Source: Syntrophales bacterium (GTDB lineage: Bacteria; Desulfobacterota; Syntrophia; Syntrophales; UBA2210). From it: a stretch of 64,000 nt of DNA. Shown in pieces: positions 1-64,000 of this stretch. The position numbers and the translations under genes were made by a program. The notes under the pieces were generated by a model that ran no database searches, was not told the origin of the DNA, and worked only from the letters and a program-made list of their open reading frames with translations. The stretch lies in the NCBI GenBank assembly GCA_963662405.2, contig CAXXKT010000001.1, forward strand, positions 480,001 through 544,000, read 5' to 3'. Within the stretch, counting starts at the first letter, position 1. Each line of letters begins with the position of its first letter.

Positions 1-1615
1 TCGCACTGAACGTCTCTCCGTCGAAGAGCCCCTGATCGCTCATCTTGAGCGCGGGGATCACAAGGAGCGCCATGAACGACAGGGCCATGAAGGGGGCACG
101 GAGTCCCGATCCCATCTCTTTTGCCATCCCGTCGAGACGGGTATACCGGTCGGCAACGACCCCGTACTCATCGTCGCTCATGATCCCGGCGACAGGGAGG
201 GGGAGGATGAGTTCCCTCTTTCCCGAAACGGCGGCCAGCCCTCCTCCCTGTTTAATGACGAGGTTCACCGCCCGGGACAGGTCCTCATCCAAGACCCCGA
301 CGACCACGATATTGTGCGAGTCGTGGGCCACGCTGGAGGCGATGGCGCCTGTTTTCAGACCGAAACCGCTGATAAACCCCACCGCGGGGGACGCCTGGTG
401 ATACCGGTTGATCACCGCCACCTTGAGGGCATCCCGTTCGGGATCCGATATCACCTGGTCGCTCACCACCTTTGGTCTCATCACCAGTCTTTCCGTGATC
501 AGGGTGCCGTCCCGAACGCCGATCACGACGATCCGTTCTCCCCTCCGGGGGACAACAAACGAGGAAGGCACGACGGGAGCAGCGTGAAAGGTGTTGACGA
601 TTCGTGGGGGGTCCCGGTGTACCAGTGACGCGCCATTTCGGGCAACGATCTGTCCGTCTATCCATGTCTCCAGAACGGTGAGATCGGTCAGGTTGTCGAC
701 ACGGATGAAATCCGCGGGGTCCCCCCTGCGCAGGAGCCCCATATCCAGGCGGTAGTGCCGGACGGGATTGACCGCAGCGACCCGGAGGACTTTCATGATA
801 TCGATGCCGTAGGCCAGCGCCCCTTTTACCATCTCGTTGATATGTCCCCTCACGAGATCGTCGGGATGTTTGTCGTCGGTGCAGAACATCAGGCGGTCGT
901 CATGCTCCTCGATAAGGGGAAGACACTCCGCGAAGATGTCGGCGGCGGACCCTTTTCGTATCTGGACCATGATCCCCTTTTCGATGTCCTCGCGGGCCTC
1001 CTCGGCGGAGAGACACTCGTGGTTGGTCGATATCCCGGCACGGGCGTAACGAGCGAGGTCGTCTCCCCGCAGGCCGGGGGCGTGACCATCCACCGGTTTG
1101 GAGCAGGCCGCGGCGGCGCGGATCTTCGCCATCACCGTCGGGTCTCCCTGGAGCACGCCGGGGAAGTTCATCATCTCACCCAGATATCCCACCTCTTCCA
1201 TCCTCAGGAGTGCGGTCACCTCATCCACCCCGAGGGATGCCCCTGCCGTCTCGAAAGGGGTCGCCGGGACACAGGAGGGAGCACTGAAACAGATCTTCAA
1301 GGGAGCCCTTTTCGCATCCGCTACCATGTACCGCACGCCTTCGATCCCCAGGACATTGGCGATCTCGTGGGGATCGGATACCGTGGCGATCGTGCCGTGC
1401 ACGGTCGCGATCCGTGAAAACTCGGCGGGGGTGAGCATCGTGCTCTCGATATGGACGTGGGCATCGACAAAACCCGGCATGAGAAAGGTATCTTGTTCCA
1501 TCTCTTCGCGGGTGATGTCGACGATCTTTCCTCCCGAGATGACGAGGGTCCCCGGATAAATATCATCACGTGTCACATCGACGATGTTTCCCGATATTTT
1601 TTCCATCTGTGGCAT
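1..1615 (-). CDS. ade: adenine deaminase (3' end runs off the window; start 1615 or 1606)
   Basis: Manual translation MPQMEKISGNIVDV...PGFVDAHVHIESTMLTPAEF...SDPHEIANVLG shows the amidohydrolase HxH and adenine deaminase motifs. Absent from the ORF track because it has no stop in the window. Confidence 0.9.
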   Translation of the reverse strand, partial: MPQMEKISGNIVDVTRDDIYPGTLVISGGKIVDITREEMEQDTFLMPGFVDAHVHIESTMLTPAEFSRIATVHGTIATVSDPHEIANVLGIEGVRYMVADAKRAPLKICFSAPSCVPATPFETAGASLGVDEVTALLRMEEVGYLGEMMNFPGVLQGDPTVMAKIRAAAACSKPVDGHAPGLRGDDLARYARAGISTNHECLSAEEAREDIEKGIMVQIRKGSAADIFAECLPLIEEHDDRLMFCTDDKHPDDLVRGHINEMVKGALAYGIDIMKVLRVAAVNPVRHYRLDMGLLRRGDPADFIRVDNLTDLTVLETWIDGQIVARNGASLVHRDPPRIVNTFHAAPVVPSSFVVPRRGERIVVIGVRDGTLITERLVMRPKVVSDQVISDPERDALKVAVINRYHQASPAVGFISGFGLKTGAIASSVAHDSHNIVVVGVLDEDLSRAVNLVIKQGGGLAAVSGKRELILPLPVAGIMSDDEYGVVADRYTRLDGMAKEMGSGLRAPFMALSFMALLVIPALKMSDQGLFDGETFSA

Positions 1616-1697
1616 CCTGCGGAAAGCGACGGATTCCCAAAGACCCGGACCGGTCCCTCCCCCACCACGGAGTAGGGCGAAGAGGGAACCGGTACCG

Positions 1698-3509
1698 TTA
1701 TCTGAAGAAATCGTAGACCTTGCTTATGATTGTTTTTTTGCCTTCGGACTCAGTCACCACTTTTTCTGGTTGAAAATGAGACTTCTTCTCAACGGGAGGA
1801 AATGCCGGGGACCGTTCGGGCTTCTTCTCAACGGGAGGAAACGCCGGGGAACGTTCGGGCTTCTCCTCCGCTTCAGGAGATCCTCCGGAGTTCTCCGGAA
1901 CCGTGGATTCAGCCGCCGGTTCCGATTCGCTCCCCGTGGGCTCGGGTACGGTTTGCTCCTGTCCCTCGGTCTTTGCCTGTCGCGGCCGTCTCCTCCTTCG
2001 GGCCGGTTTCCTGGCAACCGGTTTGGGCTTCTCCTCGGGAATTTCGACCACAGCTTCTCCGACAACGGGTTTTCGTTTTACCGTCTTGGAGTGAAATTCA
2101 CCCCACAGGAGGGCGGGATCTCCCTCAATGGTCACGGAGACACCGTGGAGACCCTCCAGTTTGCTGAGTTGGGTCCGTTTCTGGTTGAGGAGATAGGCGG
2201 TCACTTCCGGCGGAAGCGTCACGGTGATTTCCGAAGACTCCTCGTTGACCGCCTCCGACTTGATCCTCCGGAGCGCCCTGAGGGCCAGGTATTCGACGGA
2301 TGGTCGCATGCCGCTCCCCCGGCAATAGGGACAGATCGAATAGCTGATTTCCTGTATCGTGGACTGCTTTTTCTGGCGAGAGAGTTCCAGCATGCCGAAG
2401 CGGGATATCTTCGCCATCTGTATCCGGGACCGGTCGGTCTTCAGGGCATCCCGGAAGGTCTTTTCCACCTGGGTGATATGATCCTTGGCCATCATGTCGA
2501 TGAAATCGACGATGATCAGCCCCCCGAGGTCCCGCAGACGCAGTTGCCGAGCGATCTCTTCCGCCGCCTGGAGGTTGGTCTTGTAGGCCGTCTCCTCCAC
2601 ATCCCGCCGCTTCAGACGACCGGAGTTCACATCAATGGTAATCCCCGCCTCCGTGGGCTCTATGACAATGGACCCCCCCGACTTCAGGTTGACACGTGGT
2701 TGATAAATATCATTGATCTGGTCCTCAATACCATACTGATCGAACAGCGGTGTTTCCTCCTTGTAGAGCTTGATCATTCGCACATTCCGCGGTGAAACGG
2801 CCTTGCAGTACGCCTTCATCTTCCGAGCCGTTTCGGGATCATCAACCAATATCTCATTAATATCAGAGGTATAGTAGTCTCTGAACGCCCGGACGGCGAA
2901 ATCGGTCTCCTGGTATATCAACCCGGGGACCACCGTCTTCTCGGACTTCGTCTCGATATCCTTCCACAACCTGATCAGCATCTGGTAGTCCCGGACCAAC
3001 TCCTGCTTCGTCCGGTTCATTCCGGCGGTGCGCACGATAAAGCCCATGTCTTCTTTTTCAGTTATCTGGCCTACCAACGACTTGAGGCGTTTTCGGTCCG
3101 CTTCATTCTCGATCTTACGGGAAATACCGCTCCCCGGCCTGTTGGGCATGAGAACAAGGTACCGACCGGGGAGCGATATATGTGTCGTCAGCATTGCCCC
3201 CTTGCCTCCTTTTTCCTCACGCAAGACCTGGACGAGCAGCTTCTTTCCTACCGATAATTTTCGATTCTCACTGAAGTACTCGGAGGCGACATCGCGGAGC
3301 GGCAGGAACCCGCTCTTGCCGGCGCCGTAATCCACAAAGGCCGCCCGCAGTCCCTGTTGAACGTTCTGGACAACACCGTTGTATATATTGCCGGTTGTCG
3401 GTTCCCTGACGGACATCCGTATGTTGTAGTCCAACAGATTGCCGTCCTCGATAACGGCCATCCGGCTCTCTTCCTCATCAATCGTATTGATAAGCATCTT
3501 TTTAGTCAT
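1698..3509 (-). CDS. rne: ribonuclease E/G family endoribonuclease
   Basis: S1 region GNIYNGVV, IDVNSG and LRDLGGLIIVDFIDM motifs, CPYC zinc link, low-complexity tail. Start MTKKMLIN follows a GAGG RBS. Confidence 0.92.
   Translation of the reverse strand: MTKKMLINTIDEEESRMAVIEDGNLLDYNIRMSVREPTTGNIYNGVVQNVQQGLRAAFVDYGAGKSGFLPLRDVASEYFSENRKLSVGKKLLVQVLREEKGGKGAMLTTHISLPGRYLVLMPNRPGSGISRKIENEADRKRLKSLVGQITEKEDMGFIVRTAGMNRTKQELVRDYQMLIRLWKDIETKSEKTVVPGLIYQETDFAVRAFRDYYTSDINEILVDDPETARKMKAYCKAVSPRNVRMIKLYKEETPLFDQYGIEDQINDIYQPRVNLKSGGSIVIEPTEAGITIDVNSGRLKRRDVEETAYKTNLQAAEEIARQLRLRDLGGLIIVDFIDMMAKDHITQVEKTFRDALKTDRSRIQMAKISRFGMLELSRQKKQSTIQEISYSICPYCRGSGMRPSVEYLALRALRRIKSEAVNEESSEITVTLPPEVTAYLLNQKRTQLSKLEGLHGVSVTIEGDPALLWGEFHSKTVKRKPVVGEAVVEIPEEKPKPVARKPARRRRRPRQAKTEGQEQTVPEPTGSESEPAAESTVPENSGGSPEAEEKPERSPAFPPVEKKPERSPAFPPVEKKSHFQPEKVVTESEGKKTIISKVYDFFR
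1782..1859. repeat. 39-bp tandem repeat x2 in the RNase E tail (KPERSPAFPPVEK)
   Basis: Near-identical copies at 1782-1820 and 1821-1859. Confidence 0.9.
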
Positions 3510-3594
3510 TACAATCCTCTTTCTGTTGACGTATGATGTAAACCCGCCTTCGGTAAAGCGGGCGGCGTCGTATTGTTTGCACGGCACGGACCTG

Positions 3595-4200
3595 TCAAAA
3601 CGCGTCCGTATCACCCTTACCCTCTCTGATGATCTCCGGGGCATCATCAACAAGGGCCACCACGGTCGACAGTTCCGGTGGCAGGATGCCGCTGTCTATC
3701 ACCAACTCGACGGCATGGCCGAGCTTATCATGGATAATATCCGGATCGGTTAAGATCTCCCCCTCAGGCATCTTGACGGTCGTGCTGATGATCGGTCCTC
3801 CGAATTCCCTGACAAGAGAGAGACAGACCTCGTGGTCCGGGATTCGGATCCCTACCTCTTTGCGCTTCGGGAGCAGGATCTTCGGGACAACCCGGGATGC
3901 TCCCAATACAAAGGTGTAGGGACCGGGGAGCAGCCGTTTCATGATCTTATACGCATAGTTGGTCACGACGGCATAGCTGCTTATATCACTCAGATCCGCA
4001 CAGATAAAACTGAAAGGCTGTGTCTTGCTCCTTCGCTTGATCTCGTATATCTTCTCGATCCCCCGCTTGTTGAAGAGGTCACACCCCATTCCGTACGCCG
4101 TGTCGGTCGGGTAGACAACAATGCCACCGTCACGCAGGACCTGGACAGCCTTGTGTATCAATCGCATCTGTGGATTTGTCTCGTGTATCTTTACCAGCAT
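3595..4200 (-). CDS. tsaC: Sua5/YciO/YrdC family protein (threonylcarbamoyl-AMP synthase-like)
   Basis: VVYPTDTAYGMGC, LLPGPYT and GIRIPDH motifs; could be the YciO paralogue. Confidence 0.8.
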   Translation of the reverse strand: MLVKIHETNPQMRLIHKAVQVLRDGGIVVYPTDTAYGMGCDLFNKRGIEKIYEIKRRSKTQPFSFICADLSDISSYAVVTNYAYKIMKRLLPGPYTFVLGASRVVPKILLPKRKEVGIRIPDHEVCLSLVREFGGPIISTTVKMPEGEILTDPDIIHDKLGHAVELVIDSGILPPELSTVVALVDDAPEIIREGKGDTDAF

Positions 4201-4204
4201 CGCA

Positions 4205-5767
4205 TCATCCCCTCCGCAACAGAGCCCTCACCTCGGAACCGCCCAGGATAAGAGAGCTGATAACAAATACGGTAAATCCAACCGCTATCGTCACGATCAA
4301 AAAAAGCAGCCGCTCGCTGAAGGCCCCGGCGCTGTTCCACGCGAGCATCCTGCCGGCGATTCCGACCGCCGCCGCCATGACGGCCGACGCAAGGGTCGTT
4401 CGTGATACGGATACCCAAAAATCTCTTTGAAGAAACCGGCCGACCCTCCGTTCCAATATCACGGCCAGGACAACGATATTGACCGCGGAGGCGATCGAGG
4501 TCGCAAGGGCAAGACCGTTGTGCTTCAGCGGAAACATCAGGGCAACCCCCATGACCACATTGACGATCAGCGCCACGACCGCGATCTTCACGGGGGTCCG
4601 GGTGTCCTGAAGGGCGTAAAAGGCGGAGACCACAACACGAATACAGGAAAAGGCCCACAGACCGACGGCATATGACAAGAGGGCCTGGGCAGTCGGAATC
4701 GTTGACGCAATATCGAACTCACCCCGCTGGAAGAGAACGGAGATGATCGGCACCCGGAGAACGATCAGGGCCACCATCGACGGGATCGTGACAAATAGAA
4801 TCAATCGCAGAGAGAATGATATCGTTTTCTTCAACCGTTCATAATCCGCCCCGGCCGCCTGTTCCGAAAAACTGGGGAGAGCCGCCGTCCCCACCGCGAT
4901 GGCGAAGACACCGAGGGGAAGCTGCACTACCCGGTCGGCATAGTACAGATACGAGACGCTCCCTCCGGGGAGGAGAGAGGCCAGGATGGTCCCGATAAAG
5001 ATGCTCGCCTGATAAACGGCCGCCCCGAAAACAGCCGGGAGCATCAAGACGCCGATCCGCCGTATCCCCGGATGATTGAAACGGAAGCTCGGTCTGAGAC
5101 GCGCCCCCACCTTGCGCAGGAAGGGAAACTGCATCACAAGTTGCAGAACTCCCCCCGCCATCACCCCGACGGTGAGCGACAGGATCGGCTCGGCAAAGAA
5201 ATCCTTCAAGGCAAAAACGGCGGCGATCATGCAGATATTGAGAACCACCGGGGCGAGGGCCGGGGCCGCAAAGTGCCGCAGTGAATTGAGGATCCCCATA
5301 CACAGCGCCACTAACGATATGAAGAATATGTAAGGGAACATGAGACGAGTCAGAAACACCGTGAGGGCATATTTATCCGGAACATCGGCAAAACCGGGGG
5401 CCATGATCATCACGATCCAAGGGGAGAGCAGAATCCCCGCCACCGAGACCAGAGCCAGGACAATGGAGAGAAGAGTGAACGCGGCATTGGCCAGCTCAAG
5501 CGCCTCACTTCTGGATTGTTTCTTGAGGTACTCCGTAAAAACCGGGACGAAGGCAATGGTCAACGACCCCTCCGCAAAGAGGCGCCGGAGGAGGTTGGGT
5601 ATCCTGAAAGCCACGAAAAAGGCATCGGTGGCCATACCGGCCCCGAAAAAGCCGGCAATCACTACATCCCTGATAAAGCCGAACACCCGGCTGAGCAAGG
5701 TCGCAAGCCCGACAACCCACGCCGCTCTTACCACGCGGGTATTTTCTGTCTCTTTCTGTGGAATCAA
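4205..5767 (-). CDS. murJ: lipid II flippase MurJ
   Basis: SRVFGFIRD and AFRIPNLLRRLFAEG motifs; many TM segments. Confidence 0.95.
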   Translation of the reverse strand: MIPQKETENTRVVRAAWVVGLATLLSRVFGFIRDVVIAGFFGAGMATDAFFVAFRIPNLLRRLFAEGSLTIAFVPVFTEYLKKQSRSEALELANAAFTLLSIVLALVSVAGILLSPWIVMIMAPGFADVPDKYALTVFLTRLMFPYIFFISLVALCMGILNSLRHFAAPALAPVVLNICMIAAVFALKDFFAEPILSLTVGVMAGGVLQLVMQFPFLRKVGARLRPSFRFNHPGIRRIGVLMLPAVFGAAVYQASIFIGTILASLLPGGSVSYLYYADRVVQLPLGVFAIAVGTAALPSFSEQAAGADYERLKKTISFSLRLILFVTIPSMVALIVLRVPIISVLFQRGEFDIASTIPTAQALLSYAVGLWAFSCIRVVVSAFYALQDTRTPVKIAVVALIVNVVMGVALMFPLKHNGLALATSIASAVNIVVLAVILERRVGRFLQRDFWVSVSRTTLASAVMAAAVGIAGRMLAWNSAGAFSERLLFLIVTIAVGFTVFVISSLILGGSEVRALLRRG

Positions 5768-5782
5768 ATTTACCGTGTTATC

Positions 5783-6436
5783 CTACTTGTCCACCCGATA
5801 CTCATCCGTGACGGCATACCCGGCATCTTCAAGGACCCTGCGAAGCTCGGTATTTTTATCTGTCCCCACGCGTATCAGCGTCGACTGAAAACCTTCGTTA
5901 TCCTCGTCAACGGCGGATATAATGGAAACGATCTTAAGGCCCATGCCGTTGATGATGCTCTCCACCTTCGCGATCTCTCCCGCGTTGCTCGACAGCTTGA
6001 GTCCAATACGACAACTCGGCGTGCTGTGCACCCCCATGAAATCAAGGAGCACATTGAGGAGATCGCAGGTGGTGATCAGGCCGATCAGTTCGTCACCGGC
6101 CACGACGGGAAGACTGTTGACGTGTTTTTCATTGATCACCCGTGCCGCTTCTTCAATCGTCGTCCCCGGCGTCGTCGTGAAGACCTTCTTGGTCATCACT
6201 TTTTTTACCTTGATCTCCGAGAGGAGGTAGTTCAGCTCGTGGACGGAAAGAGTCGTTGCCGGAGAGGGTGAATTGTCCCTGATGTCCCTGTCGGTAATAA
6301 TACCAACCAGCTTCTTTCCATCCACGACGGGAAGCTGGTCAATCTGTTTTTCTTTTAAGAGATTCTTGGCCTTGAGAATACTGGTCTCCGGAGTCACCGT
6401 GATCAGGTTTCTCGACATCTTTTTCCCTACAAACAT
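5783..6436 (-). CDS. CBS-pair + ACT domain protein (AcuB-like)
   Basis: LPVVDGKKLVGIITDRDIR and SPSPATTLSVHELNYLL; GGAGG RBS before MFVGKKM. Confidence 0.85.
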   Translation of the reverse strand: MFVGKKMSRNLITVTPETSILKAKNLLKEKQIDQLPVVDGKKLVGIITDRDIRDNSPSPATTLSVHELNYLLSEIKVKKVMTKKVFTTTPGTTIEEAARVINEKHVNSLPVVAGDELIGLITTCDLLNVLLDFMGVHSTPSCRIGLKLSSNAGEIAKVESIINGMGLKIVSIISAVDEDNEGFQSTLIRVGTDKNTELRRVLEDAGYAVTDEYRVDK

Positions 6437-6461
6437 ACCAATACCCTCCGGTTTCGTGCGT

Positions 6462-6932
6462 TTAAACTGCGGCACTCTTCACCAGTTTTCTGATCCTCTT
6501 CTTGAGCCGGTTGAGTCTTCTCCTCAGACGGTTCACGCCCGCCTTGTCTCCCTGTTCCTTCAGATCGGCCTTTTTCTCTTTCAACTCGGCCATCTTCTGC
6601 TTGAGAGACGATACCGTCTCCGCACCCTTCTCGGGGACCTTTCCACGTTTTTTCTCAGGTTTCTTCTGCGGTTTCTTTTCTTCTTTCTGAGACGATTCTC
6701 CGGCGGGTTCCGCTTCCTTCGCGGTCTCTTCGGTCACCTTCTCAGTTTCCTGTTTCTTCGGTTCGGCCGGGCCCGCTTCCCCCTCCTGTGCTGCATTACC
6801 ACGCGCAGCGCTGATAGCCTCTATCAAATCCGCCTTCTTCATGGCGCTGATCCCCTCGATCGTCCCGGTCTCTCGGGCGATTTCCTTCAGCTCAGGTACT
6901 GTGTAGTCTTCGAGACTCTTTCCATTTGTCAT
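6462..6932 (-). CDS. Rho termination factor N-terminal domain protein
   Basis: YTVPELKEIARE...ISAMKKADLIEAI Rho_N-like motif followed by a charged coiled-coil tail. Confidence 0.7.
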   Translation of the reverse strand: MTNGKSLEDYTVPELKEIARETGTIEGISAMKKADLIEAISAARGNAAQEGEAGPAEPKKQETEKVTEETAKEAEPAGESSQKEEKKPQKKPEKKRGKVPEKGAETVSSLKQKMAELKEKKADLKEQGDKAGVNRLRRRLNRLKKRIRKLVKSAAV

Positions 6933-7125
6933 AGCATTCTCCCCCCTCCTCGGACTGACAGCTTGGTTAAACAAAACTTTCATAGGACAATCACAAACCA
7001 CAACCTTTAGCCTTATAGCACAAGAGGTTTTTCAAAATCAAATACAATCAGAGAGATAGGGGCAGGAACCTGAATTATGCGGGGAAAACCGGCTCCCCTG
7101 AAAAGGGCGCTTTGTTCTTTTTCAA

Positions 7126-10100
7126 ATGACGATAATCCTGTATATCATGCACGGTATGAACACGGCATCTCCTGATATACGATCCCTGCAGAAGAGGATA
7201 CGCTCCGGGGTGGGAAAGGCGCTTGCCCCCGACCGGCGTATCATCACCGGAGAGCTGCGCCGCATAGAGAAGGCCCTTGAAAAAAACCGGAACGAGCAGG
7301 GAGTATTGGCACGCCTCACACGGTTGGAGAAGAGGGTCCATGCCTCCATACAAAAGAGGGAGGCCCGCCGGGCCCATCTCCCGCAGGTGACCTATCCCGC
7401 ATCGCTCCCCATCGCGCAGAAGAAGGACGAGATCGTGGCGGCCATCCGCGCACACCGGGTCGTCGTCATCACCGGCGAGACCGGTTCCGGGAAGACCACG
7501 CAGATCCCCAAGATGTGTATCGAGGCGGGGCGCGGTGTCGACGGGATGATCGGGTGCACCCAGCCCCGGCGAATCGCCGCGATTACGGTCGCCCGGCGCA
7601 TCGCCGACGAGTTGAAGGAGACGGTGGGGCGGTCCGTCGGCTACAAGATCCGCTTCCAGGACGTCACGAACCGGGATATCCACATGAAGGTGATGACCGA
7701 CGGGGTCCTCCTGATGGAGACCCAGGCGGACCGGTTCCTCAACGCCTACGACACCCTGATCATCGACGAGGCCCACGAACGGAGCACAAACATCGACTTT
7801 CTCCTGGGGATACTCAAGGACCTCCTCAACCGGCGGAAGGACCTTAAGCTCATCATCACCTCCGCGACCATCGACCCCCAGACCTTCTCGAAGGCCTTCG
7901 ACGATGCCCCCATCATCGAGGTGTCGGGGCGGATGTACCCGGTGGAGGTTCGCTGGCTGCCCCTCGATTCGAAGGCGAATGACGAGGAACCCTCCCACGT
8001 CGACGCGGCGGTCCGGGCGGTGGTTGAACTGGAACGCGAAGGGCCGGGGGACATCCTCGTCTTCATGCCGACCCAGCAGGACATCGTGGACACCTGCGCC
8101 GCTCTTGAAGGGAGGAGGCGCGGCGAGGCGACCGTCCTCCCCCTCTTCGGACGCCTCTCGTCATCGCAGCAGCAGCGCGTCTTCGCACGGACACGGACAC
8201 GGAAGATCGTCGTCGCCACCAACGTGGCGGAGACCTCCATCACGATCCCCGGGATCCGCTACGTCATCGACACGGGACTCGCGCGGATAGCGGAATACAA
8301 CCCCGGCACCCGGACCGGGCGGCTCCCCGTGAAGGGGATCTCGAAGAGCAGCGCCATTCAGCGGACGGGACGGTGCGGACGGGTGCAGGACGGTATCTGC
8401 GTCCGTCTCTACGCCGAAGACGATTTCGAGGACCGTCCCTTCTTCACCCCCCCGGAGATCCTCCGCTCCAACCTGGCCGAGGTGATCCTCCGGATGATCG
8501 CCCTCAAGATCGGTGACATCGCCTCCTTCCCCTTCATCGATCCCCCTTCCCCTCATGCCGTCCGGGACGGCCTCGCCCTCCTCCATGAACTGGGGGCCAT
8601 CGAGACGGAGGGGAAGGAAACGCGCCTGACCGAGCGGGGGAGGGAAATGGCACGTCTCCCCCTCGACCCCCGGATCGCTCGCATGATCCTCGACGCCGAG
8701 AAGGAGGGGTGCCGGGAGGAGGTGATCGTCATCGCCGCCGCCCTCTCCATCCAAGACCCCCGGGAGCGCCCCCTCGAAAAGGAACAGGCGGCCGACCAGG
8801 CGCACCGGCCCTTCATCAACCCGGCCTCCGACTTCATTACCCTTCTGAACATCTGGAACCGGTACCACGAGGTCTTCAAGGCGGAGAAGACACAGAACCG
8901 GATGCGCCGCTTCTGCAAGGACCATTTCCTCTCGTACCGCCGGATGCGGGAATGGCGGGACGTGCGCGACCAGATAGAGCAGATCCTGAAAGAGGCCGGC
9001 CACCGGAAGAAACCACACAGGCTCCAGGGAGAGGCCCTCTACGCGGGGATTCACCGGGCCATCCTGGGGGGATACCTCTCCAGCATCGGGATCAAAAAGG
9101 AAAAGAACATCTACCGCATGGCGAAGGGGAAAGAGGCGATGCTCTTCCCCGGATCGGGGCTCTTCAACCGCGGGGGGGACTGGATCGTCTCGGCCGAACT
9201 GGTGGAGACATCGCGGCTCTTCGCCCGGATGAGCGCCGTCATCCAGCCTGAATGGCTGGAGGAAGTCGCGGGCGATCTGTGCCGCCGCACCTACCTGGAG
9301 CCGCACTGGGAGAAGAACCGGGGCGAGGTGGTGGCAACCGAGCAGGTCTCCCTCCACGGCCTGATCATCATCCCGGGACGGCCCGTCTCGTTCGGCCGCA
9401 TCGATCCCGCACAGGCCACGAAGGTCTTCATCCGGAGCGCCCTCGTTGAAGGTGAGGTCCGAACCCCGCCTCCCTTCCTGGCCCATAACCTGAACCTGAT
9501 GGACGAGGTGGCCGGGATGGAGGACAAGATCCGCCGGCGTGACATCCTGGTGAGCGAGGATATCCTTACCCGGTTCTACGAGGAGCGGATCGGGATCGCT
9601 TATAATATCAGGACATTGAATAAACTGATCAAGGACAGGGGGGGAGACGGATTCCTCCGCATGGCCAGGGACCAGCTCATGGGGTACGATCCGGAGGAGG
9701 AGATCGCCCGGTATCCGGACAAGATCACCGTGGGGACTCGGGTCCTGACCTGCGCATACCGGTTCGAACCGGGCGGGGAGGACGACGGCGTCACGATCCG
9801 CATCCCCGCCGACACCGCCGCGGCCCTCCCCCTGGAAAGTGCCGACTGGCAGATCCCCGCCCTCCTGAAAGAGAAGGTAACCCATCTCCTCAAGGGCCTC
9901 CCCAAGGAGTATCGCCGGAAGCTGGTCCCCATTCCGCAGACGGTGGAGACCGTTCTTACCGGTATGGAAAAAGATGTCGGCGTCCCCCTGATCACAGCCC
10001 TGGCGCGTTTCATCCACGAGCGGTACAACGTCAGCGTTCCGGCCGCGGCCTGGCCCACCGAGAGCCTCCCCGACCATCTGCGGATGCGCTTCGCCATCGT

Positions 10101-11085
10101 GAACGAAAAGGGGAAGGAGGTTCGCTCCGCCCGCGACATCGATCAGCTCCGCGTAAAATCCTCTCCAGGAAAAGATTCGTCGGTCCTGAAGACGGCGCGG
10201 AAGCGATGGGAACGGGAGGGGATCACGGCGTGGAATTTCGACGACCTCCCCGCAGATATCCCGCTGAAGGGGAAAGGATCGGCATTCCCCGCACTGACGA
10301 GAGGAGAAGAGGGGAGCGTCGCCCTCCGCCTCTTCGGCGAGCGGGAGCAGGCGGCCGCCGCGCACCGTGAGGGGATCGCCGCCCTGTACGAAGTCACCCT
10401 GAAAAAGGATATGACCTTTCTAAAGAAGAGCCTCGCCCTCCCGAAGGAGTTCCACGTCGCCGCCCGCGCCTGCGGGGGCGTGAAGGCGATCGAGCAGGCA
10501 CTCTACCGGAAAGTCGTCCGATCCCTCTTGGAACGGGACATGCGGACAAAGGATGCCTTCGACGAATACGCGAAGACGGCGCGACAGGCCCTCTTTCCCC
10601 AGGCGCAGGAACTCCTGCAAAACGTCATCCCGGTGCTCAGGGCGCGGGGAGAAGCCGGCGAGGCCCTCCGGCGGCTGGAGATGTCCAGCCGGGGCAACCG
10701 GGCCGCCCAGCAATTCATTGCCGACCTCAGGTCTGATATCGACCGCCTGCTCCCGGAAGGATTCGTCGATCTTTATGATGAGGAGCGACTGCAGAATATC
10801 CCACGGTACCTGAAGGCCCTCGTGACCCGCGCCGAACGGGGGATCACCCACCTCGACAAGGACGCGGCCAAGGCCGCCAACGTCAGGCCCTTTACCGACA
10901 AGCTGGCTGAAATGCGGAATGGAGTTTCCTCACCCTCCCCGGAGCGGCGGCAGGCCTTGGAAGAGTACCGGTGGATGGTGGAAGAGTACCGGATCTCCGT
11001 CTTCGCCCCCGAGATGAAGACCGCCCGTCCCGTCTCCCCCAAGCGGCTCCAAGAGAAGATCGGCCAGATCGAACGGATGCTCTGA
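7126..11085 (+). CDS. hrpA: ATP-dependent RNA helicase HrpA
   Basis: GETGSGKTTQ, DEAH, SAT and QRTGRCGR motifs; 1319 aa with the HrpA-type C-terminus. Exact start uncertain. Confidence 0.95.
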   Translation: MTIILYIMHGMNTASPDIRSLQKRIRSGVGKALAPDRRIITGELRRIEKALEKNRNEQGVLARLTRLEKRVHASIQKREARRAHLPQVTYPASLPIAQKKDEIVAAIRAHRVVVITGETGSGKTTQIPKMCIEAGRGVDGMIGCTQPRRIAAITVARRIADELKETVGRSVGYKIRFQDVTNRDIHMKVMTDGVLLMETQADRFLNAYDTLIIDEAHERSTNIDFLLGILKDLLNRRKDLKLIITSATIDPQTFSKAFDDAPIIEVSGRMYPVEVRWLPLDSKANDEEPSHVDAAVRAVVELEREGPGDILVFMPTQQDIVDTCAALEGRRRGEATVLPLFGRLSSSQQQRVFARTRTRKIVVATNVAETSITIPGIRYVIDTGLARIAEYNPGTRTGRLPVKGISKSSAIQRTGRCGRVQDGICVRLYAEDDFEDRPFFTPPEILRSNLAEVILRMIALKIGDIASFPFIDPPSPHAVRDGLALLHELGAIETEGKETRLTERGREMARLPLDPRIARMILDAEKEGCREEVIVIAAALSIQDPRERPLEKEQAADQAHRPFINPASDFITLLNIWNRYHEVFKAEKTQNRMRRFCKDHFLSYRRMREWRDVRDQIEQILKEAGHRKKPHRLQGEALYAGIHRAILGGYLSSIGIKKEKNIYRMAKGKEAMLFPGSGLFNRGGDWIVSAELVETSRLFARMSAVIQPEWLEEVAGDLCRRTYLEPHWEKNRGEVVATEQVSLHGLIIIPGRPVSFGRIDPAQATKVFIRSALVEGEVRTPPPFLAHNLNLMDEVAGMEDKIRRRDILVSEDILTRFYEERIGIAYNIRTLNKLIKDRGGDGFLRMARDQLMGYDPEEEIARYPDKITVGTRVLTCAYRFEPGGEDDGVTIRIPADTAAALPLESADWQIPALLKEKVTHLLKGLPKEYRRKLVPIPQTVETVLTGMEKDVGVPLITALARFIHERYNVSVPAAAWPTESLPDHLRMRFAIVNEKGKEVRSARDIDQLRVKSSPGKDSSVLKTARKRWEREGITAWNFDDLPADIPLKGKGSAFPALTRGEEGSVALRLFGEREQAAAAHREGIAALYEVTLKKDMTFLKKSLALPKEFHVAARACGGVKAIEQALYRKVVRSLLERDMRTKDAFDEYAKTARQALFPQAQELLQNVIPVLRARGEAGEALRRLEMSSRGNRAAQQFIADLRSDIDRLLPEGFVDLYDEERLQNIPRYLKALVTRAERGITHLDKDAAKAANVRPFTDKLAEMRNGVSSPSPERRQALEEYRWMVEEYRISVFAPEMKTARPVSPKRLQEKIGQIERML

Positions 11086-11195
11086 GAAAATCCGGATCCG
11101 TAATATTTCTTTAAAACAAAGACCACAATAAGAACAGGCTTGAAATTTATTTTATTTCTTGATATTGCTCTGCAAAAGCAATTAAGGAAAATATC

Positions 11196-11999
11196 ATGAA
11201 GGCAAAGGGGTCGGGACTGGGCAATCTTTCATCACGATTTTTTGCCTATACCCAACTCAAGAAGAAAGACCTTGTCCGCACCGGGGAGCTATCTCCCGTT
11301 TTGAACATTACAGCATCACAGGAAAATGGTCTGCTTCGCCGCCTGTCAGACGCGGGATGGATTGTCAGGCTCAAGCGGGGTATATACCTTGTTCCGCCTC
11401 GTATCCCTGCCGGTGGCACATACAGTCCGGGTATCGCCCTGATCCTTCAAAAGCTCATGAAAGAAGTGAGCGGCACTTATCAGATCTGTGGGCCACCCGC
11501 CTTTAATTTTTACGGGCTCGATGACCAGATCCCGACCATTACCTACGTTTACAATAATCGTATTTCAGGAAGTCGCAGGATAGGAAACCTGTCATTTCAG
11601 TTCATAAAAGTTGCCGATGACCGACTTGGTGCCACCAGTGTTTTTCGTACAAGCGAGGGGACCGAAACCACCTATTCTTCCAAAGCCAGAACCCTCATGG
11701 ATGCGGTATATGACTGGTCCCGCTTCAATAGCCTGCCCCGTGGGTACGACTGGATCAGGAGAGAGATCAAGGAAGACTTGGAGCTTGGGGCGGAACTCGT
11801 CACGGTGATCGGGCAATACGGAAATCAGGCAACAGCCCGGCGGATTGGTTATCTTCTTGATTCCTTTTTACAGGACCGCGCCATTCTTACAGAACTCCAG
11901 CGACAGCTCAGTGTTTCCAAGGCCCTCATCCCCTGGATCCCCGTAAAGCCAGCCAGAGGCACTATCAATAGAAAATGGGGGGTCATCGTCAATGAATAG
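11196..11999 (+). CDS. type IV TA antitoxin, AbiEi-like transcriptional regulator
   Basis: N-terminal wHTH-like segment with RLKRGIYLV, then AFNFYGLDDQIP and RRIGYLL; overlaps the downstream toxin gene. Confidence 0.75.
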   Translation: MKAKGSGLGNLSSRFFAYTQLKKKDLVRTGELSPVLNITASQENGLLRRLSDAGWIVRLKRGIYLVPPRIPAGGTYSPGIALILQKLMKEVSGTYQICGPPAFNFYGLDDQIPTITYVYNNRISGSRRIGNLSFQFIKVADDRLGATSVFRTSEGTETTYSSKARTLMDAVYDWSRFNSLPRGYDWIRREIKEDLELGAELVTVIGQYGNQATARRIGYLLDSFLQDRAILTELQRQLSVSKALIPWIPVKPARGTINRKWGVIVNE

Positions 12000-12870
12000 A
12001 TTGAATTTTCCCTACCCGCACATTACGGACCGCGAGATCTTCAGGGAATCTCTACAACATTCAGAGGCTGCTACCGGATTTACCGCGACTCTGATTGAAA
12101 AGGATTACTACTGCTCATTGATCCTGCAATACCTATTCAGCAACGATACACCCCTTGTTTTCAAGGGAGGGACCTGTCTCTCAAAAGTGTATGTGGATTT
12201 TTATCGGCTCAGCGAAGATCTGGATTTTGTCATACCAGTCCCCGTTGGCACAACCCGACCGCAGAGACGGGCGGCCGTCGAACCGGTGAGGAAAACCGTA
12301 GGGGAATTGTCAGACAGGATTCCCAAGGTGTTGATGTCAGAAGCATTTCAGGGGCACAACGAATCCCGGCAATATATAGGACAGTTCGAATACCCATCGG
12401 CGATTATTGACAAAAAGGAGAGGATAAAAATCGAAGTCGGACTGCGTGAGCCGCTGCTTATCCAATCGGAATCAAAAACAGCGCGCACTGTGGCAATAAA
12501 TCCCTTCAGCCTTCAGCCGCTCTTAACAGAATTTAAGGTCAATGCCATGGCATTGGATGAAATGTACGCGGAAAAATTCCGGGCAGCCCTGACGAGAAGA
12601 GAACCCGCAATCCGGGACTTTTTCGACCTTTTCCATGCCGTTATCAACAAAGGGTTCAATTTCCGTGATCCCGAGTTCGCAAACATGGTAAGGGCAAAAA
12701 TCCTCGTACCGGGTAACGATCCTGTCGATATTTCTACAGAGAAAAAACTCGGACTCGATCGACAACTGAAAACGCAGTTAAAGCCGGTTTTACGCCCCAG
12801 GAATTTTGCTTCGTTTGATCTGGACAAAGCCTTTGATCTTGTTCTGAGTATGGCGGAAGCAATCTCTTGA
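11992..12870 (+). CDS. type IV TA toxin, AbiEii/AbiGii nucleotidyltransferase
   Basis: LIEKDY, FKGGTCLSK, RLSEDLDF, AEKFRA and RDFFD motifs. Confidence 0.88.
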   Translation: MNRLNFPYPHITDREIFRESLQHSEAATGFTATLIEKDYYCSLILQYLFSNDTPLVFKGGTCLSKVYVDFYRLSEDLDFVIPVPVGTTRPQRRAAVEPVRKTVGELSDRIPKVLMSEAFQGHNESRQYIGQFEYPSAIIDKKERIKIEVGLREPLLIQSESKTARTVAINPFSLQPLLTEFKVNAMALDEMYAEKFRAALTRREPAIRDFFDLFHAVINKGFNFRDPEFANMVRAKILVPGNDPVDISTEKKLGLDRQLKTQLKPVLRPRNFASFDLDKAFDLVLSMAEAIS

Positions 12871-12910
12871 TAGCATATCGAATCAAGGACCGTTGTCCCC
12901 ATATTCACAC

Positions 12911-12967
12911 CCCGTCTCTCCCGAGCGGCTCCAGGAAAAGATCGGGGATATTGAAAGGATGCTCTAG
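12911..12967 (+). repeat. diverged second copy of the last 57 bp of hrpA (direct repeat of 11029-11085)
   Basis: Encodes PVSPERLQEKIGDIERML* versus hrpA PVSPKRLQEKIGQIERML*; 46/57 nt identical by manual count. Confidence 0.9.
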
Positions 12968-13190
12968 AAGAACTCTGGACACACCGGTTAAAAATCTTCC
13001 TGTAATATTCCTTGACAAGATATAACAATGGAGTTAGTGAGTTATTACACTTCATTGAAATTGCATGTATTCTGTACGCTTGTGAACAGCTGTAACCGAG
13101 GGGGGATTATGGTCTGATTATCGAAAGCCCTGTCCTTCGGAATACGGCCTTTTTATTCTAATGTGTTTTTAATAAAGGATATAGGATTAC

Positions 13191-13991
13191 ATGAAGATAT
13201 TGTTTTGGAATCTAAATAACCAAAACCTTGTTTATGAAACAACAGAACTTATTCATTCAGAAAACATTGATTTTATGGTTTTTTCTGAAACTACTGTCGA
13301 ATTTGTTGAAGAAGTAATAAATATCTTCAAGCTCAATTACCATAAAGTGTTTTATTTTCATGAAACTCCAGGATGTGACAGGATTAAGGTTATTTCTACA
13401 TTGAAATTGAACGAGATTAAACTCCTCAATCAACACAAATATTATTCGTTGATGCTGTTAAATGGTAAGGAAAGACGATTAATTCTTGGGATGGTCCATT
13501 TTCCTTCAAAGCGATATCACTCACCAGATGAAAGTAGAAGAGCATTTGAAATATTGCATAGGGCAATTTCAAGAGAAGAAGAAACTCATAGAGTAAATGA
13601 TAGTTTAATTGTTGGTGATTTCAATGTCGACCCTTTTGAGATGCCAATGGTTTCATTCACAGGTATGTGTGCTACGAACGCTAAAGATTCTCTTGCTCTC
13701 GATACGGTGAAAAGAGCAACAGAAGAAAAAAGGTTGTTTTTTAATCCTATGTGGTCTTTATATTCAGTTTTTGATCAAACACCTGGCACTCATAAATATG
13801 ATCGATTGGGAGAAGATGTTATAAAGTGGCATTTTGTGGATCAAGTCATAATTCGTCCCTCTTTAATAGACGCTTTTAAGTTTAATTCCCTCAAAGTGAT
13901 AAGCGGCACAAAAGCATATAATTATACAAACAAAAATGGGGTTCCAATTTTATCTGATCATCTTCCGATATCTTGCGAAGTTGAATTATAG
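13191..13991 (+). CDS. endonuclease/exonuclease/phosphatase (EEP) family protein, AT-rich
   Basis: ILFWN, SE, GDFN, DQV and SDHLP catalytic motifs. Confidence 0.85.
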   Translation: MKILFWNLNNQNLVYETTELIHSENIDFMVFSETTVEFVEEVINIFKLNYHKVFYFHETPGCDRIKVISTLKLNEIKLLNQHKYYSLMLLNGKERRLILGMVHFPSKRYHSPDESRRAFEILHRAISREEETHRVNDSLIVGDFNVDPFEMPMVSFTGMCATNAKDSLALDTVKRATEEKRLFFNPMWSLYSVFDQTPGTHKYDRLGEDVIKWHFVDQVIIRPSLIDAFKFNSLKVISGTKAYNYTNKNGVPILSDHLPISCEVEL

Positions 13992-14005
13992 CAAAGGAGA
14001 ACGAA

Positions 14006-14461
14006 ATGGATATTTGGGATAAAGGGTTCCAAGAGCCAAAAGTTCGATTTCCAGAGGAGATAATAAAGGATTATATTAAATCATTTGACAAAGCCACCGA
14101 AGGATATGCGTCTCTTTCTCTGCGAACAATCGAAGGTGTCGACAAAACTGTACTTGGTTTAAATGCTGATTTTCAGTATGAGCTACGACTAACAAGTAAT
14201 ATAATTGGAGGATATTCCTTTCAGGTATTTCGATTTGGGTATAATGTTACAATATACCCTGTGAGAATTATATTTGCAGATGAAATCGCCGATGAACTTG
14301 GTATTCATGAAGCTTCTTTTGGTGATAGGGTTATCACAGTAGATGATGAAGCGACTTTTAGTCATTTAGTGAAATCCGCGTTTACATCTGAAAGATTTAG
14401 GGAAATAGTTGGTGGACTGATTAAGATAACAAAGGCTAGGATAAAAGCGGCAATGGAATAA
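14006..14461 (+). CDS. hypothetical protein, operonic with the EEP gene, AT-rich
   Basis: 151-aa ORF with an AAGGAG RBS, 14 bp after the EEP stop. Confidence 0.75.
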   Translation: MDIWDKGFQEPKVRFPEEIIKDYIKSFDKATEGYASLSLRTIEGVDKTVLGLNADFQYELRLTSNIIGGYSFQVFRFGYNVTIYPVRIIFADEIADELGIHEASFGDRVITVDDEATFSHLVKSAFTSERFREIVGGLIKITKARIKAAME

Positions 14462-14485
14462 TTTCTGTGCTCATAGAATCTAAGT

Positions 14486-14585
14486 ACTTCCCGTATTAAA
14501 ACATGGGTAAAATATGGCAAAACTCCCCGGATTGTTAACACGCCGGCAATTCCGGGGACAAATTCCGGGGACACCTTACTTAATT
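14486..14585. repeat. REP-like element (acttcccgtatt half-site plus tandem aattccggggaca x2)
   Basis: Shares motifs with 16736, 17980 and 19443. Confidence 0.6.
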
Positions 14586-14696
14586 ATTGAAAGTAATCCA
14601 CTATAATTATTATGGCAAATATGGCGGCATTCCTCGGGTTTTTAATATGGGACTCTGGGTTTCCCCCCACCTGAATACGAAAAAGGAGTACGATAG

Positions 14697-15890
14697 ATGA
14701 AGCGAGCGCTCGACGGGATTCGTGTGCTGGATCTGGGGAGTTATATCGCAGCACCGTATTGTGCCATGTGCCTGGCGGACCATGGCGCGGAGGTCGTACG
14801 GGTCGAGCCTCCCGGCGGCAAGGTCGACCGCGAGCTGGGCCCCTTCGCCCCCAACGGGCAGTCGATGATCTACGGCCTGTCTTATCAGCGCAACAAGAAG
14901 AACATCACCCTGAATCTGCGGACGGAGACGGGGAAGCGGCTCCTCGATGAACTGGTTAAGAAATTCGATATCCTCGTCCACAACTACCCGAAGGGGACGG
15001 AAGAGGCCGACACGCTCGATTACGATCGTCTGAGCGGGATCAATCCGGCATTGATCGTCGTGGCCGTCTCCGGCTTCGGCCAGGACGGCCCCTACGCGGA
15101 GCGTCCCTGCTTTGATGCCATCGCTCAGGCGATGTCGGGGATGATGAGCTATACGGGCTGGCCCGGCGGCGATCCGCTGCGAGCGGGGCCTTCGTATATC
15201 GACTTCAACACGGGCGCACGGGCGGCCCTCGGGGCCGTGATGGCCTATCATGAACGCACCCAAAGCGGCCGGGGGCAGCTGGTCGACGTGGCCCTCTTTG
15301 ATGTGGCCTTCGGGATCGCCGCCGCGTCGGGGTGCGCCGCCGAGTACCAAGTGTGGGGAGAGGTGCGAAAGGCCGTCGGCAACGGGGGCTTCTACGCCTA
15401 CTGCTGCAGCGCACCCGCTACAGACGGCTTCCTGATGATTAATATCGTCGGGAACAACCTGTGGCGGCGGATGTGCCGCATCCTCGACCGGGAGGATATG
15501 ATCACGGATGACCGGCTCAAGGACAACCTGGCGCGGTACCGCAACTACCCGGTCATCGACAAGGTGATCTACGCGTGGACCGAGGACAAGACCGTCGCCG
15601 AGGCCATGGCTATTCTGGACAAGGCCGGCATCCCCTGCGGCCCCGTCAACGATGTTCCCGCGTCGATCGAGGTCCCGCAGGTGGCGGCACGGGAGATGCT
15701 GGTGGAGATCGACTATCCCGGCACGGGGACGGTGCCGGTGCCGGGGGTGGAGATCAAGTTGTCCCGAACGCCGGGGAGGATCGTCCGGCGGGCCTCTCTC
15801 CTCGGAGAGGACAACGAGGCCGTCTACTGCGGGCTTCTCGGATACGGCCCCGATGACCTGCAGCGATTCCGGGAGGAGAACACCATATAA
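14697..15890 (+). CDS. CaiB/BaiF family III CoA-transferase
   Basis: LDGIRVLDL, GAEVVRVEPPGG, RNKKNITLNL and SGFGQDGPY motifs. Confidence 0.92.
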   Translation: MKRALDGIRVLDLGSYIAAPYCAMCLADHGAEVVRVEPPGGKVDRELGPFAPNGQSMIYGLSYQRNKKNITLNLRTETGKRLLDELVKKFDILVHNYPKGTEEADTLDYDRLSGINPALIVVAVSGFGQDGPYAERPCFDAIAQAMSGMMSYTGWPGGDPLRAGPSYIDFNTGARAALGAVMAYHERTQSGRGQLVDVALFDVAFGIAAASGCAAEYQVWGEVRKAVGNGGFYAYCCSAPATDGFLMINIVGNNLWRRMCRILDREDMITDDRLKDNLARYRNYPVIDKVIYAWTEDKTVAEAMAILDKAGIPCGPVNDVPASIEVPQVAAREMLVEIDYPGTGTVPVPGVEIKLSRTPGRIVRRASLLGEDNEAVYCGLLGYGPDDLQRFREENTI

Positions 15891-15899
15891 GGCATATAA

Positions 15900-15945
15900 G
15901 GGGACATGAGCCGCTTCACATCACATGGGGAGTGTCCCTGGGGTT
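15900..15945. repeat. degenerate REP-like palindrome
   Basis: ggggaca...gggagtgtccctggggtt resembles 16736-16779. Confidence 0.5.
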
Positions 15946-16050
15946 ACCCCTACTAATTTCTTGACGCCTCCTCACTTATTTGTCATATTCTTTCGGTCAG
16001 TTAAGGGGCTTTGCCTCTATTGGGTTATTCTTGTGAGAGGAGTGGGCCTA

Positions 16051-16719
16051 ATGACGAAATATAAGATTCTTGTTCTCATGTTGATGTTTCTTTTTACCGC
16101 TGCTGAAGCCCGGGCCGAATATGTCGCGCAATTCGAGTTTACCGCCGACACCAGCGCTTCGGGACTTCCCGCTTATATCGCCAGCGCGACGTATGACGGA
16201 AGCAATTTGTCTGGCTTGTCGGGTATAGGCAACGACGGGTTCGGCAACGTGTTAGAGACCTACCCTGGTTCAAGCGCGACCAGCGCGGCCTTGGCCCTCG
16301 CCAACGATGCCTATTTCACGATCACAATAACGGCTCATCCCGGTGAAACTTTCGACCTGGATACTCTCTTTTACAAGATCGGGAAAGGCGGGGCCTCCGA
16401 CCCCCGGGGCTATTTCATCCGATCGAGCGTCGACGGATACGCGGCCGACCTTTATGCCGAGACGCTGCCGACAGGCGCCGCACAAGCGCCGGCCCTGAGA
16501 ATGTTCAATTTATCGGGGCATGACAACTTGTCCACTGTCACCTTCCGGTTTTATATGTTCACCCCGGATCCGATTTGGACCTCGGTCGACTGGAAAGAGA
16601 TCTATTTTTGGAGCAGTCCAACCTCCATTCCCACCCTGAACGAATGGGGAATGCTGCTCTTTGCCGGGATATTGCTTTTAACCGCGATCAGAAGATTGAA
16701 GAAACAAAGGGAGATATGA
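16051..16719 (+). CDS. secreted protein with IPTL-CTERM sorting signal
   Basis: Signal peptide ending ARA; C-terminal IPTLNEWG + TM helix + basic tail. Confidence 0.85.
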   Translation: MTKYKILVLMLMFLFTAAEARAEYVAQFEFTADTSASGLPAYIASATYDGSNLSGLSGIGNDGFGNVLETYPGSSATSAALALANDAYFTITITAHPGETFDLDTLFYKIGKGGASDPRGYFIRSSVDGYAADLYAETLPTGAAQAPALRMFNLSGHDNLSTVTFRFYMFTPDPIWTSVDWKEIYFWSSPTSIPTLNEWGMLLFAGILLLTAIRRLKKQREI

Positions 16720-16735
16720 AATATAGAGAAATATA

Positions 16736-16772
16736 GGGACACTTCCCGTATTTTTCATACGGGAAGTGTCCC
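16736..16772. repeat. REP-like palindrome with a perfect 16-bp stem
   Basis: gggacacttcccgtat-ttttc-atacgggaagtgtccc. Confidence 0.9.
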
Positions 16773-16780
16773 GGGTTTTG

Positions 16781-17947
16781 CTACATGGCCTTCTCAAGGA
16801 TCTCCCGGCTTATCTCCAGTGTGACATCGCGGGTCTCCGAGAGCGCGACCAGTCCGTGGGCCTTGAGCTGTTCGATTACAGCCGGTATCTTGTCGGCGGT
16901 CACTCCGTGCTGGGACAGGCGGGTCTTGACGCCAAGGCTCTCAAAGAATTCCCTGGTCTTCCGGATGGCCAGGTCGATCCGTTCCTCCTCGCCGCCCTGC
17001 TCTATGTGCCACACGCGCTCGGCGTACTGCAGGAGCTTCGCGCGTTTCTGTTCGCGTCTCACCTCAAGCACGGCCGGAAAGAGAATCCCCAGCGTCTGGC
17101 CGTGGTCGATGCCGAACAGCGCGGTGAGCTCGTGTCCGATCATGTGCGTCGCCCAGTCCTGGGGCACCCCGGCGGCGAGGAGACCGTTCAGGGCCATGGT
17201 CGCGCTCCATACGAGATTCGCCCGCGCGTCATAATTCTCCGGTTCGGCAACGGTCGTTTCTCCCACTTCGATCAGCGTCTGGAGGACACCTTCGGCCATC
17301 CGATCCTGGACTCTGGCATCCACGGGGTAGGTAACGTACTGCTCGGCGACATGCACGAACGCGTCGATCACGCCATTGGCCACCTGAATCGGGGGAAGCG
17401 TAAAGGTGATCGTCGGATCCAGTATTGAAAATTGGGGAAATGCCAGCGCGGACACGATCGGAAATTTCCCGTGCTCATAACTGATGACGGCCCCACAATT
17501 CATCTCAGACCCCGTAGCCGGCAATGTCACAACGGTAGCGAATGGAACCACCGTATCCACCACATCACGAGGAATCGACCTGAAGCTGTATTTCAGCAGA
17601 TCGCTCGGATCTCCCTGATAGGGTGAGGCAAGGGTAATGAATTTCGTCCCGTCGATAACGGACCCGCCGCCGACGGCAAGGATAAAGTCAATCTGCTCGC
17701 CGCGCACAATCTCTACGGCCTTTACCAGGGTCTCGTAGCGCGGATTGGGTTCGATGCCCCCGAACTCGACGACCGTCCTGTCGCCAAGGGCGGTCTTCAC
17801 CGTATCGAGGAGGCCGCTCCGTTTGGCGCTGCCGCCTCCGTAGGTGATCAATACCCTGGCACCTGCCGGCACATACTTATCAAGAACCGCAAGCTTGTCC
17901 TTACCGAAAATAATTCGCGTCGGGTTATAGAACTCAAAGTTAAACAT
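16781..17947 (-). CDS. iron-containing alcohol dehydrogenase (YqhD/BdhA-like)
   Basis: MFNFEFYNPTRIIFG, YGGGS, GGGSVIDGTK, TLPATGSE and DWATHMIGHELTA motifs. Confidence 0.92.
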   Translation of the reverse strand: MFNFEFYNPTRIIFGKDKLAVLDKYVPAGARVLITYGGGSAKRSGLLDTVKTALGDRTVVEFGGIEPNPRYETLVKAVEIVRGEQIDFILAVGGGSVIDGTKFITLASPYQGDPSDLLKYSFRSIPRDVVDTVVPFATVVTLPATGSEMNCGAVISYEHGKFPIVSALAFPQFSILDPTITFTLPPIQVANGVIDAFVHVAEQYVTYPVDARVQDRMAEGVLQTLIEVGETTVAEPENYDARANLVWSATMALNGLLAAGVPQDWATHMIGHELTALFGIDHGQTLGILFPAVLEVRREQKRAKLLQYAERVWHIEQGGEEERIDLAIRKTREFFESLGVKTRLSQHGVTADKIPAVIEQLKAHGLVALSETRDVTLEISREILEKAM

Positions 17948-17979
17948 GCTGTGCCCCCCTTGGAATGTAGTGAAATGGA

Positions 17980-18016
17980 GGGGCACTTCCCGTATTTTGA
18001 ATAGGGGAAGTGCCCC
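17980..18016. repeat. REP-like palindrome, 17-bp stem with one mismatch
   Basis: ggggcacttcccgtatt-ttg-aataggggaagtgcccc. Confidence 0.88.
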
Positions 18017-18264
18017 CGGTTTTCCGATTTTGCCATGGATATAAGATGAATTATATATAGTCTCTATTTATATTTGTACATCATTTTTCCGGGGAAGATC
18101 ATCTGGATTTTTATCTTCAGGCGATGGGAAGAGAAAATCGATGCCCTCATCTGCCGTTATTTGTCGGCCTCATACACTGAAAAGAATAGTGCAGATTGAA
18201 ACAGATGAGCCGCTCCACATCGCCATGGAGCGGCTCACGGGAAGACGAAGCATCGTCTTTCGGG

Positions 18265-19170
18265 TCAACCTTTCAAGATCCCTCCCTGGATCAGGGTATT
18301 GCGCAGCACCTCGCGGTTCTCTGATTTCAAGGGAACCATCGGCAGGCGGGGTTCCCCGGCGGGGAGTCCCATCATAGTGAGGGCCTCCTTTATGGGAACC
18401 GGGTTGGTTTCGATAAACAGCGCCCGGACGATTGGCAATGTCTTGAAATGGATCTCCCGGGCTTCCTCGATCCTCCCCTCGCGGTGCAGACGGATCATCT
18501 CGCGGTATTCTTTCCCGACCACATGGGACACCGCCAGGATTCCTCCGTCTCCTCCCAGGGACAGCATCGGAAACGTCAGCGCGTCCTCGCCGCACAGGAC
18601 CCAGAATTTATTCGGGTTGTTTCGCGTGGCGCGGATAATCTCCATGGTGATCGTCAGGTCACCGCACGCGTCCTTCATACCGATGATATTGTCTATCTGG
18701 GAGAGGACGATCATGGTGTTCGCTTCGATGAGCCGTCCCGTCCTCGACGGAATGTTGTAGATGAAGAGGGGCAGTTTCGTCGCCTTCGCGATCGCCTCGA
18801 AATGCCTCAAAAGCCCGTACTGAGTGGGTCTGTTGTAATAGGGGCACACCTGGAGGCTCGCGGAGGCGCCGATGTCCTCGGCGTGCTTCGTCATTGCTAT
18901 GGCCTCTTTGGTGCTGTTGGAACCGGTCCCGGCCATCACCGGCACCCGTCCCCGTGTTTCCTCTACGACGATTTCTATGACCCTGTTGTGTTCCCGGGTG
19001 TCCAGCGTCGGTGATTCTCCGGTCGTCCCACACGGCACGAGACCGTCACATCCCACGTCTTCGATATAGTAATTGACGAGTCTGCGGAGTCCCGCCTCGT
19101 CCACCGAGAGATCATCATGAAAGGGGGTAATGAGGGGCACATGGCATCCGGCCCACGATTGTATCTGCAT
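18265..19170 (-). CDS. dapA: 4-hydroxy-tetrahydrodipicolinate synthase
   Basis: GTTGESPTL, PYYNRP, YNIPSRTG, Schiff-base Lys in GMKDA, ETNPVPIK. Confidence 0.92.
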   Translation of the reverse strand: MQIQSWAGCHVPLITPFHDDLSVDEAGLRRLVNYYIEDVGCDGLVPCGTTGESPTLDTREHNRVIEIVVEETRGRVPVMAGTGSNSTKEAIAMTKHAEDIGASASLQVCPYYNRPTQYGLLRHFEAIAKATKLPLFIYNIPSRTGRLIEANTMIVLSQIDNIIGMKDACGDLTITMEIIRATRNNPNKFWVLCGEDALTFPMLSLGGDGGILAVSHVVGKEYREMIRLHREGRIEEAREIHFKTLPIVRALFIETNPVPIKEALTMMGLPAGEPRLPMVPLKSENREVLRNTLIQGGILKG

Positions 19171-19221
19171 TGTGTTCTCCTTGTCTGTTGAGGTTCAAAG
19201 TTATTGTCGATCAGCCTTCAC

Positions 19222-19253
19222 AACAAAAAAGCCATGGGGCTGACCCATGGCTT
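19222..19253 (-). terminator. intrinsic terminator in the dapA leader (attenuator)
   Basis: Minus strand aagccatggg-tcagc-cccatggctt followed by a U-tract, about 50 nt upstream of the dapA start. Confidence 0.8.
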
Positions 19254-19277
19254 CAAGGAGATTCTGCGTGCTCAGCG

Positions 19278-19370
19278 TTAAGGCATGCACGCCCTCAAAG
19301 CGATGGGTAGCCCCATACGCTTGACGCCCTGCTTCTTGCCGCTGATGCTTTCTATTGAGATGACGTTCAT
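19278..19370 (-). CDS. putative dapA leader peptide (30 aa, MNVISIESISGKKQGVKRMGLPIALRACMP)
   Basis: AGGAAG RBS, three clustered AAG codons, and a segment complementary to the downstream terminator. Confidence 0.6.
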   Translation of the reverse strand: MNVISIESISGKKQGVKRMGLPIALRACMP

Positions 19371-19442
19371 CGATCTTCCTGTCCGGATTTGATCGACGGA
19401 AGAAAACACATTTCGCCGACTATGTCAAATTGTTTTAGAAAC

Positions 19443-19590
19443 GGAGAGACATTTCTCGTATTTTTCATACGGGAAGTACCCCTGGAATCCGGGGACACCA
19501 TCTGAAATCCGGAAACACCATGCCTATTTAAAATTCGGCGGCACTCACCTGGATTGTTAATTTGAGAAGCATCCCCGGTTTCCCCCCGCC
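19443..19590. repeat. degenerate REP-like palindrome plus tandem (g/a)aatccgg(gg/aa)acaccat
   Basis: Contains cgtatttttcatacgggaagt as at 16747-16768, and ggattgttaa and ggtttcccccc as near 14529 and 14658. Confidence 0.7.
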
Positions 19591-19685
19591 CGGCTCCCCG
19601 GCATAGGGGACCGGACCACGGGTAAAGAGCGCTTTTATAGACAGGAAGGTGACGGGGCGGAGGAGATTCGCTTCTCCACCCTGCG

Positions 19686-21719
19686 CTAGGCATACGGGAT
19701 CTTGAGCTTCTGACCCACATAGATCCGGTTTCGCGACCGGATTTTGTTGACCTGCATCAGGGCGCGGATCGTCGTGCCGTATTTCGAAGCGATCTCCTCC
19801 AGCCGGTCTCCTCGTTTCACCACGTACACCAACGGTTTCGCACACCGTTCGTTGGGAACACCGGCAGGTATCTTTAACCGCTGGCCAATCAAAATCCTGT
19901 TCCTGGTCCTGATACCGTTGGCCTGCATCAGGACCGTGACAGTCGTGCCGTAGTCACGGGCGATATCTTCAAGCCGATCGCCTCGTTTCACCACGTATAT
20001 CGGCGGCTTTGCGGGAGTCTTTTGCGCGGGGAGATCGGGAGTCAATTTCAGCCTCTGCCCAACCAAGATCCGGTCCTTCGAACTGATCACGTTGATCTCC
20101 ATCAGGGCCTTGACCGTCGTTCCGTAGTCACGGGCGATATCTTCAAGCCGATCGCCCCGCTTCACCACGTATACCGTCGGCTTTGCGGGAGTCTTTTGCG
20201 CGGGGAGGTCGGGAGTCAATTGCAGCCTCTGCCCAACCAAGATCCGGTCCTTCGAACTGATCGCGTTGATCTCCATCAGGGCCTTGACCGTCGTTCCGTA
20301 GTCACGGGCGATATCTTCAAGCCGATCGCCCCGCTTCACCACGTATACCGATGGCATAGGTACTTCGCGCCCGATGGGGACCTTCAACCGTTGACCGACA
20401 TAGATCCGGTTCTTGGACCTGATTTTGTTGACCTCCATCAGGGCGCGGATCGTCGTGTCGTGCCGTGATGCGATTTCTTTCAGGGTATCCCCACGCCGCA
20501 CCCGATACCGGGCATACTGCATGGCAGGTTTCTCCGGGGTAACGATCGTCCGGCACCATCCCTCATCCGGCGGATAAGAAAGGGGGAGAAAATCGTCGAT
20601 CGCATAGGCAATCGCCCACGCCATATCGATCTGGCCGGATGGAGACCGGAGCATCAGTTCCTCCCGCGAGTTTGAGATATAGGCGGTTTCTATGAGTAAG
20701 GAAGTAATATCGGGAAGTTTCAAGACCCTGAAGGGGGCCTCCTGGACCCGTGAAGCCCGGAGGTGATTGACACGCTTGATGCGTTTGAGGGCAATCGCGC
20801 CGAAGGCCTTTGAACGGTTCAATGTCTCCGTCTGCAGCATATTGAGTGCGATGTGATCAGAATCACCATTTCCGTTTCCCTTCTCGGAGCCACCGATAAT
20901 ATCCGAGAGGTTTTCGCTCTGTGCGAGGAGCTGTGCGGCTTCACTGCTCGCACCCCGCGTCGACAGACAGTACACGGATGATCCCCGAGCCCCTCTGCTC
21001 CGGCAGGCATCCGCGTGGATGCTGACGAAGATATCCGCACCATACTCTCGGGCAATCTTCCCCCGTTCTCTCAGGGAAATAAAATAATCGCCCTTTCTGG
21101 TAAGAAAGGCCTCGTATCCTCTCGCCTTCAGAATCTTCTGCAGGGTTTTTCCTATACCGAACACTACATCCTTCTCGCGCGTCCCCCGCCGTCCAATGGC
21201 ACCCGGGTCTTCCCCTCCGTGCCCCGGATCAATCACCACGACCTTTTTCTTCAGGACCTTTACCTGCTCCCGCTCTTCACTCTCCTGCTTCTCGACAGCG
21301 GGGAGAAAAACATCAATGACGATACGGTGCGGTTTATTGAGGATGATCCCCAGTTTGAACACCTTGGTCCTGACATCGTCCGTTATCTGCAGTTTCACCC
21401 TCGTCCCCCCGTCGGGGCGGGAGCGCAGAAGAATCCGCTCGACTGCGGGTTGATTGATATTGTAGGTATGGGGAAGGGTATCGCCCAGGACGGCGCCTTC
21501 CAAGTCGACAGAGAGGACGCGATTTCCCTCCACGACCGTGAAGGCGGTTTCACCGGTCAGGTCCAGGACCACCCGCGTATGATCGGGCGCCGTCCAATGT
21601 CTGACATTCAGGATATCGACCGATGCCACTGCCTCTGCACAGACCGCGCAGATTAGACATACTGCCAAAAAAAGAGTCTGTAGTATTCTCATTCTCTTTG
21701 AATCAAGCACCCCCCGCAT
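19686..21719 (-). CDS. N-acetylmuramoyl-L-alanine amidase (AMIN + Amidase_3 + 5 LysM)
   Basis: Signal peptide, TRVVLDL, IDPGHGGEDPGA, FVSIHAD, LIETAYISN, and five YxVxRGD LysM starts. Confidence 0.92.
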   Translation of the reverse strand: MRGVLDSKRMRILQTLFLAVCLICAVCAEAVASVDILNVRHWTAPDHTRVVLDLTGETAFTVVEGNRVLSVDLEGAVLGDTLPHTYNINQPAVERILLRSRPDGGTRVKLQITDDVRTKVFKLGIILNKPHRIVIDVFLPAVEKQESEEREQVKVLKKKVVVIDPGHGGEDPGAIGRRGTREKDVVFGIGKTLQKILKARGYEAFLTRKGDYFISLRERGKIAREYGADIFVSIHADACRSRGARGSSVYCLSTRGASSEAAQLLAQSENLSDIIGGSEKGNGNGDSDHIALNMLQTETLNRSKAFGAIALKRIKRVNHLRASRVQEAPFRVLKLPDITSLLIETAYISNSREELMLRSPSGQIDMAWAIAYAIDDFLPLSYPPDEGWCRTIVTPEKPAMQYARYRVRRGDTLKEIASRHDTTIRALMEVNKIRSKNRIYVGQRLKVPIGREVPMPSVYVVKRGDRLEDIARDYGTTVKALMEINAISSKDRILVGQRLQLTPDLPAQKTPAKPTVYVVKRGDRLEDIARDYGTTVKALMEINVISSKDRILVGQRLKLTPDLPAQKTPAKPPIYVVKRGDRLEDIARDYGTTVTVLMQANGIRTRNRILIGQRLKIPAGVPNERCAKPLVYVVKRGDRLEEIASKYGTTIRALMQVNKIRSRNRIYVGQKLKIPYA
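19960..20349. repeat. 174-bp tandem duplication of LysM modules
   Basis: Period of 174 between anchors at 19993, 20167 and 20341; near-identical DNA. Confidence 0.9.
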
Positions 21720-22200
21720 ATTCGAAAGAAGCCTAGCAGTTTTATCACAAGTTTACAACCCCGCCTGAAAAGAGAAACCATCAATCCGTTCGGACATGAG
21801 GGGGCATGCCGATTTCTCAGAAAGTGCCATGGCGGTACGGAAAAAATCGTTCGAAGGAAGGGTACCGTCAAGGCAAAAAAGGCGTGAGAGGGGGAAGCAT
21901 GGTCTCAACGATCCAATATCATTGATATAACAGACAGATGCAAGCCGCCCGGAACGGTGGCCTTCCGGATTCGGTTGCGGGGGTAACAAGCCGCTCACGA
22001 AGGTATCATGAATCTCGGCGGAGCTGCCGTCGTGTCCCCCCCTTTTTCTGAACGTTTTATTCAACGGTATTGGACGTTTCGTTTAATCCGGCATACCGTT
22101 TTTGCGCTGTTTTATGCATTTCCGTTGATCCGGCTGTTCTATTAAAATCAGTGTTTTCAGTCTTTTACAACTATTCTTACCCTGACACTCCAAACTGGCA

Positions 22201-22216
22201 TGGTTCTTTCATTGCT
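22201..22216 (+). promoter_or_regulatory. possible sigma-54 promoter
   Basis: TGGTTCTTTCATTGCT has GG-N10-GC spacing, about 50 nt before the ATG at 22266. Confidence 0.35.
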
Positions 22217-22265
22217 AGAAGGGCAAAGGGAAAGATTCCTGGAAACAATGAAGGAGGATACAATC

Positions 22266-22541
22266 ATGAAACGGACAGTGCAGACAATCATCATGGCGGC
22301 CTTCGTGGTGCTCGTCACCGCTTCCTTCGGCTATGCCGAATATACCGCAACCAACGCGGCGGGCTTCCCCTACTTCCACCTCGGGTGCCTCATCGTTGGC
22401 GGGATGATCATCACCTCTCTGAAACACAAGTACTCGAAGCTGTACCTCAGCGAGGCGGTTGGTTCCTTCGCGCTCTACGCCGTCCTGGTAGCCCTCTTCA
22501 CGGCCCCGGTCGTGGGTGTGCTCAAGAACCTCGTCAGCTAG
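22266..22541 (+). CDS. small membrane protein, unknown function
   Basis: AAGGAGG RBS; signal-like N-terminus plus two hydrophobic segments. Confidence 0.75.
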   Translation: MKRTVQTIIMAAFVVLVTASFGYAEYTATNAAGFPYFHLGCLIVGGMIITSLKHKYSKLYLSEAVGSFALYAVLVALFTAPVVGVLKNLVS

Positions 22542-22558
22542 AAAGTGATACGCGAGCA

Positions 22559-22819
22559 GTGATCACTACGCGGCACCATCATAACCCGATAAACTGGCGA
22601 TCGAATCTGACCCAGATCCTGCAGATCAGTGTATGGGGTTTTGTTATCGTCGTTTCATCGTTTCTGTTTCTCTATGTCGGCCGATGGATCGATATCACAT
22701 TCAATACTGAGCCTGCTTTCATGTTCGGCCTCTTCTTTCTTGCTATCGGCTTGTGTATCTGGCGGCTCTACGGAGAGGCTCGGCTCAACATGGAACGGCA
22801 GAAAAAAGAACGGCGATAA
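22559..22819 (+). CDS. AtpZ/AtpI (ATPase_gene1) family small membrane protein
   Basis: Two TM helices around GRWIDITFNTEP. The GTG start is tentative. Confidence 0.65.
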   Translation: MITTRHHHNPINWRSNLTQILQISVWGFVIVVSSFLFLYVGRWIDITFNTEPAFMFGLFFLAIGLCIWRLYGEARLNMERQKKERR

Positions 22820-22842
22820 TAGGAATACCCTTTACACACCAC

Positions 22843-22873
22843 AAAGCCCCCGCCTGAAAAGACGGGGGCTTTT
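22843..22873. terminator. bidirectional intrinsic terminator between convergent genes
   Basis: aaagcccccg...cgggggctttt hairpin. Confidence 0.75.
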
Positions 22874-22897
22874 CTGTATTACACGGTGCGTTCGCCC

Positions 22898-24412
22898 TTA
22901 TTCATCCACCCAGTTGAGGGTCCGCTGGACCGCCTTCTTCCAACCACGATACTGCTCCTCCCGGTATGAATGTCCCACGGCGGGGAGCCATCGCTTATCC
23001 TCGGCCCAGTGTCGTTTCAACTCGTCCGGTCCGGACCAGAACCCTACGGCCAGCCCGGCCGCGTAAGCCGCCCCCAGTGCGGTCGTCTCGGAGATTACCG
23101 ACCGGATTACCGGAACTCCCAGCATATCCGCGATGAACTGCATCAGCATCTCGTTATACACCATCCCCCCGTCCACCTTGAGAGCGGAGAGGACGACACC
23201 CGAATCCTTGTTCATTGCCTCGACGATATCCTTCGTCTGGTAGGCGGTGGCATCCAGGACCGCCCGGGCCAGGTGTCCCTTGTTGACAAACCGGGTCAGT
23301 CCAACGATCACCCCACGCGCATCGCTCCGCCAGTAGGGGGCGAAGAGTCCCGAAAATGCGGGGACGAAATAGACCCCGCCGCTGTCCTCCACCATCCCGG
23401 CCAGATCTTCGATCTCAGCCGACTTCGATATCAGACCCATATTGTCCCGTACCCACTGGACAAGGGCCCCGGCGACGGCAATCGAGCCCTCGAGACAGTA
23501 AACCGGCTTGGCCTCACCTATCTGATAGGCGACGGATGTGATCAGACCGTGGGTTGACGGGATGGGCATCGTACCGGTATTGAGGAGCAAAAAGCAGCCC
23601 GTCCCGTAGGTGTTTTTGGCCTCCCCCATTTCGAAGCAGGCCTGCCCCACAAGGGCGGCCTGTTGATCTCCCAGGGCGCCGCAGACCGGGACCCGCGCGC
23701 CTACCGGTCCGTCCGGAGAGGTTGTCCCGCTGAAGTTTTCGTTGCTGGAGGGAACGATGGAGGGAAGCATCCGGCGAGGGATCTCGATGATATCCAAGAT
23801 CACATCGTCCCACGCGAGGGTATGGAGATCCATCAGCATGGTCCGGCTTGCGTTCGTCACGTCGGTTTCATGGACACCGCCGTCGGGACCCCCGGTCAGC
23901 CACCAGGTCAGCCACGTCTCCATGGTCCCGAAGAGGGCCTTTCCCTCGAGGGCATCCTCACGCACCCCGGGAATGGTGTCCAGGATCCACTTGATCTTGG
24001 GACCCGAGAAGTATGTCGCGATGGGGAGCCCCGTCTTCGCGCGGAAGCGGTCCTGCCCGCCTTCTTTGCTGAGTTCACCGCAGATCTCTCCCGTCCGGGT
24101 GCACTGCCAGACGATGGCGTTGGTGTATGGTTTCCCCGTCTCCCGGTCCCAGACGACCGTGGTCTCCCGCTGATTGGTGATCCCGATCGCCGCCAGGTTC
24201 TTCCCGGCGATCCCCGCCTTGGCCATGGCCCCGCGGATCACTTCCTGCGTGTTTCGCCATATCTCGATCGGATCATGTTCCACCCATCCGGCCCGGGGGA
24301 AAATCTGTTCATGTTCTTTCTGATCGACCGCAACGATCTTCCCGCTCTGATCGAAAATGATAAAGCGGGTACTCGTCGTCCCCTGGTCCACGGCACCGAC
24401 ATAGTTCGCCAT
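22898..24412 (-). CDS. glpK: glycerol kinase
   Basis: [23 protein letters not shown] and KNTYGTG motifs. Confidence 0.96.
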
Positions 24413-24432
24413 CTTCACCCCCTCCTTTCTCG

Positions 24433-25281
24433 TCAGATGTGCTTCATGAGCCACGATTCCAGGTCATCCAGCACGTGGGCCCGCTGCTGTTTCTCTTCAT
24501 TGTATACCTCGTGGTACAGCCCTTCGTACAGGCGAAGCGTCTTGTCGGCGGCGGGGATTCCCTCGAAAAACTGTTTTGATGCGTCCACACTGGTCAGGTG
24601 ATCGTCCCCGGCAATCTGCATCAGGATGGGGAGTTGCATCTCAGAGACGGACCGATTCGCGGCCTCCATGGCCGCGATAAATTCGGTAAACCAGCGGGCG
24701 CTCACTCGCGCATGGACGAGGGGGTCATCGAGGTATGCGCGGACCACCGCTTCATCGTGGCTGATCTTCGACGCATCAAGGCCGTTGGGAAAACCGAAGG
24801 TCGGCCGGAGGGTCGAGAGGATCCGTGCGATACCGGTCAGGAGGGGAGATGGTTTTTGCGGCACCCCGAGGGCGGGAGATGAAATGATCAGGCCGTCGAT
24901 CACGTCCGGGAAACGAGCGGCGAACCGGAGGGCTATCAGCCCCCCCATGCTGTGTCCCAAGAGAAAGAGCTTCATCCCTTCGGGGAGATGCTCCCGGGAA
25001 TGACCGATCAGGGTGTGGAGATCATCGATATACTGGTAAAAGGAAGAGATATGCCCCCGGGGACCGTCGCTCCGGCCGTGCCCTCGATGGTCCGGGGCCC
25101 ATATGCTGATTCCCCGGGGAAGGAGCCGACCGGCAACGGTACCGTAACGCCCGGCATGTTCGCCCAGACCGTGGGCTATCACCAGGCGCGCTCGCTCGTC
25201 CTCGGCCCGGTATACTCGGTAGAAGATATTGAGTCCATCGGGACTCCTGAAGTGCTCGTGTCGCGCAGGATATTCCGGCAT
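24433..25281 (-). CDS. alpha/beta hydrolase, monoacylglycerol lipase/lysophospholipase family
   Basis: [20 protein letters not shown] and YHEVYNE motifs. Confidence 0.9.
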
Positions 25282-25325
25282 CTCATCCCCTTTTCACCCT
25301 ACGTTGTTGTCACCGCGGCAGTCTT

Positions 25326-26094
25326 TTACGGTTCACCCCACCAGCGAGGGTTCCTTTTTTCGAGAAAGGCCATGGCCCCCTCGACAATATCTTCACTCGC
25401 GTGCATCTCTTCAAAGACGGCGGCACTCAGGTCGTACCCGCCCAGGCCACGATTGATCACCTCTTTCGTATAACGAACCGCCAGAGGACCCGCCCGACGC
25501 ATCTTCTTGGCCATATCGAGAGCCGCGGCAATCAGCCCGTCATGGGGGGACCACCTTATTGACGAGACCGATCCTGAGGGCCTCAGCGGCCGAGATACGT
25601 TCGCAGGTGATGATCAATTCCTTCGCCCGCGCCCTTCCGATTTCGTCTGCAAGCCGTATCATCGCGTAGGGGCAGACGGCGCCTCGGATCGGTCCGATAA
25701 ATCCGAACTCGGCCCGGTCGGATGCGATAATGATATCACACATCAGGGCGTACTCGGCGCCATGGCCGAGGGCGTAGCCGTTGACCGCCGCGATGGTGGG
25801 CTTGGGTGAATTGATCAGTTTGAGGATGGGGGATGCGCCGGACTTTGTGTCAAACTCCCTCCGGATCATCTCGGTCGTCTGTGACGGATTACTGAAGTCG
25901 GCCCCTGAGGAAAAGGCCTCCCCCGTCCCGGTCAGGATAATGAAGCGGATCGATTCATCCTCGTTGGCCCGGTCGATAACCGCGCCCATCTCTTCCGAGA
26001 GTTCAAAGGATATGGCATTCTTCTTTTCGGGACGGTTCAACCTGACAACGGCCACGTCTTCCCTCACTTCGTAGATGAGCGTTTGCAGGTTCAT
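25326..26094 (-). pseudogene. enoyl-CoA hydratase/isomerase split by a +1 frameshift
   Basis: Crotonase motifs LNRPEKKNA and AAVNGYALG. Removing one base from the G6 run at 25544-25549 joins ...VVP to HDGLIAAALDMAKK...AFLEKRNP. May be a sequencing error. Confidence 0.75.
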
Positions 26095-26122
26095 ACACTT
26101 TCCTTGAGCTTTGATTTTGCGT

Positions 26123-28762
26123 CTATTGCCTGTTCAGGATCTCTTCTCCTTTTGCCAGGGCCGCTTCCAGCTTTTCAGGCATGGGACCTCCGGCCTGGGC
26201 CATATCGGGGCGGCCACCCCCCTTCCCGCCGACGACCGGCGCGATCTCACCGACGATCTTTCCCGCGTTGTAGCGGTTCGTCAGATCCTTTGTCACCATG
26301 CACAGGAGGATTGCCTTGTCCCCCCCGCGGCTCCCCAGAAGGATGATCCCGGAGGAAAGCTTGTCCCGTACCTTATCGCCGAAATCGCGGAGGGTTTTCA
26401 CATCCGGCGCATCAACCAGGGTCGCGAGCACCTTGACTCCCTTGATCTCCTTGACCCCACCGAGAAGATCGGAGGAATCCTTCGCCGCCAGTTTTCCCTT
26501 GAGGGCATCAATCTCCCGTTCAAGATCCCGTTGGTTTTTCAACAGCCGCTCGACCCGCTGATTCAGCTCCAGGGGAACCGCCTTGACAAGCCGGGCCGAG
26601 GACTTCAGTTCTTTTTCTATCGCTTCGGCGTATTTGACCGCCTCTCCCCCGGTCACCGCCTCGATCCTCCTCACGCCGGCGGCGACGGATGATTCACCGA
26701 CCACCTTGAGGAAACCGATATCGCCGGTCCTGAGAACATGGGTCCCGCCGCACAGCTCCATGCTGTAATCTCCCATCCGGACGACACGAACGGACTCGCC
26801 GTATTTCTCGTCGAAGACGGCCGTCGCGCCGGTCTGCATCGCCTCTTCGCGGGGCAAGATCCGGGTATCGACCGGTATATTGCTCCTGATGTAGGCATTG
26901 GCGATCCGTTCGACCTCTTCCATCTCCTCGTCTTCGATCTTCGCGAAGTGGGTGAAGTCGAACCGGAGGCGCTCCGCATTCACAAGAGACCCGGACTGGG
27001 TGATATGGTCTCCCAGCACTCGCTTCAACGCGGCCTGGAGGATGTGGGTCCCCGAGTGATTCGCCTCGATGGCCCGGCGGATCCCCGCGTCCGTCTTCAG
27101 GTCGACGGCATCGCCAACGGCAAGGGTCCCCCGTTTCATCTTTCCGATGTGGGTAAAGAGATCGTCCAAAGGTTTCTGGGTATCCCACACGTCAAAGAGA
27201 GTCGAGCCGCTTTCGATGATCCCGACATCTCCGATCTGTCCTCCGATCTCACCGTAGAAGGAGGTCTTATCGACGAATATCTCGCCCCGTTCACCTTCCG
27301 CGAGGGCGTCGACCCGCTGGTCGTCCTTCAGGATGGCGACGACCCGCGCCGTGGCCTCGGTATTCCCCTCGTACCCCACAAATTCCGTCCTGATTCCATC
27401 CATGGAAACCTTTCGGTAGACATCGGCGACTTCCTCCTCCCCGCTCCCCTTCCAGGCCTCCCGCGCCTTGCTGCGCTGGTTTTCCATGGCGGCATCGAAC
27501 CCGACGATATCCAACGTGAGGTCCCGAGATCGGGCGACCTCGGCCGTCAGGTCGGTGGGAAAGCCAAAGGTGTCGTAGAGGCGAAAGACCACATCGCCGG
27601 GAATGACGGCACTCCCCTCTTCCTTGAGCGATTTGATCTCATCCTCCAGGATCTTCAGACCGGTATCGAGGGTCTCCATGAAGCGTTGTTCCTCGTTGAC
27701 AACAACCTTCCGTATATAAGACTCCTTGTCGGTCATCTCCGGATAGCAGTCCCGCATCTTCTCGATCACCACCGGAACCAGATCGTGCAAAAACGGCTTG
27801 TTCAGCCCCAGAAGCTTGCCGAAACGGGCGGCACGGCGCAGGATTCGCCTGAGGACATACCCCCTCCCCTCATTGCTCGGGAGGACACCGTCACCGATGA
27901 GAAAGGTAACGGCACGACAGTGGTCGGCAATGACCCGGATCGCGATGTCGTCCTCGTCATTTTCTCTGTACTTTCTCCCCGACACACATTCAATATGTTG
28001 AATGATTTCATGAAAAAGATCGCAGTCGTAGTTGCTGGTCACCCCCTGCATCACAGCCGCCAACCGCTCGAGCCCCATCCCCGTATCGATATTCGGGTTG
28101 GGAAGGGGAGTCAGGGTCCCGGAGGCATCGCGGTCGAACTGAGTGAAGACGAGATTCCACACCTCGACAAATCGTCCGCATTCGCACTCGACATTACAGT
28201 CCGGTCGGCCGCAGCCAACTTTTTCACCCTGGTCGTAATGGATCTCCGAGCACGGGCCGCAGGGGCCGGTATCCCCCATGGTCCAGAAGTTGTCCTTCTC
28301 GCCCAGACGGAGGATCCGCTCGGCGGGGACCTTCATCTTTGTGTTCCATATCTCAAAGGCCTCGTCGTCGTCCTTGTATATGCTGACCCACAACTTGTCC
28401 GTGGGGAGCCCCATCACCTCCGTCAGGAACTCCCATCCCCAGGTGATGGCCTCATCCTTAAAATAGTCACCGAATGAAAAGTTCCCCAGCATCTCGAAAA
28501 AGGTGTGGTGCCGGGCCGTATACCCGACGTTCTCCAGGTCGTTGTGCTTTCCCCCGGCCCGGACACACTTCTGTGACGTTGCCGCTCGCTTGTATCCACG
28601 ATCCTCCTGCCCCAGAAAAAGATTCTTGAACGGGACCATCCCCGCGTTTGTGAAGAGGAGCGTAGGGTCCTCCTTCGGAATCAGCGAAGAGCTGGAGACG
28701 ATCGCATGCCCCCGCTCCTTGAAATACGCAAGAAACTTCTCTCTGATCTCACTGCCCGTCAT
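26123..28762 (-). CDS. alaS: alanine--tRNA ligase
   Basis: LLFTNAGM, HHTFFEMLGNFSFGDYFK, ELCGGTH and GGGRPDMAQAG motifs. Confidence 0.98.
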   Translation of the reverse strand: MTGSEIREKFLAYFKERGHAIVSSSSLIPKEDPTLLFTNAGMVPFKNLFLGQEDRGYKRAATSQKCVRAGGKHNDLENVGYTARHHTFFEMLGNFSFGDYFKDEAITWGWEFLTEVMGLPTDKLWVSIYKDDDEAFEIWNTKMKVPAERILRLGEKDNFWTMGDTGPCGPCSEIHYDQGEKVGCGRPDCNVECECGRFVEVWNLVFTQFDRDASGTLTPLPNPNIDTGMGLERLAAVMQGVTSNYDCDLFHEIIQHIECVSGRKYRENDEDDIAIRVIADHCRAVTFLIGDGVLPSNEGRGYVLRRILRRAARFGKLLGLNKPFLHDLVPVVIEKMRDCYPEMTDKESYIRKVVVNEEQRFMETLDTGLKILEDEIKSLKEEGSAVIPGDVVFRLYDTFGFPTDLTAEVARSRDLTLDIVGFDAAMENQRSKAREAWKGSGEEEVADVYRKVSMDGIRTEFVGYEGNTEATARVVAILKDDQRVDALAEGERGEIFVDKTSFYGEIGGQIGDVGIIESGSTLFDVWDTQKPLDDLFTHIGKMKRGTLAVGDAVDLKTDAGIRRAIEANHSGTHILQAALKRVLGDHITQSGSLVNAERLRFDFTHFAKIEDEEMEEVERIANAYIRSNIPVDTRILPREEAMQTGATAVFDEKYGESVRVVRMGDYSMELCGGTHVLRTGDIGFLKVVGESSVAAGVRRIEAVTGGEAVKYAEAIEKELKSSARLVKAVPLELNQRVERLLKNQRDLEREIDALKGKLAAKDSSDLLGGVKEIKGVKVLATLVDAPDVKTLRDFGDKVRDKLSSGIILLGSRGGDKAILLCMVTKDLTNRYNAGKIVGEIAPVVGGKGGGRPDMAQAGGPMPEKLEAALAKGEEILNRQ

Positions 28763-29297
28763 TATTGTATCTCTCCTTGATTTCCACTATGCCCGACGGA
28801 GCAGGATCATCCATGTTACAGGCATTTCCCATCTCTCTGAGCACGTCCAGTATCTTACCTACGGGGAATCCTCTCCCCGCGAGGCTCTGCATCAACCGCC
28901 TCTTTCCTTTATACGAAAAGACCTCGCATGCCGGCTGACTGCGCAATCTCTTTTCAACCAGCTCCCGTATGGCGCACCACTCGCTTTTTCCTTCCCTCGC
29001 TTCGGTAATGGCCTCGTCTATCAGGTCACGGGAGATCCCCTTTTCATTCAGGGCCGCCACTATCTTCCGGTCACCCCACAGCCTGTCTGCGGCGAGGCCC
29101 TTCGCACGCTGACCCGCAAAATTCCTGTCGTCCAGATATCCAAGATCGCAAAACCTGTCAATAACCTTTTTGGTGACGGCATCACCAAAGCCCTGGTCCG
29201 CGAGCTTAGAGCGCACCTCCTCCACGCTTCTGCTCCTGTATGCAAGGTAGCGCAGCGCCTTTTGGCGCGCCTTCTCATACAGAGGATCATCATCCAC
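28749..29297 (-). CDS. recX: regulatory protein RecX
   Basis: ALRYLAYRSRS, GYLDDRNFA and RGF motifs; lies downstream of recA. Confidence 0.9.
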   Translation of the reverse strand: MDDDPLYEKARQKALRYLAYRSRSVEEVRSKLADQGFGDAVTKKVIDRFCDLGYLDDRNFAGQRAKGLAADRLWGDRKIVAALNEKGISRDLIDEAITEAREGKSEWCAIRELVEKRLRSQPACEVFSYKGKRRLMQSLAGRGFPVGKILDVLREMGNACNMDDPAPSGIVEIKERYNNDGQ

Positions 29298-30325
29298 TAT
29301 TCAGACTCCGGCTCTCCGACTCGCTCCCTCTTCAGGTTGAACCGCTCTGAGACCTCCTCCGAGATCCGTGCCATGACATCGGGGTTCTCTTTCATGAATG
29401 TCCGGGCATTCTCTCTCCCCTGTCCGATCCGCTCCCCCCCGTATGAATACCAGGCCCCCGATTTCTCGACAATCCCGCTCTCGGCCGCCAGATCGAGCAG
29501 ATCACCCTCTTTCGAGATACCCTCCCCGAAGATGATATCGAACTCCGCTTCCTTGAATGGGGGAGCCAGTTTGTTTTTCACCACCTTGACCCGGGTTCTG
29601 TTCCCGATGACATCCTGCCCCTGTTTGATGGCGGAGACCCGGCGGATATCGAGGCGCATGCTCGAATAGAACTTGAGGGCATTCCCCCCCGTTGTCGTCT
29701 CCGGGTTGCCGAAAAAGACCCCGATCTTCATCCGCATCTGGTTGATGAAGATGACCGTCGTCATCGTCTTGCCGATGGTCCCGGTCAGCTTCCTCAGGGC
29801 CTGAGACATGAGCCTGGCCTGGAGTCCCATCTGCGCGTCTCCCATATCGCCTTCCAGTTCCGACCGGGGAACCAATGCCGCAACGGAATCGATCACGAGG
29901 ATATCGACCGCACCGCTTCTGACCAGGACCTCGGCGATCTCCAGCGCCTGTTCTCCCGTATCCGGCTGCGATATGAGAAGGTCATCCGTATTCACACCGA
30001 TCTTGCGGGCATACCCCACATCCAGGGCGTGTTCCGCGTCCACAAAGGCAGCAAGGCCACCCCTCTTTTGGGCCTCCGCGACGATATGGAGCGAAAGCGT
30101 GGTCTTCCCCCCCGATTCGGGACCGAATATCTCGATCACCCGCCCCCGGGGGATACCGCCGACACCGAGAGCAATATCGAGACTGATGGAACCGGTCGGC
30201 GTGGCAGGGACATCGGTTATGACCTCATCTCCCCCCAGCCTCATGATGGAGCCCTTCCCGAACTGCTTTTCAATCTGGGTTATGGCCAGCTCCACAGCCT
30301 TTTCCCTCTCCGCATCAGACCTCAT
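29297..30325 (-). CDS. recA: recombinase RecA
   Basis: [18 protein letters not shown] and GGNALKFY motifs. Confidence 0.98.
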
Positions 30326-30395
30326 AGCGACCTCCTCTTATCGGCATCTCGTGCCGTCCGTCAAAAAATAGTATCGAAGGATAAAATTCATACAA

Positions 30396-30995
30396 TCAAC
30401 AATCATCGGCCCGGCGCGTTCCCCCGAAGAGAAACCGGGCAAGCGCCGTATATAGCGGACCGCCGGGTCGCAGATCACTCTTGAAAAGGACCAGGTCCGT
30501 TGCCTCGAATCGGTGTCCGCTCAGATCTCCCACCATATCGGGAAGAGACGCGGCGCCCGAAACGCCGTCACGCGACCGGGCCCTCCCCAGGGTCAGGTGC
30601 GCCGTGAACTTTCTCTTTTCCACCGGGAAACCGCACACCGCCAGGTCCTTTTCAATCGCCGCCTGTAGGTCCACCAGCCTGCCGGTCTCCCCCCCGACAC
30701 CGAGCCACAGGACCCCCGGGCGACTCAGACCGGGGAATCCCCCCAGCGTATCCAGGGAGAGCTTCAATGGAGGAGTATCCCGGGTGTGTCTTTCAACGGC
30801 CTCTGAAATACAGCCCACATCTCCCGGGGAGATATCGCCGAAAAACTTCAGCGTAAGATGCATCCCCTCCGCCCGTGTCCAGCGCACCCCCCGCACCACG
30901 GGGCGCAATTCCTCTTTGACTTTTTCTATCCGGTCCCGGATATCCCGCGGAAGTTCTATCGCCAGAAACGACCGTATGGGTTTCGTATCTCCCAT
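30396..30995 (-). CDS. thpR: RNA 2',3'-cyclic phosphodiesterase
   Basis: Two HLTL 2H motifs; cinA-thpR-recA gene context. Confidence 0.9.
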   Translation of the reverse strand: MGDTKPIRSFLAIELPRDIRDRIEKVKEELRPVVRGVRWTRAEGMHLTLKFFGDISPGDVGCISEAVERHTRDTPPLKLSLDTLGGFPGLSRPGVLWLGVGGETGRLVDLQAAIEKDLAVCGFPVEKRKFTAHLTLGRARSRDGVSGAASLPDMVGDLSGHRFEATDLVLFKSDLRPGGPLYTALARFLFGGTRRADDC

Positions 30996-31047
30996 ACCAC
31001 ACTTTTTCCCCACTAGAATCGATACTCTATGTAATGCACCGACACCG

Positions 31048-32301
31048 TTATGTCAACACGTTCCCTTCGATGAGTTGCCTCCGCAGCATATCCAGAGCGA
31101 TCTGCGCCGATATCTCCTTGTTTCTCCTTCTGCCCCACCTGAACTGATAGCGGCGGCACGCGGTTCCCTCCTTGGTTGAGATGGCGACACAGACCGTTCC
31201 CACCGGTTTTGTCTCCGTTCCACCCGTCGGACCCGCGATCCCGGTCGTGGCAAGGCCGATATCCGTTCCACCGAGCCGCCGCACCCCTTCCGCCATGAGT
31301 GTGGCGGTCTCCTCACTCACGGCGCCGTGCGCTTCGATAATCGAAGCGGGAACACCCAGGAGATCGACTTTTGCGGTATTGCTGTAGACGACCACCCCCC
31401 GTTCCAGGAAAAGGGAACTCCCCGGCACGTCGGTGAGACGGTCGGTGATCAGTCCGCCGGTACACGACTCGGCAACCGCAAGGGTCAGACCGCGTTCGGT
31501 CAGGAGCGCCGCCACCACCCCTTCCATGGTGTCGTCGTCGTACCCGAATATATAGTTTCCGAGCCTGCCTGCAATCCGTTCCTCGGCGAGTTTCAGGTTC
31601 TCTTCCACGTCGCGTCCATCCGTGCCCCGGGAGGTGATCACCACGCGAATCTGGGGAAAGTGGGGATAGAATCCGATATCCACGCCGGGGATAGCGAGAT
31701 CCTCCTCCGCCAGTTCCTGGTCGATCCGCGACTCGCTCAGCCGGAATACCCTGACCGTCCGTCTCATGACCCGCTCCCCGGACCCAAACCGTTCTCTGAA
31801 GAGAGGGATCACCCCCTCGTCGAGCATCCGGCGCGCCTCGGCGGGGACACCCGGTATGACGGCGACCGTCCTGCCGTCTCTGTCCAGACAGAATCCGGGG
31901 GCGGTCCCCGCCGGATTATCGATGACACGGGCACCATCCGGAAAAAGGGCCTGTTTCGCGTTGTTTTCGGTCCACGGGATATTGTACCGGGCAAAGCGTT
32001 CCTTGAGATGCCGGAGAACGGACTCATCGGTGTGAAGAGCGAGGCCGAACGCCCCGGCAATGCATGCGGTCGTGATATCGTCCGCGGTCGGGCCGAGCCC
32101 CCCCGTGACGACCAGCGCGTCGGAGGTTTCTATCAGGCAATCGAGCCCTCCCTTGATGGCTGCGGCATCGTCCCCGACGGCCATGATGGCCGACACACGC
32201 CACCCCTGGGCATGGAACTCGCGCGCTATGGCGGACGAATTGGTGTCCTGCGTCATGCCGCTCGTCAGTTCATTCCCGATAACCAGTATTCCAACATGCA
32301 T
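31048..32301 (-). CDS. cinA: competence/damage-inducible protein A
   Basis: GGLGPTADD, AVAESCTGG and TGIAGP motifs. Confidence 0.93.
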   Translation of the reverse strand: MHVGILVIGNELTSGMTQDTNSSAIAREFHAQGWRVSAIMAVGDDAAAIKGGLDCLIETSDALVVTGGLGPTADDITTACIAGAFGLALHTDESVLRHLKERFARYNIPWTENNAKQALFPDGARVIDNPAGTAPGFCLDRDGRTVAVIPGVPAEARRMLDEGVIPLFRERFGSGERVMRRTVRVFRLSESRIDQELAEEDLAIPGVDIGFYPHFPQIRVVITSRGTDGRDVEENLKLAEERIAGRLGNYIFGYDDDTMEGVVAALLTERGLTLAVAESCTGGLITDRLTDVPGSSLFLERGVVVYSNTAKVDLLGVPASIIEAHGAVSEETATLMAEGVRRLGGTDIGLATTGIAGPTGGTETKPVGTVCVAISTKEGTACRRYQFRWGRRRNKEISAQIALDMLRRQLIEGNVLT

Positions 32302-32756
32302 CACACCACCCACTGAACAAAGAAAAACAATATGATATTCGCATACACGCCGGCGGCGATGTCATCGCCCACGACCCCGTATCCCCCCGGAAACCTCCGC
32401 TCGCAGAGGCGGATGGGGAAGGGCTTGATAATATCGAAGATCCGAAAGAGAATGAAGCCTGCAACGATAGACCAGAAGGTCGGCGCAATCAGGAACATGG
32501 TGACCTGGAACCCCGCGATCTCGTCGATGACGATCCGGCCCGGATCTTTTTCATGGTATATCCGCTCCGCCTCCTGGGAGATATAGACGGAGAAGAGGGC
32601 AAAGGCGACAATCGAGAGGAGCGCAATCGGCCAGGGGAAACGGATAAAGACCAGATATAACGGTATCCCCACCAGCGTTCCCACCGTCCCGGGGGCAAGA
32701 GGAGACAGACCGGTCCCCAACCCCGTTGCCATCATTTTGATGAACCGTTCGTGCAT
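32301..32756 (-). CDS. pgpA: phosphatidylglycerophosphatase A
   Basis: APGTVGT, DPGRIVIDEIAG and FRIFDIIKP motifs. Confidence 0.93.
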   Translation of the reverse strand: MHERFIKMMATGLGTGLSPLAPGTVGTLVGIPLYLVFIRFPWPIALLSIVAFALFSVYISQEAERIYHEKDPGRIVIDEIAGFQVTMFLIAPTFWSIVAGFILFRIFDIIKPFPIRLCERRFPGGYGVVGDDIAAGVYANIILFFFVQWVV

Positions 32757-32939
32757 GATTTCGATCCGCCTTTTTTACTGGATACAGGAGTACAATGAGT
32801 GATACCCTTTGTCAACGAATAACTAGGGAGCAGTTCCCCTTTCCCCCGAGGTCTTTAATTCCTTGACACCCAACGCCCTTTTTTTATATAAGAACGCCGC
32901 GTTGGCCGTGGTCAACTCATTGATGCACAGGGGGTTACC

Positions 32940-34016
32940 ATGAAACCACGAGGAACACAGGTCCTGGCGGAGTTTTTCAACTGCGCCCCGGATATCCTGA
33001 ATGACCGGGAGTCGATCGAGAAAATCATGTGCGAGGGGATCAACAGGTTTTCCCTCGGTCTGGTGAGCCTCAACAGTCACTGTTACGATCCTATCGGGAT
33101 CACCTCCATCGCCGTTATCAGCGAATCACACGTGGCCATCCATACCTACCCGGAGGCATGTCACGCCTCTCTGGATATCTTTACCTGCTCCCGCGACAGC
33201 CGGGTGTCTTTCGAACTCCTGGACTACTTCAAGGAGCAGCTTGCCCCGGGTACCACCAGGGTCGCGGAGATCTCGCGGGGGAATCCCCTCGAGATAAACA
33301 GCAAAAACTGGATAACGGACGACACCAATCTCAGCGGCTTCGACATACGGTATCATATCGAACGGGAGATCTTCAGTAAGAAATCGACATACCAGGACAT
33401 CAGGATTATCCATAACGAGGATTTCGGGCGGATGCTGTTTCTTGACAATGATCTCCAGATAGCCGAGAAGGACGCGTACCTGTACAATGAAAGCATGGTA
33501 TCTCCTCTCGTCGAGGCAAAAATCCCTCTCAATGACGTGGCGATCCTCGGCGGCGGTGACGGAGGGGTCCTCTACGAACTGCTGAAGCATGATCCCGGGA
33601 GGGTAACCCTCGTTGATATCGACCGGGAGGTGACAGCGGCGTGTGCACAACACCTGAGAGGCATCTGCCACGGCGCCTTTGACGACGAAAGGACTGAGCT
33701 CGTCCATGACGACGTCCTGCAGTTTCTGGACGGCAGCCGCCGGTTCGACGGCGTTCTCTACGATCTGACAATGCACCCGGAGGCCTTCATTGACATGGAT
33801 CGAGAGGTGTATCTGGACAATCTCTTCTCCAAGATCAAGGGTGTGATGAACCCCTCCGGCATGATTACGGTTCAGTGTTGCTCCGCCTACGATGAAGAGA
33901 CCCTGAAGACAGCCAAGATCCTCCTGGCAAGGTTCTTTTCGGATGTCAGATTCGCCGAGACGTACATCCCCTCGTACTGTACACCCTGGGTATTCGCCTC
34001 AGGTGTCAAGGCATAA
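32940..34016 (+). CDS. S-adenosylmethionine decarboxylase - aminopropyltransferase fusion (SpeD-SpeE-like)
   Basis: N-terminal ISESHVAIHTYPE and DIFTC; C-terminal YQDI, FGRMLFLD and ILGGGDGG. Confidence 0.9.
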   Translation: MKPRGTQVLAEFFNCAPDILNDRESIEKIMCEGINRFSLGLVSLNSHCYDPIGITSIAVISESHVAIHTYPEACHASLDIFTCSRDSRVSFELLDYFKEQLAPGTTRVAEISRGNPLEINSKNWITDDTNLSGFDIRYHIEREIFSKKSTYQDIRIIHNEDFGRMLFLDNDLQIAEKDAYLYNESMVSPLVEAKIPLNDVAILGGGDGGVLYELLKHDPGRVTLVDIDREVTAACAQHLRGICHGAFDDERTELVHDDVLQFLDGSRRFDGVLYDLTMHPEAFIDMDREVYLDNLFSKIKGVMNPSGMITVQCCSAYDEETLKTAKILLARFFSDVRFAETYIPSYCTPWVFASGVKA

Positions 34017-34056
34017 CCATCTCCTTGTTGTCAAAATCCGGAGGCCCGGGAAACGG

Positions 34057-36207
34057 TCAATAAGCCACGCACCTACATCCGAGGATATTCGAATGATAGT
34101 GAGGATGAAGTACCGTTCTGTCGGAGAGTGCTATCCCGTTTCCTGATATAAAACTTCCCCCCTTCGCGATATACAGTCCTTCGGTTCCCCCGTTTTGAGG
34201 ATCGGGTTCTTTTGAACGCGTTATCGTCCATTCCAGGACATTCCCCAACATATCCGCGATACCGTATCTGTTTTCAAATTCGCGGTATCTATCGACGGTT
34301 GTCGTGTCACCGATAAGATTTCCTTCGGTATTACAGGCATCATCCAGCCACTCATCTCCCCAGGGAAAGAAACGCCCGTCCGAGGTCCGTGCGGCAGCCT
34401 CCCACTCTTCCTCAGAGGGTAACCGTTTCCCCGTCCACGCCGCAAAGGCCAGGGCATCCTCCAGGCTTATCTGGACGACGGGGTGGTTTCTCTTCCCATA
34501 CAGGGTGCTCCCGGGACCAAACGGCTGGTACCAGCACGCCCCCTTCACCACCTTCACGCTGAGCGATGCATTACAGGAAAAGGTCGTCATCGAATCATTG
34601 ACCGCTTTCTTCTGTGCGCGGTGGCGACCATGAAACACCGTCCCGTACCCCACTCGCTCCGCCGTTGTCTTGTAACCGGTTTCTTCGATAAAGATCTCAA
34701 AGAGGACATTCGTCACGGGAAACTTCCCCAGATAGAACGGGGGAAGATGAACGACCCGTTCAATATTGACGCTCTTTGCGGACAGCCCGGAACCGATGGG
34801 AAAGTTACCCTCGGGGATCAGGATATACTGGTTGTAAAACCGATCCATGGCGGCGAGAGATTCGTTGAACTGTTCGGCCAGGAGTCGCAGTCCCTCCTCT
34901 TCATCCTCGGTGCCAGCTGATTCGCCAGAATCGACATCATAGGATACATCCCCGTCCGATCCCGCGTCATCAACTTCCTCCAGCACCTCTTCAAGATCGT
35001 CCTCGCCAACCTCTTCCAACTCCTCATCCGGTGGAATATCCTCTCCTTCCTCCCCCGGCAAATCACCAGGCCCGGCCTCGCCATCGTCCTCCACAACTTC
35101 TTCGAACAGCTCCGCGATGTCGTCTTCGTCAACCACCTCCAGTTCCTCATCCGGGGCCACCTCCTCAACCTCATCACCGGCCCCCGCGATATCGACCTCT
35201 TCCAGGACCTCCTCGCTATCGGCCGCATCCACTTCCTCCAGCTCCTCGTCGGGGGAGAGTCCTTCCACCTCTCCCGGGAGATCTCCGGGGTCCTCCTCTC
35301 CGTCAACCTCTTCCAGGATCTCCTCGATCTCCCCCGCATACACCTCCTCCAGATCCTCGTCGGGGGAGAGTCCTTCCACCTCTCCCGGGAAATCTTCTGG
35401 GGCCTCCTCTCCGTCAACCTCTTCCAGGATCTCCTCGATCTCCCCCGCGTCCACTTCCTCCAGATCCTCGTCGGGGGAGAGTTCATCCACCTCTCCCGGG
35501 AGATCTCCGGGGTCCTCCTCTCCGTCAACCTCTTCCAGGATCTCCTCGATCTCCCCCGCGTCCACCTCCTCCAGATCCTCGTCGGGGGAGAGTTCATCCT
35601 CTTCCTCTCTATCGCCCGCGTCGATCTCCTCCAACACCTCATCCAGAGGAACAACCGGTTCACCCAACCCGGCCCTGGCGCTCAATTCGCGGATAAGCTC
35701 CCTGATCTCTTGCAACCCGCCGGGATCATTTTCCGGTCCCCCGTTGTGAAAGGAGGATGATTCCGCAAGGGTTTCACCCAGCACCTTCAAGACATCCTTG
35801 ACCTGCTGCAGCAGAGCCGCCTCATCTTCTTTGGGCCTCTTGACAAAGGCCTCGAGGGCATCGTTCCTTGCCTCATCGGACATGATAAAGGTGTTACCGG
35901 GTCCGATAATGACCCCTTCCGGATTCTCCCCTTTGATATACAGTTCTTCTAATTCCTTATTGATGGCCGACTTGATACTGGTAAAGTTTTTTCGCCTGTT
36001 TTTGATAATAATGGGGTCATCCCCCGTATCCCAGAGGAGCGTGATCAGTTCATCCGTATCAATCCGCGTGAGGGTCTCAATCGCCCTCTCATCTTCATAA
36101 TACCGGCGGACAAGACGAATAAATCTGCTTTTCAACGTCTTCTTGTCTTTATAATGGAAATGGGACAACGCCTCATCAATACCTTCTCTGGTTATCGCAA
36201 GGGCCAC
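34057..36207 (-). CDS. FGE-sulfatase (SUMF1-like) domain protein with a long acidic repeat linker
   Basis: C-terminal HPVVQIS, RLPSEEEWEAAAR, FPWG and DMLGNVLEW; central Glu/Asp-rich region. Confidence 0.85.
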   Translation of the reverse strand: MALAITREGIDEALSHFHYKDKKTLKSRFIRLVRRYYEDERAIETLTRIDTDELITLLWDTGDDPIIIKNRRKNFTSIKSAINKELEELYIKGENPEGVIIGPGNTFIMSDEARNDALEAFVKRPKEDEAALLQQVKDVLKVLGETLAESSSFHNGGPENDPGGLQEIRELIRELSARAGLGEPVVPLDEVLEEIDAGDREEEDELSPDEDLEEVDAGEIEEILEEVDGEEDPGDLPGEVDELSPDEDLEEVDAGEIEEILEEVDGEEAPEDFPGEVEGLSPDEDLEEVYAGEIEEILEEVDGEEDPGDLPGEVEGLSPDEELEEVDAADSEEVLEEVDIAGAGDEVEEVAPDEELEVVDEDDIAELFEEVVEDDGEAGPGDLPGEEGEDIPPDEELEEVGEDDLEEVLEEVDDAGSDGDVSYDVDSGESAGTEDEEEGLRLLAEQFNESLAAMDRFYNQYILIPEGNFPIGSGLSAKSVNIERVVHLPPFYLGKFPVTNVLFEIFIEETGYKTTAERVGYGTVFHGRHRAQKKAVNDSMTTFSCNASLSVKVVKGACWYQPFGPGSTLYGKRNHPVVQISLEDALAFAAWTGKRLPSEEEWEAAARTSDGRFFPWGDEWLDDACNTEGNLIGDTTTVDRYREFENRYGIADMLGNVLEWTITRSKEPDPQNGGTEGLYIAKGGSFISGNGIALSDRTVLHPHYHSNILGCRCVAY
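35225..35600. repeat. 111-bp (37-aa) acidic tandem repeat, about 3.3 copies
   Basis: Anchor tcctcgtcgggggagag at 35243, 35354, 35465 and 35576. Confidence 0.92.
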
Positions 36208-36822
36208 AGCAGTATCCTTTCACGCTTCCCGGCAACAACGGGATGTACCTCGTTATTCATTCGTATCCATACTGATTCGCTTTCTCTCGGTCTCACGCCT
36301 GACCTCCCTGTAGGCTTCCCATCACGCAGGATACCGGGGTATACGATCACCCCCCACACAACAAATCATAATATTATCATCGGTTGATTGTCGGACTTTC
36401 TCCTGAACGTCGCATCGTCCGGAATCCAGACAGGATCGTCGGACCCCTCTTCGCTCAAGGCAAGAAATATGCCCCGTCGAGAGAGCGTGGAAAGGATTAT
36501 GCAATCCCGGCAGGGAACGTGTCCGGAACCGGTCATCCACAATACAACCCGGCCGCCCAACCCCCGCACAACACGTCAATATATTGACTATCTTCTCTGT
36601 GTCATGCCTCCCCGAGGGCGGATACCCCGGTGATCCCTCTCCGGAACAGACGGGGAGGTCGTCCGTCCGGTCCCACGAGGCGCCCGACCTCACGTCGGCT
36701 GCCCCCGAGGCAAAGAAAATGGCGGCAGATTGCGTCCGCCGCAGCACGTGCAAATCAAAAGACCCTCCTCCAGACTGGCGAGACAGCTCCTTTTTGCCGA
36801 TTACCCGTTAGGGTTGATGCTG

Positions 36823-36838
36823 TGGTACAAATTTTGCT
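36823..36838 (+). promoter_or_regulatory. putative sigma-54 promoter
   Basis: TGGTAC-AAATT-TTGCT closely matches TGGCAC-N5-TTGCW, about 40 nt before the ATG at 36880. Confidence 0.6.
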
Positions 36839-36879
36839 ATTTTCGTTTCATGTTTGAGGGCGAAAAGGAGAAGATTCAG

Positions 36880-37374
36880 ATGAGAATAACAGATCCGGAA
36901 ATCATCAAGAGCGGGGAGAGCGAACTGATTGATTCCATAACCGCCGATATGGATTGGGGAGAAATCGGAAAGGTATTCGTCGAAAAGCACCATCTGTATA
37001 TCGCTGACGACGTTGAATACAAGGACGGCGATATTATCGTCCATAAAGATCAAATCGCATATCAATTGAATTTTGACGTCAAGGTCAGCCTTTCAATTGT
37101 CCTGAATCGAGAGGGAAATTATCTTTCTCTCTTGACATCGCTCGACGAGGATGCCGACCGATCAAAGGCCGGCGAGGCGTCGGTCGCAGCAGACCGGGCC
37201 GCAAACGAAGGCGAGGCGTCGGTCGCAGCAGACCGGGCCGCAAACGAAGGCGAGGAGTCCTTATCACCATCAGAGCAGGACGAGTCCGGGAACGATGAAG
37301 AACCACCGCAGGAGGTCGCCCCGGAGACAGCGGCGCCGGGAGAGGAGCCGACAAACCAGGCATCACAGACTTAA
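36880..37374 (+). CDS. hypothetical protein with an acidic tail
   Basis: AAGGAG RBS, globular-looking N-terminal ~85 aa, 39-bp tandem repeat at 37171-37248. Confidence 0.75.
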   Translation: MRITDPEIIKSGESELIDSITADMDWGEIGKVFVEKHHLYIADDVEYKDGDIIVHKDQIAYQLNFDVKVSLSIVLNREGNYLSLLTSLDEDADRSKAGEASVAADRAANEGEASVAADRAANEGEESLSPSEQDESGNDEEPPQEVAPETAAPGEEPTNQASQT

Positions 37375-37445
37375 ACAGATGAATTCTACGAAGACGAAGG
37401 CGACACGGTGCATGCTGAGAATGGATTTCAAGATGGGACGGTATT

Positions 37446-39014
37446 ATGACAAATAAAACCCCTGAAGGGGGGTCTGTTGCAGAGGGGATTGCATATCGGT
37501 TTGATACAATACTCAGCGGTCATATACAGCGGCTCCTCGGGGCACGGCATGGAATCGGGGGCTTACCGGTAACGACCAATGCCGTATCGTGCATTCTGCT
37601 CTTTGCCGAACAGGTCAAAAACGAACAGGGTGACCCTGCCGGATCCGAGCCGTACAACCGGGAGAGGCTCCATACTGAACTGACGGAGATGTGTCTGGAT
37701 GCCGATACGATCATGGATATGATCATACCGGACCTGGCCCGGAGGGGATATATCCGGACCACTGCCGATTCCGGCATCTTCATCCTGGATCATACCGTCC
37801 GTATGGCCCGGATTCTCGACCACATCTTCCCCACCATGCCGGGGATCAATCTGGTCGCCTATCTCGCCCAGGCCATGGATGAGGTGAAGTCCGGGCGTAA
37901 ATCCCTTGAGACCGCCGCAAACCATTTCGATCAGACACTGACCATACACGGCGTCGCTCTCAAGAAGAAACAGGGCCCGGCTGACGGCGGAAGATCGCTC
38001 AACCGCGAAGATATCGCGTCCCTCATACAAAAACAAAATCGCCGTCCTGTCCGAAGTAAGATCATCAAGGGTTCGGATTTTGAAGCTGCACAGAAAAAGC
38101 GTGCAGCCGGGGGGGGAAAAGCTCCCGTTCCCGAGACGGTACCACCACCCGAGGTAACCTCCCCGGATCCACAGGGCACAGTTGCCGCAACACCGGTTCC
38201 GGAACTGCTAGCCGGATCAGCTCGAGCAACGTCAGTCCCCGAGAATCGTCTCGTCGAACCGGATCGAGAACACCATAAGGTTGACCTTATCAATACGCCG
38301 CCCGGCGAGACCCCTGAAGCAGGTGAACATGCCCCGTCTTTTTCCACCGTGTTTTCGAACACCTCCTCCCTGAGGGAGGGGCAGGCACCCCTCGTCGCCC
38401 CTCTCCATGATCTCATCATGTCGGGAGACATGAATCCCTCGTCCCGCTCGACATCGGAGATAGATCCGGTTATCTCCTCTTCGACGGGAGCAGGGGGGAT
38501 AGATGAAGAGAAAGGGGGGAACGATCCGTCCGGATCGACAGCGGGCGAAAAGTTCCGCGACGAAACGGACGAAGTGGCAGGGAATATATCTCCCGATCCG
38601 GTGGTCTCGCCGGGCGATGACAACATTGTCGAGAAACGAATTGCAGACTTTGCAGAAGATCTCGCGATGCAGTGTCCTATATGCCGAACAGGCCGGATCG
38701 TATCACACCAGACGATAACGGGAAAATGCTATTACGCCTGCTCGGACAGGAACTGCACCTTCATAAGCTGGGGGAAGCCGCATCACCTGACCTGCCCGGC
38801 ATGCGGCAATCCTTTTTTGATTGAATCTCCGGGGCAAGATGGGGAAAGCATACTCACATGTCCACGGGCAACCTGTTTTCACCGGCAGAGCCACCCTTCC
38901 GATGCCTCAGGCGATGCTACCCAGACAAAGAATCCACCCGCATCATCCACGACCTCAAAACCGCCATCCCGCAAAAAACTGGTCAGAAGAAAGGTGGTCC
39001 GCAGAAAACGGTAA
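37446..39014 (+). CDS. hypothetical protein with C-terminal topoisomerase-type C4 zinc ribbons
   Basis: CPIC...YYACSDRNC...W...CPACG...CPRATC and a basic RKKLVRRKVVRRKR tail; no TOPRIM motifs seen. Confidence 0.75.
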   Translation: MTNKTPEGGSVAEGIAYRFDTILSGHIQRLLGARHGIGGLPVTTNAVSCILLFAEQVKNEQGDPAGSEPYNRERLHTELTEMCLDADTIMDMIIPDLARRGYIRTTADSGIFILDHTVRMARILDHIFPTMPGINLVAYLAQAMDEVKSGRKSLETAANHFDQTLTIHGVALKKKQGPADGGRSLNREDIASLIQKQNRRPVRSKIIKGSDFEAAQKKRAAGGGKAPVPETVPPPEVTSPDPQGTVAATPVPELLAGSARATSVPENRLVEPDREHHKVDLINTPPGETPEAGEHAPSFSTVFSNTSSLREGQAPLVAPLHDLIMSGDMNPSSRSTSEIDPVISSSTGAGGIDEEKGGNDPSGSTAGEKFRDETDEVAGNISPDPVVSPGDDNIVEKRIADFAEDLAMQCPICRTGRIVSHQTITGKCYYACSDRNCTFISWGKPHHLTCPACGNPFLIESPGQDGESILTCPRATCFHRQSHPSDASGDATQTKNPPASSTTSKPPSRKKLVRRKVVRRKR

Positions 39015-39018
39015 CAGA

Positions 39019-39603
39019 TCAGGACGCGGCGTATTCCATCTTGATATCATCGAGTTCCGCCATATCATAATGCTCCGCCTTTCCGTAGAACTCAATCACA
39101 TCCTTTGCCGGACCGGATATCACGCCCGTGGCCTTTAACTCATATTCGTGCAGGGGGGCATAGGCCTCCACTCCCTTCCCTTCGGGGAGTTCGGACTCCC
39201 TAGCCTGATAATCCTGCGCCTGAAGCCCTTCCGGCAATTTTTCAAAGAGTGCCTTCAGTTCATCCCCCAGTTCCCGGGTATATGCCCGGAAACGGAAGCC
39301 GAACGACGCCCGCTTGATCTTTTTCTCGGAAATGATCTTGAGAGACAGTTCATCGTCCCGCCTCTCCAGGGCCTCTTCGAGGAGTTTGTGAAATCCGGTA
39401 CCGACGATCAGATGAAACCGATTCCCCCGGATCCCGACAAGGCGCATCATCTGGCCGAATCTGCTCTCATTTTCTACGTGATGGTCCTCACCGAAGATCG
39501 CCTCCCCCTGAATTCCTTTCCCTTCAAGAAATCCGATCACAAATCCCCTCACGAGATCGAGTGATTCCCCCTCAATCACCACTTCACAATATTCCTTGTT
39601 CAT
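39019..39603 (-). CDS. hypothetical protein
   Basis: 194-aa ORF filling the gap between neighbours and co-directional with the antiporter. Confidence 0.7.
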   Translation of the reverse strand: MNKEYCEVVIEGESLDLVRGFVIGFLEGKGIQGEAIFGEDHHVENESRFGQMMRLVGIRGNRFHLIVGTGFHKLLEEALERRDDELSLKIISEKKIKRASFGFRFRAYTRELGDELKALFEKLPEGLQAQDYQARESELPEGKGVEAYAPLHEYELKATGVISGPAKDVIEFYGKAEHYDMAELDDIKMEYAAS

Positions 39604-39642
39604 ACCGCCGCACCTTTCTCATTGATCTCTTCCCCCTTCCCG

Positions 39643-41133
39643 CTAAAAGAATATAAAGGTAACAAGGATAAACACGGGAACCAGGATGGGGATCGAATAC
39701 TTGATCATATACCCGAAGAAACTGGGCATGTTGATCCCCGCCTCTTCGGCGATCGATTTCACCATAAAGTTCGGGGCGTTCCCGATGTATGTATTTGCCC
39801 CCATGAAGACAGCGCCGGCCGATATGGCCTTCAGGTACATGATAAACTCCGGATTCGCCGTTGCCGCCTTCGCCGCGAGGGCTGCGGGGACAGCCGATTC
39901 CGCAATCCCCAGTTTACCGAGGGCCAGGTTGAAGAAGGTGAGATAGGTCGGGGCATTGTCGAGGAACGACGATAGCGCACCGGTCACCCAGAAGTAATGA
40001 TACGGCTCCCGGACCACCGCCACAAGACCCGCGAGGGCCCCTTCGTTCCCCGCCTTCAGGATGGCCAGTGCCGGGATGATCGTCATGAAGATACCGGCAA
40101 AGAGTTTCGCCACTTCCATAATTGGAAACCAGCTGAAGTCATTGGCCTCTCTCAGGGCCTTGGTCGTGAATATCAGTGAAAGGGCGCCCATGAGGACAAT
40201 TCCCACGTCCCTCATTATGTTCTGATACTCCATGTGAACACCGAGGAGCATGAAATGCCCCGGCTTCCAGTACCCGCTCATCAGGACAAGGCCGACAACC
40301 CCCAGGAGAAACAGAAAATTGGTCACCCCTTCTATCTTGAAGGGGATCTTTTCTTCGTCGGGGTTACTTTCCACCCGTCCCCTTTCTTTGCGGTAAAACA
40401 AGGTATCAATGATAAAAAAGAGCGCCAGCAGGATCCCAGATGTCACCAGCATGTGCGGGAGGATATTCGCGGTCACCCAGAAGAAGGGAACATTGTGCAA
40501 GAATCCCAGAAAGAGCGGCGGATCACCCAGCGGCGTCAGCGAACCGCCGACATTCGCCACGAGAAATATAAAAAAGCAGACGACATGCGTCTTCTTCAGG
40601 CGATCCTTGTTGGCCCTCAGCACGGGACGGATCATCACCATGGCCGCCCCCGTCGTCCCCACGCATGACGCCAGGACCGTACCGATCAACAACATGACCG
40701 TATTGACCAGCGGGGTCCCTTTCAGCGATCCCCTGACCACAATCCCTCCGGCTATCGTGAAGAGTCCCCACAGGAGTATGATGAAGGGGATATAGTCTAT
40801 CAAGTAGATATGAAGGATATGGTAGACCGCCACACCTTGATAAACAAAGAGGAAAGGCCCTGCGAAAAGCACCGCCCAGAGGGCAGAGATCTTTCCGAAG
40901 TGATTATGCCAGAAATGGGGCATCAAAAGCGGACACAGGGCGATCGACAGCAGGATCCCGGCAAAGGGGATCGCCGTCCAGACGGGAAGTTCACCCCCGA
41001 TATCATGTCCATGACCACCGCCGTGGGCAGCAGCCTCAGCGGCGGCTGCCGGATCAGCAAACATGAGGGTGAACACTACACACAGCAAAACGAATGTCGG
41101 GATGCTCAGCAAACCCTCCCTCACACTCTTCAT
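39643..41133 (-). CDS. putative sodium:proton antiporter (ion transporter superfamily)
   Basis: NVGGSLTPLGDPPLFLG, SSFLDNAPTY and TYIGNAPNFMV motifs; multi-TM. Confidence 0.85.
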   Translation of the reverse strand: MKSVREGLLSIPTFVLLCVVFTLMFADPAAAAEAAAHGGGHGHDIGGELPVWTAIPFAGILLSIALCPLLMPHFWHNHFGKISALWAVLFAGPFLFVYQGVAVYHILHIYLIDYIPFIILLWGLFTIAGGIVVRGSLKGTPLVNTVMLLIGTVLASCVGTTGAAMVMIRPVLRANKDRLKKTHVVCFFIFLVANVGGSLTPLGDPPLFLGFLHNVPFFWVTANILPHMLVTSGILLALFFIIDTLFYRKERGRVESNPDEEKIPFKIEGVTNFLFLLGVVGLVLMSGYWKPGHFMLLGVHMEYQNIMRDVGIVLMGALSLIFTTKALREANDFSWFPIMEVAKLFAGIFMTIIPALAILKAGNEGALAGLVAVVREPYHYFWVTGALSSFLDNAPTYLTFFNLALGKLGIAESAVPAALAAKAATANPEFIMYLKAISAGAVFMGANTYIGNAPNFMVKSIAEEAGINMPSFFGYMIKYSIPILVPVFILVTFIFF

Positions 41134-41258
41134 CAGTACCTCCTCCACCCCCCGTAAGAAAACAAGCCAAGTGAGCTGACCCCCTTGGCTTGATATCTGA
41201 ACAGCCTTCCGTACAGCATGGACATCGAGTACGACTTCAATACAGCATCAACTACAGT

Positions 41259-41666
41259 CTACACCTTCTCTGCGATCTTCAGCCGGGCCTCCGCCCTGTC
41301 CAGGGATTTCTTGACCTTCTCAAAATCGGGATCATCCTTGCCCATCCCGGCCAGCCGGGTCTCCGCCGCCTCCTTGGCCTTCCTCGCCTCCTCAACAATG
41401 ATGGAGCCGGCCTCCTCGATGGTCTCAACCAAGACGGTCGCCTTGAGCCCCGTCACCTCGGCATATCCCTCCCCGACAAAGTAATATGCCTTCTTATTGT
41501 CCTTCGTATAATTGAGTTCACCAACCTTGATGGAACTCAGAAACGGCACGTGACCGATCAACACTCCAAATTCACCCTCGCTCCCCGGCAATGTCACCTC
41601 CTCGACGACATCACTGAACGCAAGCTTCTCGGGCGTCACTATCTCCAGCATCATTTCATCAGCCAT
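41259..41666 (-). CDS. atpC: ATP synthase epsilon subunit
   Basis: LEIVTPE and GEFGVLIGH motifs. Confidence 0.95.
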   Translation of the reverse strand: MADEMMLEIVTPEKLAFSDVVEEVTLPGSEGEFGVLIGHVPFLSSIKVGELNYTKDNKKAYYFVGEGYAEVTGLKATVLVETIEEAGSIIVEEARKAKEAAETRLAGMGKDDPDFEKVKKSLDRAEARLKIAEKV

Positions 41667-41682
41667 CTACCAATCCTCCGGC

Positions 41683-43131
<1,449 letters not shown>

Positions 43132-44010
43132 CTATCCCTTTGCCGCCAGCGCCTCCGTACCACCCACGATATCCATCAGTTCGGCGGTAATGGCCGCCTG
43201 CCGCGCCCGGTTAAACTGCTGGGTGAGGCTCTGTATCATCTCTTCACAGCTGGTTGTCGCGTTGTCCATCGCGACCATCCTGGCGCCGTGTTCCCCCGCC
43301 GATGTTTCCAAGAGTCCCTTATAGATCAGCACCCGCAGGTACATGGGGATGATATGGGACAGGAGTTCTTCTTCGGAAGGCTCATAGACGTAACCGGCGG
43401 CTGCCTCGGGCTCATCCTCCTCCGAGCCGACAGATGCTGCGGGGAGCAGGCGGACCATGACCGGTCTCTGGACGGCGATATTCCGGAATTCGTTATAACA
43501 GAGGTACAGTTCATCGTATTCTTCCGCGATAAAAGGGGGAATCACCTCTTCGGCAATACGCGTCGCCAGACCGATATCAAATCGGTTCAGCTGGTCTATA
43601 TGCGTACTGCTTATCGGCAGCTTCTTTTTGAAGGAATCCCTCCCCTTCTTGCCGACGGCAACCAGCGAAACATCTTTCCCTTCGGCCTTCCGTGCCTGTG
43701 CGAACTTATCGACTTCCTTAATCACGTTTGTGTTAAATCCGCCGCACAGACCCCGGTCCGACGTCATCACGATCACCTTGATTCTGCCGGTATCGCGCAC
43801 GGCGAGCAGGGGATTCGTGGTCCCCACGACCCTCCCGGCCAGACTGCCGAAGACCTCCATCAGCTTATCCGCATACGGGCGAAAATTCTCCATCTTCGCC
43901 TGCGCAGCCTTCAGCTTTGACGCCGCCACCATGTTCATCGCCCGGGTGATCTGCCGGGTCTTATCAACGGCTATAGATTGTCTCTTTATTTCCTTTAACG
44001 ATGCGCCCAT
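43132..44010 (-). CDS. atpG: ATP synthase gamma subunit
   Basis: SDRGLCG and NRARQAAITAEL motifs. Confidence 0.97.
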   Translation of the reverse strand: MGASLKEIKRQSIAVDKTRQITRAMNMVAASKLKAAQAKMENFRPYADKLMEVFGSLAGRVVGTTNPLLAVRDTGRIKVIVMTSDRGLCGGFNTNVIKEVDKFAQARKAEGKDVSLVAVGKKGRDSFKKKLPISSTHIDQLNRFDIGLATRIAEEVIPPFIAEEYDELYLCYNEFRNIAVQRPVMVRLLPAASVGSEEDEPEAAAGYVYEPSEEELLSHIIPMYLRVLIYKGLLETSAGEHGARMVAMDNATTSCEEMIQSLTQQFNRARQAAITAELMDIVGGTEALAAKG

Positions 44011-44069
44011 GCAAAAACACTCCCCTCTGCTCCGTCCGGATTATACCCTCCGGATACCTGTCTATCTCT

Positions 44070-45584
44070 CTATTCCGCAGTGAAGACGGAATCAAATTCC
44101 GTCAAGACGGCCTTTATCTTGCCGTCCAGCTCGGGGTTCAGCTCCTGCTTTTCATCGATCTCGCTCATGATATCCTGGTGCTTGCTGCCCATGAAGCTCA
44201 GAAGCTGTTTCTCATACTCCTTGATCTTCTCTACGGCGTACTTGTCGATGAACCCCCTGACTCCCGCATACAGCACAACCACCTGCTGTGCCAGCGACAT
44301 GGGTTGATACTGCGGCTGCTTCAGGATCTCGACGAGTCTGCCTCCCCGTTCCAGCTGCGCCTGGGTCGCCTTGTCGAGATCGCTGCCGAACTGCGCGAAG
44401 GAGGCCAGCTCCCGATACTGCGCCAGATCAAGCTTCAGGGTACCGGCGACCTGTTTCATCGCCTTCACCTGCGCCGCGCCACCGACCCGGGAGACCGAGA
44501 TACCGACGTTGATCGCGGGCCTGACACCGGCGTAGAAGAGATCCGGCTCGAGAAAGACCTGACCGTCGGTAATAGAAATAACATTCGTGGGGATAAAGGC
44601 GGAGACGTCCCCGGCCTGGGTCTCGATGATCGGAAGGGCCGTCAGAGAACCGCCCCCCAAGTCTTCACTCACCCGGGCGGCACGCTCAAGGAGCCGCGAG
44701 TGGTTGTAGAAGATGTCCCCGGGATATGCCTCACGTCCGGGTGGACGTCTCAGGAGGAGCGATATCTGCCGGTAAGCCACGGCCTGCTTGGAGAGATCGT
44801 CATAGATGATCAAAGCATCCTGCCCGCTATCCCTGAAGTATTCACCGATGCTGCACCCTCCAAAGGCGGCGATGTACTGCAGCGTTCCGGGGTCGCTCGC
44901 ACAGGCGGAAACGACACAGGTGTAGTCCATGGCATCGTGTTTCCGGAGCGCCTCAACCACCTGCGCCACGGTCGATTTCTTCTGCCCGATGGCAACATAG
45001 ATACATTTGATCCCCGTATCCTTCTGTCGGATGATGGCATCAATACAAATGGCCGTTTTCCCGATCTGACGATCACCGATGATCAGCTCCCGCTGTCCCC
45101 GTCCGATCGGCGTCATCGCGTCTATGGCCTTGAGCCCCGTGTAGACGGGCTGGTTGACCGGCTGCCGCTGGATGACGCCGGGGGCGACCACCTCGATCCT
45201 GCTGTAGGTATCGGTCTCGATAGGGCCTTTTCCGTCAAGGGGAGCTCCCGTGGCATCGATCACCCGACCCAGCACGGCCTCACCAACCGGGATCTGCGCG
45301 ATCTTGCCGGTCCTTTTGACCACATCCCCTTCCTTGATATGTATATCCTCACCCAAGATGGCGACACCGACGTTGTCCCGTTCGAGGTTGAGAACCATTC
45401 CCAGTATGCCGCCGGGGAACTCGAGAAGCTCCATGGCCATGGCATTTTCCACACCGTATACCCGGGCTATGCCGTCGCCGACCGACAGGACGGTCCCGAT
45501 CTCACTGACATCCAGTTTTTTCTCATAATCTTTGATCTGCTTGGAAATTATCCGTGTTATTTCCTCTGCCCTGATTGCATCCAT
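44070..45584 (-). CDS. atpA: ATP synthase alpha subunit
   Basis: GDRQIGKT and [10 protein letters not shown] motifs. Confidence 0.98.
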
Positions 45585-45587
45585 CCC

Positions 45588-46133
45588 TTACATATCCTCC
45601 TTTATGAGTTCCCTTATGCTGTTCAGTTGAGCTCGGACGCTGCCGTCGTACAGGGTATCACCGACCCCTATGACAACACCAGCCAGCAATGATGGATCTT
45701 CATTAATAACCATCTCAACGTTCTTTCCGGTCAGGCCTTCCATCTGTTTCTTGATCCTCACGGACAGCTCACCCGACAGCGGGAATGCCGTTTTTACGTC
45801 AATCCGTACCTTGTTCAAGACATCATCCATATATCTCCGATAACACTCTTCAATCTGTCCGATGGCATTGATTCTCCTCTTGTCCACCAGCAGCTTCAGA
45901 AAATTCGACGTGATGGCCGACACCTTGGTCTCCTTGAGGATATCTCCCATAACGGCCCCTTTGTCGGAACTGTCAAACACCGGGTTGGCAAAGAACTCCG
46001 CCAGGTCCTTACTCCCCTTCAGCAGGGAGGAAAACCCTTTCAGCTCGTCGTATATGGACTCTATCGCATCTTCTTCCTGCGCTATTTCAAACAGCGCCTT
46101 GGCATACCTCTTTGCAATATCGCTTCCAATCAA
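45588..46133 (-). CDS. atpH: ATP synthase delta subunit
   Basis: IAKRYAKAL and DPSLLAG...DGS motifs. Confidence 0.95.
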   Translation of the reverse strand: MIGSDIAKRYAKALFEIAQEEDAIESIYDELKGFSSLLKGSKDLAEFFANPVFDSSDKGAVMGDILKETKVSAITSNFLKLLVDKRRINAIGQIEECYRRYMDDVLNKVRIDVKTAFPLSGELSVRIKKQMEGLTGKNVEMVINEDPSLLAGVVIGVGDTLYDGSVRAQLNSIRELIKEDM

Positions 46134-46693
46134 TTTCGGGTCACCATCCTATCTAAGAAGTCGTTGACCATCTTCTCGTGATCGTGTGCCTTTACATTCT
46201 TTTCGAGGATCTCTTCGGCCATGGCGACGGACAGTTCCGTCGCTTCTTTCCTGAGTTGGAGAAGGGCCCTCTTGTAATCCTGCTCGATCCGGGCCTCCGA
46301 ATCTTCCTTCATCTTGGCAGCGGCGCGTTTTGCCTCTTCTATGATCTTTTCTTTCTCCGCGTGCCCTTGCGCCTTGATCATATCTGAGATACCGTCAATC
46401 TCAGCAGTGGCCTTGTCCAGCTTAGCGGCGTGTTCCGCCAGTCTTTTCTCCGCATCTTCTTTCGCCGCTACCGCCTCGTCCAGCGAATTTTTCACGGAGG
46501 CACGATCGCCGACAAAAAAGTTCGCGATCGCCTTGGCTGAGAATTTGTAGATAACGGCGGCCAGGATGGCAAAATTGAGGATCCTCCACCAGAAATCCCC
46601 CATGCCACCTTCATGCGCCTCACCACCTCCCGATGCATACGCAAGCGCGGGGACTAAGGAGCACAGTAACAGGGTAACAAGAAATCGCTTCAT
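46130..46693 (-). CDS. atpF: ATP synthase b subunit
   Basis: WRILNFAIL TM followed by a coiled coil. Confidence 0.9.
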   Translation of the reverse strand: MKRFLVTLLLCSLVPALAYASGGGEAHEGGMGDFWWRILNFAILAAVIYKFSAKAIANFFVGDRASVKNSLDEAVAAKEDAEKRLAEHAAKLDKATAEIDGISDMIKAQGHAEKEKIIEEAKRAAAKMKEDSEARIEQDYKRALLQLRKEATELSVAMAEEILEKNVKAHDHEKMVNDFLDRMVTRN

Positions 46694-47118
46694 TGGACAC
46701 TCCTTCCCAGCACCTTTTCTGAAATCTCGCTCGCTATCATCCGTGTCTGCTCTCGAAGGGATACCCGGGCCTCGTCCGTTTCCTTTTGCAATTGCGCCTT
46801 AAACCCTTCCAGTTTTGTTGAGATTTCTTCACGTACCTGACCGATGATCACCTTGCCCTGCTCCGCCCCCTCTTCCTTGATCGCATCTCTCTGCGAGGCG
46901 GCCTCAGCCCGTGCCTGGCGGATCTTTTCCTCGTACTCGTTCATCTTCCGCTCGATCGTCTCATCGAGAGACCGGACCTTCCCCTTCGACTCCTCAATTT
47001 TCTGATTTCTTTTTTCGATGATTTTCAAGACGGGTCTGTAAAGAAGGAAATTCAAGACAAGAATCAACACGAGGAAGTTGGCCATCTGAATCCAAACTGT
47101 GTAATTCAGCTCTACCAT
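46690..47118 (-). CDS. ATP synthase b' subunit
   Basis: IQMANFLVLILVLNFLLYRP TM followed by a coiled coil. Confidence 0.9.
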   Translation of the reverse strand: MVELNYTVWIQMANFLVLILVLNFLLYRPVLKIIEKRNQKIEESKGKVRSLDETIERKMNEYEEKIRQARAEAASQRDAIKEEGAEQGKVIIGQVREEISTKLEGFKAQLQKETDEARVSLREQTRMIASEISEKVLGRSVQ

Positions 47119-47354
47119 TACCGCTCACCATCCCTTGAGTTACTCTATTCAAAAAAACCGTCAACGCCACTATCCATGCCGCTTACCTGCAGGACACCAT
47201 CACTCACTTCCCACGCCCCTCCAAACGCCGCCCGCGCAGGCCGGTGAGTACTAACCATAACTCCAGGACCTTGTCAAGTTTTTTTTGACCGGCGGTCATA
47301 ACTTTTTACCCCGGGTTGACGTCTTGGAGGAAAGTATATCATTTCTCCTCATTA

Positions 47355-47759
47355 TCAACAGGATAGGTCCTTTTGGTCTGCCGTTGGTTTCTCTGAATTC
47401 TCCCCTGAATCAGCGCCTCCCGACATTCGACACGCCCCATCGATCACCGCCCCCTCCCGCACCACCAGGAGAGATGTCTTGAGATTGCCTTTCAGCTTTC
47501 CGGTGGTCGCAATCTCCGTTTTCTCTTTGATATCAAGGTTACCCCTCACTTCACCGGAGATCATGATACTATCAACGGCAATATCCGCTTCGACATAGGC
47601 ACCTTCCCCGATGATCAATGTCCCGCTCCCGAGGGCCTCTCCTCGAAATTCCCCATCGATCCGTACCGATCCGCTCAGGATCAGTTTTCCGTTGAACTCC
47701 GCACCTCTCCCGAGAAAGGCCTTTACATCCCCGCCGATCTCTTTTCTTTTATCAGCCAT
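47355..47759 (-). CDS. bactofilin (polymer-forming cytoskeletal protein)
   Basis: FNGKL...VRIDGEFRG...IIGEGAYVEADI beta-helix pattern. Confidence 0.9.
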   Translation of the reverse strand: MADKRKEIGGDVKAFLGRGAEFNGKLILSGSVRIDGEFRGEALGSGTLIIGEGAYVEADIAVDSIMISGEVRGNLDIKEKTEIATTGKLKGNLKTSLLVVREGAVIDGACRMSGGADSGENSEKPTADQKDLSC

Positions 47760-47858
47760 CCACCCGCTCCTCTCTTTACTCTCCTGTTTGAACATATGAT
47801 AAAGGAAACCCTTCTGTCGCCCCACTGTTTTTAAGTTATTCCTCACACCACTGAACCA

Positions 47859-48962
47859 TCATGGCTGGAGGATAAATCGCCTCATACTGACATTCATCAA
47901 GAGTCCCGCCCCCATCATCAGGACAACCATCGAAGAACCTCCGTAGCTGAGAAAGGGAAGGGGTATCCCCACGACCGGGAATATCCCCAGGACCATGCCG
48001 ATATTGATAAATATACCCCAGAAAATGAACATCGTCACCCCGAAAGCCAAGAGGGCACCCGGCAGGTCCCGGGCATTTTGCGTAATCTTGAGGCACCACA
48101 GTATCAGGGCGAGAAACAGGAACATCAGGATGACCACCCCGACAAATCCCCATTCCTCGGCGAAAACGGAAAAAGCAAAGTCCGTCTGTTGCTCAGGCAG
48201 AAATTTGAGCTGGGTCTGGGTCCCCTTCAGGAATCCTTTTCCACAGAGGCTCCCGGAACCGACGGCGATAATGGACTGGATGATGTGATATCCCGTACCG
48301 AGTGGATCGCGTTCCGGGTTCAGAAAGGTGAGGATCCGTTCTTTTTGATAGTCTTTCAGGAAAAACCAGCACAGGGGAGCAAGGATGACGCCGCTTACGC
48401 TACCCCATATAAGAAGCCTTCTGCCCACCCCGGCAAAGATCACGACGGAACCGAAGATGGCGACGAGGAACATGGCGGTGCCCAGGTCCGGTTGGCACAC
48501 TATCATGGAAAACGGTAGCCCCACAATACCAACCAGCATACAAATATTCCTCACCGTATACCCTTGATGCGCGGTATCGTTGAAATATCGTGCAAGGACA
48601 ACGATCAGGACCAGTTTCATCAGTTCCGAAGGCTGGAAGGAAAATCCCCAGAGGATAAGCCACCGCTGTGACCCATGCGTCATAGTACCGTACAGGAGCA
48701 CGAGAAACAGGAATGCGAGCGCGATCAGGTATATCAGATAGGCGTGCCGTATGATGGTGTGGTAATCGACACTGAAGGTCACGATCATCATGACAAGCCC
48801 CACGAGGAGCCAGTATGTCTGTTTCACGTAGAAGGGTTCTCCCCGCACGGATATGTTATGACCGGCGCTGTAAATATTCAGGATACCGACGGCACTGATG
48901 AAAATCACGAGCCCAAGGAAAACCCAATCGAAATTGATGAACAACCGGCGATCGATCTTCAT
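47859..48962 (-). CDS. rodA: rod shape-determining protein RodA
   Basis: QPSELMK, QPDLGT and GIPLPFLSYGGSS motifs. Confidence 0.96.
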   Translation of the reverse strand: MKIDRRLFINFDWVFLGLVIFISAVGILNIYSAGHNISVRGEPFYVKQTYWLLVGLVMMIVTFSVDYHTIIRHAYLIYLIALAFLFLVLLYGTMTHGSQRWLILWGFSFQPSELMKLVLIVVLARYFNDTAHQGYTVRNICMLVGIVGLPFSMIVCQPDLGTAMFLVAIFGSVVIFAGVGRRLLIWGSVSGVILAPLCWFFLKDYQKERILTFLNPERDPLGTGYHIIQSIIAVGSGSLCGKGFLKGTQTQLKFLPEQQTDFAFSVFAEEWGFVGVVILMFLFLALILWCLKITQNARDLPGALLAFGVTMFIFWGIFINIGMVLGIFPVVGIPLPFLSYGGSSMVVLMMGAGLLMNVSMRRFILQP

Positions 48963-50812
48963 CCTCGCTGCCTTTTTTGTTGAAGAGTAAAATATTGATC
49001 GATAATCCTGCGCGCGATGGGCGCGGCCGTCGATCCGCCATGCCCCCCGTGTTCCACAACGACCAAAACAGCGATCTGAGGATCTTGGTATGGCGCGAAG
49101 CAGACGAAGAGGGCATGATCCCGGTAACGGTACGGGATATCATCCGGATCGGGCTGCTCTTCCTCATCCTTCTTGAGGGCTATCACCTGTGCGGTTCCCG
49201 TCTTTCCACACACATCCCCCTCCTCTCGCTTCAATGCCCAACCCGTGCCGTGGGGTTCATTGACGACGCCCCACAAGGCGCTCCTCAGGATATCCATATT
49301 TTTTTTGCTGATGGGAAGCACTCGTTCCGGTATAGGGGAGGATTCGGCAATCATTCGCCCATCCTCCGTTTCAATCCTCTTGACCAATTGCGGCTTATAG
49401 AGAGTCCCCCCATTTGCGAGCGCACAATAGGCCCTGACGAGCTGGAGGGGAGTTACCAGGGAAAACCCCTGCCCTATGGACAGAGAAGTGGTTTCCCCCT
49501 TCTGCCACGGCTCTCCGAATCTGTCCGATTTCCAGCGCTTCGTAGGAACCAGGCCTCCCTTCTCACCGGGAAGCGAGATACCGGTTTTAGAGCCGAACCC
49601 AAATGCTTCGGCATATTCCGCCAGCTTATCGACACCAAGCATCTCCCCGAGATGATAAAAATACACATCGCACGACTCAACAATGGCACGATGGAGATCA
49701 ACGGTACCATGACCACCCTTTTTCCAACACCGGAATGTTCGATCTCCCATCTGATAGGTGCCGTCGCACACGATGTTGGTATCTTCCGTTATCAGGCCCT
49801 CCTCAAGAGCGGCGGCCGCGACAACCAGCTTATAGGTGGAACCCGGAGGATATTGACCTGAAATGGCCCTGTTCTGCAATGGACACAGGAAATTGGTTGT
49901 CAATTCTCGCCACCGTTCTCCTGAGATTCCACGATTGAACAGGTTCGGATCGAAGGACGGCTTGCTCACCATCGCCATGATAGCACCGGTATGAGGATCC
50001 ATAGCAATCACGGCCCCGGCTTTTTCCTGAAAGGCATCCCAGCATATTTTCTGAAGCTCGGAGTTCACATTGAGAACGACATTATCCCCGGAAACCGGAT
50101 CTACCTTCCCCAGGACACCCAATCTCCGCCCGGCTGCATCGACCTCTATCTGTTCTCCGCCGCTTTTTCCCTTGAGGGATCCATCCAAGTACTTTTCAAT
50201 TCCGTATTTTCCGACGATATCATCCGCCCGATAGGCAGCAAGCACCGCCTTTTCCAATTCGAAAGGGCTTATCTCCCCCACATACCCAAGCATATGTGCC
50301 ATCATCTCTCCATAGAGATACTCCCGCACCGGCACGACATCGACAACGACACCGGGGAGGTTGAGGGAATGCGTCTCCACCACCGCCAGTTTATCCCTGC
50401 TGATATTCCGTGCAATCTTCACCGGAACAAAGGGTTTCCCGGACCTGAGAAAGGCCTTTTCAACAAAGAGGCCATCGGATTCCCAACGGCAGAGTTTTCC
50501 CAGGCTGTCTTTGATTCCACCAACATCTTTTACGATTTCAGGGATGATGGATAGATCAAAGGAGGATTGATTGTCCACCAGGATATCCCCATCGGTCCCC
50601 ATTATCAAACCCCTGAGCGGCTTTATTTCCTGGATACGAATCCGGTTGTTTTCAGAACGCTCTCTGAGGTGCTCTCCCTTGATTACCTGAAGATACCACA
50701 TCCGGGCTATCAGCAGGAAAAAGGCGAGCAGTATACACCCCGTAAAGGCACGGATTTTGTTCCTGAACTGCTGCGGGTCATAATTCGCCAGGTGATTTCG
50801 ATTCCCAAACAC
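48959..50812 (-). CDS. mrdA: penicillin-binding protein 2
   Basis: PGSTYK, SCD and KTGTAQ motifs. Confidence 0.96.
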   Translation of the reverse strand: MFGNRNHLANYDPQQFRNKIRAFTGCILLAFFLLIARMWYLQVIKGEHLRERSENNRIRIQEIKPLRGLIMGTDGDILVDNQSSFDLSIIPEIVKDVGGIKDSLGKLCRWESDGLFVEKAFLRSGKPFVPVKIARNISRDKLAVVETHSLNLPGVVVDVVPVREYLYGEMMAHMLGYVGEISPFELEKAVLAAYRADDIVGKYGIEKYLDGSLKGKSGGEQIEVDAAGRRLGVLGKVDPVSGDNVVLNVNSELQKICWDAFQEKAGAVIAMDPHTGAIMAMVSKPSFDPNLFNRGISGERWRELTTNFLCPLQNRAISGQYPPGSTYKLVVAAAALEEGLITEDTNIVCDGTYQMGDRTFRCWKKGGHGTVDLHRAIVESCDVYFYHLGEMLGVDKLAEYAEAFGFGSKTGISLPGEKGGLVPTKRWKSDRFGEPWQKGETTSLSIGQGFSLVTPLQLVRAYCALANGGTLYKPQLVKRIETEDGRMIAESSPIPERVLPISKKNMDILRSALWGVVNEPHGTGWALKREEGDVCGKTGTAQVIALKKDEEEQPDPDDIPYRYRDHALFVCFAPYQDPQIAVLVVVEHGGHGGSTAAPIARRIIDQYFTLQQKRQRG

Positions 50813-51290
50813 TCAGCACAACCTCAATACGACTGAACAGCGCAAAAAAGACCGGTGCCAGCATACCGGTAACGAGGGCCTGAAGCCATGAAACACCCCA
50901 TATATCATACAACACCGGTATGCCAAATAGTACCTCATAGACAAAGATGATCAGGCCCTTTTCAAGAAATACGCTCAAAACCGTAAAAGCCGTGGCAAAG
51001 ATCATCCCCCCCACATACGCCCTGAATGAGACAAAACTGGCAATCAGGAATATCAAAAGGTAACTGACGACAAAGAAACCGGGAACGACACCGGTGATAC
51101 AGTCCATACAATACCCCAGGACAATCGACAAGACCCCTCCCCGGAAAATGCTCAGGTAAAATCCGGCATATATAACCAGTATTACCGATATCTCCGGGGT
51201 CGCTTTTCCCAGAAATAACACGTCGAAGACACTGATCTGGATGGTCAACACAAGCAGGGAAAAAATCGGCAGGAGGAGGTAGTATATCAT
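50778..51290 (-). CDS. mreD: rod shape-determining protein MreD
   Basis: Hydrophobic 170-aa protein between mreC and mrdA. Confidence 0.8.
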   Translation of the reverse strand: MIYYLLLPIFSLLVLTIQISVFDVLFLGKATPEISVILVIYAGFYLSIFRGGVLSIVLGYCMDCITGVVPGFFVVSYLLIFLIASFVSFRAYVGGMIFATAFTVLSVFLEKGLIIFVYEVLFGIPVLYDIWGVSWLQALVTGMLAPVFFALFSRIEVVLSVWESKSPGEL

Positions 51291-52114
51291 TGACCCTCCT
51301 TCGGCTTCTTGACGATCACCAGCACCTCTTCCAGTCTGGTAATGTCAAGTGTCGGATTCACCATTATTCTCTGGAAAAGATCGGCCTCTTTTTTCTCGGC
51401 TTCCTCGACTATCCCGAGAAGCAACCCTTTGGGAAATACACCGGCAAGACCCGAAGACACAACCACATCGCCCTTTCTTACGTCATCGGATCTCTGGACA
51501 TATTTCAACTCACACCCGCGACTGCCGGCCCCCTGAAGCACGCCCTGGGACCTGTTCCGCTGGATCAAGGCATCGATATTGCTGTTATAATCCACCAGGA
51601 GCAGGGCCTTGGAGACATTCCACGAAACATCCACCACCCTCCCGACGACGCCCCCCGTCCCGATAACCGGAGTACCCGCTTCTATCCCGTCGGCGGTCCC
51701 CTTATCGATCAAGACCGTCTGGAAAACAGACGATCTGTCTTTCCCGACCACCCGGGCGGCAATTGACGAAAATGCAAGGGTGGCCTTCATCTCCATCAGC
51801 CTCCGCAGACGGAGACATTCAAGGGACATCTCACGGTGCTTATTGATTTCCTCTGTCAGAACTGCAACTTTCTGTTCCAATTCCCTGTTTTTTTCCCTGA
51901 TCCCCACCAAGAGGACATACTGTTTCCATTGTGTACCGACGGCGCCAAGCGCTGAATTGAACACACTCCCAAGCGGAACCGCCACCTCCAAGATGATTTT
52001 CTTGAAGATACCCGTTTTTTCTGGTGACTTATAATAACTGGAAAAGCTTATGCCGAAAACCGTGACAAGGACAAGCAATGCGATGACGGTGTTTGATCTT
52101 TTCGGAGACGCCAT
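51287..52114 (-). CDS. mreC: rod shape-determining protein MreC
   Basis: IDKGTADGI, GVVGRV and SGLAGVFPKG motifs. Confidence 0.94.
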   Translation of the reverse strand: MASPKRSNTVIALLVLVTVFGISFSSYYKSPEKTGIFKKIILEVAVPLGSVFNSALGAVGTQWKQYVLLVGIREKNRELEQKVAVLTEEINKHREMSLECLRLRRLMEMKATLAFSSIAARVVGKDRSSVFQTVLIDKGTADGIEAGTPVIGTGGVVGRVVDVSWNVSKALLLVDYNSNIDALIQRNRSQGVLQGAGSRGCELKYVQRSDDVRKGDVVVSSGLAGVFPKGLLLGIVEEAEKKEADLFQRIMVNPTLDITRLEEVLVIVKKPKEGQ

Positions 52115-52220
52115 TTTTCCCTTCTTGCGCGCCGACACCCAGGGCAACGAACTGAGAAACACATGAATGACACAAACCTGGTTCTCGGAAAAGAGAAGGT
52201 ATAATCAGCCGGGACGACGA

Positions 52221-53294
<1,074 letters not shown>

Positions 53295-53595
53295 TTATAC
53301 AGTATTTCCATAACCTAATCAATTAAAAACAACTTCTTCGCAAAGGGAGGCATGAACAACTGCCATGAGGAGAGTAACGGGGACGATGTTCCTTCCGTCA
53401 AGGAGGTGTCACCGTCGCCCTCCCCCCTCCTGCCGACCGATATCACGAGAGCCCGGTATTGTTTCGAATCGGTTTTATATTATTGCCATATCCGGTATGT
53501 TTGTTGCCCCTATCATTCCCCAGAAAAGTATTGCATTTTGTCTGGCACTATACTACTAAAGCAACTCATTAACCTGAAAGGCAGAGAGTGAACAT

Positions 53596-55197
53596 ATGCT
53601 CCAACTGATGAGGAAACATGCCAGAAACTGGCTCATGAAGGTCGTCCTCGGTATTATTATCGTTGTCTTCGTATTCTACTTCGGCTCCATGCGGGGGCGG
53701 CAGGCTACCGAAACAGTCGCCTTACTGGATGGCTCACAGATAGCGTACGCGAATTTCAGAACGGAATATCAGAATCTGCTCGATTTCTACCGCCAGCAAT
53801 ACGGGGAATACCTGACCGACGATTTGATCAAGAAGATCAATATCAAGCAGCAGGCATTCGACAACATCGTCAATAAGGCGATCATCCTGTCAAAGGCCGA
53901 CGAGCTGAAGCTGGACATCAGCGATAACGAACTCAAGACAGCCATTTTTTCCTATCCGGCCTTTCAGCGGAACGGCGTCTTCGACAGCGATCTGTACCAG
54001 CGCGCCCTTCGCTATCAGCGGATGACTCCGGAAACGTTCGAGGCATCGCAACGCGAGGCCATGAAGATCGGGAAGATTGAGCAGATCATCAGAGAATCGG
54101 CAAAGGTATCGGAAGAGGAAGTGTATGAAATATACCAACTCCAGAGCAGGGAGATCACCCTGGATTTCATACGAATCCCCATAGACAGCGTCACCACGAC
54201 GGAAAACCCGCCCGAGGAGGCACTGGAGGCATACCTTGAAGGGCATGCCGAGGACTTTCGGATCCCCCCGACGGCAACGATCGAATACATCCCTTTCACG
54301 GGGGAAGCCTTCACCGAAACCGCCGACATATCGGACAATGAGATAGAGGACTACTACGAGTACAACAAAGACGAATTTACCACGGGTGAAACAACGAAAC
54401 CCCTGGCCGAGGTACGGGAAGAAATCGTCGCGAAACTGGCATCGATTCAGGGAATGGATCAGGCCTTTGAAGAAGCAACAACGGCACACGATACGATCTA
54501 TCAAGAGGACAATTTCGAGGAATACGCCACAAAGCGGGGGCTTAAAATCGAGTCCGCCGAGCTTGCCCGCAACGCCCCCCTCACCGGTCGGCTTGCCGGT
54601 GTTCAGGACGACCTGGGCAATTACGTATTCAGCCTGCAAGAGGGTGATCTTGGACACGTTTTTTCCGACAAGGAGGGGTATTACGTCTTCAGGGTCGCTT
54701 CACTGAAGCCGACCCGTATCCCCGCGCTTCGAGAGGTTGTGAAAGAGGTGCAAGAAAGCTATATCCTGACACAGGCCGCACAGGCAAGCAAGACGAAGGC
54801 CGACGATATTCTCCGCCGTCTCAGGGATGGAGCGGATATGGCGAAGGTCGCACAGAAAGAGGGACTGACGATTGGCGAAACCGGCCTGTTTCTCCCCGGA
54901 CCCGAGATCCCTCAAATCGGCTATTCTCCGGACATGGGAAAGACCCTCTTTGAACTATCGGGAGAAAAGCCCTATCCGAACAGGATCTTCCTTATCGAAG
55001 GGAATTATGTGATTGCCAAGTTTCGAGGGAAGAGCATGCCGGACGAGGAAGACTGGAAGGCCAAGAAGGACTCACTGAAGCGGGATATCCTGAGCATGAA
55101 AGAACAGCAGTACTTTCTCTCGTGGGTGGAGAAAATGAGGAAAACAATGATCGACGAGGGACGATTGAAGATCCTCAAGAGGCTGGAAGACCTGTAA
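53596..55197 (+). CDS. ppiD: SurA_N-domain membrane-anchored chaperone (PpiD-like)
   Basis: MLQLMRKH + TM; PAFQRNGVFD...Y...L; the parvulin region appears shortened. Confidence 0.8.
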   Translation: MLQLMRKHARNWLMKVVLGIIIVVFVFYFGSMRGRQATETVALLDGSQIAYANFRTEYQNLLDFYRQQYGEYLTDDLIKKINIKQQAFDNIVNKAIILSKADELKLDISDNELKTAIFSYPAFQRNGVFDSDLYQRALRYQRMTPETFEASQREAMKIGKIEQIIRESAKVSEEEVYEIYQLQSREITLDFIRIPIDSVTTTENPPEEALEAYLEGHAEDFRIPPTATIEYIPFTGEAFTETADISDNEIEDYYEYNKDEFTTGETTKPLAEVREEIVAKLASIQGMDQAFEEATTAHDTIYQEDNFEEYATKRGLKIESAELARNAPLTGRLAGVQDDLGNYVFSLQEGDLGHVFSDKEGYYVFRVASLKPTRIPALREVVKEVQESYILTQAAQASKTKADDILRRLRDGADMAKVAQKEGLTIGETGLFLPGPEIPQIGYSPDMGKTLFELSGEKPYPNRIFLIEGNYVIAKFRGKSMPDEEDWKAKKDSLKRDILSMKEQQYFLSWVEKMRKTMIDEGRLKILKRLEDL

Positions 55198-55200
55198 CCC

Positions 55201-55509
55201 ATGAAGGCAGCACGAACAGCACTCGTTATTTATACCTGCGTCATGTTCACCGTCCTCGCGCAGGGCTCCCCCGCCGCCGAGAGGACCTATGCCCTCACGG
55301 TATCCGGATGCTGGGGGTGATCGGGAAAGGCCAGGATAAGGTCTATCCTGAAGAAGAGCCCGGGCATTATCGATTTTCAGATGGACGCGGAGAATTCCAC
55401 TATTACTGTACGCTTCGAGGACCAGACGGTGGCGATCGGCGAGATCGTTGAGAAGATCTTGGAACGCAAGTTCGAGGTACAGGCGATGACCGAGCTTGCC
55501 ACCGAATAA
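55201..55509 (+). CDS. putative exported heavy-metal-associated (HMA) domain selenoprotein with a CxxU motif
   Basis: 102 aa if TGA 55318-55320 is read as Sec: signal peptide, then TYALTVSGCWGUSGKARIRSILKKSPGIIDFQMD...ITVRFED; SECIS-like hairpin follows. Confidence 0.8.
55332..55350 (+). promoter_or_regulatory. bacterial SECIS-like hairpin
   Basis: caggata-aggtc-tatcctg begins 11 nt after the TGA. Confidence 0.75.
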
Positions 55510-55558
55510 GGAAGGTCCTTCGCCCCCCCAACAGCGCCGCGCCTTCTCCCGAACAGGA

Positions 55559-56824
55559 TCAGACTCGACCCTGTTCCTCGCCACCTTCGGCCGCCGATCT
55601 GCCCGCGAGCCACCCGGTGGAGAAGGCCGCCTGAAGATTGTATCCTCCCGTGTCGGCATCCACGTCCATGACCTCACCCGCGAAGAAGAGCCCTTCCATG
55701 CGACGCGACGCCATTGTCCGGGGATCAATTTCATTTGTGTTGATTCCTCCGGCCGTTACGATCGCCTCGGCAATGGGGCGGACCCCCGTTACCTCCAAAC
55801 AAACCCCCTTGAGCCACCCCCGCAGGCGTCCCCGTTCTTCCGCGGTGATCTGGTGCCCTCTCCGATCCGGGGGGATATGTACCTGTTCGGCACACAGGGG
55901 AATCAGCTTCGCGGGGAGGAGCCCCTTGAGGAGGGTCTCGAATTTTCGTTTTCCATGGAGATCAAAATCGCGGAGGAGCCGCCCATCCATGGCACGTTCA
56001 TCGAGGGCGGGTTTCAGATCGATGGAAACGGCTACCTTCTTCCCCTCATCGAGGACATCAGCGATCTCTCCGCTCAGGGTAAGGATCACCGGTCCGGAGA
56101 GGCCGAAGTGCGTGAAGAGCATTTCCCCGAATGCCTCGGCGCGTTTTTTCCCCTCGACAAGCATCGTCACATTCACGTTGCGCAGGCTGAGGCCCTGGAG
56201 ACGCGGTGCCACGTCTCCCTTTGTCTCCAAGGGGACGAGGGCGGGACGGGGCGACGCGACGGCATGTCCCACGGAAACAGCGAGACGATAGCCGTCTCCG
56301 GTCGAACCCGTCGCGGGATATGACATCCCCCCTGTCGCGATAATGACGGCGTCTGCCGGGTACTCTTTCCCCCCGGCATCACGGATACCGCGCACCTGCC
56401 GCCCGTCAGTCAGAAGAGATTCAACGACCACCCCGTTACGCACCGTTACGCCCTGCGCGCGCATCCATTGTGTCAAGGCGTCCACCACGTCGTACGCCCG
56501 GCCGCTCGCCGGGAAGACCCTCCCCCCCCGCTCGACGACGGTGGGGACCCCCAGTCCCTCGAAGAATGCCACGAGGTCATTGTTCGAAAAGCGGTGGAAG
56601 GCCTGCCGGAGAAAGGGCCCGGTAGGACCAAAGTGCGAGACGAACTCGACGGTGGAGGCCACGTTGGTGAGGTTGCACCGCCCCTTTCCCGTAATTGCGA
56701 GCTTACGCCCAGGGCGGGGCATCTTCTCCAGGAGGAGTGTCCGTGCCCCCATGGCGGCGGCCTGTCCGGCGGCCATCATGCCGGCCGGCCCCCCTCCGAC
56801 AACTATGACGCCCCTTATTCCCAT
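55559..56824 (-). CDS. HI0933/BaiN family flavoprotein
   Basis: GGGPAG, TGKGRCNLTN, GSTGDGY and TGGYNLQAAFSTG motifs. Confidence 0.93.
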   Translation of the reverse strand: MGIRGVIVVGGGPAGMMAAGQAAAMGARTLLLEKMPRPGRKLAITGKGRCNLTNVASTVEFVSHFGPTGPFLRQAFHRFSNNDLVAFFEGLGVPTVVERGGRVFPASGRAYDVVDALTQWMRAQGVTVRNGVVVESLLTDGRQVRGIRDAGGKEYPADAVIIATGGMSYPATGSTGDGYRLAVSVGHAVASPRPALVPLETKGDVAPRLQGLSLRNVNVTMLVEGKKRAEAFGEMLFTHFGLSGPVILTLSGEIADVLDEGKKVAVSIDLKPALDERAMDGRLLRDFDLHGKRKFETLLKGLLPAKLIPLCAEQVHIPPDRRGHQITAEERGRLRGWLKGVCLEVTGVRPIAEAIVTAGGINTNEIDPRTMASRRMEGLFFAGEVMDVDADTGGYNLQAAFSTGWLAGRSAAEGGEEQGRV

Positions 56825-57531
56825 TGGACGGGATTCTCTATGAACGCCGGGTCTTCCTTCTCTATGATCTCGATGATGTGTTTGTGGAGACGTCTCTTAT
56901 GCTCCCCGAATATCCACCGGCCCTTGGTAAAGGTCCCTGCAAAGGCGATCGCCTCCGCGAGGAGGGTCTCGGGATTTTCACAGGCCTTGACGATGACATG
57001 GCTCTCCTCCAACTCCTTGCCGGTCGCCTTTTTCCCGGTATAGACCAATTCCTCCAGCTTGTAATAGGGCATGGCCTTTTTGATAATGGCAAGCATCGAG
57101 GGGAAAAAAGGGATGTTGATATCGACCTCGGGAAAGCAAAAGTAGCCCCGGTCGGCTCTCATGAACCGGAAATCACAGGCACAGGCCATAATGGTACCAT
57201 CACCGAAGGCGTGCCCGTTGATCGACGCGACCACGGGCATCGGGAATTGAAGGATGCGGGCGAATATCTTCCCCAGGCCATAGGTAAAGTCCTTGACCGC
57301 ATCCATTTCTCCCCGCTGCATGGCCCCCGCGATCCATTCGACATCGATCCCCAGGGACCAGTTCTTCTCATCACTCGAGGTGATGACCACGGAGGAGACC
57401 CCCTCATCAGCCTCGATCTCGTCGAAAACCGCCAGGATCACCCGGTTGAAGTCGGGATTGTGCCGGTTCTCGCCGGTGTTCATCGTCATAACCGCAACCG
57501 TTCCGTCTTTTTTCCACTCGATAATTGCCAT
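56815..57531 (-). CDS. enoyl-CoA hydratase/isomerase family protein
   Basis: PMPVVASINGHAFG and CFPEVDI motifs. Confidence 0.88.
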   Translation of the reverse strand: MAIIEWKKDGTVAVMTMNTGENRHNPDFNRVILAVFDEIEADEGVSSVVITSSDEKNWSLGIDVEWIAGAMQRGEMDAVKDFTYGLGKIFARILQFPMPVVASINGHAFGDGTIMACACDFRFMRADRGYFCFPEVDINIPFFPSMLAIIKKAMPYYKLEELVYTGKKATGKELEESHVIVKACENPETLLAEAIAFAGTFTKGRWIFGEHKRRLHKHIIEIIEKEDPAFIENPVQWE

Positions 57532-57625
57532 GTCCCTGATCTTCCTCCTCGCCTCTGCATAGTGGATTGAGCGGCACCCTTCAGGACCGCAGGTTATCAC
57601 GGTTATCACCAATTCGGGATAACAT

Positions 57626-60319
57626 TCAATGTGCCTCATCCCAGTTCTTCCCGGATGCAATCTGCACCGTGAGGGGAACGTGCAACTCGATCACCCCTTC
57701 CATCTCCCGCCTGACGAGATCCATCACCTCCCGCACCTCAGCCGCGGGGACCTCGAAGACCAGTTCATCGTGCACCTGCATGATCATCCGGGCGGCCAGT
57801 TTCCGCTCTTCGATTTCCTCTGCAATACGCAACATCGCGACCTTGATCAGGTCGGCCGCGGTTCCCTGTATGGGGGTGTTAACGGCCGTTCGTTCGGCGA
57901 ACTGACGCACCGGGGCATTCGCACTGTTGATCTCCGGGAGATATCGGCGGCGATTCAGAAGGGTCGTGACAAATCCCTTTGTGCGCGCCTCTGCCAGCGT
58001 CCGATCGAGGTAGGCGCGGACGCCGGAGAAACGTGAGAAGTAGCCGTCGATATAGGCCTGTGCCCGCTTCTGGCTGATGCCCAATTCCCGGGCGAGGCCG
58101 AAGGCGCTCATCCCGTAGATGACGCCGAAGTTGATCACCTTCGCCTGCCGACGCATCTCTTCACTGACCATCCCCGGGAAGACACCGAATATGTCGGAGG
58201 CCGTTTTCGTGTGAACATCCTCTCCCGATCGGAAGGCCTCGATCAGTAATTCGTCTCCGGAGAGGTGCGCCAGGATACGCAGCTCTATCTGGGAGTAGTC
58301 GGCGGAGACGATCGCGCATCCTGCGGGGGCGATGAAGGCCTGCCGGATCCGTTTCCCTTCGGCCGTTCGGATGGGGATGTTCTGGAGGTTGGGGTTACTA
58401 CTTGAAAGCCTCCCCGTTGCCGTCGCCGTCTGGTTGTACGAGGTATGCACCCGCCCCGTCTCCGGATTGACGAGGAGGGGAAGGGCGTCGACATAGGTCG
58501 ACTTGAGCTTCATCAGGCTCCGGTAGGCGAGGATCTCCGCCGGGAGTTCGTAGGACCGCGCGAGGTTCGTCAGGACATCCACGTCCGTCGAGTACCCTGC
58601 CTTTGTCTTTCTTCCCCGGGGAAGACCAAGCTTTTCGAAGAGTATCACCTGGAGCTGTTTCGGCGAGTTAATGTTGAATTTTTCCCCCGCCAGGTGATAG
58701 ATTTTCTCCTCCGAGATCCCCAGAAGCTGCCCCAGTTGCCCCGACATCTCCGCCAAGAGATCCCCGTCGAGGAGGACCCCTTTCTCCTCCATCGCGGCAA
58801 GGACCCCGACGAGGGGCATCTCCACGTCGTCGAAGAGATTCGTGAGCTCCGCCTCTTCCATCCGTTCGGCAAGCACGGGAGCAAGCCGGAAGATAAAATC
58901 CGCCCGCCGGCAGGCATACGGAATCACATTATCGACAGGAACGTTCTCAAAGGGGATCTCCTTCGCGCCGCTTCCCGTCAGATCCTTCCGCGAAGGGATG
59001 ATGAGACCGTACTGTCCCTGGACCAGATCGGTCAGATCATACCCCCGTCGCGAAGGATCGAGGATATAGGCGGCCACCATGACATCCGCCGCCACGCCCC
59101 GCAGCACGATTCCCCTGCGCCCGAGGGCGAGGGCCGCCGCCTTCATATTGTGCCCATACTTGTTCAGCGTATCATCGGAGAGAAGCCGTCCGATCTCCGC
59201 CAGCGCTCTGTCCGCATCACGCTGCTCCCGTCCCTCCCCTTCCGGGTGGGCCACCAGGGGGATATAGGAGGCCTTTCCCGTTTCCGAGCAGAGGGAAACG
59301 CCCGCGATCCCGGCCCGCGACGGCTCATCGGAGGTCAGCTGCAGGTCAAAGGAAAATCCACCGGCACTGCGCAACTCACCGAGGAGAGCGGCACGTTCCC
59401 GGGCATCAGTGACCAGGCGGTAATCCGCGGCTCCCGTCTCCTCTCTCGATCCGTCCTCCCCCAGGCGTGCAACGAGACCGGGGAATTCGAACCGTCGAAA
59501 GATCTCCTTCAGCGTCTCCACGTCGGGCTCTCTGAACCGGAGGTCTTCCAGATTGAAGGGAACCGATACATCCGTCCTGATCGTGACCAGTTCCTTGCTC
59601 ATTCGCGCCTGTTCGGCGAAGGTCTGCAGTTTTCCGCTCAGGCTTTTCCCGGGAACCGTTCCGGCATTGGCCAGGACCTCCTCGAGAGAGCCGAACTGTT
59701 TTACCAGCTTGAGGGCCGTCTTCTCTCCCACGCCGGGGACCCCGGGGACATTATCCGATGAGTCACCCGCCAGCCCCAGTATATCGATCACCCGGTCCGG
59801 CCCCACGCCGAAACGGCCTTTAACACCCTCGATGTCATAGGAGATATCCTTCATGGTATCAACCATCACGATGTTGTCCGAGACGAGTTGCATCAGGTCC
59901 TTGTCTCCGGAGGCCATGACCACCCGCATCCCCGCCTCGCCAAACCGCTTCGCCAGGGTGCCGATGATATCATCCGCCTCGACCCCACCTTCTTCAATAA
60001 CGGTGATGCGAAAACCGCGGACGACATCCTTGATGGGATCGATCTGGGGACGAAGTTCGTCCGGCATGGCATGGCGGTTTGCCTTGTACGGTTCGTACGC
60101 CTCGTGCCGGAACGTGGGGCCCTTCGCGTCAAAGGCGACGGCGATATAGTCCGGTGCCCAGTCGCGGCACAGCTTCATCAGCATATTGGTAAAACCGTAG
60201 ATTGCGTTGGTGGGAAATCCCCGTGAGGTGGCAAGCCCGCGAATGGCAAAAAAGGCCCGATAGATATAATTTGTGCCGTCTATGAGAAATACGGAGGGTT
60301 GTGTTTTTTGTTCAGCCAT
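57626..60319 (-). CDS. polA: DNA polymerase I
   Basis: 5'-3' exonuclease EADD; ADYSQIELR, INFGVIYG and QVHDEL motifs. Confidence 0.98.
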   Translation of the reverse strand: MAEQKTQPSVFLIDGTNYIYRAFFAIRGLATSRGFPTNAIYGFTNMLMKLCRDWAPDYIAVAFDAKGPTFRHEAYEPYKANRHAMPDELRPQIDPIKDVVRGFRITVIEEGGVEADDIIGTLAKRFGEAGMRVVMASGDKDLMQLVSDNIVMVDTMKDISYDIEGVKGRFGVGPDRVIDILGLAGDSSDNVPGVPGVGEKTALKLVKQFGSLEEVLANAGTVPGKSLSGKLQTFAEQARMSKELVTIRTDVSVPFNLEDLRFREPDVETLKEIFRRFEFPGLVARLGEDGSREETGAADYRLVTDARERAALLGELRSAGGFSFDLQLTSDEPSRAGIAGVSLCSETGKASYIPLVAHPEGEGREQRDADRALAEIGRLLSDDTLNKYGHNMKAAALALGRRGIVLRGVAADVMVAAYILDPSRRGYDLTDLVQGQYGLIIPSRKDLTGSGAKEIPFENVPVDNVIPYACRRADFIFRLAPVLAERMEEAELTNLFDDVEMPLVGVLAAMEEKGVLLDGDLLAEMSGQLGQLLGISEEKIYHLAGEKFNINSPKQLQVILFEKLGLPRGRKTKAGYSTDVDVLTNLARSYELPAEILAYRSLMKLKSTYVDALPLLVNPETGRVHTSYNQTATATGRLSSSNPNLQNIPIRTAEGKRIRQAFIAPAGCAIVSADYSQIELRILAHLSGDELLIEAFRSGEDVHTKTASDIFGVFPGMVSEEMRRQAKVINFGVIYGMSAFGLARELGISQKRAQAYIDGYFSRFSGVRAYLDRTLAEARTKGFVTTLLNRRRYLPEINSANAPVRQFAERTAVNTPIQGTAADLIKVAMLRIAEEIEERKLAARMIMQVHDELVFEVPAAEVREVMDLVRREMEGVIELHVPLTVQIASGKNWDEAH

Positions 60320-60572
60320 ATCATTCGGGGTTCCGTCATAGAAACTGTCGCGCAGGGCTTCCGGAAGCGTTCGGTCGCCGGGGACTCCCCGACACAGACT
60401 GCCGACAACAACTCGTCTCTTTCATAGCACCAAACGCATTCCGGGGCAAGCTGCCGTTTCCACCACCCCAGGCAGCATCGCGCACGCAACCTGTGAGCAG
60501 GCGATTTTCCCCCGTGGACACGGATGAGGCATGATCTTTCCACGGGGATGCACAGAGGGGGATGGGGGCTCC

Positions 60573-61550
60573 TCAAAGATCCGATTCTTCCCGGGCAAGG
60601 ACCGTTTGAGCGGCGTGAACCGGTCTGAAACCGGTATCGTGCATTCTCCCGCAATCGAAAACAAGATCATGAAAAAGTTTCCCGTAATACGACATAAAAC
60701 GGGTTCTTCCGGACGGGAAAAGGGCACCCGCCGTGACAACGAACGCAGAGGCCAGCCCGCGAGGGACCGTGATGCAGGGTTTTGTACCGCCACGTGTCTG
60801 ACGGCTGATTATATGACGTACTTCGTCAAAACGATAGGGGTGCGCATCACAAACGTGGAATACTTCCGGCCCCCGTGCGTCCCGGTGCGAGGCGAGGAAA
60901 GAAACGAAATCGATGAGATTCGGCAACGCGAGGGCGGAAAACAGCTGGGTTCCCGTTCCATATCGGACAAACAGGTTTCCGACGGGAGACTTGACCCGGT
61001 TGCGAAAGGCACGGATATCGCTCTTGTCATACAGAGGCGGGAGGCGAAGAATCGTCAACCCGCGCAATACATCGTTCCGCGCCAATACAGTCAGTGCGCA
61101 TTCACCGAGGTACTTGCTTTTCGCATATTCCGTCAACGGATTGCACGGATGGTCCTCATTGATCGGTATCGTCCCAGGCGATTCCCCGTACACGGCGGTT
61201 GTGGAGAGGTAGACAAAACGAACGGCGGGATTCGCAGAAACGGCCGCACGAGCGAGTCGCTCAGTCCCTTCTTCATTGATCGTCCGGTACCGGCGTAATC
61301 GGATGGGGACACGAGACCGTTCGCTTACGGCAGCGGCGTGAACGACAATGTCAGCCTTGATATCATGGCAGACAGCTGTGATTTCCGCTCCGTCGTTCAA
61401 ATCCATATGGCGGTAGTCGAGCGATGCATCGCTCTCTGCAACCGGTCTGTTCGCACAGTACGTCCCGGAGACAGCAAACGTCGAGGGCAACCCCGTCAAT
61501 AGCGCCGATCCAACGAAACCGCTCGCACCGGTGACTAAAACACGTTTCAT
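60573..61550 (-). CDS. NAD-dependent epimerase/dehydratase
   Basis: TGASGFVG and YAKSK motifs. Confidence 0.88.
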   Translation of the reverse strand: MKRVLVTGASGFVGSALLTGLPSTFAVSGTYCANRPVAESDASLDYRHMDLNDGAEITAVCHDIKADIVVHAAAVSERSRVPIRLRRYRTINEEGTERLARAAVSANPAVRFVYLSTTAVYGESPGTIPINEDHPCNPLTEYAKSKYLGECALTVLARNDVLRGLTILRLPPLYDKSDIRAFRNRVKSPVGNLFVRYGTGTQLFSALALPNLIDFVSFLASHRDARGPEVFHVCDAHPYRFDEVRHIISRQTRGGTKPCITVPRGLASAFVVTAGALFPSGRTRFMSYYGKLFHDLVFDCGRMHDTGFRPVHAAQTVLAREESDL

Positions 61551-62461
61551 CGTTCAGCGCCTCCACCCCGGGGACCGATCGGGACACGGCGCATCATTGC
61601 AAGACCGGCGACCACCAGGAACCTCAGCGCAAGGCCTGCACAGACGAGAGGGGCGGTCATGACGAGGGGCATACGTGCATATTTTTCATAGTAACGGAAA
61701 AAGCTGATGTGGAAGGTCAACAACGATTTCATAATCTTGGTTTCGCTGCTCGCGCCGACACGGTGAACGATTGTCGCCCGAGGATAATAGACGACACGCC
61801 ATCCGCCGTCGCGCATGCGCCGGCACCAGTCGACATCCTCCCAATATACAAAAAATCGCTCATCCACCTTGCCAACGGTGGAAACAGCTGATCGTCGTAC
61901 CAGCATGCAGGCCCCCGAGACCCATTCCACGTCCATGGGCGAAACCCCATCGGAACTCAAGACCGGCATGCTCTTCCTGGCCAAAGGGGATCGCGGGAAA
62001 AACCGGGTTAAGAGCGATGTTCGCCCGAAGAGAAGTGTCGAAAAGGTCGGAAAGGAACGCGCAGACCCCTGGAGTGATCCATCCTCATTGAGCACCTTCG
62101 GTCCGAGGATAGCGATGCGGGGATGTGCCACCATAAAATCGATCATGTTCTCAAAGAACCCGGGGGTAACCACCGTGTCGGGATTCATGACCATGATGAA
62201 ATCGGCCGACCCCCGTGACAGACCATCATTGACCGCCCGGGCAAAACCGGCGTTATATGGGTTTTTCATCAATTCGACCACCGGAAACCGCCGTGAAACG
62301 CGGTCCACATCATCGTGTGATACGTTATCGACGACGATGATGTGCATCTCGTATCCCATACCGTGACGATCAATGGAAGAAAGACATGCCACCAGTTCAT
62401 CGGTGCTGTTGTGGTTGACTATCACGATATCCAAGGGAATCGAATGTGTATTTTTCATCAT
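61547..62461 (-). CDS. GT2 glycosyltransferase (WbbL-like)
   Basis: VVDN, GFARAVN, NPD, WVSGAC and YWEDVDWC motifs. Confidence 0.9.
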   Translation of the reverse strand: MMKNTHSIPLDIVIVNHNSTDELVACLSSIDRHGMGYEMHIIVVDNVSHDDVDRVSRRFPVVELMKNPYNAGFARAVNDGLSRGSADFIMVMNPDTVVTPGFFENMIDFMVAHPRIAILGPKVLNEDGSLQGSARSFPTFSTLLFGRTSLLTRFFPRSPLARKSMPVLSSDGVSPMDVEWVSGACMLVRRSAVSTVGKVDERFFVYWEDVDWCRRMRDGGWRVVYYPRATIVHRVGASSETKIMKSLLTFHISFFRYYEKYARMPLVMTAPLVCAGLALRFLVVAGLAMMRRVPIGPRGGGAER

Positions 62462-62523
62462 GTCAGAACATCCATATGGTGCCGATAGAGACCTCCTCGT
62501 TTATCATTCGATGGGGTCAATAG

Positions 62524-62699
62524 CAACCGCTCAGCTAAATGTAGCAATGTGAGTCTCTTATGTGCTATCTTCTTCTTGGCAGTCATCTCCTTCCTCCTTT
62601 GGTCTTTTGGTGTTTCTTGGTAAAAACATCCAAGCCAAAGAGAAAACTGACTGCCACTACTGTTACCCCCAACGGCAGGGAGAACGGTTAGTTCTTACA
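62524..62699 (-). mobile_element. IS481-family left-end remnant
   Basis: TGT-starting end (tgtaagaactaacc on the minus strand), strong RBS, and MTAKKKIAHKRLTLLHLAERL, which resembles IS481 transposase N-termini and then truncates. Confidence 0.6.
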
Positions 62700-63050
62700 C
62701 CTAATTGTAAATTTATAAACACAAAAGAATGATCATATCGAAATGGGCACTATTTTACAAACAAATCTCCTATGCTATCATTTGGAGCGGTAATACCTTA
62801 GAGTATCGCAGGGTATTTCCTAAAAAAAGCCATCCCTTTAAATGATCTAATTCGCCCCTGAATCTTCCCTTGTTTTCCATGATATTATAGCATATGGTAG
62901 GTGGAAACGTGTAAGATAGAAGATTTTTGCAAACACGTTGCGAATAATAGATCGATCTTATTCCAAGATATAAGAGAAATCTGATTTGATAAATCTTATC
63001 AATTGATACCGTTCAATACAAAGCAATAATTAGCCCAACCTATCGCTTAA

Positions 63051-64000
63051 ATGCCTAGAATTGTTAACATTCAACTCTTAAGAGCCATCGCTGCTTTAGC
63101 TATAGTCTTTTACCACACTGCGGGTCACTATTATGCAATTGGTGGTCAGACTCATGGAAATTTATTTAGTTTTTTCGGAAAATACGGGTTTGCTGGGGTC
63201 GATGTCTTTTTTGTCATCAGTGGATATATAATCTGGATTACCACGAGGGAAACCAATGGCTTAAAAGATATCGTCGCCTTCATTTATTCAAGATTAACGC
63301 GAATATATCTCGGGTACTGGCCATTTTTCATAATTCTTCTTTTGCTCGCTTATCTCCTAGCACCAGCGATATTGAACAAAGCAAATTTATTTGAATCGTT
63401 TTTTCTCACATACCATTCAACTTCGAAATCATTATTAAAAATAACGTGGACGTTGCAATATGAGCTTTATTTCTACTTTTCTTTTGCATTGTTTCTTCTC
63501 CTGCCGAAGAAATGGTCTCTCAAAATATTATTGCTGTTTGTTTTTATTATTGTCGCCTCTCAAGCTTATGCTATTTTGCACTTAGATATTTACGCTAAAA
63601 AAAATTTCAACTCAGCCTCTTCCTTGTATACATTCTGCCTGTCACCTTTTTTTCTCGAGTTTATAGCTGGTTGCTTTATCGGCATATATTTTGAGCGTCA
63701 TCGCATATCAAGCATACGAGCACTTCTCTCTATATTTGTTGTTCTTGTTTTGATGGTGTACTTCTATCAGGAATTTTACATTGCAGGGTCTCTCGCTCAG
63801 GGATACTATCGCCCGGAACGTATTTTCTTTTATGGTTCGATATCTGCGTTAATGCTCGCCGTTTTACTTGAAATGGAAAAGAGGAGTATTCAAATATTAC
63901 CTAAGTTCTCGTTGCTATTCGGAGGGGCATCATATGCTTTATTCCTCGCTCACCCCATTTTCCTCTTCGCATTTTACCAAACAGGGATAAGAAATAGAAT
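63051..64000 (+). CDS. acyltransferase-3 (OafA-like) membrane O-acyltransferase, runs off the window
   Basis: Manual translation IQLLRAIAALAIVFYH...GVDVFFVISG, with a later WTLQYE motif; AT-rich. Confidence 0.88.
   Translation, partial: MPRIVNIQLLRAIAALAIVFYHTAGHYYAIGGQTHGNLFSFFGKYGFAGVDVFFVISGYIIWITTRETNGLKDIVAFIYSRLTRIYLGYWPFFIILLLLAYLLAPAILNKANLFESFFLTYHSTSKSLLKITWTLQYELYFYFSFALFLLLPKKWSLKILLLFVFIIVASQAYAILHLDIYAKKNFNSASSLYTFCLSPFFLEFIAGCFIGIYFERHRISSIRALLSIFVVLVLMVYFYQEFYIAGSLAQGYYRPERIFFYGSISALMLAVLLEMEKRSIQILPKFSLLFGGASYALFLAHPIFLFAFYQTGIRNR

Follow-up and report, generated by a model that had tools for sequence, protein, structure and literature searches.

A predicted exported selenoprotein of Syntrophales with an HMA fold and a Cys/Sec pair probably out of register with the canonical metal-binding motif

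The 64,000-nucleotide stretch of a Syntrophales genome analysed here, referred to below as the window, was found to carry a gene predicted to encode a 102-aa selenoprotein (55201..55509, plus strand), which consists of a signal peptide and an HMA/MerP-like domain and in which the TGA at codon 40 is read through. Judging from alignments and a predicted model, the selenocysteine (Sec) and its partner cysteine are probably out of register with the GMxCxxC motif typical of HMA domains, and a redox role in the periplasm appears possible for this pair.

Gene Structure and Database Representation

The reading frame extends from the ATG at 55201 to the TAA at 55507-55509, and its sole internal stop is the TGA at 55318-55320. 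A single frame of this extent, with TGA at codon 40 in the context C-W-G-TGA, had been described in an earlier note on this DNA and was confirmed, with a length of 102 codons. The residues around the TGA read V-S-G-C-W-G-U-S-G-K-A-R-I, so that the active-site loop comprises C37-W38-G39-U40. Cys37, the partner of Sec, is encoded by TGC (55309..55311, plus strand) and is present in 73 of the 81 family genes. The codon of the predicted selenocysteine 40 (55318..55320, plus strand) is TGA in 94 of 102 profile matches, and Cys occupies this position in some orthologs.

A gene coding for a ppiD-like periplasmic chaperone with SurA_N and rotamase domains (53596..55197, plus strand) ends 3 nt upstream of the selenoprotein gene, and the two are probably co-transcribed. 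No terminator-like site was detected on the plus strand across 53200-55800, and promoter and terminator scans around the gene gave results at chance level. On the other side, the gene of an HI0933-family flavoprotein (55559..56824, minus strand) is convergent with the selenoprotein gene and serves as context only. The region 55000-55800 shows zero differences from a 12.7-kb contig of one sequencing run (run X1, possibly the source sample); among the contigs from three runs of a second study, none spans the selenoprotein gene.

Database copies of the gene are fragments: one entry (P0005) corresponds to residues 61-102, and another (P0036) to residues 1-38 of a relative, as expected from the earlier suggestion that standard gene callers truncate the gene. 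TGA-bearing members are present in database entries as fragments only, or with Trp replacing Sec. Trp was found at the Sec position in 61 of 65 database hits; since it occupies that position in none of the 81 family genes read as DNA, it probably represents TGA called under table 4.

Selenocysteine Machinery and Translation of the TGA Codon

The genome (three contigs, 100% complete) contains selA, selB, selD, and a tRNA-Sec gene (selC, 75.6 bits). The selD gene (L018, C3:552135-553065) has an in-frame TGA of its own, and 11 nt after it begins a stem whose 5-nt loop has G at position 2. In the assembly, selD also carries a 1-nt insertion in a G run; this frameshift is an assembly error, because the insertion is missing in contigs from three of the four runs, representing two studies.

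TGA is the commonest stop codon of ORFs of at least 400 aa in this genome (443 of 1036), and the genome is therefore not recoded for Trp. It is also the terminal stop in 18 of the 74 TGA-bearing family genes. The internal TGA is followed by 56-109 codons in 69 of 70 genes, the remaining gene ending at a contig end. In a comparison of 16 close genes, pN downstream of the hairpin was 0.26 versus a pS of 0.64, and therefore the sequence beyond the TGA is selected as protein. The conserved in-frame TGA is very likely translated as selenocysteine. Insertion of Sec via SelB-tRNA(Sec) at the hairpin located 11 nt downstream, followed by export of the protein to the periplasm, would almost certainly be the route to the mature product.

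The earlier note had proposed to look for sel genes in the genome and for Cys or TGA at position 40 of the homologs, and had named the lack of sel genes, homologs with non-Cys residues at this position, and missing downstream conservation as outcomes that would speak against a selenoprotein. All four genes, selA to selD, are present, most homologs carry TGA or Cys as detailed below, the downstream sequence is conserved, and none of the three adverse outcomes was found.

The SECIS-Type Hairpin

A bacterial SECIS-type hairpin (55332..55350, plus strand) overlaps codons 44-50. Its 7-bp stem, formed by pairing of 55332-55338 with 55344-55350, consists of Watson-Crick pairs only and starts exactly 11 nt past the TGA, in agreement with the earlier description; the 5-nt loop, AGGUC, has G at position 2 and lies 18 nt after the UGA. 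The E. coli fdhF SECIS carries an AGGUCU apex at a comparable distance from the UGA. The fdhF-like apex emphasised in the earlier note is, nevertheless, not a family feature, since AGGUCU was found in 3 of 70 family genes only; what is kept instead is a G in the first two loop positions (69 of 70), and the usual loop is AGUUC or GGUUC. No match to a SECIS family of Rfam was obtained at E<=10.

All geometry criteria of the published bSECIS model, in the portion of the source available (PMC13188914), agree with this hairpin: a loop of 3-9 nt, a stem of 4-16 bp, G in the first two loop positions, and a loop 16-37 nt after the UGA. The same portion gives a free-energy limit of <= -7.5 kcal/mol (PMC13188914), and the isolated 19-nt hairpin, at -7.1 kcal/mol, is slightly weaker. 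Upon folding of the 40-nt region from the UGA, a different structure was favoured (-14.9 kcal/mol). The pair probability of the SECIS stem was 0.46 upon folding from the UGA and 0.93 upon folding from +10; the first 9 nt after the UGA would likely be covered by a ribosome sitting at this codon.

Under a loose definition (7-bp stem at +11 or +14, G-U pairs allowed), such stems follow 429 of 140,218 genomic TGA triplets (0.3%), and under a strict one (Watson-Crick pairs only, G in the first two loop positions, +11 or +14), 20 of 140,218 (0.014%). Within the family, a hairpin in the fixed register with at least 6 of 7 pairs is present in 69 of the 74 TGA genes versus none of the 7 non-TGA genes, and four of the five TGA genes failing this criterion form one divergent branch; the Sec recoding and SECIS proposed in the earlier note are supported. 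Among 26 distinct close sequences, 98.9% of cells are paired, a figure inflated by relatedness, versus at most 45% for slid partners, and two hairpin pairs show two-sided changes. Synonymous differences amount to 0.21 at codons 45-50 versus 0.58 in the rest of the domain, and codon 45 is AGG in 66 of 70 genes. Judging from these sequence comparisons, the hairpin is under selection.

Distribution of the Family and Its Sec and Cys Variants

A search with the single protein revealed matches in 86 of 151 related genomes, and a 30-sequence profile (E<=1e-9) yielded 102 matches in 88 of them, including 94 with in-frame TGA in 83 genomes. The selA gene was found in 142 of the 151 genomes; two TGA carriers had no selA match (G023 and G143, 92% and 84% complete, respectively), and both have selB. 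In a 401-genome sample of the phylum, strong TGA-bearing matches came mostly from the same order, with some in five other families; the lower-scoring matches consisted largely of MerP-like proteins of the ordinary kind and of HMA domains from ATPases. A Smithellaceae genome is given as the source of one Cys member, and the atlas clusters belong to Thermodesulfobacteriota. A single-protein pattern scan of genome contigs gave three matches, short and unrelated, and a phmmer search of cluster representatives returned mostly long proteins matching residues ~20-60.

Altogether, 81 distinct family genes were read as DNA, 74 with TGA and 7 without. The former comprise 56 genes with CxxU, 14 with CxU, and 4 with no partner Cys, and the latter three Cys forms and four genes with neither Cys nor Sec. 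Cys at the Sec position occurs as CRPC (L058/P0054), CLSC (P0058), and CADC (L084), and CxC was found in P0031 and L108. A relative with a 98% complete genome (G070) carries a C-R-P-C form with no hairpin at a maf/yggS-manC locus, which is syntenic with loci holding TGA forms in its relatives; matches to selA, selB, and tRNA-Sec (selC) are all absent from this genome. On a quick tree (96 distinct rows by 75 columns, hairpin-constrained columns kept, only coarse splits used), the Cys forms are nested within Sec branches.

Several unusual members were recorded in the course of this survey. Four genes of a divergent branch (L070-L073), from two other families of the phylum, carry one Sec only (GVVUGST), and their hairpin is shifted to a different register. 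Four others (L104-L107) lack both Cys and Sec in the loop, their genomes keep selA, and L104-L106 are located at the yggS locus. Genome G141 has two tRNA-Sec matches over the cut-off (C2:104728-104823 and C3:152722-152815), together with a Sec copy and a Cys copy of the gene. The database protein P0028, with a signal peptide and three HMA repeats reading GMTW, is possibly a miscalled triple-Sec protein.

Export Signal and Fold

A Sec/SPase I signal peptide was predicted at 55201..55275 (plus strand, about residues 1-25), with cleavage near PA/AER and with no lipobox or Tat motif. Simple heuristics applied to the 81 family genes detected a hydrophobic 10-mer of at least 2.0 in all of them, consistent with the exported location proposed earlier, and Ala at position 25 in 73, with a lipobox and a Tat motif in none.

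Residues 27-99 (55279..55497, plus strand) form a predicted HMA domain with the order beta-alpha-beta-beta-alpha-beta and an AlphaFold2 pLDDT of about 90; the same order was obtained with AlphaFold2 for 30 sequences, with a mean pLDDT of 79.7. A Foldseek search with the predicted model returned Atx1, CopZ, and MerP, matches to CopA domains were also obtained, and VIA aligned 72 residues with 1fvq (Z 11.5, rmsd 1.4 A). The fold of the window protein is predicted to be HMA (Atx1/CopZ/MerP), as the earlier note had assumed. The predicted model is not a thioredoxin fold, and likeness to thioredoxin-fold selenoproteins lies in motif logic alone.

No curated family cut-off was reached by the window protein. 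It scored 21.7 with the Pfam HMA model (PF00403) against a gathering threshold of 24.8, which some relatives pass (e.g., 33.9), and at E<=0.1 all 30 family members match this model. With the MerP model TIGR02052, the top-scoring NCBIfam model for most diverse members, it obtained 19.6 bits against a cut-off of 92.55, the family best being 63.7 bits among the 30 and 12 sequences scanned (one in both sets). Its score with NF041115 was 14.3 bits (cut-off 95; family best 39.8), and the family best with NF045683 was 36.7 bits (cut-off 375). No NF041115 match was found in its own genome at E<=1e-12.

Register of the Cys/Sec Pair

In the canonical HMA site, the Met is not a ligand and the second Cys lies in the first turn of helix 1. 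In an ungapped alignment of the family profile with B. subtilis CopA over 73 positions, C37 is matched with the Met of GMTCAAC and G42 with the second Cys, and U40 comes one residue past the first Cys. Structural alignment of the predicted model to 1opz, covering 76 of 76 residues, gave the same offset. Only hhalign brought CxxU onto CxxC, via compensating 2-residue gaps on each side and with Met-Thr still missing. The ungapped register is the more parsimonious reading, so that an offset of the Cys/Sec pair from GMxCxxC is probable; the earlier equation of CxxU with the HMA CxxC pair was therefore not sustained by the ungapped alignments.

Not one of the 81 family genes retains GMxCxxC. For the CxU and no-Cys branches, the Sec coincides exactly with the first Cys of the HMA site, and the position of the second Cys is Thr, giving UxxT, in 16 of 18 CxU/xxU genes. 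In the CxxU branch, to which the window gene belongs, Thr was found there in 1 of 54 genes, and the residue is mostly Gly.

Genomic Context

The ppiD gene is located upstream in 16 of 49 loci and the HI0933 gene downstream in 15 of 49, the ppiD context being restricted to two genera of the same family; maf, yggS, and manC flank 9, 10, and 11 other loci of the 49, respectively. The loci are of housekeeping type and follow taxonomy. The earlier observation that no mer/cop neighbours are present at the window locus was corroborated, and no merT lies beside the gene. The name 'metal chaperone' given in that note found no backing: no acceptor is linked to the gene, MerT was found in 2 of the 151 related genomes only, the genome of the window not being among them. 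The sole other HMA match in this genome is an ArsP-type permease with a canonical HMA domain fused to its C-terminus (L124:352-1683, plus strand), ~11 kb from selA.

Metal or metalloid genes were noticed near three loci, namely L108 (Cys form; ArsP permease and DUF2703), L109 (Sec-bearing P-type ATPase), and L121 (probable P-type ATPase end). Redox neighbours include a pyridine nucleotide-disulfide oxidoreductase and cytochrome bd at L086, rhodanese and a C-GCAxxG-C-C protein at L092, thioredoxin at L103, and rubrerythrin at L109 and L118. Both groups were picked by eye with no background rate, and most loci have housekeeping neighbours (ppiD, maf/yggS, manC). The ATPase at L109 (12949-15255, minus strand, genome G059), with GMTUASC in its HMA domain, is the Sec form of a listed family and lies 1.1 kb from the family gene.

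In four genomes of one genus, a signal peptide and a CxU HMA domain are fused to a C-terminal thioredoxin-like domain (L095:5490-6230, L096:5103-5837, L139:1467-2198, and L140:2438-3175, all minus strand), with Thioredoxin_9 over the cut-off in three of the four. The motifs of the fused domain are WCPDS, WCKDA, WSPDS, and WSDDS, i.e., two lack the thioredoxin Cys. The fusion, as known from the genomes read, is probably a single event in this genus. The genome of the window has no Thioredoxin_9-like match to the fused domain at E<=0.01.

A tie to the sel cluster was considered and rejected as not general: selA is on the same contig in G059, G061, and G122, yet 5-21 kb away, and selB is beside L105. 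The genome of the window also contains hgcA over the NCBIfam cut-off (C2:138159-139148), and from this gene the organism is likely a mercury methylator.

Possible Functions

On the sequence data, one could tentatively propose that the Cys37/Sec40 pair is a periplasmic thiol/selenol redox site and not a MerP-type metal hand-off site; among the readings considered, this one edges out metal binding. It is favoured by the loss of the second HMA Cys and the UxxT of the CxU/xxU genes, and by the presence of UxxT, CxU, and CxxU among motifs of redox-type selenoproteins in the available part of Table 1 of PMC13188914. The L070-L073 genes have Sec with no partner Cys and therefore form no two-chalcogen metal site by themselves, and the Cys-Sec spacing varies in the rest of the family. 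The thioredoxin-like fusion, the oxidoreductase, rhodanese, thioredoxin, and rubrerythrin genes near some loci, the rarity of MerT, and the taxonomy-following loci point in the same direction. In addition, 15 of 17 families with Cys-to-Sec conversion are homologs of thiol redox proteins, according to the part of PMC1794560 available.

However, the protein shares its fold, signal peptide, and size with MerP, and the top structural matches are all HMA domains, most of which belong to metal chaperones and metal ATPases. The UxxT motif and the fusion come from sister branches and not from the CxxU branch of the window, the suggestive neighbours were chosen by eye among a majority of housekeeping loci, and the register shift was deduced from ungapped alignments and a predicted model, while hhalign prefers the in-register placement with two gaps. 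The chalcogen-free L104-L107 fit neither a redox nor a metal function.

If the pair is a redox site, its origin and action could be envisaged as follows. In a MerP-like ancestor with GMxCxxC, the first HMA Cys would have been converted to Sec and the second lost, becoming Thr in the CxU/xxU branches and mostly Gly in the CxxU branch, with a new Cys arising at the position of the Met. SelB-tRNA(Sec) would bind the hairpin 11 nt downstream and insert Sec, and the signal peptide would carry the chain to the periplasm. There, the selenolate, exposed where helix 1 begins, may attack a disulfide, persulfide, or peroxide; Cys37 would then resolve the product to a selenenylsulfide, which a thioredoxin-like partner could re-reduce.

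Alternatively, the protein could be a stand-alone soft-metal binder that acts in the periplasm as a buffer or as a scavenger of trace metals. Cys37 and Sec40 would hold Cu(I), Ag(I), Hg(II), or a similar ion between them, the selenolate would compete with sulfide, and no dedicated MerT-type partner would be involved. This reading, held with somewhat less confidence than the redox one, is a serious contender in view of the HMA fold and MerP architecture, the best NCBIfam scores being to MerP, and the location of both chalcogens on what is the metal-binding loop of HMA domains, where hhalign is able to place CxxU on CxxC. HMA selenoproteins named as metal-binding exist (NF041115, NF045683), and three loci are near metal or metalloid genes. 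It accords poorly with the loss of GMxCxxC throughout the family, with the single-Sec and chalcogen-free members, with the scarcity of MerT and of adjoining metal transporters at most loci read, and with a vertical, housekeeping-type distribution, which seems unlike that of resistance genes.

A structural or protein-binding function in the periplasm, to which the Cys/Sec loop would be accessory (e.g., as a redox switch), is unlikely. Four members whose loop is devoid of Cys and Sec, including the three at the yggS locus, still have a signal peptide and resemble the family at the level of the fold, and protein-binding HMA domains are among the structural matches; however, 94 of 102 matches retain Sec together with its SECIS, which comes at a cost to the coding sequence. 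A helper role in mercury methylation, in which syntrophs with hgcAB would use the Sec of the periplasmic protein to capture Hg(II) or methylmercury, is very improbable. The genome of the window has hgcA, and the gene is present in 39 of 83 TGA-form genomes versus 20 of 68 without this form (odds ratio 2.1, p 0.03, a value overstated since kin are not independent), but 44 carriers have no hgcA, 20 hgcA genomes have no TGA form, and hgcA adjoins the gene at no locus read. Finally, a pseudogene, a sequencing error, or TGA read as Trp is scarcely credible despite the Trp of most database hits, given the stop codon usage, the lack of Trp in genes read as DNA, the pN and pS values, and the hairpin-free Cys form of G070, all described above.

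Returning to the favoured redox function, the wider picture, which we regard as conceivable but rather speculative, is that a metallochaperone fold was repurposed as a periplasmic selenium redox enzyme, passing from GMxCxxC through GCxUxxT to GCxxU, and became established throughout an order of syntrophic anaerobes, the helix 1 sequence being dictated by the SECIS itself. If so, HMA domains would be more than metal carriers, and fold-based annotation would mislead. In any case, a selenoprotein family is added that is present in 83 of the 151 genomes of the sample, which represents an order of anaerobes that are probably syntrophic. With one 75-residue domain occurring naturally in Sec, Cys, single-Sec, and chalcogen-free versions, the family offers a test set for the use of selenium in the HMA loop for metal versus redox chemistry.

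Comparison with Known Systems

To our knowledge, small exported selenoproteins are uncommon. The part of PMC13188914 available lists 119 selenoprotein families, including NF041115 (UxxU), a Sec-bearing MerT, and a UxxC P-type ATPase; none of its rows could be matched to a CxxU- or CxU-bearing HMA protein that is exported. Such a family is likewise absent from the accessible parts of PMC12013277, PMC13326102, PMC1976440, and bioRxiv 2022.07.06.499078. A survey of GOS data has a row for a Sec 'Mercuric transport protein MerP' with 2 sequences and, in the part available, no motif (PMC2398784); this row probably represents the NF041115 type. The exported CxxU/CxU HMA family is thus missing from the selenoprotein lists checked, as far as these were accessible, and the BSepDB sequences may bear on its novelty. 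No description of an HMA-domain oxidoreductase was found in the literature searched.

Among characterised proteins, MerP (TIGR02052; PDB 1osd and 1afi) has the same architecture, a signal peptide and one HMA domain in about 100 aa, with TM scores of 0.74-0.82 depending on the target. Unlike MerP, the window protein lacks GMxCxxC, carries Sec, has no merT beside its gene, and falls below the family cut-off. Atx1, CopZ, and Ccc2a (PF00403) share the fold, with a Foldseek E of 3.7e-5 to Atx1, but are cytoplasmic and carry MxCxxC.

Among Sec-bearing proteins, NF041115 (UxxU_metal_bind, 'putative mercuric reductase' with UxxU in the available part of Table 1 of PMC13188914) is also a small HMA-type selenoprotein of the same phylum, and members of this type with a signal peptide were found (L081 and L075). 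One of them, a MerP-like gene of genome G178 (L081:1477-1776, plus strand), has two TGAs (GMIUPAU) and scores 80.7 bits with NF041115 (cut-off 95). However, NF041115 keeps the GMx[CU]xx[CU] register, and the window family lies across the deepest split of the quick tree (SH-aLRT 94). The NF045683 MerT/CopZ fusion, the Sec-bearing MerT (PF02411, C/SxxU), and the P-type ATPase (UxxC) similarly have Sec in or beside HMA-type metal transport proteins, but these are membrane transporters or fusions, whereas the window protein is soluble and stand-alone, with 102 aa and no MerT part. HMA selenoproteins as such are therefore already known, and what sets the window family apart is its apparently rebuilt site and possible redox role.
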